Below are positions 1 to 64,000 of a DNA stretch of 64,000 nucleotides, in pieces. How positions within the stretch are numbered: the first letter of the stretch is position 1; every line of letters starts with the position of its first letter. The stretch covers positions 6,758,001 to 6,822,000 of the forward strand of contig OX597828.1 of NCBI GenBank assembly GCA_951406725.2, given 5' to 3'. Made by a program: the position numbers and the translations under genes. The stretch comes from Octopus vulgaris (lineage: Eukaryota). Below the pieces are notes generated by a model. It searched no databases. It was given only the letters and a program-made list of their open reading frames with translations, and was not told the origin of the DNA.

Positions 1-849
1 AAATCAATCTAACTTAACTTACTTTACTCTTTCTTTGTAAAACTCTTTCTTTCTATGTCTTCAGTGGAATACCGGAGAGATTAATTGATGAGCCTTTCTT
101 TCACATCCCCCAACGATGCTGGCCTTGTATCTATATTAAAGATCAATGCATACACGCATACACATGGATACGTACATACATGCATACATATACATATACA
201 CATGCAAATATAGATACGTACATACGTATACATACACACAAACATATAAATACATACATATACATAGACACATACATACAATTGTGTGTATGTGTATATA
301 TATATATGCGCATAAACGTATATATAAGAAATCGATCCTCTGTCGGTGTCGAAGATGACTATATCACTTGCTAAACCAACAGAACTATCTTCATATTATT
401 ACAGCGGAACAAGTGTAAAATGCAATATATGAAAATGCTGGTCCTCTGAATTGTAGGTACATGATATCCGTTGGCCTTCTATATTCTTCCCAATTTCTCA
501 TATTGGGGCCAATTCAAGTCTAACAAACCTTATAATCCACCCGCCTGTGCCTGCGTGTCAATATGTGTATATGTGCGTGTGAATTTATATATACAAGGTG
601 ACTCACATAATTTCACTAGAGTGAAGATATTTGCCCTCATGTTTAGATCGCTAAGATCACAATGGCACACTTTCGGGAGCAGGAATAGTACAGAAAATCT
701 GGCTACATTATGCAATTCTGTAACGTAAAATATATTTTCCCATAAATCCCACGTAACATTGACGTTAACTAATTCATGTTAGAGAATTCCTAGTTACGTT
801 AAGATCTTCATGAACGCAACACAAGTATAATGAAAGAGTTATTTACTAT

Positions 850-1290
850 TGAAATATTTAAATGTTTTTCTATACTTATGGGAATATTTCAGCACAAGAC
901 TGGTTCTACAATATAATAATTTTAATTGTGGAGTTATTACATAATACATTTCCTATAGGCAAAGATCACATTTAAAATTAATAGTATTATACGATGGAAT
1001 GTAACTAATAATTTATACTGTATTTAATGTTCGTGTCTTTCAAATACCGAATGTATTTATTAAGATTTGTAGAATTAGATTTCTTCCTAAAGTTAAATGA
1101 AGAAGAATGGTTATGTAATCTAGATTTCGAAGCTGTTGCAGAAGAACCTACAATAACTATACATAGATATTCTTCTTTAAACATTGATTTTCTAAAGAAC
1201 ACGTAAGTCTGTTCTGAAATTATAAAGGAGTTTATTCACTCGTAACTAGCACTCGTGGTTAAAGAAATTAATACTGATTCTACTCTAAGA
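850..1290 (-). mobile_element. Penelope-like element (Neptune-type) GIY-YIG endonuclease C-terminal relic
   Basis: Minus-strand translation gives VGSSATASKSRLHNHSSSF..KKSNSTNLNKYIRYLKDTNIKYSI, then PSYNTINFKCDLCL*EMYY..SHKY. This follows the Penelope pattern YIG.T..FK.R..NH..SF..NST.LSKYIW.LK..CxLCL.EK..CRH. Stops and frameshifts present. Confidence 0.75.
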
Positions 1291-1559
1291 ACCAGTTGTT
1301 AAAATAGGATTGTTAGCAATGTCATAATCAATATTATTCCTATGTGTTAAAGATGCTCTGGATTTCACTGATAGAATTAAATTCATGTAAAGTATCAAAA
1401 ACAGGGTGAGTTAGTTCAACTGAACTAGGATTAAAATTATTAACTATGTTACATTCGAGGCAAGGTTACTACTATTTATATTATCATCATTAGTACGATT
1501 ACTATTTTCACTTTTGCTATTATTATTAGTGTTATCATCATCACAATTACAATTATTAT

Positions 1560-1586
1560 TATCCTACTACTACTACTACAACAACA

Positions 1587-1636
<50 letters not shown>

Positions 1637-1637
1637 A

Positions 1638-1700
<63 letters not shown>
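1560..1700. repeat. (CTA)n/(TTA)n microsatellite
   Basis: Visible trinucleotide tracts. Confidence 0.95.
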
Positions 1701-1910
1701 GCGGCGAGCTGGCAGAATTGTTAGCGCACTGGGCGAAATGCTTAGCAGTATTTTATCTGCCGCAACCTTCTGAGTTCAAATTCCGCCGAGTTCGACTTTG
1801 CCTACTTTCTTTGGGATCCGATAAATTATGTAGCAGTTGAACATTGGGGTCGATGTAATCGACACATCCTCTACCCCAAAATGGCTGCCCTTGTGGCAAA
1901 TTTGAAACAA
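1701..1910 (+). mobile_element. tRNA-derived SINE, family A
   Basis: Head gcggcgagctggcagaa with B-box gagttcaaattcc and core GTCGACTTTGCC..GGGGTCGAT; many homologous copies in the window. Confidence 0.85.
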
Positions 1911-1961
1911 TTATTATTATTATTATTATTATTAGTAGTAGTAGTAGTAGTAGTAGTAGTT

Positions 1962-2001
<40 letters not shown>

Positions 2002-2002
2002 T

Positions 2003-2456
2003 ACATGTTTGACTTTTGCTTTGTATTTGTACGAGTTGACTCCAGGTCTCACCCAGAGACCTCAAGGGACAAGTTAGAAGTTCATGTTGGTGTTATGCCT
2101 AGGGTGCCATATATATTTCGTTTTGCACATAGTATTCTTCTAGAGAATGCTTAAGAAAACAAGGAAATTATGAGTTTGTTTTAAAATTTGAGATTACATA
2201 TGCAGTATATTACGTAGGATATGTGCAGTTCCCATGAGTCCTATCTTTTGAATCTCTGCCATTTTGGAGTTTCCTAGTATCTGACCTACGTAGCAGTCAG
2301 CACCTTTTGCTATCATTCCTAGGGCACCTATGGCAACAGGTATTGTTTTAGTCTTCAGGTTCCACTTTTTGCCAATTTCTATTTCAAGATATTTATACTT
2401 GCCCAGTTTTTGGTTTTGTCACATACATTTTTATCGATTGGGATAGTCATATCAAT
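2003..2456 (-). mobile_element. R4/Dong-type non-LTR retrotransposon 3' fragment (RLE endonuclease)
   Basis: IDMTIPIDKN..KLGKYKYLEIEIGKKWNLKTKTIPVAIGALGMI..IQKIGLMGTAHILR, homologous to the ORF at 54753-55106; flanked by TAG and TTA repeats. Confidence 0.85.
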
Positions 2457-2469
2457 TATTATTATTATT

Positions 2470-2502
<33 letters not shown>

Positions 2503-2515
2503 ATTGTTGTTGTTG

Positions 2516-2577
<62 letters not shown>

Positions 2578-2725
2578 GAGTGAGAGAGCAGTGCATGCCT
2601 TCAAAGTGACACTGGGGTAAAATATACAAAGCCCAGTATACTCATCATGACTACCCGTCTGATAAGGGTACACTATGCACATGCATCACAACCATATGTG
2701 CGCGACATGGTGATCTCATATCAAT
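2578..2725. mobile_element. Short interspersed repeat next to (TTA)n, possibly the 3' UTR of a TAA-targeting retroelement
   Basis: Non-repetitive 150-bp block abutting a long TTA/TTG tract; the assignment is an inference. Confidence 0.3.
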
Positions 2726-3410
2726 AATATTAATACTCTAACTTTTTAGTTTTGTACGTACATGTGGTGTGCGTCACACTTACTTCAAAGAAGTGGCAAA
2801 GAGAGAGAGGAGGAGGACAGAGTAGTAGTAAAAGAGAGAGAGTGTGTGAGAGAGAGAAAGGGAGAGGGAGAAAGAAAGTAAGAGAGAAAGACAGAGAAAG
2901 TGAAAGAGACAGTGAGTGGTGACAGCATTCGTTTTGTGTTTTGAAATGTTTCAGGGAGGACATAAGAGGAAAAGAAAGAGGGTGAGGGAGAGAGTGAGGA
3001 AAAGAAAGTGAGTGAGGGAGAGAGAAAGTGAAAGAGAAAGCGAAAGAGTGAAAGAGACAGTGAGTGGTGGCGGGGTTTCTTTTGTGTTTTTAAATGTTTA
3101 TAGCATCGCAAGAGAGGTAGATACATAGATACATATACACATTGTTGAATTAAAAGCGGGAGAGAAGGGACACAAAGGAGGTATAAGAGAAAGAGAAAAC
3201 TGAGCGAGACAGTAGATACGTAAATCCATCATACATAGGTACATCAACACAGCAAATATTGGATGTCAGTTTCACTTTTCATTACCACACGAGGATAAAA
3301 TTAACTCAAAAATAGCTGAATACTCTACAGGGAGATTCGGCTCACACAGTATATGACAAGGCTGATCTCTATGAATTACAGCTACAACTCGAGACATATA
3401 TATGAATGTA

Positions 3411-3448
<38 letters not shown>

Positions 3449-3733
3449 GTTTAGGTTACTTAAAACATGTTTGCAATAATAAATGTCGCGTGGTGGAAAT
3501 AAACGCATTTACCAAACTTTCATTCATAAATCAATTTATTATTTCGTTCTTTTGCATTTCAATCTCTACATTAAGATTCTTTGAATATGTACGATGTATT
3601 TTAAGGTGAAATTGTAATTCCGTTTACGTTTGTGTAACAGATATTTTGGTTAGATTATATTGCCATTCGCGTTACATTACTTTCTATATTCTGTAACTGT
3701 CACAATATACTTTTCTAGACCTGAATGTTTTAT

Positions 3734-3860
3734 GGGGAGGGTGACAGTTGATTAGATAGACCCCAGTACACAACTGATACTTAATTTATCAACCCCCAAA
3801 GGACGAAAGGCAAAGTCGATCTCGGCAGAATTTGAACTCAGAACATAAAGACAGACGGTC
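3734..3860 (-). mobile_element. SINE family A, partial
   Basis: gaaaggcaaagtcgatctcggcagaatttgaactcagaac matches the family A reverse complement. Confidence 0.8.
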
Positions 3861-4317
3861 ATAATATACAAACATTTCTCGTGGCACTAGTACACTGTTT
3901 ACAGATGCTTACATTTTTAAAGTTTTCCGTGCATTTTTCACGGGTTCAGCTACTTATTATTATAATTAAGTCTGACACCTAATAGAGCTTATCTTATAAT
4001 TGACTCTATCGGTCCTACACGTGTTTATCAATTTTGAGTTAAGATATTGTCTCATTTTACTTTTGTAATGTGCTGGCACAATAGGAATAGTCTTTGATTC
4101 TATACAGTGCAATCAACAAATAAAGATGTGATATTCTCTATTCTTGCTATATACTCCCGATTTCTCGAAATTCTTCTGAGCAATATTTAGATTTATTTCT
4201 GGGGGAATTACATGGATACTAATTCTGTTCGAATTTATTCGTATCTGATTGTTTGATGCAGTTAATCATGTTGGCTTAACTACTGGGTGCTCTGTAGGTA
4301 ACAATCTGAATTTATTA

Positions 4318-4402
<85 letters not shown>

Positions 4403-4468
4403 CATATATATATACATACACATATACATATATGCACATATTTACATGCGTAAATATATACGTGTATT

Positions 4469-4556
<88 letters not shown>

Positions 4557-4689
4557 CGTAAATGTCTAACAATAAAATAAGTGCACAATATCGCATTCGT
4601 GGATATATAATTTCTTTATTTGTGAATTAAAGCTATCATTCGTTTCTTGTTAACAAAATTTAGGAAAATATCCTAGTGTTTTAACAATT

Positions 4690-4985
4690 TCTCAAGCCGA
4701 TCACTTGGAGAAAGTTGTTCGCCTCCACTTTGGAAAACAGTCTCTCTATCAAATATGATATGGACAAGGAAAGAAGGTGGAATAAGCAACGCCCAGAGAG
4801 AATGGAAAATTAAAATTAAAACCAAAAACTACAGTGGACGTGGTCCTAAATATAAACTCTGCATTACTGAAAAATTAAGCATTATGCAATCAACAGATAA
4901 TATCTTAAAAAGTGGAGATGAAACCCTCTTTCCCTGCATAAGCAAGCAATATTTTACACTCAAATATTTCCAAGATCTCTTATAA
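4690..4985 (+). mobile_element. Penelope-like element GIY-YIG C-terminal relic
   Basis: KTVSLSNMIWTRKEGG..WKIKIKTKNYSGRGPKYKLCITEKLSIM..ILKSGDETLFPCISKQYFTL follows the Penelope terminus LSKYIW..W.I..Y..C.LC..EK..I..LN.R.E...C.H..F.L. Confidence 0.7.
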
Positions 4986-5135
4986 ACGAGAGTAAATGTA
5001 CCAGGATAGCCTCTTTACTAAACATGAACACACATAGCACACGAAATTCACACAAAGAAGGAATATGCCCCAAAGAGGACCAACCCTTAACACACAAGTA
5101 CAAGTACACCATGTCCAGAACAAAAACAAAATAAG

Positions 5136-5550
5136 TATTTCTTTATTGCCAACAGGGGGCTAAATATAGAGGTAACAAACAATGATAGACAAACGGATTA
5201 AGTCGGTTACATCGACGCCATTGTATAACTGGTACTTAAGTTATCGGTCTCAAAAGGATGAAAGGCAAATCGACCTCGGCAGAGTTTGAACTCAGAACGC
5301 AACGGCAGTCGAAATACCTATTTCTTTACCACTCACGAGGGGCCAAACACAGAGAGGACAATCAAGGACAGACACACGGATCAAGTCGATTATATCGACC
5401 CCAGTGCGTAACTGGTACTTAATTTATCAACCCCAGAAGGATGAAAGGCAAAGTCGACCTCGGCGGAATTTGAACTCAGAACATAACGGCAGTCGAAATA
5501 CTGCTAAGCATTTCGCCCGACGTGCTAACGTTTCTGCCAGCTCGCCACCC
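5136..5550 (-). mobile_element. SINE family A, tandem/nested dimer
   Basis: Two units joined at 5318/5319; one complete head ending at about 5550. Confidence 0.9.
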
Positions 5551-6378
5551 TAACAGAAACAAAATAATACAAACAAATTAATCTCAAAAAAGTACCCAAA
5601 AGACAAATCTAAGGAAGAAAAACATTCAAAAGACGCCAGTCAAAAGTAACGTTCCTTGATTCATTGATTCGTTGTTTCATTTCCGTGAATTTACGAGAAA
5701 TCTTGTGAACGAAGCTAGACTGTTTCCCAAAATGGATGCGAATACCTTTATCTTTTTGATCGGCTTGAAAAATTGTTAAGACACTAGGATGTTCACCTAC
5801 TTTTCTTAACATGAAACTAATGGTAGCCTTAATTCACAAAATAAGAATATATACATAAGAATTAAGATATAAATGCAAATTAGGCAATCATACTCATACA
5901 TTTATAAACTCGACTTAAAATGCGTATACATATATTAATACGTATCGACACATCTGTCTATTTAAAAAAAATATTCATAAAATATAACATATATATATAT
6001 AAATATACATAAAAACAGATGTAAATAAAATCCACGTGGGATACGTATGGAAAGAAGTGTGAGAATAACAGGACTGATAAAAAGAGAACTGATTTTTTTT
6101 TTTTTTGTATTGAAGTTAAAAGCGGTTAAGAGTTTCGATTAAAAGATCCATAGAGTTCGGTGTGTTTTTTTATATATAAATGCTATATAAGGTACATAAT
6201 ACAGTTCGAGGAGGTTCACTTTCAAGGACCGTTTCAAGGGCCGATGTCCTGGTAGAAAAATTAATTAATCTTACGAACTAGGTTTTCATCAGGAAAGGTA
6301 TCCTCATAAAACTACATTCTTGTAATTATATATATATATATAACAGATAGCGAGAGAGAGAGAAATACTCATACATAC

Positions 6379-6486
<108 letters not shown>

Positions 6487-6554
6487 ACATGCATACATAT
6501 ATACACACATATATATATAAATACACACGTACACACATATATATCTCTTTATTC

Positions 6555-6946
6555 CTTACTCTTTTATTTGTTTCAGTCATTTGACTGCGGCCATGCTGCA
6601 GCCTTTAGTCGAGCAAATCGACCCCAGGACTTATTCTTTGTAAGCCTAGTACTTATTCTATCAGTCTTTTTTGCCAAACCGTTAAGTTACGGGGACGTAA
6701 ACACACCACCATCGGTTGTCAAGCGATGTTGGGGGGGGGACAAACAAAGACACACAAACATATATATACATATACATATATACGACAGGCTTCTTTCAGT
6801 TTCCGTCTACCAAATCCACTCAAAAGGCTTTGGTCGGCTCGAGGCTATAGTAGAAGACACTCACCCAAGGTGTCACGCAGTGGGACTGAACCTGGAACCA
6901 TGTGGTTGGTAAGCAAGCTACTTACCACACAACCACTCCTGCGCCT
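6555..6946 (-). mobile_element. tRNA-derived SINE, family B
   Basis: Reverse complement of ggcgcaggagtgg..ggttcagtccc..accttgggtgagtgtctt..cagcatggccgcagtcaaatgactgaaac; homologous to 41697 and 59957. Confidence 0.9.
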
Positions 6947-7789
6947 ATATATATGTTCCTAATTGAAGGCCACGTTTTTACACCTAGCTAATTGAAATTT
7001 TTAATGGTGACATATCTTCCAAAGTGGTTATATATTTTTTAAGGTATTTTATAAAATGTCTTTCTTTTAGTTTCTGAGAGAAGAAGAACTAACAATATTA
7101 TATGCCTCCAATCACTGCAATGCATTATTGTAAAATATTGCTGAATAGAAAAATGATTTATTGAAAGCACTTGTATAGATTTATACGGTGTTTTGAAAAA
7201 AATAAGATATTTTCCCTTAAAATATAGGAATAAAGTATTTTACTTGTATGTTTATTTTTGAGCATCTTCATAAATCTTAACTTGAACCATTTCCTGAATT
7301 GCATAGTTACAATGGATTCTAAGTGAATGAATAACTCTGGAATAAGTGAATATTATTAGCAGCTTTTCAAAGCAGTTCATGCTAGATCTAGAGAATTCGA
7401 GTGATAATTAATTCAGATAAGAATACACACGAGCATAGCTGACTACGTATTTTTCTCAGTACTTCGATGGGATATTTTTAACTGGCTGACTGAAATACAT
7501 ATCTTGAATACCTACAACGTCTTAGATGCAAAGCAGACTTAAATGCTTTCATAGGGGATTCGGGGATTAATTTAAATCTTTTTTTCTGTCTACTTTTTTC
7601 AGGAAGTGCATGATTTTTTGGTGAACTGTCAACGGTGTTGGAGATCCTAAAGATTTAAGTTGTATTTGACAAAAAGTTAGCTGACATGCAGGACTGGAAA
7701 CAGTCTGACTATTGGAAAAGAGTTTCCTGTATCGGGATGATTCGCGCCGGGAATCCAAATGCCGATTTTATGAGAGCCAGTCAATGCTC

Positions 7790-8421
7790 TGCGGACATTG
7801 TAAAGGCTGTATGACGTGACATAAACATCATAAAAGCCAGGTTCCCTCAAACTGTAATGGTTTTTTTAGAGTGCCTTTAATGAGGTCGACATGATGCCGC
7901 CCCACATCTTTGAACAGGATTTTAAGCTCAATTCAAACAGCTAAGTGAAGCTGCTGGAGACCTTAATCAATCCCTGGCTAGGGAAGGTTACTGGTGGAAG
8001 GTCATATGCGAGGCAATAGGATTCGGTTCGTTGCTGTACCTCCAGAAAGAATCAGGAATGGTTGTCGGAGCATTCCTATGATTTCACCAGCCTCAATTTC
8101 TGGCGTCTTAATTCCCTTGATTGTAATCTCATGGATTATTGTGTGTTGGTCGCAGTTAAGAAAGACTCCAATCATTCTGCATGCAATGCCAAGTCAAGTG
8201 AGTGTTCGATGATCTCCTCAGGAACACTCTGAGGAAAGCATGCACTTGGTTCCGTAGCTGTGTTCAATCCATGAAGGAAGCTAAGGGCGGCTACTCTGAG
8301 CTGACTGTTATCTCCCGGCCATAATCTAGTTGGTAGCTTTTGAACTTTTAAAATACTTTTATCTATGGATGTGTTTTCGTTTCCTTTTACGCACACTGCC
8401 AAATTTAATCCGAGCACCCTG
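7790..8421 (+). mobile_element. Decayed DD37D (maT-type) Tc1/mariner transposase 3' half with right end
   Basis: MMPPHIFEQ..KLLETLINPWL..RQ*DS..QEWLSE..FWRLNSLDCNLMDY, with 37 residues between the second and third D; ends in gagcaccctg. Confidence 0.75.
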
Positions 8422-8749
8422 TGAATGTGAAGTTGGGGCATCCATGTTGCAACGCATACGTCAGGTACTTGGTAGCATCGTCAGATGTTGACTAGAATAT
8501 GAGTGACATCCATCATAGAGTTCTTTTCTTCACTTCTTCTATTCAAATAAAATACCATTTTAAGCATAAAGGAATGCCATATTTATAACTGCTTAGTTGC
8601 CCCTTATAGGATATTTATTGTACAACAATCATGTTATGTTGGATAAGCAATATAAAATTACGATACCAACGTCGTAATAGAGATATTCAATTGAGGGATC
8701 AAAATCAGGAAATTCTGTTCTTTAATATAATGTGGCAATTGTATTTGAA

Positions 8750-9520
8750 GTTAACCATAAGATCGATTCATCACATCGAAATATCCCATCCATATATCTC
8801 ATCGATATAACATATACATATATATATGGCCGGATGTGTGTATGTATAGTTATAATATATATCACGTTGGTACAGAACTTTGATATATCACATCGATTTA
8901 GCATATCGATGTATCATAACAATACATCACAACAATTCAGCTGCACTAAACATTGTTACATAATGTCGATAGACTATTTCATTGTGTCGGTCCAAAACAA
9001 TAAAACAACTCATGAATTCCTCCTATTGATACATCACATCAAAACATCAAAACATTTGCATTGTATCGATAGATTATATTGGTACATCACAACGATGCAT
9101 CATATCGATATTTCGCATTAACAATCATAGCGATGCATTGATTATCACGTCGGTACATCTTATCGATATTTCACATCGATACTTCATATCTGTGTCTCGA
9201 TATATCACGTCGAATTGTCATATCGATACATCATATTGAATCATATCAGCACACTACATCGATAAATTATATCAATAGATCACATCGATCTACTATATCG
9301 CTATATAATATAAATGGATCACATCGATCGATCATACCAGTACATTATATCGATAAATCACATCGATGGATCAAATCGATGCATCACATCGATATATCGT
9401 GCCGATGAATCGATGTATCTCCTAAGTGCATCATATCGATACTTCACATCAATATGTTTTATCCATACATCGCAATGGTTCAATCTCTATTTGCACCATT
9501 ATTACTATCAGGATTTCGAT
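8750..9520. repeat. Degenerate ATCGAT-rich minisatellite (unit about catcacatcgata)
   Basis: Dozens of atcgat/catatcga/cacatcga motifs. Confidence 0.75.
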
Positions 9521-10994
9521 TATGGAATGTGATGTGCGATACCATTGCCACGCTAGTATCGCTATTATTCGTCAGTCATCAGTAGAAGAGTCATAATCGT
9601 CACCATCATCATCTTAATTCGCACATGTATCATTAGTCACCAATGCTATCATCACAGTCGTTATCATCACATCCCACTCTATCATTAACAACCTTTCTGA
9701 CCAGCAAACTGCACAGTCTCTACGTGATCTACAGTCCATCCAGAAATAGCAGACAAGATCTTTCCCAGCTTTTATCGCTCTTCGTTTATATAATCACAAG
9801 CGTTTTCTGTGCCTAGAGAATTCCTCATGGTCTCAGCTAGAATGGCTAAGACCACCAGCCTTTTTAATTAAGGCTGATTTGCAGCTAAACAACAATCCTT
9901 ATGACCAATAATTAAGAAGGAAGCTTTCACACCGATAAGTTAGGGAGCAGGAGTGCAGGTAGTACAACTACAACCCCTAATTTTTTTTTCGTGATGGTGC
10001 AAAGAAAACGGTCTGAATATCCTCATGAAAAACTGGGTTTCTACGCCTTAAGCAAATTTCGTTCCCGCAGCTATGTATGTCCCCACTGTCGTTGGATATG
10101 CTAAAAGTAGCAGAGTATCACTGTCGATCTTTAAAAACAGAAATGGCACATAGTATGACGGACCTTCCCTTTGATTTCAACTACCTACTCATTAAATAAA
10201 CGTGTACGGCTTGAGTATCTCGCAGGCATGTGTATCGTTAGCCTGACATTATATGTGACTAACTTGGATCCTTGTATTACAGCTAGACGCCATTGCCAGG
10301 CTTACAAACAGTTTTCATCCCAACGCCAGTGTTGACGGTAAAAGTGGACAACCTACTTCTAAATACACAATGTCTGAATAAGAGACCGTCTTTGCAATTG
10401 GCTGGACTGTTTTTGAGCATAGAGCTCCTCGATCAACAGTAAGGATTATCATCAAAGTCACTATCACCAAATCACTGCATTACTATATTCACTACGTCTG
10501 TTACTATTATCGTCACTATCACCATTATCACTGTATATATAATAAGCAGACAAGGCTAATTCTTTCACTGTTTGAGCCTGGAAGACAGGACATGGCTACT
10601 GAAAACTCTCCAAGATTGCTAAGATTCATGTATTAAGGATCTGCTTGAAATGTTTGTGCGAAAGGCATGAATAGGAAGAGGAATTCAGAAAGTCGACATT
10701 CTAAAGCAGAAAGACCTGATATAATAATTAGTGTGAGGCCTAAAGGGATTTGACGGAGAGAGAGTTGAAATAAGGAGGGATGAATCAGAAGTCTTTAAAT
10801 GTAGGTGGCGCGATCCCAGCAACTTCGTATATAAGTAGAAGTCATTGTGGCAACAGAAGAAAGATGTGATAGCGTACCTGTGGGCCTGTCTAGATCCTGG
10901 CTGGAATGTTTGATTATAAGTCTGCTTAATCAGATGCGATTCAAGGATAAGCAGCAACACATTATTACATCTAATATTACCATCGCCATAAAGT

Positions 10995-11605
10995 GCGGCG
11001 AGCTGCAGCAGCGCTGGATTAACCATTAAGCAAAATGAGCACGTGCTTAGGGCATCAAGGGAAGGCGGGGGCACCACAGAAATGTAAATGGTTTACGGCA
11101 CAAAAGAATCACATTAAACTTGCTAAAGTAATATTCAGGATGCCTTTATCTCTGCTAAGTATAGATGCAGGTGTGGTACCTAAGATTAATTTTGAGGATC
11201 TGATCAAAGACTTTGCAATTCAAAAAAGTAGGAGGAAACTTTTCAAATATAAATAAAGTGGAAGTATACCAAAGAAAACATTATTTTCCTTCTTACTGTT
11301 TTGTTTTGTTTTGAAAAAATAAAAATTAATTTTATGGTTTGTTATTGTTCATATTTTGAATTATATAATCTTTTATGGGAGCACCAAAATGTTTTAAGTG
11401 CTTAGGGTCTCGATGGATCTTAATCCGGCCCAGGTTGCCAGAATCATTAACCTCGCCGGGCAAAATGTTTTGCGACGTTTTGTCTGTCTTTACGTTGTGA
11501 GTTCAAATTCCGCCCGAGGTCGACTTTGCCCTTCATCTTTTCGTGGTTTATAATCGACTTACTCCACCGCTAAACATTACTGTCTCTGTGACAAAATTTG
11601 AATTT
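10995..11605 (+). mobile_element. SINE family A interrupted by a hAT element
   Basis: Head gcggcgagctg precedes the hAT; the SINE resumes at 11434 (ccagaatcatt..gagttcaaattcc..gtcgactttgcc). Confidence 0.75.
11009..11433 (+). mobile_element. Non-autonomous hAT transposon with transposase C-terminal relic
   Basis: TIRs cagcgctggattaa / ttaatccggcccag; internal LSLLSID..KINFEDLIKDFAIQKSRRKLF resembles the hAT dimerisation tail; degenerate 8-bp TSD. Confidence 0.8.
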
Positions 11606-11779
11606 AATATTACTATCACCACTGGTACCATTACAAGCAGTTCCAATTACAATAAATTTGACCGCAGAAATAACATCTGTAAGAACCATATTACCATAAA
11701 TCTACAACCAGGAAGTCTGTCCGAGGTCGTTTGACTCGCTAAAAGTAGCAGCCATACCGTCTTCTAATCTAATCCCACT

Positions 11780-12178
11780 CTTTTCTCTTTTCAATTTTTA
11801 CTTGTTTCAGTCATTTGCCTGCGGCCATGCTGGAGCACCGCCTTTAGTCGAGCAAATCGACCCCAGGACTTATTCTTTGTAAGCCTAGTACTTATTCTAT
11901 CGGTCTCTTTTGCCAAACCGCTAAGTTACGGAGACGTAAACACACCAGCATCGGTTGTCAAGCGATGTAGGGGGGACAAACACAGGCACACAAACATATA
12001 CACACACATGCATATATATATGCATATATACGACGGGCTTCTTTGAGTTTCCGTCTACCAGATCCACTCACAAGGCTTTGGTCGGCCCGAGGCTATAGTA
12101 GGAGACACTTGCCCAATATGCCACGCAGTAGGAATGAACCCGGAACCATGTGGTTGGTAAACAAGCTACTTATCACAC
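11780..12178 (-). mobile_element. SINE family B
   Basis: Near-identical to 6555-6946. Confidence 0.9.
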
Positions 12179-12574
12179 GTATTAGAAAAGAAGACGTTGA
12201 ACTATGTAGTCCTAAATATATAAAGAAAAGGCAGGATGGTCCTGGCAGGATGGTCGTGGCAGGCAAACTTAAATGTCTACACGATGAAGATTCACCTAAA
12301 GCAAGAAGCAGTATCAATAATAGCACTAATAATATCAGCAATAGCAATAATAACGAATAACTATGATGAATCACAGAAGATGGCTCTACATAGTCCTATA
12401 CCTAGTAGAAATAGCAGTCAAATCTCCTGCGAATTACGTTCCTACCGGTTTAAAAGTGACGGGACACATTTTGCGATCTAGTACCGCATACACTGACTAA
12501 AACAAAAAAAAAAGACGTGACAAACACGACTGGGATATTTTCAATCATTAGATCTGAACTAATCAGAAGCTGAA

Positions 12575-12610
12575 CAGTAACTACTACTACTACCACCACC
12601 ACCATCACTT

Positions 12611-12662
<52 letters not shown>

Positions 12663-13153
12663 CACAATCACCACTACTACTACTATTACTACTACTACTG
12701 CTACTGCAGCTGCTACTACTACTACGACTACTACTACCACCACCATCACCACCGCTACTACTATTACTACTACTACTGCTACTGCAGCTTCTACTACTAC
12801 TACGACTACTACTACCACCACCATCACCACTACTACTACTATTACTACTACTACTGCTACTGCATCTGCAACTACTACTACGACTAGTACTACCACCACC
12901 ATCACCACTACTACTACTATTACTACTACAACTACTACTGCTGCTGCAGCTGCTGTTGTTGTTGTTGTTGCTGCTGTTGCTGCTGCTGTTGCCGCTGCTG
13001 CTGTAACTGCTGTTGCTGCTGCAACGTCAGTAGATTCGCCGACCATAACGACAACAATCAAACAGCAATGATCGACAACAACAACAACATGAACAAAACT
13101 AGAAGGGGCAGCAACAAGCACCTTTACAAGTAAAAAAAGAAAAGCCAACCACC

Positions 13154-13199
<46 letters not shown>

Positions 13200-13225
13200 C
13201 AACGACAGCAACAACAACAACAACA
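12575..13225. repeat. Compound trinucleotide array (ACT/ACC/GCT/GTT/GAC/AAC) with a higher-order unit of about 75-80 bp
   Basis: Repeated block accaccatcaccactactactactattactactactactgctactgcagct. Confidence 0.9.
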
Positions 13226-13379
13226 TCAAGACTCTCTCGACAGTCACAGACCCTTCACTCAATCTTTTAGATATCGATTGTCTTTTTTGCCCTCCTAGAA
13301 ATTCCCTAATCAGGAAAAAAATCAATCAATAAGAAGGGAATATACAGATCGCCATCCTACAATGTGAAAACACATACAC

Positions 13380-13462
<83 letters not shown>

Positions 13463-14540
13463 AAACACACACATGAACATATCACGATTCCACAGATACA
13501 CACACCTCAAACACACGTAACAAACGACAAATAAACACAAACACACACTAAAATACACATCCTTAAAGCTACTTACACGCTATGCCTGCACTTACTCATA
13601 CGTAGGGCCTCAGCTATCAATATGAGCTGAGCTGTGTGTCATTTGATATTATCAGCTATTAAGAAGCCATCATAATTCCGGCAGCCATTTTTTACTTCAT
13701 CTATTTCTGCTTTTTAAATCTCCCTACTCCCTTCTACCCGGCATACTACTTTTTTTTTCCCTCGTAAACGACTCTCTTCTCTTTCCTTTCAACCCCACTC
13801 TCGTTCCTACCTTCGATCCTCATCTCCTTTGCTTCTCTTTGCTGCACTCACGGCGTAATAGAAGAATAAAGGAGAGAGAGAGAGAGAGAGCAGTTACATC
13901 CTATTGAGGTTAGTAGGACATGTATGAGCAACAATGGTATCTTGGTGCAAAGATATGACAGCAGGTGATATTCAGAGAGAGAGAGAGAGAGAGAGAGAAT
14001 GTGTGAGGGGGAGAAGAGAGAGAGGGGAAAAGAGGGCAAGATAGATAGAGAGAGGAAGAGAAGAAGAGGATAAAGGAATAATTTCTCAGATAAAGTGATT
14101 GCTTTGTTGCAACCCTGCAGCCGAATGTGCACAGCCTTTGCTGCCGAACTTGCAATAACTGCGATGATACGTGCACATTACACTCTTTTACTAAACTCGG
14201 TAGCAATTTCAATAGTTCTGAATGTGTCGTCTGACTACGTGAGTGCTTGTATGCTTCTGTGCGCGTTTATATACATACACATATAATGCATACATATACG
14301 TATATATATATGTGTATGTGTGTATGTGTGTGTGTGTGTGTGTATTTGTATTCTATATTGCAATCCGTGAACAACAAACGACGTCGATATCAATTGACGG
14401 AAGACACACACAGTCGCATGCACGCACTGGTAACTGTGTGTGTATGTATGTATGTATGTACTGTATGTATGTATGTATGCATGTATGTATGTATGTATGT
14501 ATGTATGTGCAGGTACATATACGCTTGTGCATATCTACAT

Positions 14541-14596
<56 letters not shown>

Positions 14597-14691
14597 AGAT
14601 ATAGATATATATATATGCATACATATATATACACATGTGTGTATATTTATGTATATATATGTGCATATATATATATATATGTATACACGCA

Positions 14692-14733
<42 letters not shown>

Positions 14734-14797
14734 CATACATGCATACATACATACATACATACATACATACATACAAACATATAAATATATACACATA

Positions 14798-16316
14798 CAG
14801 TGGGGAGAAATAAATATTCGTACACATCAAAATTCTTTATTTATTTAATTTCTAATGAACGTAAATGGGATATACCAATACTATATTTGCATACACATGC
14901 ATAAACTAAGAATATGCAAAAAGAAACTAATAAATTATAGTAACTAATGAATATTATATACAATTATAAATATTTAGGGGTGAAAAAAGTATTTTTCCTA
15001 TGCCACAAAATACTGTTAAAATTTTTTTTTTTTACTAGAACTTTCTCGTTTGTTCCAATAATCTTATCAGTTGTCATTTTTATGCGTCAAAGCGCTAGCT
15101 TCTTCATTCAGCACTGAGACAACATAAAGTAGTATCGTAATAATGGCGAAAAGTAAAGAACTCACAAATTCAGTGAAAAACTTAATTATTGAACAGTGGA
15201 AAGCAGGTAAAAGTTACAAGAAAATATCAGAGACCCTTTGTATTCCATTTTCTACCATATCTTCATTTATTCAAAGATATAAAAAAAAATCGTGAACTTG
15301 CACCACGCAAGATTTCCCCTAGATCTTTAAGAAAAATGAAGCGAAGAATCGAAAAAAACGCAATGATCACCAGAAAGGAGTTGCAAGAAGATTCGTTAGC
15401 TTCAGGGACTAGTGTTACACTATGAAGAATCAGCAATGAACTTCATGGGCATGAACTGAAATCACGCTCTCCTAGAAAAACTCCGCTGTTGACTAAAAGG
15501 CATAGAGATGCCCGTTTAAAATTTGTTTATGAACATAAAGATAAATCTGAGACATTCTGGGAAAATGTTCTATGGACAGACGAGTCGAAAATTGAATTGT
15601 TCGGACGAAATTCGCGTAGCCATGTTCGGAGGAAAGAGGGTACCGCCTATTCGCCGAAAAACACAATTCCTACCGTAAAGTTTGGAGGTGGTATAGGGTT
15701 GTTTCTCTGCAAATTGTACTGGCAAATTACATGTGATAGATGGTAGAATGAATGCAGAGACGTACCAAAATATTTTGAACAATGACTTATGGGACTCTGT
15801 AGAAAAGCTCCAGCTTTGTGAAGGGTGGGTTTTACAACAGGATAATGACCTTAAGCACACAGTGAAGTCTACCAAAAATGGATCGTCGATCACAATATAA
15901 AATTATTAGAATGGCCAAGTCAGTAGCCTGACTTGAATCCCATTGAAAATTTGTGGCATTATTTGAAAATTAAAATTCAGATTTGAAGAAAATTTGTCAA
16001 GAAGAATAGGAAAAAATTCCTAAAGAAACATGCGAGTCATTGATTAAGAACTACTAGAAGAGATTGGTTGAAGTGGAACTGAATAATGGTCGTGCTACGA
16101 AGTATTAAATCAGAATTATCAGTTATTTATGTTCTGTACGAATACGTTTTTCACCCCTAAATATTTATAATTGAATATAAATTCCTTTGTTACTATAATT
16201 TATTAGTTTCTTTATGCATGTGTATGCAAATATAGTATTGGTATATCCCATTTATGTTCATTAGAAATTAAATAAATAAAGAATTTTGACGCACGAATAC
16301 TTATTTCCCCCCACTG
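14798..16316 (+). mobile_element. Tc1-family DNA transposon, full length, IR/DR type
   Basis: TA|cagtgggg...ccccactg|TA. Inverted repeats of about 190 bp (14798-~14995 and ~16135-16316) with an inner repeat of the terminal motif (ggggtgaaaaa.gtatt). Confidence 0.95.
15143..16108 (+). pseudogene. Tc1 DD34E transposase, frameshifted and with stops
   Basis: MAKSKELT..GKSYKKIS; FWENVLWTDESKIELFG; PTVKFGGG; QQDND; WPSQ*PDLNPIENLW; GRATKY*. Confidence 0.92.
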
Positions 16317-16862
16317 TACATACATAGATATGCATGTATGTTTATCTATATGTTTATATCCATCTTCATCTCTTTATCGCTAAGTATTTCGCTAGTTGTC
16401 TGCCTTTTGTCTGTCTTTACTTATGTATATATGCATGTATAAAGATTCTTTTAAGTTGTCACATGTAACCCAGTATGATTTGATAATAAAATTTTTTCTT
16501 TAACGTAACGAAGAATTTTCTTCGGCGATGTTTTGCACATTGGTGGGACTGCGCGCCAAATATTGCACACCGTTGTTCTCATTACCCACACTCAGTACCT
16601 TGCTGACAATTTTTCTATCTTTTCTTCTTATTTCACTATCTATACCTTTTGTTCTTTACTTCATGACCCATCCTGCCTCTTCCAGTCAATTACAGTATCT
16701 TCGCACGCAGTCACCATCAAGCCACTCGCGTTATTGAGGTACCATTAGAATGGAAGTTTTATGTCCTCTGTGATTTCATATCCCAGCTGCGTAAAAAGGT
16801 CAGCCTAGAGGATCCTAGGGCACTCCATACGGGTGACACACACACGTTCACACACACACATC

Positions 16863-16906
<44 letters not shown>

Positions 16907-16911
<5 letters not shown>

Positions 16912-17189
16912 TATCAAAAGGGTAATCAGAAATATTAGAAATTTCCATTACCAGTGGCCTAGCGTGTAAAAATCTAAGGTGTACCTGCTGAAGAAGACCT
17001 CGCCTACCAAATTATTTTATTTGCTAAAAAAAAAGTCTGAAACCATTGTCCAGGAGTTAGATGATAAATGTTTTTTTTTATTTTTCATTCCCTTTAAAAT
17101 TTTATCCCTAATAATGGTTTGGAATTTAACTGTTCTCTCTAGCGTGCAAGGAATCCTATGATGGATGCCTCTTATGTGTTTAAAAGTAC

Positions 17190-17192
<3 letters not shown>
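16907..17192 (+). mobile_element. Hammerhead-bearing short element between (TA)n tracts (Penelope pLTR-like)
   Basis: Non-repetitive 285-bp block with TA repeats on both sides; contains the hammerhead at 16984-17054. Confidence 0.6.
16984..17054 (+). ncRNA. Type I minimal hammerhead ribozyme, canonical core
   Basis: Stem I cctg/cagg; CTGAAGA; stem II agac/gtct; GAAA; stem III AC-catt-GT; GUC site with predicted cleavage after 17050. Confidence 0.75.
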
Positions 17193-17249
<57 letters not shown>

Positions 17250-17316
17250 TGTATGTATGTATGTATGTATGTATGTATATGTATGTGTGTATATATATAT
17301 ATGAATATATATATCG

Positions 17317-17475
17317 TGGCTATGTGATAAAAAAGTTCACATGGTTCTGGATTCAGTCACACTGCCTGGCACCTTGGATAACTGCCTTCCTTTTGGAGAT
17401 GGGACCGACAGAAGCCTCATGAGCAGATATGATAGCGGGAAACTAAAAGAAGCCACTCTTATGTATATGTGCGCG

Positions 17476-17533
<58 letters not shown>

Positions 17534-17700
17534 TGTGTCTGTGTCCGTGTTTGTAGCCCACCACCGCTTAACAACCGGGACTGGTGTGTTTACGTTCCCG
17601 TACTAATAAGGACTGGAATCGATTCACTCGACTAAAAATTCTTCAAGGTAGTAGCCCAGCATGGCCGCAGTCTAATGGCTGAAGTAAATTAAAGCTAAAA
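17317..17700 (+). mobile_element. SINE family B, diverged, with internal (TG)n
   Basis: catggttctggattcagtcacactgcctggcaccttgg...ccagcatggccgcagtc. Confidence 0.8.
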
Positions 17701-17702
17701 TG

Positions 17703-17915
17703 CGTGGAGTGCTGCAAAGTTCCTGGCTTTGGATAAAAAATACAAGAGGATTAGTTAATTATAATTCTATTCAACATATTCAACTCTCAGGTTCACGCAC
17801 ATATTGCAGCGGGCCTTAAGTGTTTCGAAGCCCTGTAAAAGAACTTGGAAGGGGGGGTCTCCAACCAGGCCTTTCGTGATACCCTTAAAAACAAGAACTT
17901 TTCAGCACCACCTCG
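17703..17915. mobile_element. Mariner-type MITE
   Basis: Imperfect TIRs cgtggagtgctgcaaagttcctgg / caagaacttttcagcaccacctcg|TA. Confidence 0.7.
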
Positions 17916-18300
17916 TATAAACACACACACACACACACAAAGGATATTTTCAGTTTTTCTCTACCAAAGACCCACGTAGTGAGACTGAATCCGGAACCAT
18001 GTAGGTTGGGAACAAAATTCTTACAACACGGTCACACCTGCACCTATGTAGATGTGTGTCTGTGTAGTTCTACTCAAGTTTGTAGAGATCAAACTGCATT
18101 ACGAGTAATCTAGTTGTATTCCGGATTGCGTTGGGAAGAGCAATCCAAGAGGACTAAATTTTAATAGAATAAAGCAACACCAAATCCAGGTATTCATCCG
18201 TGAGGTTGAACAAAATGATGTCAATGTTTCGGACAATGTTGTTTACAAAAAAGGGGAGGTAATTGAGAAACAAAGTTATATGGATGTTAATAAAGCTACG

Positions 18301-18542
18301 TGGAGGCTTAGTGTTTAGGGTGTCAGCTTCATGATAGTAAGATTGTGGTTTCGATTCCTGGACCAGGTGACGCGTTGTGTTCTTGAATAAAACACTTCAT
18401 TTCACGTTGCTCCAGTCCACTCAGCTGGCAAAATTAAGTAACGTTGTGATGGACTGGCGTCCCGTTCAGCTAGGGAACACATACGCCATTGAACCCGGGA
18501 AACCGGGCCCATGAGCCTGGCTAGGCTTTAAAAGGGCGCATT
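18301..18542 (+). mobile_element. tRNA-derived SINE, family D
   Basis: ggcttagtgtttagg A-box, ggtttcgattcc B-box; tail ccggggaaaccgggcccatgagcc shared with family C. Confidence 0.8.
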
Positions 18543-19828
18543 TATTTTATTTATTTTTTTATTAAAGCTACATGGTCGATAATTATTTACAGAAGCGAGT
18601 AATATTTTGTAGCTTCTAGTTGAAGAGACCGAAGTCTAGAGATGGGTAAAGATCGGTCGGTGGTGCAGGGAAATGGAAACAGAGAGAAAAGCAGTTATAA
18701 AATGTGAGCGCGGGTATATATTTGCGAGTGGGTCAGTAGAATGGGCAACAGCAGGCGGTGGTGAAAAGGTAAGTAGATATAGCAATACTGTGAGATGATG
18801 GGTTGAAAAGGTAGATATAGAGATTGATTTTACTTATAAACATTCGCACACACAACAAAGTGAACTGAAACCAAAAGATTTATGAAGCTTCGTCAAATTT
18901 ACGATGCCATTTCTGTGACTTATAATCATTATTTAAGCAAGTATTGACTGTAAAGTGTTAAGTCCCAGAATCGATGCAGTGTAGGTGACAGGGTACGAAC
19001 CATATACCCTTTGGCTAGTAATTCAATAATTTTATCGACTTAGCCAGCTGTGATTTTCTAATAAATTATATACTGAACGGAAAATTCAAAACACGTAAAT
19101 TCGTACAACTACCGAGAGCGTTCTGTTGCTTGCCTTTGGCAAGACTCTTAACTCATCATCTATACTGCAAAATTACTTCAGTTCTTGTGGCTATTTTATA
19201 AATTAAAAATACAAAAATAGCAAAATAAAATAAAGTAAAATCATTAATCATAGAAAGTATTGAATTATCTCGGCTCTCATCAATCTGTGCAAGGATGCAA
19301 TGAAGCCAGTGAAATACAATAATGATTACAGCGATATTAACTGAATAAATCGAATTATTTTTCCATTACTTAGCTCTGGTAATTTTCTGACATTTCACAC
19401 GCGAGTGTTCTGGAAACAATAATGTGTTAACCTTTCCGTTGTTGCTGCATTACTTGGTAAATACACGCCGTGCTAATGGGATCGTCTTTAATAACGCCTG
19501 TGGAGTTTCCAAAGGCACATTTGACCTTTAAAAATAGGTATATTTCGGTAGATATAAAATACACTCAAATGCACATAAACACACACATACATATTATACA
19601 TACATATATACATGTATATATATACATATATATAAATATATATTTATAAGTACAGAGTGAGAGAAAAAGAGAGAGATGTTTATGTATGCAAATATATACA
19701 TATATGTATGTGTGCATATATATATATAAGTATATATGTGTATATGTATATGTTAATCTATATATGTGTGTATGTGTTTGTGTATGTGTGTGTGAGTACT
19801 TTATTAAAAAGCAGCAAAAATATCACAA

Positions 19829-19872
19829 AAACTGTTACTCGGAGTTTCACGTTCCCGTTCGTCGGACAGTTT
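19829..19872 (-). ncRNA. Type I minimal hammerhead ribozyme, U4C core variant
   Basis: Minus strand: aaactgt CCGACGA acg-ggaa-cgt GAAA ctc-c-gag TA acagttt. Stem I 7 bp, GNRA-capped stem II, GUA site. Confidence 0.75.
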
Positions 19873-19912
19873 ATGTTTAGAATATATATATATATGTTTG
19901 TGTGTCTTTATG

Positions 19913-19974
<62 letters not shown>

Positions 19975-19978
19975 AATA

Positions 19979-21046
19979 CATATATACATGTGTGTGTGTG
20001 TGTGAACTTCTGGCCTCGACATTGCACTCATAACTTATTGGTCAGCTTGAGGTGCTATGTTGTTAGGAAATAAACCTCTTTCTCATATATTAATGATTGT
20101 GTATACAGACGCCTCCATCAGAACAAATATGCACATACTAGCGCCTACACACATACTTGCAGAAACACTCACACATGTGCTCACACATATCCAAATACAC
20201 ATGAACATATATATATATAAATTTATGTCAATATTTGTTTGGACGTATTGAACGAAGCTTGCTTTCCAATTGTAATAACTATGGGAAAATCATGAATGTC
20301 ATAAGCACCAATCCTATATTTCTTTGACATTAAATTGTGCCGATGAATATAAATCATTTATTGGTAATTAAGATGAATGCCATCCCCCTCACCTATCTTG
20401 CAACTGTAGTTAACATATTCATTGTTCATTGTGTAATTAAGATGTGTATTGCCCCCTACGGCTTGTATTCCAACACGCATCTCTAAAGCAAACAAGAAGC
20501 CTCTTTGCGCTCACTCAACCTGGAAGAAATAGTACTCAAGCCTCCCAAAAATCACATATCGTCACCGTATTAAATAAGGTAAGCCTTCTTAAAATGATGC
20601 AGTTCTTCTTGCATATACATATATGCAAACGGAATATTCTTAGTTGTGATGTTTTTACATGAGATCGTACAGAACTGAGCATGGTGCTAAAACTTTCAAC
20701 AGCAACAACAGGCTTGAATATTACGTTTTATACATGTGGAAGTGCATGGTTTAGTAGTTGTGGTGTTGGACTCATGATCGTAAGATTGCGGCTTCGATTT
20801 CCGGACTAGGCGCTGCGCTGTTTTCTTGAGCACAATAATTCATTTCGTGTTACTCCAAACTACTTAGTTGGCAAAATTGAATAATCTGCGAAATATATGC
20901 TCCACGGAAACCGGCCTTATGAGGCTATACGAGTAAAGAAAGATCACTATCCCCTCTCTTTCTCTCCCCCCCCTCTCTCTCTTCTCCCTCTCTCTTCTTC
21001 TCCCTGTCACATATAGACTTACATATGCATACACAAGCGCATGCGT

Positions 21047-21141
<95 letters not shown>

Positions 21142-21291
21142 TACATATATACATGTGTGTGTGTGTGTGAACTTCTGGCCTCGACATTGCACTCATAACT
21201 TATTGGTCAGCTTGAGGTGGTATGTTGTTAGGAAATAAACCTCTTTCTCATATATTAATGATTGTGTATACAGACGCCTCCACCAGAACAA
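19979..21291 (+). repeat. Local direct duplication of about 150 bp (19979-20126 and ~21144-21291)
   Basis: gaacttctggcctcgacattgc...cagacgcctcca.cagaacaa occurs twice with two substitutions. Confidence 0.9.
20737..20925 (+). mobile_element. SINE family D, diverged
   Basis: Homologous to 18301-18542. Confidence 0.7.
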
Positions 21292-21308
21292 GGTAAAATA
21301 CACACATA

Positions 21309-21403
<95 letters not shown>

Positions 21404-22269
21404 ATTTAAAGGGCTAAAGAACCACTATGTGGTCAGCCGTATGCTAGAAGTTGATCACCTATGATCAAACGACAAAGAAAATAATGTTCTCTTGAGAAAA
21501 ATTCAGCGGACACCAGAACAATATGCGGGCAAGACAGATGAAATTTATATAAAAAACAAGAATTTTATATATATATATATGAGTGGCAAGTTTGATTATC
21601 TATTGGCGCATTTCCAACAGAATGATTTATACACATAAGCACACCAATATATACTTATTTGTGTATGTGTATACACATATGTACGAATATACATTCATAC
21701 AAACAGACCAATTGAACTTCCACTACATCCGGTTGTCCAATTTCAACATATTACCCGCCTCCCGTTTCGAATTTCCTTAAGGCTTCTTATTCCGTTATTT
21801 TGTGGGACGCCATTTTACTTCTCTGGCTCGGTTCTTAGTTGCGTATAATTCTATCAGTCTTTCTTGTCCTCGTCAATAAGTATATCGTTCTTTTTTTCAT
21901 TTTCTCAGTTTTACAAATCTTTCGCTGGCATTTCTATTTTGTTGCATAAAAACGTAAGGATAATCTATAAAATAAATCTCATCCTTATTCGCAATATATA
22001 AAAGAAATTAATAAAACTAGACTATCGTTCGCAATGAAAATAACATAGCATATGTGCATGCAGCTGTGAGGGGAAATCGTCGAATCGCCAGCCGTGATTT
22101 ATCAGAGGATCTGCTGGTTAGTTACAGTTCAGACGCGTTTCTGCCGAGTTTGTGTCAAAACTGCTTTCAGCTGACCAAAAAGACACTCAGTTGCACAAGA
22201 TCTCCTTGATTGTGTTGAGAACGATGGGAACGTTTTCTAAACTTTGCGTAGGCCTCTGAGCAGGAATCG

Positions 22270-22390
22270 CCAAGCGGAAGGGAGCTGGAACGTTGAAACT
22301 GAGTGCACATGCGCAGCAAAGTTCAAGTTCAATCTGCGCTAAGCAGCTTTACTCTGCGTGCTTTAGCTTTGTTACTATGGCAACAGTCCA
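22270..22390. promoter_or_regulatory. Candidate promoter/enhancer with RFX X-box, NRF1-like and ETS-like motifs
   Basis: GTTACTATGGCAAC at 22371-22384; TGCACATGCGCA at 22304-22315; gcggaag at about 22274; locally CpG-richer non-repetitive DNA. Confidence 0.45.
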
Positions 22391-22438
22391 GATACTTATA
22401 AATCAGATTACGTACGCACACACACAGACACACATATT

Positions 22439-22491
<53 letters not shown>

Positions 22492-22813
22492 ACACGCTTC
22501 AGTCAACCGTTGCATCTGACTTGGTATGCGAGTGATTGCTGCTTCTCATAGACAAGATTATGCTTACACAAATACAAACATAAACATATACGTGTCTGGT
22601 CGTCTTGCAGAATACCACAATATTGAGAGCATTTCGCCAATGAGGTTTTGTTGGTTACTACTCTAGTTTTTTTTTCTTTCTTTCTTTTGCATCACTTCTT
22701 TTAGTTTCAAATGTTGTTGTCTTCTTATTCGTGGACCCGTATCACAGAAATTTACATCTCGTTAATGGATGCATGATCCCATTTCGATTCTCACGCAGTC
22801 ACAAACCTACACT

Positions 22814-22857
<44 letters not shown>

Positions 22858-22921
22858 CACACATAAAGACACACACACGCACGCACACCCACCACACACA
22901 CACACGCACATACACACACAC

Positions 22922-22970
<49 letters not shown>

Positions 22971-24082
22971 AGATATATACGAGTATAGGTAATAGAAATT
23001 GATGGATATGTGGCTCTTGAAATATCTGTTAATATATATTTGCAGCTGAATAGAAATTAAAATTAAGACACATCAATGAATTACTTTCTGTACATGTCAA
23101 CTTTCATCCACATAATCTTTTCAAGAAAGCACGAATTAAATGATTAAAAAAAAATTAATGACTCTCTCCAGAGTCTGAAAATGACTGTTCTGCAATTTCT
23201 TGCTCAACAACTTGCAGAGATGATTTGTTTATAATTATCAAACGTTTGTGCTGCACATTAGCTCACACTCCACTTCCCATCAAATCGACATTGCTAGTAT
23301 AGGCGGGCGGTGTGACACATGTCAGGTATCTAAGTGATTGCAGAACAATGTAAGATCTCGGAATCGAAATCATGATCACGTGATCGCAAGTGAGACGTCC
23401 TAACTACCAAGCCACGTATCTACACGATGATCTTTTTTTTTTAAAAATTCATGTTAGACCCGCATGAATTTAGACAATGTTTAAGCAGTAATTAAAGTCA
23501 GTTATGCGTTAATTGACGTAGGTGCGAGTGAGGCTTGTTCTATGTGAAATACACTCAACACTTTAAGCAGAATTGTAACCCATTTCGAAGATCGCTAAGC
23601 AAGTGAGATGCGACAAACTTTTATTTGAACGTATTCTTTAGTTGCATTTCCCCATCCTGTACATTTTTTTTCAATTGTCATATGTAGACGGACGAATATT
23701 AGAATCTCTCTAAATTCACGTCTTTATTAAATTAGAGGCTAACATCTTATTAACGTATTCTTGCGTTAAATATAGACTTGTAATTATGTTTCAGCACCTG
23801 ATGGGAGAAAAGAATTTGCTTACTTTGTCGTGCCATTCAGATTTCATTAAAATGTCATTTGTCCAGTCTGCCATCTTTTACATTCAGCAGTCAAACTCCA
23901 TATGCAACTAACAGTGATTTAAGTTATATCTAATCCTGAGTAAACACACAAAAGCATGCACAGTCATTAACATATCAAGAACATATTTAAACATACACAG
24001 TATACAATTTTTTGCGAAAACGGTTTCACATTCTGCTATATAACACAAATGTATTTTCCAGATTTGTTACAAAAGAATTTAG

Positions 24083-24380
24083 TGGAAGCACATGGCCTAG
24101 TGGTTAGAGCAGCGGACTGGCGGTCGAGGGATCGCGAGTTCGAATCTCAGACCGGGCGATGTCTGTGTTTATGAGCGAAACACCTAAGCTCCACACGGCT
24201 CGGCAGAAGGTAATGGCGAACTTCTGCTGACTCTTTCGCCACAACTTTCTCTCACGCTTTCCTCTTGCAGCTCACCTGCGACGGACCGGACCAGCGTCCC
24301 GTCCAGGTGGGGAATCTATACGCCAAGGAAACCGGGAAACCGGCCCTTATGAGCCAGGCATGGCTCGAAAAAAGGAACAA
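24083..24380 (+). mobile_element. tRNA-derived SINE, family C
   Basis: tggcctagtggttagagc A-box, gagttcgaatctc B-box; homologous to 48785-49075. Confidence 0.85.
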
Positions 24381-24828
24381 AAGAATTTCGTCCGCTTTGA
24401 TCTATACGTCATCGCCTGAATGAAATAATATGAGATGGAGTACATCTCGGTGATCTCATCTGAACATCTGAATTATTTTCCATTGTAAACCCTTTTAGTA
24501 CCCAAAATTCTTAGTAAAGATGATGTAGGCACATTGAGGTAAAATCCAAGCCATATCCTTACACAAAAAAATCCAATGTAAATTGCATTAGAAGATGACT
24601 TAATAATGACTCGCAATTCTTGTGGATGAAGGCACTGTTTTTAGATGTGTTATAATTGTAAACGTATGATATTTTCATGGCTTTACTTGATTAGTTGAAA
24701 TGAAGGTTAATGCCACCAAATAATGACCCATTCTCGAACTTACACTTTATAGGATAATTCACACAGTTTCTTTTCAACAGTGAGGAATCCATTTTCACAG
24801 AAAACCATTCACGAACTTCTTTCTCACT

Positions 24829-24883
<55 letters not shown>

Positions 24884-24904
24884 ATATGAGTGTGTGTCAG
24901 CAAG

Positions 24905-25290
24905 TTCAGGGAAGTGGTAAGTCAATTGCATCGACCTCAGTGTTCAGATGGTCCTTTTCTTATTGACCCAGATTTGAATGAAAGGCAGAGTCGACCTCTC
25001 TTGACAACCTAAGGACAGACGAATTGCTGCTAAACATTTTGCGCGGCGAACTAATAATTATTTCTTTATTGCCAACAAGGGGCTAAACATAGAGACAACA
25101 AACAAGGACAAGCAAAGGGATTAAGTCGATTACATCGACCCCAGTGCGTAACTGGTACTTAATTTATCGACCCCGAGAGGATGAAAGGCAAAGTCGACCT
25201 CGGCGGAATTTGAACTCAGAACGTAAAGGCAGACGAAATACCGCTAAGCATTTCGCTCGGCGTGCTAGTACTTACGTTTCTGCCAGCTGG
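24905..25290 (-). mobile_element. SINE family A, young copy beside or within an old copy
   Basis: gatgaaaggcaaagtcgacctcggcggaatttgaactc plus an upstream degenerate unit. Confidence 0.85.
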
Positions 25291-25422
25291 CGTACTAACA
25301 ATTCTGCCGGCTCACTCGTCAGGCATCTGGAGATAGATCAACAACAGATGAGACGAATTCAAGAAGTCTTGCGTATGTGAAGCCACTTTTGGTCGACTCA
25401 GCTCAGGCGGTAGTATTGGTCT

Positions 25423-25959
25423 TAGAAAATCAGAAACCATATTTAAGGGCGTATTATTGAGAGTATGGATGATGCAATCACTGTTGGACAGGCACTTGTT
25501 TACATATTCAGTCTTGGCCTCATTGAGGTAAAGACCTACACAATTTGAGGCTTGTTCGAGAGATTGTAAAAGAGACTGCGCATTGGAGAGAGAATCACTG
25601 ATAAGAGCGATGTCGTCAGCAAAGTCAGTGTCTGTCAAGTACTCTCTCGTGGAAGCGTCATCCAACCAAAATGCAAATATATGGGAAACTACCACCTGTG
25701 TCATCTCTTGTGAAAGGTAGGAGAGTCCAGTTTGCTGGACATTGTTGTAGAGATGAAAACGAGGCAATTTCTACTCTTCTCCTCTGGAAGTCATCTACTC
25801 GCGATACCAGAGGGCGCACACTCTCCTACCCTGATGTAATCTCCAGGGATACAGGCATCCAGCAACAGGACCTCCGTAATGCCATGATGGACCGTGAAGT
25901 CTGGCGTAGCATGGTAAATTCCATTGTCTTGACCACGGTTGAACAATGATGATGATGAT
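25423..25959 (+). mobile_element. RTE-clade LINE, 5'-truncated with 5' inversion
   Basis: RT segment LTDTDFADDIAL..VGLYLNEAKTEY..VSDF on the minus strand (25423-~25665). C-terminus IYGKLPP..RRVQFAGHCCR..DREVWR on the plus strand, then a (TGA)n tail. TSD-like tattggtct/tattgatct. Confidence 0.85.
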
Positions 25960-26777
25960 TATTGATCTGGAATCTATATCAGTTATATACTCTGTGCTTA
26001 GGTTCACATGGACGGTCAGGATTTAATATAGTAGCGTTAAATAGCATAAACCTGATTTAAACTATTACTAAATGCCATATATAACTCCTACCAAATGTAA
26101 TGCGTGTCACTTTCTTTCGTGGGTCCACATAGTCGTATTCACGCACACAAACACACATATACGCACACAAACACACACATGCTCACACACGTGCATGCAT
26201 GTATATATGTGAATAATATATATATTATGTATTGGCTGTTCTGTCGTCTTTGTGGAACATTTAAAGAATTTCTGGGATTTCTGCAATTGTTACTCGAACT
26301 CTTTAAGTAACTTGAGTAGAGAACAGTAGAAACGTAGATCAACAATTGTTATATCATTAATAATCTCCTCTCTCCCTCTCTCTCTCTCTCTTTCTCCCTC
26401 TCTCTCTCTCTATCTATCTATCTCTATTTCTCATAGCTATGATCACCTCCAATCTATGTCTCTTTCTTCTTCCATGTTTCTCATTCTCCATCGCTATTTC
26501 TCGTTGATCTTTCGTTCTTGTATTCCCTTACATTGTAAACTGTCTCTCTCACTCTCGTCTTCAATTTGCTTTTTTTAAAATATGAGGAAAAATCCTTGAA
26601 TATTTTAACTTAGCTACTTCATATTTCAAGTTAGGCGTTATACATATGCAACGCCCATTGTCATTGTAAATGAAAAGAAGTTTCCTTAGCTGTTCGGTTT
26701 TTGTTTTATTTCTCAATGAAAAATATAAGATAGCTCACATTTTGCACACAGACTCACACACACATACACACACACGC

Positions 26778-26848
<71 letters not shown>

Positions 26849-27127
26849 CAGTAAGAGAGAGAGGGGGCAAGAGAGGGAGACATAGATAGATACAGATATA
26901 GATTGGTATATGGATAGCTAAACAGACACACAAACACACAGCTAGATAGAGAGAGATAAAGAGAGATAGAGAGATGATATAGATAGATAGGGAGAGTTGT
27001 ATAAATAGATATAGAAAGATGGATAGAGACAGGCAGGCAAACAGACTGACAGACAGTCAGGCAGGCATGCAGATAGACAAACAGACAGACAGACAGACGG
27101 ACAGACGGACAGACGGATGGACGGATG

Positions 27128-27201
<74 letters not shown>

Positions 27202-27221
27202 TAGGTAGTTAGATAGATAGT

Positions 27222-27313
<92 letters not shown>

Positions 27314-27325
27314 TAGATAGATAGA
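26778..27325. repeat. (GATA)n/(GACA)n/(GA)n compound microsatellite
   Basis: Visible tetranucleotide tracts. Confidence 0.95.
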
Positions 27326-28022
27326 TTGCGTAGTACCATGAATAACAGACAAAAGTTTCTCAACGCTAGTTGGCTCATGTAACTCTATCAACCTACCTAT
27401 ATCCCACACAAACCTAATCCTAACATATCAGTGTAGATTCGAATTATGCTCAGTCACAATTGTCTCTTAATAAATGTTTCTTAAACCAAAATGCTGGAAT
27501 ATAATACTGGGCAAACCAGTGTTTTACATTTGTTTTTCTTTGCCTTATTTTACTTCTAACCTTCTTTGATGCGGCTTTCTCAAACACTTAATTATATATA
27601 TATATATATACATAAAAGTATACATGTTTATGCGTATACCTACATTGCTACATACATATATACATATAGACATATATATATATGTATATATATATATATA
27701 AATTAATAAATAAAATATATGCATACATACATATATGTACGTACCTACATCTACATGTATATATACATGCATATATAAATATATATATGTTAGTACAGGA
27801 CACCACCAATAGACGTAGAACTCAACGAGAAACGAAAACGTAAAAAAAAACATGGAAACGGACTTTTTTTAACAACGAAAAAACAGAGTACAAGACAAAC
27901 AATACATGTATATATATATATATATGTATATATATATGTATATATATATATGTATATATATATATATGTATGTATATATAATGTGTGTACATATGTATAT
28001 ACATATATATGTATATATATAC

Positions 28023-28122
<100 letters not shown>

Positions 28123-29360
28123 GCTGGTGTAAAAATTGCGTCGCATTTATAATTTATCGATTCGATAAACTGAGCTATAATAAAATAAGAACCGGAGTGA
28201 ATTAATTATTGGGATCGATAAGATTGAGTGAAACCCCTTGAAGGCGTTATTTCAGTGATGTTTGAAACCATTGAAAAGAAACGAATGAAAGAATATAAAT
28301 ATGTCCAGTGTCGAAACACAGGACAATCTATGACATTGTTTTACTACGCCACGACACAATCTGACAACGATTCTGGCCATAACACTAAGCATCAATGACT
28401 GCAAGTTGAAACAACATGTAAACATATCAATTGTGTTCAAAGATCAAAGACTTGTTCAGATATATGTAATTAGTATTTTATTATTTAATTATTTAAATGA
28501 AAGGATTGATGAAAGAATGAGAAATGAAAGATCACATGATAATAGGGAATTGTGATAAAGACGTAACAGCTTTCAGTAATAGAAACATCCAGTTGATAAT
28601 GAAGAGAGGAAAGGGGGGGGGGAATGAGGAGATAAAAGAGATAAGAATGATGTGATAAGAGAGATAACATAGAGTTTGATGTAGAGATGAAAAGGATGAG
28701 AGTGACGAGATATTAACAGATATAATATAGAGATTGGTGGAGAGATGAAAGAACGATCAAGAAATAAGATATGAAGAGATGAATGAAAGATGAAGATATA
28801 ATTATATTAGATATTAGTGTGTCTGACACCACTAACATCATAGACCAATGAAAGCATGTCATCAATATACAACTTATATGGACATCGTTAGCTTTCTTCA
28901 TATAGTTATTTGGTAGTTAGACTTACCCAACGGCACTTAACAATTCCAAAGTAGTTTTGGCATGAGGGAACTACACTGTTATTAACGTAGATTAATGTAA
29001 CTCAGTGCTATAAACATGCGTGAATATACTAGAGTGTCATAAACATACCTCAATGAGATTTGATTGGTCTAGTCACGAATAATCTAGAAGGAAATCTCAG
29101 ATGTAACACAATCCCATCAACATGAACGATCGTACCATAACGTTATTAACATTTATAAATGATTCGCAGTGTTTTTAACATATGTAAATGTGCCACAATC
29201 CTCTAAGCATATATAAGTATACTATTGGGTTATTTACATGTATACATCTACTGCTTTTCAAAATATAGAACTGTATCACGATGCTATTAATTATACATAC
29301 ATATGCGTTATCTTGTCGCTCTTTCTGAGTTACATATATATATATATATAGTCAGACGCC

Positions 29361-29538
29361 ATGATAGATCGTTAGCCACTACACACATTTGTTTTCTCTC
29401 CTTGTTTTCTGTGTCCCTTTCTGTAGAAGAGCGTAGGCTCGAAACGTAAAAGACTTTTTCTGTTCCTGAGCGTTATACTAATACATGTTTGTTTTGTACA
29501 CCACCCGTCTTCGTCTTTTGTTTTTTTCCGTAAATTCT

Positions 29539-29542
<4 letters not shown>
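29361..29542 (+). mobile_element. TA-flanked short element with hammerhead-like motif (29417-29452), copy 1
   Basis: cttt CTGTAGA a gagc-gtag-gctc GAAA CG TA aaag; homologous to 51654-51850; TA tracts on both sides. Confidence 0.7.
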
Positions 29543-29582
<40 letters not shown>

Positions 29583-30576
29583 GCTGTGTTGAGACGCTCA
29601 TCCCATAACTACACTTACTCATCCCATAACTACACTTTTATTAATTAATTAATTAATTAATTAATTAATTAATTAATTTGCTTGTTTCCTCCCGATATAA
29701 ACCAAAAACAAGGTCTAGAAGGTGTGCAATGTGACAGCACCTCTTTAATGCATAACTTATGAAGTGCCTCTTTAATGTCTAAAACCGCAAACATTACGTA
29801 CATTTTCAATTTTTGCGTAAACTGGTGCTGCAAATAGAGTTGGCACAGAAACAGCTGTATCGAATCATTAAAGATGTTAACGATTTTTTCGACTTCTTAT
29901 CATTTATATTTATATATATGTGTGTGTGTTTGTTTGTGTGTATGTGTGTGTGTGTGCATGCGCGTTAGTTTTATTAACATAGATGAATATAATAATAATA
30001 ACATACCTCATTCGATGCGTTTTTAGCAGTTCAATCATATTGAAAAAGAGATGCGACTGACGATTCTACAAACAGCTGTACCTTTAACGTTATTATCAGG
30101 CGAACCAGAACGACAAATCTGAGCCTTGAATTACAAATACAACCCATTTTGTGGACTTCAACATAATTTTAGTCGATGCAATTTCCCTCACATAACTTCG
30201 ATTAACTCGAGACATTTGCTCCAAATTATATGCAGTAGGATGGAAACCAGGACCTCAGAATTCCGAAGTGAAATCCTTTACCATTCAGCCATGTATTTAT
30301 ACTTAACTGCACCTCAACTGTTAATGTCGTATATCAATAAACAACGGCGTTATTAACACGCATAATTGTTCAATAGTGTTATTAAAACAAGTAATTATAT
30401 TACAACATTATTTGCAGTTGAGATATTATTAAAGCTGGGATGGAGTGAAAGTCTCTGCATTAGATCGCCTTTTCATCCTAACAAAGGCACAAACCATATA
30501 TGTCCGAATCTTACATTTTTACAGTGTTGTCTCTCAGTAATCTCTCTCTCTCTCTCTCTTTTTTACTCCGTTATAA

Positions 30577-30959
30577 TCTCTCTCTATATAAACGGCAGTT
30601 TGTCTGTGCGTGTTTCTGTGTGTCTGTTTGCTTGTACCCTCACCCTGACCACGGCTTTCAACCGATTCTGATGAAACCTGACACACACATAGCCCAATGT
30701 CATAATTCAAAACTAACGCAGTGAAAATTTTGAAAAGTTCCCCAGTTCTGAAAAAATCGATAAATTCGACATGGGGTCGAGAATCAAAAAAAACAAACCA
30801 CAGACTGTCTAGGGGACGCAACTCAACCTTTTTTTACTCTCAAAAAAAATTTACCATCATTTTTTTCCATTTTTTTGCTATTTTTTTGCTATAACTCTCC
30901 AAAAATGCTTTATAGTTATTTCCCTTACAAACCTGAGCAACGCCGGGCGATACTGCTAG
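30577..30959 (+). mobile_element. Non-autonomous Helitron
   Basis: A|TC start; 3' hairpin cctgagcaacgccggg followed by CTAG|T; no TSD; typical 5' tatataaa..gtttgtctgt..aaccgattctgatgaaac. Confidence 0.85.
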
Positions 30960-31199
30960 TCAACTATAAACAGCAGCAGCAGCAGTAGTCTCCACTCAAA
31001 TACCCACGCAGAGTTTATAGACATATTTTGAGATTATAACTGGAATATCATTACTGACAACCTACAAACCCTCAATTTCCCAAATACTACATTAGAACTG
31101 ATGACTATAGGTGTAATCCTTACCTCTGCAGGAACCAAGCGACGACATTACATACCGAAGATCATCTGTTAGGTGTATCTCCTACTGCATAATAAAGAT

Positions 31200-31540
31200 A
31201 GTCGAAAGAACAGTATATATTTAACCAGTCATCTAGTATATCGGTAAATGTTAAAACAACATCAGAGCTAACACTTTGCTATCGTTATTAGATAAGTATT
31301 TTCCAATTGCATATAAATTTCGCAAACGGAAACAATATTAATATTTCTTGGAAAATAATCAAAAGCAAGAAGTGAATCACAACCCGGTGTGTTTATAGAC
31401 TTAAATACGATTCCAGTATAAAAGATAAGGCTATCTGTTTCAACGCATGATTTCAGATCAAAATTCTTGCAAAACTAATACAAAACCTCTCATTAAATGA
31501 CTTTTCTAAAACCTTAAATTGCAATTTTATAAGACTGCTG
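31200..31540 (+). mobile_element. Penelope-like element relic (post-RT linker and GIY-YIG tail)
   Basis: RKNSIY..VNVKT..LLSLLDKYFP..YKFRK and NINISWKIIK resemble Penelope RKIIWFNPP..NVKTNIG..L.LLDKHFP..KLHK and I.WKI; heavily decayed. Confidence 0.55.
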
Positions 31541-32332
31541 ATCAAAAAATATTCTTTGTAGTGTGCAGTTCGAGAAAGATTCGACTTACGCTTCGACTTA
31601 TGGCGCTATGTCCCTCTTTACTAGACTCAAGAGAACATTGAGACGAAAAGATTTGAATTTTGGCTAAAAGAAGAAAAAGAAACCTTGTGTGATGTTACCG
31701 TTGTTGTTGCACATCATGTCTTCGTAACTGTTTTCTGGATTGCATTATCTACTGCGTTCTTCCTTGCTCGAGACATTGACCTGGAATTTGAGGAAAACAT
31801 GGTTGTTACCTGTAGCAAATCGAAAGACAGCTTAGAGGAAGCTTCGATGTCACCTGGTGTCGATATTATATGGTGCTGATTGTTATAATTTTAGAATTTA
31901 ATACAGGTGCAGTTGTCTCCCGTATAGCTACTGTTGTCTTTGCCGTTGTCGTAGCTGTTGTTGTTGCTGTTGTTGCTATTGCATCTTCTCCTTCTGCAGT
32001 TTCTTTCAAAAGAATCATTGTTGTTATAGTGACGATGTGCATTTTCCTTATGTTTATCTGCATACAATACGAGATAACATATATTAGGGAGATATTCTTT
32101 ATCTATGCCACTATATGTATATATATGTTTGTCTTGTTTTCCATTTGTGTCTTTCGTTGTTCGTGAAAATAGCTTATAGTCTTTATTGTACACGTTTCAT
32201 GACATCATGTGCCCACATATGCATATATATATATATATGTGTGTGTCTGTGTGTGTGTGTGTGTATACCCACATGCATATATATATATATATATATATAC
32301 ATGCATAGAAGTATGTACATCGTATGTATATA

Positions 32333-32367
<35 letters not shown>

Positions 32368-32427
32368 ATAAAACGTAAGATAACAAAAGAAAGAAAGAAA
32401 CCTCAATATATGTAAATAGAGGAAATT

Positions 32428-32620
32428 TATCTATACAATATGTTACATTACTCGGTAGTCAAGATAAAACTCTGAGTTTCAGATGCCGAAGTGAAATCCA
32501 CAACACCATCTCTTCGGTTATCTGGCCAGATAACCGAAGAGATGGTGTTGTGGATTTCCACTTCGGCATCTGAAACTCAGAGTTTTATCTGACTACCGAG
32601 TAATGTAACATATTGTATAG

Positions 32621-32623
<3 letters not shown>
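32428..32623. repeat. Spacer-less palindrome of about 196 bp, each arm holding a hammerhead-like motif
   Basis: Centre tgg|cca at 32525/32526; the arms differ only by two 1-nt indels. Confidence 0.95.
32527..32591 (+). ncRNA. Type I hammerhead-like motif, U4C variant; mirror copy on the minus strand at 32462-32523
   Basis: cagataa CCGAAGA gatg...catc t GAAA ctc-a-gag TT ttatctg; GUU site. Confidence 0.6.
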
Positions 32624-32653
<30 letters not shown>

Positions 32654-32750
32654 TTATTATATCATTGAATGCCACACATCCTCTTCGAATTAATTTTTAT
32701 CTTAATAATTCTGATGCGCACATTAAACGATCTTTTTTTTTACTCTTTCG

Positions 32751-32781
<31 letters not shown>

Positions 32782-33381
32782 TTCACTCTCTCTCTCTCAT
32801 TCTTTTACCTCCTCTTCTTCCACTATTCTATCCTACTACTCTGTCACTCTCTCTCCCTCACTCCCCCTCCCTTGCTCACGTGCCTCCCATATGGCTATCG
32901 GTCATCTTTCTTTCTTCTCGTAACTTGTGTTTCTTTCTCTCCGTTTTAACTGGAACAAGGAAGACGTGTTCTTGTCTATCTCCTGACCAAGTTTGATTTA
33001 CGTGTTCACCACCACAACCACAACCTCATTTAGGCTTAGCAGCCTTTCTTGTTTGTTTTCACTGTCCTGTTTATGTTACCAGTTTTGACCCACCGCAAAA
33101 TCCCAAATTTTATTTAATTTGCATTACGGGAGCAAATGATTTATCGAAAGCCTATGTTGTTGCTAAATGCTCGAAATACGAGAGTAGAAAAACAGCCAAC
33201 AAGTGATGAAGCGTCGTTCTTTATGTTGTTTCTCTTGTTTTCCATGTGTGTCTTTCGTTGTTCGTAAAAATAGTTCATATTCCTTGGACTTGTACTTCGT
33301 ATCTTTTTTGTTGTACACGTTTCATGACGTCCTGTGCACACATATGCATATATACATGCCTATAGATGTATGTACACATAC

Positions 33382-33445
<64 letters not shown>

Positions 33446-33463
33446 TTATATATATATACATAC

Positions 33464-33502
<39 letters not shown>

Positions 33503-34069
33503 TATATGTGAAATTACCACTAAATGTGACATGACTAGGATGTTAAAAATCACCTACATTGCGAAAAGTAAGAACTAAAATGCTCTAGTGCTATAGTTAC
33601 AGCACATGAATGAAAACATACACAAACAAAGACGATATACATTTTATTGTTCCGCTAAGGGAGGGTCAATAAAAAATACGCCATCCAATAAGAACAACAA
33701 ATAGTTTCTTGCTATTAAGGCACGTGGTTAGGCAAGTTATGAACATCTGCTTCACTATATGTCTGAAAAACAAGAGATTATTTGCAGCACTTATTTTAAT
33801 ACTGTATACATTAAATGATATATTTTAATATGTGTGTGCGCGGATGTGTGTGTCTGTGCGCGTATGAGTATGTGTGTAAGTATGTATATATGTATTTACA
33901 TATACACACATATACATATATGTATATATGCACGCCACACACACATTATATTATATAATATATATGTGTGTGTATGCATATGTACGTACATATATATATA
34001 TATGCAAATACAAATATACATATAAATACATATATATGCATACACAAACATATACACACACGCACACAA

Positions 34070-34101
<32 letters not shown>

Positions 34102-34419
34102 ATACACATATACATTTATAAAAATCAAGCATTCATGTATATATGCAATTCTAAATCTGTGCATGTATTGTACTGTATGCTTGTACACATGCATACATAC
34201 CTACACACACACACAAGCACACGTGTGCACGCATTCATGTATATATTTCTTACGTATATCAAACGTGCAATGATATCACATGTTCAGCGTTGATTATAAA
34301 CATTGTCGTTTGTCAAAAGAAACCACGTCTATTATCCTACTGGTCTCTTTGAACTTAACAATACACTGACACACACAAACAAAAAAAAATTCTTGCTCCA
34401 GAGATGACTTATTCTAAGA

Positions 34420-34630
34420 AATGTGAACGCGCCACTGTTAAAAGTTATTCTTTAATTCTAATACGGAAGTCAGAAAGCGTTGCGGAAGTTGAATAACAAT
34501 TCATTTAGAGAACACTTCCTTTAAAATTGTTCAGGTTAAAAAGAAACGGTGAAATACCCATAATTCCTGTGCTGTGATATTTCTCACTTTTCTGAAAAAG
34601 CAGACGCAATGATGGCCGCCCAGTAGATTT
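34420..34630 (+). promoter_or_regulatory. Candidate housekeeping-type promoter (ETS/GABP x3, YY1)
   Basis: CGGAAGT at 34464 and 34483; cacttcc at about 34513; GATGGCCGCC at 34611-34620. Confidence 0.45.
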
Positions 34631-35369
34631 CCTTTTGTGCTTGCTTTTCATAATCAGAGACAATGGATTCTGCTGAGTATTGTGCCATTACTTAAGTTTG
34701 TATTGTAGAGTCTCTGAGAGGAAGGGGAGGAGAAGGAGGAGGAGGAGGAGTAAGAAGAAGGGAAGTAAGAAGAAGGAAAAGAAAAAGAACAACAACGCCG
34801 ATGATGACGACGACGACGACGAACGTTGACGGTGGCGACGACGACAAGTAAATAACAACAAGAACAACAACAATGTAATGATTGAGATGATGCTGAAGAA
34901 TACGGTGAAAGAAGACAGAGAATAAACGTCCTATCGATTTTCAAAGGGGCATTCAATATTGTATGTAGATTACTTTTTGTGATATCTTCTATAGCAATTT
35001 CTCTCTGTTGTTCTCTGCCATTATATCAGTTCACATTTAATGGAATACATTACTTGGAATTCGTTCCCTCAGTACAAAAAAGAAAAAAAAAGTCTAAAAT
35101 GTTTCTCCTTATTCTATGTTTATAGGTTAGTGTATGTGTGATTTCAGGAGTAAGAGACGCACAAAAGAATCAGAAATGATTAACAATTAACTGTTAACTC
35201 ACATCTGAATTATTCAATCTGGGTTCAGTTAAATTTTGTTGAAGCTTTTATTGTTATTGTAAACAGTTTTATGGAACAGATATAGATGAATTACTGAGGC
35301 AAAATGATAAGCTTAAGATATATTTTGGTGCTTTGTGAAATATTTTGTAGCTGCAACAGACGTGTAAAT

Positions 35370-36350
35370 AAGCAGCGTATCAATGGTGCAATGTAGTGAT
35401 GTAGGTTTGCTGAATGCCATTGTGTAATGCGGTGTAGATAATGGAGTAGCGTGGAACAGTAATGTATCATATTATAATATAGTCTATTATTACGTAATGT
35501 TGTTAATGTTTTATTACAGAACTGTTGTGTATCAGTGTGTAATGTGGTGTAGATAATTTAACAAGAGAACTGCAGTGTATCATTGTGTAACTGTGTAGAA
35601 CTATAGGGAATCATTGAGTAATGTAGAGTAGAACTGTAGTGAACCATGGTGTAATGCAGTGTAGAACTATACTGGATTGCAGCATAATATAATGTAGAGC
35701 TGCGGTGAATCATGTAATGTAGTGTAGAACTGCAGTGAATCGTTGTGTAACGCAGTGTTGACGTATAAGGAATCATTGTGGAATGTTGAGCAGAACTGTA
35801 GGGAATTATTTAGTAATGTTGAGTAGAACTATACTGAATCGCTTTGTAATATAGTGTAGAACTTCAGTGAACCATTGTGTAATGTAGTATTAAGTTTCAA
35901 CCGGGGTCCATATAAGATTTTTTTTTGTAGTGGGGTTCCACTTTACAAAATAGTAAATTGGGTATCCACAATAATATTTTAAGGGCCCCTGAAAAATAAA
36001 CGTTGCTTTAAATGTATGTATTGGTATGTATTACAAAAAATAGCTAGATTTCTTTCTCTAACATTTCACATAATTCAACTCACACAATTTAACGTGTGAA
36101 AAGCTAAACAGAATTTTGAAAGATCTTTCCATAAAACTTAGTTTTTAAGCCTCGAATGACTATGGGGATCCGCCAGAATAAAATAGTAATCAAAAGGGGT
36201 GCATACGTAAAAAAATGGTTGAGAACCTATGATAATATAACAAGAGAACCACAGTACATCATTCTGTAACATAGTGTAGTATAACTGTATTGAATCAAGA
36301 TTTAATGCAATGTTGAGCTATAGGGAATCATTGTGTAATGTAGGTTAATT
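35370..36350. repeat. Degenerate minisatellite, unit about 33 bp (tgtgtaatgtagtgtagaactgcagtgaatcat)
   Basis: More than 15 diverged tandem units, interrupted by a MITE. Confidence 0.85.
35886..36231. mobile_element. hAT (Charlie-like) MITE inserted in the minisatellite
   Basis: Right end ggttgagaacctatg; left end degenerate gtttcaacc; repeated subterminal ggggtcc motifs. Confidence 0.6.
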
Positions 36351-36805
36351 AACGTTGGATAACTAAAGTGTTTTGCTGTAATATGAAGTATGGTTAATAC
36401 TGTATTATAGATAAGTATTGCTGAACAGTCTACCATTGAGTTGTTAATGTAGGAAGAAAACTTCGTATATAATTTGGTAATGCAATAAATTGAATAATCT
36501 GTGTGTTTTACTCGAGCTGATCAAGCATTTCCTCAAAGACACTCCAGCTGTCACTGTTCTATATTTTATTCATACTGAACCTATGACTACACCACATTAT
36601 TGAAAGTTTATATCCTTATTATATTGGATGTATGTGTTTGGGGTACGTAGGTTGTGGTTTCTAGCAATTTGGCTGACTGCGTAGGGAGCTTTTCATTGGT
36701 TCAAATATAAAGCATAACATTTAATATGATACCGTGTAATAAACAGACTTATGAAGCTGTGGTACAAAGGTATATGTAACAATTGTTTCTGATATTGGGT
36801 AGAAG

Positions 36806-36959
36806 TTTATTCGCTTACATCGACCCCAGTAGTTAACAGGTACATTTTTATAGAGCCCGAAAGGATAAAAAGCAAAGATGACATCGGCGGAATTTGAACT
36901 GAATTAAATGTCGCCGAGCATTCTGTCAACACTCTAACAATTCTGCCACTCACCACCTT
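36806..36959 (-). mobile_element. SINE family A, diverged
   Basis: catcgaccccag..cggcggaatttgaact..ttctgccactcaccacc. Confidence 0.75.
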
Positions 36960-37285
36960 ACTTAGTATGACATAATGTGAAATTATGTAATGCAGTCCGT
37001 GCAATATTGTGTAGTACGATTCTTGTAATTTTGTATAGAATGATGAACCTGTAATACAATACATCGCAGGACATTGATTAACGTATAAAAGTGTAAAATT
37101 GTAGTATAACAATTTGTGTGACAAGTTGATATCGCACAGAAATGTAAAGCTGTAGTTTAGTAAGCCGTATGCCATAGCGTAATATAGTATAGCAGTATAA
37201 AATTTACAGTATAACATTTTGTCTGGCATAGAGGAAAGTTGTATATAAGTATAAAACCACATTATCATATTTTCCTGTCACATTA

Positions 37286-37682
37286 AGGCGGAGAGCTGGC
37301 AGAATCGGTAGCACACCGGGCGAAATGCTTAGCGGTATTTCGTCTGTGGTTACGTTCTGAGTTCAAATTCCGCCGAGGTCGACTTTGCCTTTCATCCTTT
37401 CGGGGTCGATTAAATAAGTACCAGTTACGCACTGGGGTCGATATAATCGACTTAATTCGTTTGTCTGTCCTTGTTTGTCCTCTCTGTGTTTAGCCCCTTG
37501 TGGGTAGTAAAGAAATAGGTATTTCGTCCGTTTCTACGTTCTGTGTTCGAATTCTGCTGAGGTCGACTTTGCCTTTCATCCGTTCGGGGTCGATAAAGTA
37601 AGTATCAGTTGAGCACTTGAGTTTGTGTAATCGACTTAGCCCTCCCCCGAACTTGCTGGCCTTGTACCAAAATTTAAAACCA
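37286..37682 (+). mobile_element. SINE family A, nested dimer
   Basis: Complete unit 37286-37517, then a headless unit starting ggtatttcgtc. Confidence 0.9.
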
Positions 37683-38499
37683 GTATTTTCCTCTCAGAGT
37701 GTTCGATGAGAAAAATGCTTATATAACACTGTGTGTCACAGCTTGTGGCCTTGTCGAGGAGTAAAACCCTTTAACACTTCGTGATGCAGTATAATACTGT
37801 TTAAATGTATAAAGTTACAATACAATACTTCGTGTTACGAGGTATAACGTCGATTATAAGGTTAAAACTGCAGTATAACACTTGCTTTAAGTCGTGTATT
37901 TAATGAAAAGGGGGAAATCTGCCATGTAAATACTTCAAGTACCCCAATATTTTATGATTTTAGTGGAACAAAGAACTTTTCTATCTGGCTTAAGTTGTTT
38001 CAGGAACTTTGCCAGTTCAATGGTTACTTTGCTGATAATCTTTAAGCTGCTGTATTTTTTTTTTTTTTGCCCTTTGCTTAATTTTTCTATTTATGAAGTT
38101 GGACTTGGACACATTTTAATCAACAATTCTATTCTGTATCGGAGAATCTTATTAAAAGTGCGATTGTTACCCAGACCAGGTATTGCTATGGCATTCTAAA
38201 CCAGATAACATAAGCATTTGTCAGAGCTCGCAATTTTCAGAGCTACTTTTTAACATTTTTTTTTACCAGTTAACTGTAAATGGTAATAAATAGCAAAAAC
38301 ACAGACACACATGCATACATGCATACACATATATGCACACATAAACACACACATAGACGCACATACACATACAGAGCTAACACTCATACCGCGAAGACAG
38401 TATTGAAGAACACTATGTGTTGCCGAGACACCTACCAATGAAATAAACACACACACACAAAATAGAAATTTTAAATTCACTAATAACTATTGATTTCTA

Positions 38500-39310
38500 A
38501 TGAAGCTACAAATCTACACATTTCGTGAAAGGGGACAGTCGATTAATCAAACCATTAGTTGTCTAGTACTGTATTTTATCGATCATGGAAAGGTGAAAAG
38601 CATGGTCTGTCTTGTTGCGATTTGAACTCTGAACCTAAGGAAACGAAAATACTAGCGGACGCTTAACCCAGCTGTCTAACCATTCTCACACCATACTAGA
38701 GATGTAATAATCCTTTCTACTATTGGCACAAGGCCTGGAATTTTGTGGAGAAGGGGATAGTCGATTACATAGACCTCAGTACTTGGCTGGTACTTAATTT
38801 TCCGACACCCAAAGGGATGGAAGACAAAGTCGTCCGTGGTGAAATTTGAAATCAGAACATTGAGATGAACAGACGTGCTTCTGTTTCTACCAGCTGGCCG
38901 CTTTGCTATAGATGTAACATTAGTTCGGAACTTTTTCACAGGGCCCGCAATTTTTGGGGAGGTAGTAAGTCGATTACATTGACCCCAGTTTTCAACTGGT
39001 ACTTAAGTTATCGACTCTGAACGGATGAAAGGCAAAGTCGACCTCGTCGGAATTTGAACTCAGAGTGCAAAGATGGACGAAATACCTATTTCTATTTCTT
39101 TACTACCCACAAGAGGCTACACACAGAGACGACAAACAAGGACAGGCACACGGATTAAGTCGATTATATCGACCCCAGTGCGTAACTGGTACTTATTTAA
39201 TCGACCCCGAAAGGATGAAAGGCAAAGTCGACCTCAGCAGAATTTGAACTCAGAACGTAACGGCAGACGAAATACGCATTTCGCCCGGCGTACTAACGTT
39301 TCTGACAGCT
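38500..39310 (-). mobile_element. Cluster of SINE family A copies (two old monomers and a nested dimer at 38940-39310)
   Basis: Repeated gtcgattac..ccccag..ggtactt..gaaaggcaaagtcgacc..atttgaactc. Confidence 0.85.
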
Positions 39311-39324
39311 CAAAACAACATAAA

Positions 39325-39745
39325 ATTGTTATGAATATGAAGCAGAGGTTGTGATAGAAAATGAGGATTACAAGAACTTGTGGGACTTCCCCATTAAGAT
39401 TGACCATACTGTTGAAAAAGACCAGATATGACTATAGGGGACAAAATAAACAAACTGTAAGATTTTGCAATTCCATATGATAAAGACGATACCAAAGAAA
39501 TGGAAACAAGAATTATCGTGATATACAGCCAGAGAGTTGAGGTGACTGTGGAAGACAAAAATTATTCCTGTAGCAACGTGCACTTGGTACAACACCAAAA
39601 TGCAGTCTAGAAGACTGAATCAGATTGGAATTGAAACTCGCATTACACTCCTGAAAAGAAGTATCACCTATGTTTTGCAAAACACCTAAGAAAAATTCTT
39701 GAGATTTGAGACTTGTCTCCAGACCTCAAGATAAAATGCCTCCTA
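39325..39745 (+). mobile_element. Decayed R4/Dong-type retrotransposon 3' end followed by (TAA)n
   Basis: VIENEDYKNLWDFPIKIDH..RPDM..DFAIPYD..KEME..ARELR*LWKTKIIPV..LGTTPK. Confidence 0.75.
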
Positions 39746-39791
39746 ACTAAATTAACATAATAATAATAATAAAAATAATAATAATAATAAC

Positions 39792-39862
<71 letters not shown>

Positions 39863-40896
39863 TAAACGATACAGCAATGGCGTCTAACGATAATATATAA
39901 TTAGAAATAGTTAGGAAGCAGTTTAAGAAAACCATCATTGAAGTTGCTCACATCTCAAACACACGAACAAGCTTTCTACCGTACTCTTGTTCATCGTGAT
40001 TGTGCCAAAGATTATCTCTGCAGCGACAAACTTCCACGAAGAACTAACTTAGATTTTGAACTACCATCTAAATTTAAGTCAACAGTGTAAACTAAAATAC
40101 TAAAAAATATTACCATAAGGAGCATCGATAAAAAAAGAAAGAAAAACAGGGCCTCTTCCTATCCATCGGCTTACTATAAATGGTAGCGAAATCTAACCCT
40201 CTAATCACTCCCATCTGCCTTAGAATCGGATAGGATATTGGATAATATAGTTCTATGAGTGTTCTGGGTGCCTAAACTTGAAAAAAGAAAGGAGCAGTTA
40301 GAGATAGAATGCAATCCAGTTTGATAAATGCATACTTCTTCTAGTTGTTATCCTTCGTCAAAATCGGCAATTTAAAGCGCTGCAGTCACGTAATATTCTT
40401 TATCGGTAGGAAGCTCATTCTTTCCACGTTTTCTACTCTCATTATTGCCCAGAATCTCCAAGTATTCCTCCAACTCCGAATCAATTTATTTTTCAATGAA
40501 AGCGATAGCAAATTTAGAAATATCGGTGCGGAAGAGAGAACCATTTCACTGTTCTCTTTTTTTTTTGTTTTTGTTATTTTGTATATATATTTTTTTATTC
40601 CTTTGTTTCAGTTCCTTCTTATATTTCTCTCGGTGTCCATCGGTTAGCAGGAATATATTACTGAAGGAAAACGAAAAGTTGCTGAAGCAAATTCTGCTTC
40701 TCTCTTTTCAGAGGTTACAAAGAGGAAAACGGAAATTTGACCACAGGCATTTTCTTGCCATAAGCTGACATTTTCAGTGTTGTTGAGGTCTCTTCCTTTT
40801 ATTTGGCACCGAGAACCAAGAGGAAAGCAAGGAACGAAAAAGTGCTGTGCATGATTACCAGTAAACAGAAATTGTAAAAACTTCGTAATAGATAAA

Positions 40897-41240
<344 letters not shown>

Positions 41241-41696
41241 TAATGGAAATCTGTGAATTTTTTTCTCAGTATTCCTTAATTTAGAATTCAAATTTCCAAT
41301 CACGCCTCTTGTTGTGAGGGTATGATTATCTCCCTTGCATTAACAGCCATAGCCCGAGGACACCACATATATATATTTTTTTTTTCAACTTAAGCTTCAG
41401 ATCCTTTACTTCTCCACTATATACATGATATTGTAATTGTCCTCAGTCACAAACACTTCTGTTAAAAGCGATGAGACCATTGGAAGCTTTCACTGTTTCG
41501 CTCTAAATTACTTTCTCAATCATTATCGCTTCTACAGTAAAATTTCTATTCATATAATCAAATAATATATCACTCCTGCCTGGATGAATAAGACCGTTTT
41601 GGGTGCGAGAACAGAAGCGACACCATTCGTCGTACTCAAAGAAGTGACCACAACTACATTTCTTGGAAAGAATATTTACGAATCCCTCAATATATA

Positions 41697-42108
41697 GGCG
41701 TAGGAATGGCTGTGTAGTAAGTAGCTTGCTAACCAACCACATGGTTCGGGTTCAGTCCCACTAGGTGGCACCTTGGACAAGTGTCTTCTACTATAGCTTT
41801 GGGCCGAACAAAGCCTTGTGAGTGGATTTGGTAGACGGAAACGGTAAGAAGCCCATCGTATATATGCATATATATTGATGTATGTGAGTGTATATGTTTG
41901 TCTGTCTGTGTTTGTCACCCCAACATCGCTTGACAACCGATGCTGGTGTGTTTATGTCCCCGTCACTTAGCGGTTCGGCAAAAGTGACCGATAGAATAAT
42001 TACTAGGCTTACAATTAATCAGTCCTGGGGCCGATTTACTCGACTAAAGGCAGTACTCCAGCATGGCCACAGTCAAATAACTGAAACAAGTAAAAAGAGT
42101 AAAAGAGA
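41697..42108 (+). mobile_element. SINE family B
   Basis: Full-length match to the other family B copies. Confidence 0.9.
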
Positions 42109-42350
42109 GTATATTTCTGAACTCCAGGGAAATAAGTCGTTTAGGAAGCGATATCGTTTTGTCGTTGTTTAGATATAGTTCACAGTCACGAACTAGCAGA
42201 CCATCCTGGATTTTACGCGATTATGCTATGCAATGAGTCTTTCTCTGTTTTAAAATAATGGAGTGTGTGATATGAAAGAGATCTGGCTGCCATTACAAAG
42301 AGATCGAGAGCTCGTAATGTTGTATTGGTAGTGTGAAGGATCATCTCTAC

Positions 42351-42766
42351 TTATTTCTTTACTGCCCACAAGGGGCTACACACAGAGGGGACAAACAAGG
42401 ACAGACAAATGGATTAAGTCGATTATATCGACCCTAGTGTGTAACTGGTACTTATTTAATCGACTCCGAAAGGCTAAAAGGCAAAGTCGACCTCGGTGGA
42501 ATTTGAACTCAGAACGTAACGGCAGACGAAATACCTATTTCCTTACTACCCACAAGAGGCTAAACATAGAGAAGACAAACAAGGACACACAAACGGATTG
42601 ATTCGATTTTATCGACCCCAGTGCGTAACTGGTACTTATTTGATCGACCCCGAAAGGATTAAAGGCAAAGTCGACCTCGGAGGAATTTGAAATCAGAACG
42701 TAGCGGCAGGCGAAATACCGCTAAACATTTCTCCCTTCGAAATAATGTTTCTGCCAGCTCGCCGCC
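42351..42766 (-). mobile_element. SINE family A, nested dimer
   Basis: Two units joined at 42535/42536. Confidence 0.9.
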
Positions 42767-42888
42767 AACTCTACTGTTTCGTGACCTTCCCAATGTAGAC
42801 ATCGTAATATATTTTGTAACATATTCTAACACATTGCAACAGAGTTACAAAGATACCCTAACATATTGTAATATATTTTGACAGACAA

Positions 42889-43082
42889 AGGCGGTGAGCT
42901 GGTAGAATCGTTAGCGCATCTCACTTTGCGGCATCTCGACCGTCTTTAAGCTCTGAGTTTAAATTCCGCTAAGAACGACTTTGCCTTTTATGTTTTTGGA
43001 ATCGATAAAATATGTATCGTTGATGTCATTGACTTACCCTTTCCTCCGAAATTCCTGGCCATGTGCCACATTCTGAAACCAA
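42889..43082 (+). mobile_element. SINE family A, old copy
   Basis: ggcggtgagctggtagaatcgttag..gagtttaaattccg..gactttgcc. Confidence 0.75.
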
Positions 43083-43916
43083 TATATTTTGTAAACCATA
43101 TTAAAGCATATTGTAACACCTATTCAAACATTTTGTGACAAATATTCGAACCTATAGTGAAACATACTGTAACATATTTCGTAAAGTATTCTGAAAGTAT
43201 TTGTGACATTTATTGTAATTCATATTACATACTCTCATATATCGTAACGCATATATTAATGCAGTGACGTGTGCGTATACGAATATATACATGTGCGTAT
43301 TTATACATAGAAATATATATAGAGAGGAGGAAATAGCAAAAAAAAAAACGGACGGGTACAGACAGATATATAGATAGTGATGCTTTTCAAAAGAAGATTT
43401 GTTTTTTCTAGCTCCGAACTGCGAAAACTAATAAGGAGTGTACAGGAGGCGGAAAATAACATCACTAGGTGAGACAAGCTGACACTGTATCAGCTTCGCT
43501 GATTGACAGGTGACGGTCGTTTAGAGGATGCGCGGGCTAAAACTACGCGCCTTCACTAGTCAGTTAAGATGAAACAGTGTCACGTGACAACTTGCTGGGC
43601 CTGCCTGCTGGAGTCTATGGGCAGGTATTTAAAGGGAAAAATGTGACAGTCAGTCACTGGCTGACACTCGCTGACGATACATCGAAGAGGCCAGGGAACA
43701 GAAGAAAGAAGAAGAAAGAAGACATGCACCCAACAACAGAGCTGAAGGCACCTCCGAAAGGGGGGGGGGCACGTCAAAACGTTAGAGGAGTAAGGGCCGA
43801 AACCGGGCGTGGTTCCTCCTGATGATGTCTTGAGCTAACTGGATCCTATAAAGAAGCTGTTGTGGTAGCAGACTACGAAACACGGTTGTAATTCCTCAGA
43901 CTGACAAACAGAAAAT

Positions 43917-44378
<462 letters not shown>

Positions 44379-45336
44379 GGAAACAAATGCATATAAGTAA
44401 GTATATTGTGTTCATTGTCGAGAGATAAACTTATCAGCCAGAAAATTGCCGATAGTAAATTGAACATAACTTGTGGTGTTAATTCCGTCCGATTTACTCA
44501 GAACCTTCCTCGTGACTTTCATCATGGTAGATGTAATGATTCAATGATTGGTCCCTTAGAACGCTATAACTTTGTTAACGCTACAATCATGCTTAATAAG
44601 ATTCATGGCATAAAGCAATTACTATCTGATCTTGGTTCCAAGATAGCGTGTTAAATGATCTTCATAAGAGATGTGGTTGATTTTAATGGTCTCAACTCCA
44701 TACGTAATATATATTGCATCGATCCCGTAGAATAAAAGGCAAACGTCGCCTCAGGGGGATTTGATTTAAGAACATAAACTGATATAAGTAAATAGAAGTC
44801 TGGCCCTGTACTTTGTCCGCCATTCTATCGCCCCTGTCGTTCAGTAGATAATACTAATTTAATTCAGATGGCTGATCATAAAAGCTTCGCAATCTTTTGT
44901 TTGTTGATGATCCAGGGAAATGAAGGAGGATAAAATATTCAACATGCTCTATGTAGGGAGAAAAAATGTCTGCGGATCATTTTCCCTCTTTGGCACCTCT
45001 ACTTCAAAGGAAACAAAGTCACAAATACACAACTCTTACCAATTTCCCTAAAAAAAAAAGATTAATAAAAAAAAATAATAATAATTCCTACAAGCGTTTA
45101 GGAGTCTCATAGACCAGCCAAGTCTTCTGATACCGTCAAAAAATAACAGCCATAACAAAGGGAAACGAAAACAACAACAACAACAACAATAAAAATGATG
45201 ATGATGATGATGACGACGATGATGATGATGATGATGATGATGATGATAATGATGATAATGATAATAGTAATGATAATAATAATAATAATAATAATAATAG
45301 TAATAATAATAGTAATAATAATAATAATAATAATAA

Positions 45337-45374
<38 letters not shown>

Positions 45375-45558
45375 TCTCTAATTCAAGTTAATTTAATAAG
45401 GCTTAATCAGGAAGGAGAAACGAGAGGCATAAATCGATGGAGAGAATGTAAATAAAATTAATATTAAAAAAAAAAACCAGACAGAATGAAGATCTGAAAC
45501 ATTTTTAATGCTCTTTCGCTCTCTTTCATTCTATCGTAATACATACATACATATGTAC

Positions 45559-45654
<96 letters not shown>

Positions 45655-46150
45655 TATTCTCTGTGACTATCTTCCTTTCCCTCACTCTTCTTTTCTATTT
45701 GCTCTCCTCTCAACTCACCTTACCGCTCCTTACCACTAACATCTGTTGCGCCGCCTTTTCCCGTATAATATCTCCCAGTTCTACGATAACACCATTCTAT
45801 ATTGCTCGATCGAATATGTTTTTATGCCAGAGGGATCTGACCATTGTTTGTATAATCAACAATGTTTTATTACACCACGCATCATAATCCACTAAGCACA
45901 ACATTTTTATTTTCTCTCTCTCTCTCTTTCTTTTTCTGTCTCTCCCTCTCTATCTCTCTCATCTTCTCCCTTCTTCACCCTCACTCTCACTCTCTCTTAT
46001 TCTTTTGCTGACATTATGCACACACATCTGTATATATTTGCATATGTATATACGTGTACATGTGTACGTGTGCTTATGCATATGTGCGTCTGTAGATGCA
46101 TACATCCATACACCACATACGCATAGATATGTGAATAAATTTTAGTGTAC

Positions 46151-46222
<72 letters not shown>

Positions 46223-46683
46223 GCATACATGCAGGCATGAATGCATTCATGTATTTATAATGCACATACATACAAGACATCAGTGCAGATGTATAACGTA
46301 TTTGGCGTATCACCCTCTCTCTTTCAGTCTACTATCCTTTTTCTTCTCTCTCCCACATCCACTCTCTCTCCCTCTCTCCTCCTCTCTCCTCCACTATCTC
46401 CCCCTCCCCTTCTTCCTCTCTCTCTCTCTCATTTTATATGCATGTAAATTAATTTTCTCTTTGCACAATAATATCTAAAATTATCTTCTTTGATATGATA
46501 CTCTCCTCCTATATCTGTCCCACGGCAGGGAATTGGCAGAGTCGGTAGTGCGTCTCATCAGAACAAATGTCTTCCGGCATTTGCCTTAGCTGTCTGCAAT
46601 CGAGTTCAAATAACGACAAGGTCAAAGATTCTTTCTGCCCTTTCGAGGTCAATAAATGAAGTCAGCACGCCGTTGATCTCTCA

Positions 46684-46714
<31 letters not shown>

Positions 46715-47259
46715 TTTGTCTCTTCCTCTCTCTTTCACTCTCTCCCTTACTCTCTTTGTATGTCTATCCCCTGAGCTTCTTGTAGGTGAGAAGACAGCAT
46801 CATAAAGTAAAAATACCCTAAGGAATAAAATAGAAAAGCAGTCTTGTATTTTTCGAACAAAAATCCAAGATATACACAACGTGATTATCAAGGCAGACAC
46901 CAAGTGTCATTTGTCTACCTGTATAAAAGACTAAATTTTATTTTCTCCCTATAGGTTTGGAAGTAATTATGTATGTGTATGTGTGTGTTTTTGTATGTGT
47001 GTTTGTGTGTATGTGTTTGTGTGCGTGCGTGCGTGCGTGTATACATGTATTATTTTCTTTAAGATTTAAGTTCATAATACAGTTCAAGGTCATTGCTGAC
47101 AAACAAGATTTGTAATTGAAAACAGTGCCCGGATTTCTAAATATAAGGTTGAGTTAATGTGTGTGAGAGAGAATATATAAATATATATATAATAATAATA
47201 ATATTAGGGAATAAATCCAAACTTACAGGGAAAAATTAATAGTGGTTTTATCTCTAATT

Positions 47260-47318
<59 letters not shown>

Positions 47319-47330
47319 CGTATATATATG

Positions 47331-47376
<46 letters not shown>

Positions 47377-48235
47377 ATATTTATATATATATATAGATTA
47401 ATATAAATAATATACATTAATATACATATATATATTAATATATACACATATATATACATACAAACATACATACATAAAATATATCTCTCTCTCTACCTCT
47501 CATACATACATACAAACACGCACACACACGCACATGCTTACATACATGCAGATAATGAGACATGTTACACTATTTGAACTCCCATGACTATAATCAACCA
47601 GTAAAAACGAAGAAGTCTCTAACCTGGAAATTGCAGTTAATATGAAGATGTTACAACTGACCTTCAGAGAAACTTCTTTGTGCTAAATTATTGACTGCCC
47701 CAATACAAATATTGGGATTCATGAGTAGAATAGTTTCTAAATAGCATAACTTAAAACCACACTTACCTAACACACTTTTCTCTGGCATCCATCTTTCTTA
47801 GGAGTCAATGGAGTTTTGCACATGTAGCCGAATAGTGTTTCAGACGTAGCCTCAGTTGTGACTCTATAGCTCAATACTTGCGCAGCTACAGCCTTTCATA
47901 ATGTTATTGGAGTGACTGCTGCAAGTCACAAGCCTGGGATGGGTGAATGGAGATTCCTCGTTGCTCAAATATTGTAGAATCCCAATCTCGTCTTCGTTGT
48001 TGTGTTCTAAATGCGGAACATTGCCGTCGGATACCAGTCTAGCGGTGGATATTGCAGGAAGGGTTTTAAGTCGAACATCTGACCGTATTAAGGGCATCAC
48101 TTCGAATTTATTATAGGATTTACTCCCTAGAATTTTCTTTCCGTTTTCGGGATGGAGAGCTTGGCATCTAGCATTTCAGATCATAATGCAGGGAGTTTAA
48201 ATGTAGAATAGATAAAGAAGGTAAGCAGAAGTAGA

Positions 48236-48464
48236 CGGCGAGCTGGCAGAAACGTTAGCACGCCGGGCGAAATGCGTAGCCGTATTTCGTCTGCCGTTAC
48301 ATTCTAAGTTCAAATTTCGCCGAGGTTGACTTTGCCTTTCATCCTTTCGGGGTCGATAAATTAAGTACCAGTTACGCACTGGGGTCGATCTAATCGACTT
48401 AATCCATTTGTCTGTCCTTGTCTGTCCCCTCTATGTTTAGCTTCTTGTGGGTAATAAAGAAATA
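48236..48464 (+). mobile_element. SINE family A, complete young monomer
   Basis: Head to aaagaaata tail. Confidence 0.9.
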
Positions 48465-48784
48465 AGAAGTAGGTGGAAGGAGGAAGTAGGTGGTTCAGGG
48501 GTAGGGGAGTGGTGAAGCAGGGGAAGCATCGTTGTTGAGTGCGGAGGCTGTATAAAGGGAAGTAAGTATAATGATAGAAGGGAGATGGGGCATTGAAATG
48601 GAGAGTAGTTGTCTAGTTATAGATGCCGGCAAGAAATCAAAGGCAGGGAGAGAATGCAGATGTAAGTAGGAAAGGTAGGTAGGTAGGTAGGTAGGTAGGT
48701 AGGTGGATAGGCAGGCAGGTAGGCAGGCAGGCAGACAGGCAGGTAGGCCGACAGACATTCTTTTACGATAAATGTCGCCCTTTT

Positions 48785-49075
48785 CAATCCTAGCCAGGGT
48801 CATGGGCCCGGTTTCCCGGTTTCTGTGGCGTATGTGTTCCCCCCCAGCTGGATGGGATGCCAGTCCATCGCAACGTTACTCAAGAAATAGGAAGAGTGAG
48901 TGAGAGAAAGTTAAGGCGAAAGAGTACAACAGCGGCCGCCACTACCCGCTGCCGGAGCCCCGTGGAGCCTTTAGGTGTTTTGGCTCAATAAACACACACA
49001 ACGTCCGATCTGGGAATCGAAACCGCGCTCCTCCGACCGCAAGTCCGCTTCCCTAACCACTGCGCCATTGCGCCT
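48785..49075 (-). mobile_element. SINE family C
   Basis: Reverse complement gaggcgcaatggcgcagtggttagggaagcggacttgcggtcgg..ggtttcgattccc. Confidence 0.85.
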
Positions 49076-50322
49076 CACATATTCGTATACATAACAATAT
49101 GTTGTTTTGTAAATATTTAAAAAATCTGTTAGGGGATAATATCTTTGCTATAATAAAAACAATCGTTGTTGTTAACCTGGAGTCAGCCCTGGGTGAACAT
49201 ATAGACTTACGGCGAAAAGCGATCCACTCGTGCCCATTCCAACATATTTTTCAACCATTGTGCATCTAGGATCCTGTTATTCAGTGACCAGTGACTCATT
49301 TTACATTCAAAGCAACATGTGCTTAAGTAAATAATGTATGGGATGCTAGTTTTATGGATTATAAGTATTTGAGCTTTGCGGGGGATTTCATGACTGAGGA
49401 CAGTATTACAAAGATTACGCTGGATTTCAACTCTAGGATTCTCTATTTTTATTTGTAAAAATTTCACAATTTCCTGAAACGTAAGTATTTGAATTTTTTT
49501 CGATATTCTAGTGTATAAAAGTCGTTGTTTTACTTGTTTTTCTTTCAAATTATAATCAGTCCCAGTTGAGTATTTCTATGCTCAAAATATTCCAGCAATG
49601 ATCATGAAAACTTTTTTCAAGTATGGTATATTTAACACTGGATTATCTAATATGACATTCCTTTTCTTTTTAAGGCTTTAGTCTTGATTTGAGGGGAGAA
49701 TTGACTGCTAATTAAAGCAGGTCATCAGATCGGGGAAAAGTTCCCTCATTTAATCATTTAGGAAATGATACGCCTTTCACCAAATTTCTCGCAATTTAGT
49801 AACACATCCTTCTCCGTCATCACAAAATGCATTCATGCATATGAAATATCAGAAACACAGATCACATTAAGATTTCATTGCTTATTGAAACTCTGTAGCC
49901 ATAGCGGGATTCTATTTATTGCTATTGATATCATTTATGTTTAAGGTTCAACTCAATAAAATTTCACGCTATTCAATGTGATAAAGAAATTGCCAATGAA
50001 ATCTCATACACGTTCCTAAAATTAAATAGTTTCTATTGAGCATTACTGTTAGCTTCAAACATAAAATGAAGAGCTGCTGTCTTTACTTAAAATACGAATA
50101 CCGCGAATGACACAAGTCCAACACGCACAAGATGGCACCGAATTGCATTATATTCACACAAAGTGAAATCTGTCGAATCACACCTGAATACCAAACCCAG
50201 CTCCTATCACGATCCATATGACTTAATCTGTTTGGGTATCGGTATTAACTACTCTTTATTTACACACGTTCACATACATGTACTTACAAACGCATATCTA
50301 TCTAGCTAGTTAGCTAGATATA

Positions 50323-50436
<114 letters not shown>

Positions 50437-51400
50437 TACACACACACACACACATAGGCGCAAGCACATAATCACATAAACACACATGATACTTGAACTG
50501 TGTTTTAATAAATTTTCACAAAATCATACGAGAAATTTTATGGATTGGAACGTCAACATTTTCACAAATACTTCATGTAAACATATTCTGTATAATTCTA
50601 GATTCACTCACATAATACATACATATACACATACATACATTTGTAAGAGTGCAAACAAAACAAAAGACAGCTCTACGCATGACGAGCAGTTTAAATATTT
50701 GCATTAAAAGCTTGACCAAGAATTTTGTTACATATGGTTGCATAGATGCAATAGATGCCTCTGATCGGTCAGTCGCTTAATACTTGGTGATTGTCGTTGG
50801 ATAAGAAGTAAGATTCGTGCATGAGGTGGAATCGATATCTAGACGAATAGAAACAGCTGTTGAATGGGAGGGAACTTACCAGAGTTCGCATAGTCCTTAT
50901 CATTTGCTAGAAATTTAAAAGTAAGTATAAATGTCAGCAAACTTCCTTAAAGCCCTAGACTTTAGGAGACAACTGACACACATTTGTAACCTCAATATTG
51001 GCAGAGTCATACACACCAGAACTTTACTTTTATACCATTATTACTCCTACCAGGTCAAATCAGAAGGTAAAACTCTGTTCGATACTGAAGAGCTACGATG
51101 GAACAGAGACTGGGAACTTCGCTGCATTAATGAAAGAGAAGTACAACACACCGAACCATGAATGGGAAATCTTATTTATCGCCCATTCGTTAGTTGTTAC
51201 CAGTTACCGAGACACCAGTTTCACCACGGGATCTGAAATAACCAGCGAGAAGAAGCTTTAATTATTATCCAGTTCCAAAGCTCACTACTGAATATTAATT
51301 ATCAGCTGCTTTGATAGGATTTGTGTGTATATGAGCCTTTAAGTAATGTGATTCTGAATGAAGGTACATATGCATAAGCATATACAGACGTACATATATG

Positions 51401-51442
<42 letters not shown>

Positions 51443-51653
51443 CGTGTGTATGTGTATGTGCGTGAATGTATGTAATGTATTCAGATACCTGTATATATGT
51501 AGATATATGTGTATAGAAGTTAGTAGCTATCTCTGTATGTACAATGTATATCTCTGAGCGTCTTGTTAATACTTTGCATGTAACACGTACTCGCGTTGTT
51601 GTTTTTTTCGAGTCTTTTTCTCCGCTTTTTTAAAATTTATTATATATATGAAC

Positions 51654-51845
51654 ATGATAGATTGCTAGCCACTACACATTCTTTATTTTCTCTCCTTGTT
51701 TCTTTCTGTGTTCCTTTCTGTGGAAGAGCGTAGGCTCGAAACGTTAAAGACTTTTTCACTTCCCGAGCGTTAAACTAATACATCTGTTTGTTGTCTACAC
51801 CCCCCTATCTTCGTGTTTTATTTTGTGTGTGTGTGTGTGAATTCT

Positions 51846-51850
<5 letters not shown>
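51654..51850 (+). mobile_element. TA-flanked short element with hammerhead-like motif (51714-51749), copy 2
   Basis: cttt CTGTGGA a gagc-gtag-gctc GAAA CG TT aaag; same ends as 29361-29542 (atgatagat.. to aattctcccta|TATA). Confidence 0.7.
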
Positions 51851-51881
<31 letters not shown>

Positions 51882-52103
51882 TCATACACACACACATACA
51901 CACACACACATATTAATGTTCTTATATTCAGTTATAATAAAAATAATTTTACATTAACCTGATGGACAACTCTATACTTTTGTAGTGAACAAATTTTATC
52001 ATTCTTATCCGAGAACGTCGTTGACAATGACTTCGAAGTTTCGGCTAGCCAAGCCATCGGTCAGCTAAGTCATACACATATCTATGCGTATATATATATG
52101 TAT

Positions 52104-52149
<46 letters not shown>

Positions 52150-52712
52150 CCACATATATAAGAACGCTGTGTTATGTGAACGTACTGTTTGTTGGTCTGT
52201 GTATTTGCGTATGTGTGTACTTGTATATGTTTATGCAAGTTATAGAATTTACTAAGTGTGCGCTTTATTTACTGTCTGCCCACATTGTATTTTGTGATAT
52301 GTGTGTGCGAATGAGCATGCGCGTGTCTGCGTGCTATAATGTAGCGTTGTAATTTCTTTCTTTCCCCCACCCCGCCCTTCTTTTGATTCATAATTTCATG
52401 ATTCCTTATTTCAGCGACAATTAATGACCTCCATTGATATTATATTATTGCAGATGTTGCTGTTGATGCTGGCTTTGGTGGTGATGGTGCCGGCGGCGGT
52501 GGCGGCGGTGGTGGTGGTGGTGGTGGTGGTGGTGGTGTGGATTTGATGGTGGATTTGGTGGTTCTGGTGGTGGTGGTGGTGGTATAGCAGTCATGCTATT
52601 GTTATAATTGCACGTGCTGCTGTTGTTGGCTATCATTATTATTGTTGTTGTTTTTGTTGCTGCTTCTGCCGCTGTTGTTATTGTTGGCTGTCATTATTGC
52701 AATTGTTGTTAG

Positions 52713-52782
<70 letters not shown>

Positions 52783-53109
52783 ATCGTCCATGTGGCTATA
52801 GTTGTTTTACTTATCTCAAAGATAAAGCACATGAAAAGCTTCACAAAAACAAACGAGTGAAACCATCGACATGAAACAAATTGAAGTTGCCGTTGATATA
52901 ATACTGATAACCCCAGAGTTTACTGTTCAGTTTTGCTTTATCATCTCATTTTCTTTGGGGACCATTGTACACACACACACACACACACGCACACACACAC
53001 ATATGGGAGGAATGTTTGCATATGCATATGTATGTTATAAATACGTGTGTATTGTTTGTGAATGTATTTATGTATGTACTTATGTATATACACACATACA
53101 CTCACACAC

Positions 53110-53142
<33 letters not shown>

Positions 53143-53194
53143 AGGAGGAAAAGAGAGAATATATACACGCACATATACATACAAACATACATAC

Positions 53195-53226
<32 letters not shown>

Positions 53227-53254
53227 GTGTGTTTATGTATTTGTATGTATGTAT

Positions 53255-53285
<31 letters not shown>

Positions 53286-53339
53286 TCTACAAATACGTAT
53301 ATCATGTATATAATAATAGAAGTCAGTACAGCCTACTCT

Positions 53340-53830
53340 TTGGTGGTTTGAAAGTCAGACACTACAACATAACGCCACGAGGAGAAAGTTCCGGGAAGAT
53401 GTGTGGAAAACAAACGAAATGGAAGCACTGGAAGATTGTTGGAGTTTTCTGACAAAGACGGCAAGACTTAGCATGTACAGCTCCAAGAGCTGGAAAAATA
53501 CCAATGCCAGGCGAAAGAGCTCGTAGTGTACAGAATGCAGGATTTGCCGCATAATAGCAGTGGGATGAGACAGTCGAGCGCCCTCCAGTTCCGAAAAGAA
53601 CCCTGGAATATTGCTAGTCTTTTCTTTTGGCTAACTCCAATTAATTTTAAAATATATAGCGTGTGGGTAGACTATTCCTGCAAGCTGTATGGAGCGGCTC
53701 TTCACTTCATGAATTAATCTTTGGTTGGATACCTTAGGACACTGGAAATGAACGACACAATTGGACGTACTACAAGGTCCTTAAAGAAATCGCTAAACAA
53801 CCATTCCCACCGAAAGGGATTATATTTCTG
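53340..53830 (+). mobile_element. Possible decayed L1/Tx1-like LINE C-terminal region
   Basis: Fragments such as C..DETVE and SLHELIFGW resemble the zf-RVT region; many disruptions. Confidence 0.3.
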
Positions 53831-54249
53831 TGGAAATGTAATAAGTCGAATGTAAAGGCAGCGGATCCGTTTTGCTATTTTGCATCTAGCCACAGACTAG
53901 TGAACTTAAAGCATGGACTCGTTTTCCCAGAGGTCGTGGCAGTAAAATCACTCTGGCAGGACTTATTCCTGATGGCCAGAGAAACCATTCTAGTTGAACT
54001 CACATTGCTCTAAGAGGATAGGCCTGACATTTAGCACCAGCTGAAGAAAACCGAATGTCCTGGTTTGGTCGATGAAGTGCTTGTTAAGGGATGACACGCG
54101 GCCTTATTCTCTGTTGAAACCAGTTGCCACACATTTTCAGCTACATCAGAGAACTATTTTTTGCAAATAGAACTCAAGCAACAGAAGAAAGCCATCAAGA
54201 AGATAGGTACTGCAATCGAAACAAGCTCAAGGTGGCTGTGGTTATTATA

Positions 54250-54420
54250 GCTCGCAGAATAGTTAGCATGACGGGTAAAATGCTTAGCGTTATTTCGTCC
54301 GCATTTACATTCTGAGTTCAAATTCTGCTGAGGCCTACTTTCACTTGTATCCTTTTGGAGTTGATAAGTACTGGTTGAGTACTGGGGTCGATTTAATCGA
54401 CTGGCTCCTTCCCCCAAAAT
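54250..54420 (+). mobile_element. SINE family A, old copy
   Basis: aaatgcttagcg..gagttcaaattctg..ctggggtcgatttaatcgac. Confidence 0.75.
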
Positions 54421-54455
54421 CATCAGATCTTTTACCTATGGCAGAAAGGATTCTT

Positions 54456-54550
<95 letters not shown>

Positions 54551-54579
54551 CATTATTATCATTATTATCATTATCATTA

Positions 54580-54655
<76 letters not shown>

Positions 54656-54658
<3 letters not shown>

Positions 54659-56410
54659 TAGTTTTATTTTTATAGCATGCTTTCACTTCACTACCGAGCG
54701 CAGCTCTGTGTGCCTTGGGTATGTGCTGTGATTTGTTGTGATGCTCTGATGGTTATTGTATGGAAAGTGTTCTGCGTAGGATGTGTGCAGTGCCTAGTAG
54801 TGCAATTTTCTGTATGTTATATGTGTTTGTAAGTCCTGGTGTTTTTGTTATGTATTTGTCTGAATATTTTTTTATCATGCCTAATGCACCTACTATGATA
54901 GGAATTGTTTCTGTTTTCAGATTCCACATTCTAGTTACCTCTATTTCCAGGTCTTTGTATTTTGAGAGTCTCTCCATTTCTTTTAGAGACACGTTGTCAT
55001 CTGCCGGTATTGATACATCAATTAGAAAGCATTTTTTTTCTTCATGATATCTGACAACTATATCTGGTCTGTTGGCCTTAATTTCTCTATCTGTGTGTAT
55101 CGGCATATCCCAGAGTATGGTTGCTTTCTCGTTTTCTGTGATCTTTTCTGGTGTGTGCCTATACCATCTTTTTTCTGTTGTTATTCCATAATGTTGGCAT
55201 AGCTTCCAATGTATGTAGGTTCCAACTCTGTCATGTCTGTGAATATATTCCTTCTTAGCCAGGACTGGGCAGCTAGAGATAATATGATTTATTGTTTCTT
55301 GTCCATCTCCACATATTCTGCAGTTACTTGTTTCTTTTCATTACATGTTTTTGGTAATTTCTGGTGGGGAGGCTTTGGTCTTGTGCTGCAATTAAAAATC
55401 CCTCTGTTTCTGCTTTGAGTCCTGAGCTTCTCAACCATTGCTGGGATTTTTCTTTGTCTATTTCTTTTGCGTTTAGTTCAGTGCAGTATTTACCATGAAG
55501 GGGCTTTTCTTGCCATCGTTTTATCATGGTTCGTTGCTGTTCTATTTTTAGTTTGGATTTCATTTGTTTTATAGCTTTTGTTGTTTCTTCATCATCTTCT
55601 TCTTCTTCTTCTTCATGTTTATTAGGTGGTATGATTTCTTGTTTGTATTTGTCAGCTTCCTTAAATACTGAGAACAGTTTTTTGTTTTGCTCGTGTTTTG
55701 CCGCTATCTGGATCAGTTTTCCTTCCTTCTGAAGTAGATATTTTTGCAGTCCTATGGTGGTTATTTTATAGTAGTTTTCCAGCTGTATAAGGCCTCTACC
55801 ACCTTCTATACGTTGTATATATATAGTCTTTCTATGTCAGATTTTGGGTGATGCATCCTAGATCCTGTCATTATTTTTCTTGTTTTCCTATCTATTTTGG
55901 ACAGTTCATTTCGTGTCCAGTTAAGGATATTGTAGCTGTAACTTATAACTGGGACAGCTAAAGTGTTGATACCTATTATATTGTTTTTAGCATTGAGCTC
56001 TGTTTTTAGTATTGATCTAACTCGTCTATAATATTCTTTTTTTATTTTCTCTTTCATTTGTGTGTGTTGTGTCTTATCTAGTTCATGGATTCCTAAGTAT
56101 TTGTAAGTTTGGCTTTGGTCTAATTCATTTATTTCATTGGTTTTATCTAGTGTGATGTTGTTACTCTTAACTAGTTTTCCTCTTTTCATGGTTACTTTGG
56201 CGCATTTTTCTAATCCAAATTTCATATCTATTTCTTTGGTAAATCCATGAACTGTCTGTAATAGTGTTTCCAGCTGTTTGTCATTTGCAGCGTATAGTTT
56301 TAGGTCATCCATATATAAAAGGTGGCTGATCGTTTTGCCGTAGCATTTATATCCGCATCCAGTTCTATTTAGCATATCAGATAGAGGTGACAGTGCCAAG
56401 CAGAAAAGGA

Positions 56411-56411
<1 letters not shown>
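54656..56411 (-). mobile_element. R4/Dong-clade non-LTR retrotransposon, 5'-truncated, inserted in (TAA)n
   Basis: RT HLLYMDDLKLY, FGLEKCA, YKYLGI; AAQDQSLPTRNY; RHD; RLE ILWDMPIHTD..NRPDIV..IDVSIP..KYKDL. Pure (TTA)n on both flanks; frameshifts present. Confidence 0.93.
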
Positions 56412-56475
<64 letters not shown>

Positions 56476-56501
56476 CATCATTATTATCATCATTATTATT
56501 A

Positions 56502-56557
<56 letters not shown>

Positions 56558-56820
56558 CATTATTATTGATAGAATCGGTAAAACTTCGGAGAAGTTCTAT
56601 TGCTATATTAGTATATTCACTTTTTCATCTGACTCGAAATCTCTTTATAGTTTAGCTTTGACTCTCAATAAAATAAGCACCAGTTCAATACTGAAGTCCA
56701 CTTAAATGAGTCTCCCTCACTCAGAATCTTTGAACTTGTTCTGTGTAAGGAGCGAATATCACATGGTGGTTGTCATCGGTACAGTTGTTCTCGTCTTCGT
56801 GTATTCGAAGGCTTCAATGC

Positions 56821-57372
56821 ACAAAAGCCTTTGCTCCGTGATGTGAGTTAACGGCTACCTTTGCGAAACGTTTCGACCTCATGCTCGGTCCGCCAAGAGT
56901 ATTTTCTCTCGCCCATTTTTATGCATTAAATCTCGATCTGCTGCTGCAAAAAACTGAAACTGTTGAGAGAAATCTCAATCAAACTAGAACGTAGAAAGTG
57001 CGTTTCACCTTATGCTGTAGATGTGAAGGGGTCGGATTCAATGGATGCCTCGGTAAACATATGGGGATGAGCAAAACCGTAACTTGCTCAAATCTGTTGA
57101 TCTGCATGTTGGTAATAAGTGATGCAAATCTATGGCGTCGGCCAGAGTTGTAGGACGATGGACAGACAGGCTGGATAAGATGTTTAGGGTCTAGTTCAGT
57201 CCAGTCCTTCACGTGGAAAGAGACTGGGAATTGACTGAGAGACAGCCTGAATTGACTGAGAGACAAAAGCCTTTGCTCCGTGATGTGAGTTAACGGCTAC
57301 CTTTGCGAAACGTGGAAAGAGACTACCAGTCCTTCACGTGGAAAGAGACTGGGAATTGACTGAGAGACAGCC
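56821..57372. repeat. Interleaved short direct duplications
   Basis: 51-bp unit at 56821-56871 and 57263-57313; 47-bp unit at 57201-57247 and 57326-57372. Confidence 0.9.
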
Positions 57373-58396
57373 AGAGATGGAGCACGTATTCATCGCTCTT
57401 ATATGATGCTGCCTGACCGTCGTGCTTAGTCCCGAATTTTATCGAGCCAAAACATGGCACAGACATATGCAATTCTATTATTGCACAGACATATGCAATT
57501 CCATTAGGGACCGAAATAACTAAGAGTCACGAGACTTAAATAAAACATTCCAAAATTCAGTTGATTACCTATTGTTGACAAAGATTCATGCAAACTAAAC
57601 TATTCTCTTCATAATCTTGAGAAAGATTTAACTTTTTCTTTCCAGCAGGATAAGCGACCATGTAGAATGCCTTCCTATGTATACGTTTATAATTGATTTT
57701 TTTTTCTGATTGCATACACCTATGATACAAGGCATTCCAGCCTTGACTATTTCATCATCTCAGACACATCTCAAACTGTACTAAGTTATCCAATTTCTTA
57801 TATCTCTCTTATAGATACGGTAAGGTATGATTTTAGAGACAAGCTGCTTCTATTTCCAGCACGTTGAGTGATCTAGTTTCTATGGAAAATTAAAATAGAA
57901 TTTCAAGATATGTCTAAATTGGTTTATATGAAATATTTCGCCCTTTAAAACTCTCTAAAAAAATTCTTCAAATAATGGAAAAGAGAGGTTGTTTTATATT
58001 ATTGAAGGAATTATATGTTAAAACAGTTGAATTACTTGGGTATTATTGAATCTAAATCGAAATAAATTCCGTAGGCTTTTCTATGCCGTGTTTATTTCTG
58101 TTTGCTTTCTCGTCTGTTTTTATATAACTTCTTCCAGCTTATGGCAAGATTTACCTATCTTATACATACAAGCATTCAAAATGTGTGTGTGCGTGTGTAT
58201 GTGTGATTATGTGAATGTATGTTGTGTGTGTGTGTGTAGTATTTCTTTATACGCGTATATAAAATATAAAGAAATATAGTAATATGTTATATTAGAATAT
58301 AAAATCACAAATTCTCATAAAAAGCATGTAGCACTTCACGACTTTATTTGGCAATGCAGGAAACTCCCGATGGAGTAATACGTTTATATATATATA

Positions 58397-58544
58397 TATA
58401 AACAACTTATAAATAAGGGCAAAAGAAAAAATTTCTTATGCCAAATATGCCGAAACTAGACACATTGTCCATAACCATATTTGGTTAATGCCATATTTGG
58501 CATTAGAAATTTTTTCTTTTGCCCTTATTTATAAGTTGTTTATA
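58397..58544. repeat. Inverted repeat with 53-bp arms and 42-bp spacer, next to a TA tract
   Basis: tataaacaacttataaataagggcaaaag...ccaaatatg / catatttgg...cttttgcccttatttataagttgtttata, one mismatch. Confidence 0.9.
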
Positions 58545-59614
58545 AATTTAACCTTTAAAGGTATTTTTTAATATGCTGGTCATTGATAAAAAGTTTTTCG
58601 AAAAATTTTATCCTATATTAGATGTATATATATATATTGTTAAAGAAGACAACAATCGTTAAGGCAAGGCAAACATCTCAAGCCATATACATTGTTATTG
58701 GGGAAAAAATTCAGTCTTACAGCTGTTTCTGAGACACCCCAGTGTATGAGATATTCCGTCGTCGGAGACAAATAGGGAAAATGAGAAGGGCATAGATTAA
58801 TGAAATGGCGACATAGACGACAGGAGAAAGGGGAAACGGAGATGAAGAAAGAGAAGAAAAAAGATGCATAAATGTTCACAGTTCAACTTTCCAATTGAGT
58901 AGAAGTAAGTCCGTACGTCTTTAGGTGCAATCATGCATAAATCCATGTAGGATATTTACACTATCTGGACTTTAAATTTTTTCCCCGCCAATAATAATAA
59001 TGTATATGACATGAGATGTTTGCCTTGCCTCTTTAATAATTATATACTCGTTATATCGGAAATCTGCAATGGCTCCATAACTACCGTCTCGACTACAACC
59101 TTGGAGACCAAAAAATCCGTTACAACACTTACCTAGCGTACCCAGTCGTTTAGATCACCTGTGAATTAAATCCCATATTTTGTATGTGTATGTGTGTGTA
59201 TGTGTGTGTGAGTGTGTGTATGGCTAAAAAATGATATAAAAAAGCAAAATACAGAGACAGGTGAGGGTGCAAGAAACAAGATGTTACTTTCATGCGCAAG
59301 AAAAATGAAAGAAGACTGCCGTTTCGCGCCTGCGCTCTTCTTAAGAAAGGAATAAGGAAAGAAAACAGGTGGAGAGGGAAAAATGAAGAGGAAAATTCGT
59401 GTCTGGATTAGCGGTTGCACATATTGAATTGACCGGAAAGAAGTGAGTGATTGGAGACGTGGGTAGTAAGGAAGACAACTGACTTGACTACTGTGTGTGC
59501 CCTAGTATGTGTGCAAGGAAAATGTGTGAGAGTGTGCATGTATATGCTGTAGGGGCATAATAGTGTATTTGGTGTGGCTAATGAGTTAAACGATGTAGAG
59601 GTGTATGGGTGGCT

Positions 59615-59855
59615 GATACTTATTTTATTAGTGTCTTTCACTGAACCGCTAAGTGGAAGGGAAGTAAACAGACCAGCATTTGTTGCCAAGTGGTGGTGGG
59701 TTAGACAAACGCATATTCACACACATATATACAGTAGAGGCTTCCATATAGTTTCCGTCAAGCAAATCCACTGGCTATACATTACGGGCTTGAAACTATA
59801 GCAGAAAACACTTGTTCAGGGTGCAGCACAATGGGATTGAACTCGAAATCTGCAC
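59615..59855 (-). mobile_element. SINE family B, old and degenerate
   Basis: gaaccgctaagt..accagcatt..gtttccgtc..caaatccact. Confidence 0.65.
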
Positions 59856-59956
59856 CTATAAAAATTAATTACGTAAGTCTCCTCTTGTGTCGAGTTTTGA
59901 GATATGAATTCAATTTAACAAATATTTTTTACGTAGAGTACTTATTTTAAGTCATG

Positions 59957-60345
59957 ACCAGGAGTGGCTGTGTGGTAAGTAGCTTGCTACCAACCACATG
60001 GTTCCGGGTCCAGTCCCACTGCGTGGTACATTGGGCAAGTGTCTTCTACTATAGCCTCGGGCCAGACAAATCCTTGTGAGTGGATTTGGTAGACGGAAAC
60101 TGAAAGAAGCCCGTCGTATATATGTGTATATATATGTGTGTGTGTGTGTGTGTGTTTGTCCATCCCAACATTGAAAACCGATGCTGGTGTGTCTACGTCC
60201 TTGTAACTTAACGGTCCGGCAAAAGAGGCCGATAGAATAAGTACTGGACTTACAAAGAATAAGTCCTGGGTCGATTTACTCGACTAAAGGCTATACTCCA
60301 GCATGGCCGCAGTGAAATGACGGAAACAAGTAAAAGAGTAAAAGG
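59957..60345 (+). mobile_element. SINE family B
   Basis: Full-length match to the other family B copies. Confidence 0.9.
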
Positions 60346-60964
60346 GAATATAACTCAAGAGTTTACGGAAAAAAATGCTCTATTTTAAGTTTACTTTCAC
60401 CTGAGTTTGTTGTGTATTGTTTATGATGTACTTTTTGCTTTTGATGAATATTTGCGTTCGATGCTACGACAAATATGGCCAAAAGTTCTGCGATGATGTC
60501 TGTATGAACTGAGGAAATTTCATATTACCAAAACTAGTAAGTGTCTTCTTATAGATGCAGCTGTATTTATGCTGTGTAGAGGATTATACCATATGATTTT
60601 TATTTGCCTCTTTAGCAATTTTAATATAGTTTGTTCTGAAAATGTTACTTTACCTCGAATCTATTTTATGCTTAGTCTCTGGCTTCGTATAGAACAACAT
60701 TATTGAATATTCCTTTATCTGAGCTGGGGTTTTTTTTTTTTATAATTGTAGGCGGGTAGATGGAGTCTTTATTTTTATGCTATGTATAGTGTTACTTCAT
60801 GTAGCATGCGACGTGGGTAGCAACAAAAATAGAATCCAGTTTCTATTTACACTATGCACAACACAACATCATGATGTATTGAGTACTCGCATCCTCTTTC
60901 GTTGATAACCACAAGCATTTCAATATATACACACACATATATATATATAAACATAGATGTATCA

Positions 60965-61008
<44 letters not shown>

Positions 61009-61112
61009 ATATATATATATACAGAGAGAAGAGAGAGGTAGAGATATAGGCGTAGCGAAGTGTACATGCTAATAATGGTTGCATATTTGTGAGTGTGCGT
61101 GCGTGCGCGCGC

Positions 61113-61194
<82 letters not shown>

Positions 61195-61790
61195 GCATAC
61201 ATGCGTACATATATATAAGCATAAACACATATGTACGTATCCTGATAGGTACGGAGATTTGTGTGTGTATGTATGCACACGCACAAAAAGCGTGGTGCGT
61301 AGTGCGTGGGCATTTAGAGAAGAAATTATCTAACAGAGAGAGAGAGAGAGAGAGAGAGAAAGGCAGACATAGAGTGAGTGAGTGAGATATATATAGAGAG
61401 AGAATAGAAAAAATAAAGAGTACATTGTATAAAAATATATGTATGAGGGGGATATTAAAACCTATATCCACGGTATTCCCTACAGACTCCTTCGTATCTC
61501 AAATGGACACTCCCTACTTATAACATAGCCAAATAGCAAGATTAGGTTATTAAACGCAAATGATTGGTCGACTACACAGCAGATGTATTCCAGCTACGTA
61601 TCGGGATACTCTTGGGCACATACTAATTCCAGCGCTCTGCTGTCTTCACTAGACGCCAGAAGATTATTTATCACCATTCCAATACTTACAAGTATTAATC
61701 TTCTAGCTATTTTTTTTTAACGTTCCCATACGAATCTATAACTATGCAGATACATATAAAGATATGATATATATTTAGATATGCTATATG

Positions 61791-61843
<53 letters not shown>

Positions 61844-62162
61844 GATATCAACAAATGCATACAGATATACGTATATATTTGTGTTTATATGTGCGCATAA
61901 ATACACGTGTGTGTATGTGTGTGTGTGTGTGTATGCGAGTGTGTGTGTATGGGTGTATCATTGTGAATGTATGTTTATGCATACGGATGATAGCGAATTA
62001 TATGCATAGTACTGTTATGCTGCCTTTTTCTTTTTTTTTTAATGTCTGTTCGTTGTAGATAATCCACAATATCTATTTCTACATGAATACTTATGTCTGT
62101 TGAGCTGCATGATTATTCTTTCCGAAAATATTGCAATACTTACAGAAAAATGGATTATATCA

Positions 62163-62225
<63 letters not shown>

Positions 62226-62256
62226 TTCGCATGTGTGTGTATGAATCTGTTTATCT

Positions 62257-62388
<132 letters not shown>

Positions 62389-63259
62389 TCATCGTCGTCG
62401 TCATCATCATCATCATCATCATCATTATTATTATTATCATTACTATTATTATTGTTATTATTATTATTATTATTGTTACTGGTTTTAAAATCTGGAGGAA
62501 AATGTAGAGGCCATGACCTTTCCAAAACCGATGGACTTACACCTTTAACGTTTCGCTTTAAACTGCAATAAGTCAAGAATTGCTATAAACAAATGACAGG
62601 AAAGAAGGAAAGAAGGAAGGAAGGGACGAACGAACGAACGGCTTAGCAGTATTTGTTCCGTGGCCAGGTTGACTGGACACTGAATTAGAGAGAAAAAGAA
62701 ATAGAGACTCCTGTGTCCAGAGTTCCAGAATAGAGGAGATACGACTCCAGCAACCAGCACATCCCAGTGGCTGTTACCGTAATTGAATGAAAGCCAAAGA
62801 GAGAGAACGGCTTTTAAATGAACCAGAGTTTAGAGCACCTCTGCGAGTGACTTAACACCGATCGTTTATGTGACATTTTGCTGGATGAGGTCTTAAATGT
62901 TTTCCAGTATCTAGCAGCAACACTGTCAAATTTTAGGAGTACTCACAGCCCTGACTTTTGTAGGCAGATGGTAGATGTTGGCGGATGAACTATTTCTTGG
63001 GTCGAAAGAAAATCGCAAGTTTTCAGGTGTAGTCATAGTTCTTTTAAGAATAATCCTTCACCAAGAAACATTCTCCGTTATAATGAGGCCTGGAAGCATT
63101 GAAAACAATCATGAGAAGTCAAGTTTTAAGTGGGACAACCACTATGTTGTATTTTTTTATGTACCTACCATTGACTGCTCGAAGCTTTCTAACTTCCTAC
63201 ATTTAGATCCTCAGATCTAATTACACACACACATACACACACAAACACACACATATCAC

Positions 63260-63440
63260 ATATAAAATCCGTTCTGTCTGTCTGTGTGTGTGTGGCTTCT
63301 AGGATCTCGGGCATCCTCCATCTGATTGCACTCAAATTTGATATGTAGATACCGACGGTATCAGGGCGTGTATAAGTCTTGAAAAAATTACAAAAATCGA
63401 TTCCAGGTGAGAAAGACGTGGGAAATCGTTTTTCTTTGGA
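63260..63440 (+). mobile_element. Probable Helitron 5' fragment
   Basis: atataaaatccgttctgtctgtctg..catctgattgcactcaaatttga parallels the 5' part of 30577-30959; no clear 3' CTAG end. Confidence 0.45.
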
Positions 63441-64000
63441 ATAGAAAAAAAGTCTATCTTTATTTCTTCTTTTGCTGGTGTTTCAAATTTAGGTTAAATC
63501 AGTGTTTCTCAAAGGGGAGGCCTATGGGACGGTCGGACACGTTGTTTTGAGAAAATCTGGTTTAAATGTTTGACAACTCAGTACCGTCCATTGGACGGGG
63601 GACGTTTTGCTCGTATATCCTATATACACAAAGTATATCTGATATATATAAAATGTAGAAGCACACACTATCAGAGGTACTCACATAAATTAACGCATAA
63701 GCTTTTATTCCATAAACATTATCAGTATTTTTGCATAATATAATGAACAATTCTGGATCGCAAATTAATTGAGAACTCACTTTATGGAATTGATTGTGCG
63801 CCTTTCATTAATACTAATTATTACTAGGTTAACTAGATTTCAATGAAACATGCAAGTGGTTTAACTGTAGTACCGAGCAGTAACCTCAACAAATCAAAAC
63901 ATATTTCACTTATATATTTTCTCAAATACCTAATATATTTAACATTTCTAGTTTGTTTTCCCATATTTTTGTTTTTCATTCGTTACTGACACAGTAAAAT

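What the first reader, a model, noticed from the sequence alone, without database searches (positions are those of the whole stretch)
19796..19881. 44-nt minimal hammerhead with U4C core in an 85-bp microsatellite-embedded element
Minus strand aaactgt-CCGACGA-acgGGAAcgt-GAAA-ctcCgag-TA-acagttt has perfect stems, a GNRA loop and a GUA site. The same CCGA core variant and the ctcNgag stem III recur in the sequence-unrelated element at 32.5 kb, suggesting a tolerated lineage-specific variant rather than decay. The element is little more than the ribozyme.
Basis: partly seen in the sequence, partly recalled or inferred. Interest (0 to 1): 0.7.

Follow-up and report, generated by a model that had tools for sequence, protein, structure and literature searches.

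The report
Retrotransposon hammerhead with altered core letter
An 87-base piece of a very abundant animal repeat carries a hammerhead-shaped RNA motif with one unusual letter in its catalytic core; it is likely the tail of a Penelope-like jumping gene, the odd letter is likely inherited from the source element, and its self-cutting is predicted to be slow but has not been tested.

Summary
The motif is real. 19872-19829 (-) is a 44-nt type I hammerhead fold with C at core position 4, 7-bp stem I, 3-bp GNRA stem II, palindromic ACUC-N-GAGU stem III and a GUA site. A strict descriptor finds 3 motifs in the window, all C4, and none in 300 shuffles. A model trained on 23 U4 relatives scores it 34.7 bits. 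It belongs to a high-copy family held in four organisms; within the covered positions, variation falls on loop III and distal stem I, not the core. Architecture, (TA)n target, two 3' ends and a tail hairpin point to the 5'-truncated 3' end of a Hydra-clade Penelope-like element. Stem III predicts dimer-only folding. C4 frequency among copies could not be read, because one search did not cover position 4; indirect evidence favours an inherited state. It is not lineage-wide: a U4 element sits at 16.9 kb, and published Octopus Hydra-1 has U4. U4C is a known natural, slower viroid variant; I found no report of it in animal retroelements. Activity is untested.

The parts
19797..19883 (-). Whole copy (87 bp): likely the 5'-truncated 3' end of a Hydra-type Penelope-like retroelement, short-tail form
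   Evidence: 3301, 2995 and 2531 contigs of three DNA runs lie on it; alignments start at 19797 next to (TA)n and break up at 19871/2 into heterogeneous U-rich upstream sequence, some continuing to about 19883
19829..19872 (-). Type I hammerhead motif, 44 nt
19866..19872 (-). Stem I 5' strand (pairs with 19835-19829)
   Evidence: Sequence
19859..19865 (-). Core C3-C4-G5-A6-C7-G8-A9; C4 = 19864 replaces consensus U4 and makes a CpG
   Evidence: Sequence
19849..19858 (-). Stem II (3 bp) with GGAA tetraloop
   Evidence: Sequence; listed variants here are 5.5% or less of depth in DNA runs, highest at CpG sites
19837..19848 (-). GAA plus palindromic stem III ACUC-N-GAGU; centre base 19841 is free
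   Evidence: 19841 differs from the window in 84, 76, 76 and 49% of depth in four runs; G12-A15.1 show no listed variant; predicted 8-bp intermolecular helix III in a dimer
19835..19836 (-). Predicted cleavage site, 3' of A17 in GUA (between 19836 and 19835)
   Evidence: Hammerhead geometry; not tested
19797..19828 (-). 3' tail after the ribozyme; this copy stops at the short terminus, other copies carry about 30 more bases with a bulged hairpin
   Evidence: loose ends before 19797 (41, 67, 41 contigs) and before 19799 (44, 43, 41 contigs)
19882..19986 (.). (AT)n microsatellite on the element's 5' side
19585..19796 (.). Mixed (TA)n/(TG)n microsatellite on the element's 3' side
32428..32625 (.). 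Second, sequence-unrelated C4 element: head-to-head inverted pair of type I hammerheads (32527-32591 +, 32523-32462 -), both CCGAAGA, between TA tracts
   Evidence: the arms differ by two indels yet share C4; the same inverted layout is seen in U4 relative L054
16907..17194 (+). Third element between (TA)n tracts with a canonical U4 type I hammerhead (C3 = 16988, site after 17050); counter-example to a genome-wide C4
   Evidence: 4-bp stem I plus internal loop plus 6 bp (16972-77 with 17057-62, read by eye); decayed stem III; U4 chance rate 0.013 per shuffled window

Best explanation
The stretch is an 87-bp copy of a high-copy repeat, lodged between TA/AC microsatellites, whose minus strand carries a type I hammerhead motif with C instead of U at core position 4; it is likely the 5'-truncated 3' end of a Hydra-clade Penelope-like retrotransposon, C4 was likely inherited from the source element, and the ribozyme is predicted to cut slowly and only as a dimer or with help from the element's protein. 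Shown: the motif, its family, its two 3' ends, and conservation of the covered core positions. Inferred, from the Penelope literature: the element's RT/GIY-YIG protein nicks AT-rich DNA and starts reverse transcription at one of two sites below the ribozyme (short end 19797, or about 30 nt further), then stops early, here about 11 nt above stem I. The palindromic stem III lets two copies in a tandem or inverted transcript form a double hammerhead. Because insertion uses uncut RNA and the cut site lies 38 nt inside the copied 3' end, a slowed core would cost the family little, so C4 could become fixed in a source element and be amplified. This lone copy would itself be nearly inert.
For: Descriptor 3 hits versus 0 in 300 shuffles. 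Model score 34.7 bits, inside the 30.5-56.8 range of 18 hits in 16 held-out U4 loci and above all 45 C4 pattern matches (best 27.8). Hydra-clade HHR table: same layout, 5 of 26 Hydra rows with actc-N-gagt, (TA)n targets (PMC8557442 File S1/S2). 10 of 21 examined structured U4 look-alikes lie 100-340 nt below a Hydra-type endonuclease C-terminal motif. 14 of 78 U4 matches versus 0 of 45 C4 matches carry a bulged tail hairpin 39-105 nt after the site, and the long-tail form of this family shows the same hairpin about 44 nt after the site (loose end, read by eye). Two 3' ends match the two RT start sites and 30-40-bp 'tail' of Penelope-like elements; HHR-dead mutants still insert in vitro and the HHR is protein-assisted (PMC11167929). 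Family variation spares the covered core and is highest at the free loop III base. Dimer hammerhead -21.0 versus monomer -4.5 kcal/mol. For inherited C4: two unrelated families; both arms at 32.5 kb although they differ by indels; C4 is a CpG state and family CpGs decay at 1-5% in DNA runs, i.e. towards U4, while most non-CpG core sites vary under 1%; no clipping dip at bin 19862-65 in run X5 (+0.1% versus +9.6% and +2.4% at known variable places). U4C retains enough activity in vivo for viroid infectivity (PMC3088659).
Against: Position 4 lies outside the 19820-19860 range that one search listed, so C4 frequency is not measured. The clipping test is ambiguous in X7 (+2.1) and X6 (+1.4), uninformative in X15 (controls +0.8, +0.3), and assumes how the aligner clips. 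The window copy is a minority type at 19841, so C4 may mark only a subfamily. No RT or endonuclease sequence of this family was seen; clade assignment rests on RNA architecture and tail. All 34 rows of the published HHR table are U4, and 22 of 78 U4 but 0 of 45 C4 metagenome matches were structured, so C4 is rare elsewhere, as expected of a harmful change. Deep mutagenesis found low activity for all single mutants of the CUGA turn region in a type III hammerhead (PMC9901934). With C4 the dimer's MFE is an alternative pairing 1 kcal/mol below the hammerhead; with U4 the hammerhead is the MFE. The tail-hairpin pattern was written after seeing the sequences.
Confidence: 0.55

Rival explanations
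1. The family consensus is canonical U4, and C4 is a private mutation of this copy or of a small subfamily; the 32.5-kb case is a coincidence.
For: C4 frequency not measured (range). The window copy is a minority type at 19841. U4 elements exist in the same window and in the published Octopus Hydra-1. Small depth dips at 19862-65 in X7 and X6.
Against: It needs the same U-to-C change in two unrelated families, against the CpG decay direction, with every other core base intact; background variation at non-CpG core sites is mostly under 1%. Both 32.5-kb arms carry it. No dip in X5.
Confidence: 0.18
2. C4 is fixed in the family but the RNA no longer cuts; the fold is kept as a docking or folding signal for the element's protein next to the RT start sites, or simply hitchhikes.
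For: HHR-dead mutants insert normally in vitro and no RNA-seq reads ended at the cut site in the anole element. CUGA-turn mutants show low activity. Naiad elements proliferate without canonical HHRs.
Against: G8, A9, G12-A15.1, U16.1 and a non-G residue 17 stay conserved across the family in DNA runs while loop III varies, which is the pattern of catalytic constraint; U4C is a naturally occurring active variant.
Confidence: 0.17
3. It is a complete, tiny non-autonomous element (retrozyme- or SINE-like) consisting of little more than the ribozyme, mobilised in trans by a Penelope-type protein.
For: Family alignments break at 19871/2, right at the stem I boundary, in all four runs; the 32.5-kb pair and L054 also turn round just above stem I.
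Against: Copies continue upstream in U-rich sequence (median loose length 34-156 nt at 19871/2), matching the U-rich flank in the consensus for PLE HHRs. No tandem array of such units here.
Confidence: 0.08
4. A chance arrangement of short stems in AT-rich DNA.
For: Monomer fold is no better than shuffles (z 0.59); no Rfam hit.
Against: 0 in 300 shuffles, E 2e-8 against an independent model, thousands of related contigs with hammerhead-shaped conservation.
Confidence: 0.02

Closest known systems
[quoted passage not shown] 2021, PMC8557442; seen: passages, section 11, supplement parts 2 and 53 and searches)
   Same: 4-7-bp stem I, short stem II with tetraloop, UGAA, ACUC-N-GAGU palindrome, position close to the 3' end, (TA)n insertion, inverted truncated copies, optional 30-40-bp tail; Hydra-2_aJap and Hydra-2_aMil are near look-alikes.
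   Different: All 26 Hydra rows have U4; here C4. No ORF of this family was seen. The motif matches none of the published consensus sequences by the short words searched, including Octopus Hydra-1.
Minimal and small-helix-III hammerheads of metazoan PLEs (Cervera and de la Pena 2014, PMC4209133; seen: parts 1-2 of 4 of the text and a search of supplement file 2, file 1 not searchable)
   Same: Palindromic, unstable helix III, predicted dimer activity, mostly solo truncated copies, some in opposite-strand pairs.
   Different: A true min-HHR lacks helix III and has a long helix II with G10.1-C11.1. The only core variant they report is U3-A8; CCGA occurred twice in file 2, never as a core, but their descriptor fixed the core.
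U4C viroid hammerhead variant (Ambros and Flores 1998, not held; seen only as cited in PMC3088659)
   Same: Same substitution; described as much slower in vitro yet sufficient in vivo.
   Different: There a variant of a viroid ribozyme with stable helices; here a dimer-type retroelement ribozyme with C4 likely fixed in multi-copy genomic families. That U4C is the only tolerated change at position 4 is recalled, not read.
Non-LTR retrozymes of animals (PMC7229834, passages; bioRxiv 10.64898/2026.07.22.740005, part 1 of 5)
   Same: Non-coding, type I hammerhead, Penelope-related.
   Different: Retrozymes are tandem units of a few hundred bases; this is a single 87-bp copy with a PLE-type tail.

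Membership tests
Type I hammerhead ribozyme | Three-way junction with stem I open-ended and stem II closed | tested here: met
Type I hammerhead ribozyme | Core C3 U4 G5 A6 N7 G8 A9 | tested here: not met
   C at position 4 (19864); the other six fit. Filed as a variant because U4C is a described natural exception
Type I hammerhead ribozyme | G12 A13 A14 A15.1 and U16.1-H17 site | tested here: met
   GAAA and GUA; conserved across the family in DNA runs
Type I hammerhead ribozyme | Stem III stable in one molecule | tested here: not met
   3 bp plus triloop; monomer probability 0.001; 8-bp helix predicted in a dimer
Type I hammerhead ribozyme | Loop I/loop II tertiary contact | not tested
   The copy is cut about 11 nt above stem I; no model built
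Type I hammerhead ribozyme | Self-cleavage | not testable with these tools
   No assay; contigs cannot show RNA ends
Rfam hammerhead families | Match to a curated covariance model | tested here: not met
   No hit; also 0 of 20 U4 relatives, so not discriminating
min-HHR of Cervera and de la Pena 2014 | No helix III, long helix II, G10.1-C11.1 | tested here: not met
   Palindromic helix III present, helix II 3 bp, A-U (or C-G in the other register) at its base; fits their small-palindromic-helix-III variant instead
Hydra-clade Penelope-like element | ORF with RT and C-terminal GIY-YIG endonuclease lacking CCHH | not testable with these tools
   No genome held; none at this locus. Present upstream of 10 of 21 examined structured U4 look-alikes by short motif only
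Hydra-clade Penelope-like element | Hammerhead near the 3' end with short stem II and palindromic stem III | tested here: met
Hydra-clade Penelope-like element | Insertion into (TA)n | tested here: met
   Flanks and family loose ends at 19797
Penelope-like element | Optional 30-40-bp 3' tail and variable 5' truncation | tested here: met
   Two 3' ends about 30 nt apart and heterogeneous 5' continuations; could also be two subfamilies
Penelope-like element | Tandem or inverted pseudo-LTR arrangement | tested here: inconclusive
   Solo here; inverted pair in the other C4 family at 32.5 kb; 3 contigs with opposite-strand joints at 19871/2
Non-LTR retrozyme | Tandem units each with a hammerhead | tested here: not met
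   Single copy in the window; genome-wide arrangement unknown

The most novel reading that the evidence does not exclude
At least two unrelated, multi-copy Penelope-like (Hydra-type) families, one of them shared by several related animal species, have amplified with U4C fixed in the hammerhead core: a natural, attenuated, dimer- or protein-dependent ribozyme class that CUGA-based surveys cannot see, coexisting with U4 families in the same genome and so offering a natural experiment on whether cleavage matters for Penelope transposition.
Probability: 0.55. Interest if true: 0.6.

Novelty: new variant of a known kind. Interest (0 to 1): 0.42.

Why it matters
The role of the hammerhead in Penelope-like elements is an open question: in vitro it is weak, protein-assisted and dispensable for insertion (PMC11167929, PMC4209133). 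Successful families with a fixed core substitution would show how little cleavage is needed, and matched C4 and U4 families in one genome make this testable. Published searches fixed CUGANGA in their descriptors, so such families would be scored as lacking a ribozyme and hammerhead counts in invertebrates would be too low. If C4 proves to be private to a few copies, this is an ordinary truncated retroelement end.

Tried and rejected
No whole genome is held, so no genome-wide CCGA/CTGA count. Read laying (4 of 24 listed runs) listed variants only at 19820-19860, apparently 31 or more letters from the stretch ends, so the missing row at 19864 is no evidence either way. No RNA holder was listed on record; run X15 is only guessed to be RNA, so expression is open. 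Family-specific patterns found 0 matches in metagenome, viral and prokaryote collections. A general U4/C4 pattern gave 8 viral matches, none structured. Rfam: only microsatellite-driven miRNA noise. The CCGACGA candidate at 58769-58714 was rejected: 4-bp stem I, inside a MITE-like element, no model hit. Short words of both C4 elements were absent from the supplements of PMC8557442 and PMC13282606; the O. vulgaris repeat library is on Zenodo and could not be seen. Lunse et al. 2017 (about PLE hammerhead variants) and Ambros and Flores 1998 are not held; the former may already list C4 variants. Literature searches with no report of C4 in animal retroelement hammerheads: (open-licence library only). 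ADAR editing of the antisense arm as the origin of C4 was considered and dropped: no clustered A-to-G changes accompany it. A rough floor of about 1,900 copies from summed depth is not used as evidence, since the tool warns that depth is no copy number. Earlier scan notes held nothing on this genome or sequence.

Full report
1. Observation. Mapped to hammerhead numbering: 7-bp Watson-Crick stem I; C3 C4 G5 A6 C7 G8 A9 at 19865-19859; 3-bp stem II closed by GGAA; G12-A15.1 at 19848-19845; palindromic ACUC-C-GAGU; A17 at 19836. A strict descriptor (stem I of 6 or more WC pairs, stems II and III of 3 or more) finds 3 motifs in the window, this one and the two arms at 32.5 kb, all with C4; 300 dinucleotide shuffles gave 0 hits for any of four position-4 letters. 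The monomer does not fold as a hammerhead by prediction (MFE is another fold, z 0.59; hammerhead -4.5 kcal/mol, probability 0.001), whereas two copies give a double hammerhead of -21.0 kcal/mol, 1 kcal/mol above the dimer MFE. Rfam has no hit but also misses 20 of 20 U4 relatives.

2. It is a family. No genome is held. The 101-bp stretch is held in 23 of 24 listed runs from 10 studies and four coded organisms, on only 7 sampled words. I laid 4 of them: 3301, 2995 and 2531 contigs in DNA runs of three organisms, 133 in a run guessed to be RNA. The host looks octopus-like (microsatellite load, a Dong/R4-type remnant, a SINE motif that I recall); no call names it. Alignments begin at 19797 beside (TA)n (41, 67, 41 contigs) or continue about 30 nt further from 19799 (44, 43, 41 contigs), and break up at 19871/2 into heterogeneous, U-rich upstream sequence. 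In the range listed (19820-19860), large differences from the window sit at the centre of loop III (19841: 84, 76, 76, 49%) and in distal stem I (19831: 6-68%; 19833: 24% and 19830: 11% in X7). G8 varies 1-3% (a CpG), and A9, G12-A15.1 have no listed variant. U16.1 varies 0.2-1.1% in DNA runs but 13% in X15. This is the pattern expected of a dimer-type hammerhead whose only free stem III base is the centre.

3. Which kind of element. The HHR table of Craig et al. 2021 shows the same layout for Hydra-clade Penelope-like elements (5 of 26 Hydra rows have actc-N-gagt), nearly all with (TA)n preference. A pattern allowing U or C at position 4 gave 123 matches in 121 metagenome loci (scan stopped at 20 of 64 parts): 22 of 78 U4 matches and 0 of 45 C4 matches have stems I and II (several share a sample or contig, and one, L038, is probably chance). 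Of the 22, I examined 21; 10 lie 100-340 nt below a Hydra-type endonuclease C-terminal motif (16 of all 40 loci given). 23 U4 motifs chosen by eye from these loci show stem covariation (54 cells changed on both sides versus 18.5 in shuffles, though they were selected for pairing). A model built on them scores the window motif 34.7 bits, within the 30.5-56.8 range of 16 held-out U4 loci and above all 45 C4 matches (best 27.8). The 32.5-kb arms score only 17.2 and 16.5, since their stem II is long. 14 of 78 U4 matches and 0 of 45 C4 matches carry a bulged hairpin 39-105 nt below the site (2 of 8 pairs with two-sided changes in 13 of them); the long-tail form of the window's family shows the same hairpin about 44 nt below the site with an A-U outer pair (read by eye; the pattern was written after seeing it). 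Two 3' ends match the two RT start sites and optional 30-40-bp tail of Penelope-like elements (PMC11167929). I conclude that this is likely a 5'-truncated 3' end of a Hydra-type element; its ORF was not seen.

4. Is C4 inherited or decay? Not measured: one search lists no place within 30 letters of the stretch ends, and 19864 is among them. Indirect evidence for inheritance: two unrelated families share it; both 32.5-kb arms carry it though they differ by two indels, so it likely predates insertion; it creates a CpG, and CpGs of this family decay at 1-5% in DNA runs, which pushes towards U4; in run X5 the depth shows no clipping dip at 19862-65 (+0.1% of peak) while places known to differ show +9.6 and +2.4%. 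Against: X7 (+2.1) and X6 (+1.4) are ambiguous and X15 uninformative; the window copy is a minority type at 19841. I put inheritance at about 0.75. It is not lineage-wide: a relaxed descriptor finds a U4 hammerhead in a third TA-embedded element at 16907-17194, and Octopus Hydra-1 has U4.

5. Mechanism. Inferred from the Penelope literature: the element's protein nicks AT-rich DNA, starts reverse transcription below the ribozyme, and often stops early. The cut site lies 38 nt inside the copied 3' end, so inserted copies come from uncut (or circular) RNA; in the anole element HHR-dead mutants insert normally and cleavage needs the protein. U4 helps hold the U-turn through a contact with the A6-N7 phosphate. 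U4C slows a viroid ribozyme but leaves it sufficient in vivo; in a mutational scan all single changes in this region gave low activity; and C4 adds a competing pairing in the predicted dimer. The most likely picture is a slowed, dimer- or protein-dependent ribozyme tolerated in source elements, with the rest of the core still under constraint. Rivals: U4 consensus with private C4 (0.18), fixed but dead fold (0.17), stand-alone mini element (0.08), chance (0.02).

6. Novelty. Hammerheads in Penelope-like elements are known, and U4C is known from a viroid; earlier notes of this scan report it as a minority variant in phage hammerheads (unchecked). All 34 rows are U4, and ten literature searches showed no C4 family in animals, but Lunse et al. 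2017 could not be read and published descriptors fixed CUGA. Verdict: new variant of a known kind, interest 0.42; 0.6 if fixation in multi-copy families is confirmed.

Papers seen: PMC4209133 (parts 1-2 of 4, supplement file 2 search), PMC8557442 (passages, section 11, supplement parts 2, 53 and searches), PMC3088659 (passages, section 8), PMC11167929, PMC9901934, PMC7229834, PMC6765202, PMC6962438, PMC2837043, PMC3376415 (passages), PMC13282606 (part 1 of 3, passages, supplement search), bioRxiv 10.64898/2026.07.22.740005 (part 1 of 5).

Noticed in passing
window 16907-17194 (+): A further TA-embedded element with a canonical U4 type I hammerhead, extended stem I with an internal loop, long A-rich loop II and a decayed stem III palindrome; it ends in an AAAGTAC tail resembling that of the 19.8-kb element.
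   Followed up: partly
L045, L054, L056, L064, L069, L078, L080, L086, L093, L106, L126, L127, L128 (39-70 nt below the hammerhead): A conserved bulged hairpin (RCUC, 3-6-bp upper stem, UU bulge, GAGCAC) in the 3' tail of Hydra-type elements, also visible in published Hydra consensus ends; it may be the RT start or endonuclease recognition signal. No Rfam family matched it.
   Followed up: partly
window 32523-32527 and L054:390-396: Inversion junctions of head-to-head copies fall only 2-3 nt above stem I in two unrelated families, and three contigs of the 19.8-kb family switch strand at 19871/2; stem I may promote RT stalling or fold-back.
   Followed up: no
window 54753-56411 (-): Broken non-LTR retrotransposon with RT (Pfam RVT_1), zinc knuckle and a restriction-like endonuclease-type C-terminus; Dong/R4-like by recall.
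   Followed up: partly
window 58660-59030 and 58396-58545: Two MITE-like elements with terminal inverted repeats between TA tracts; the first contains the rejected CCGACGA hammerhead candidate.
   Followed up: partly
window 19931-20126 and 21096-21291: 196-bp local duplication (98% identical) starting in the (AT)n tract next to the element.
   Followed up: no
L122 and L123 (one contig, about 2.46 kb apart): Two identical U4 hammerheads, each below an endonuclease C-terminal motif: probably a tandem Hydra-type element of full unit length.
   Followed up: no
window 25312-25770 (-): Short RT fragment (RVT_1, below the curated cut-off), RTE-like by recall.
   Followed up: no
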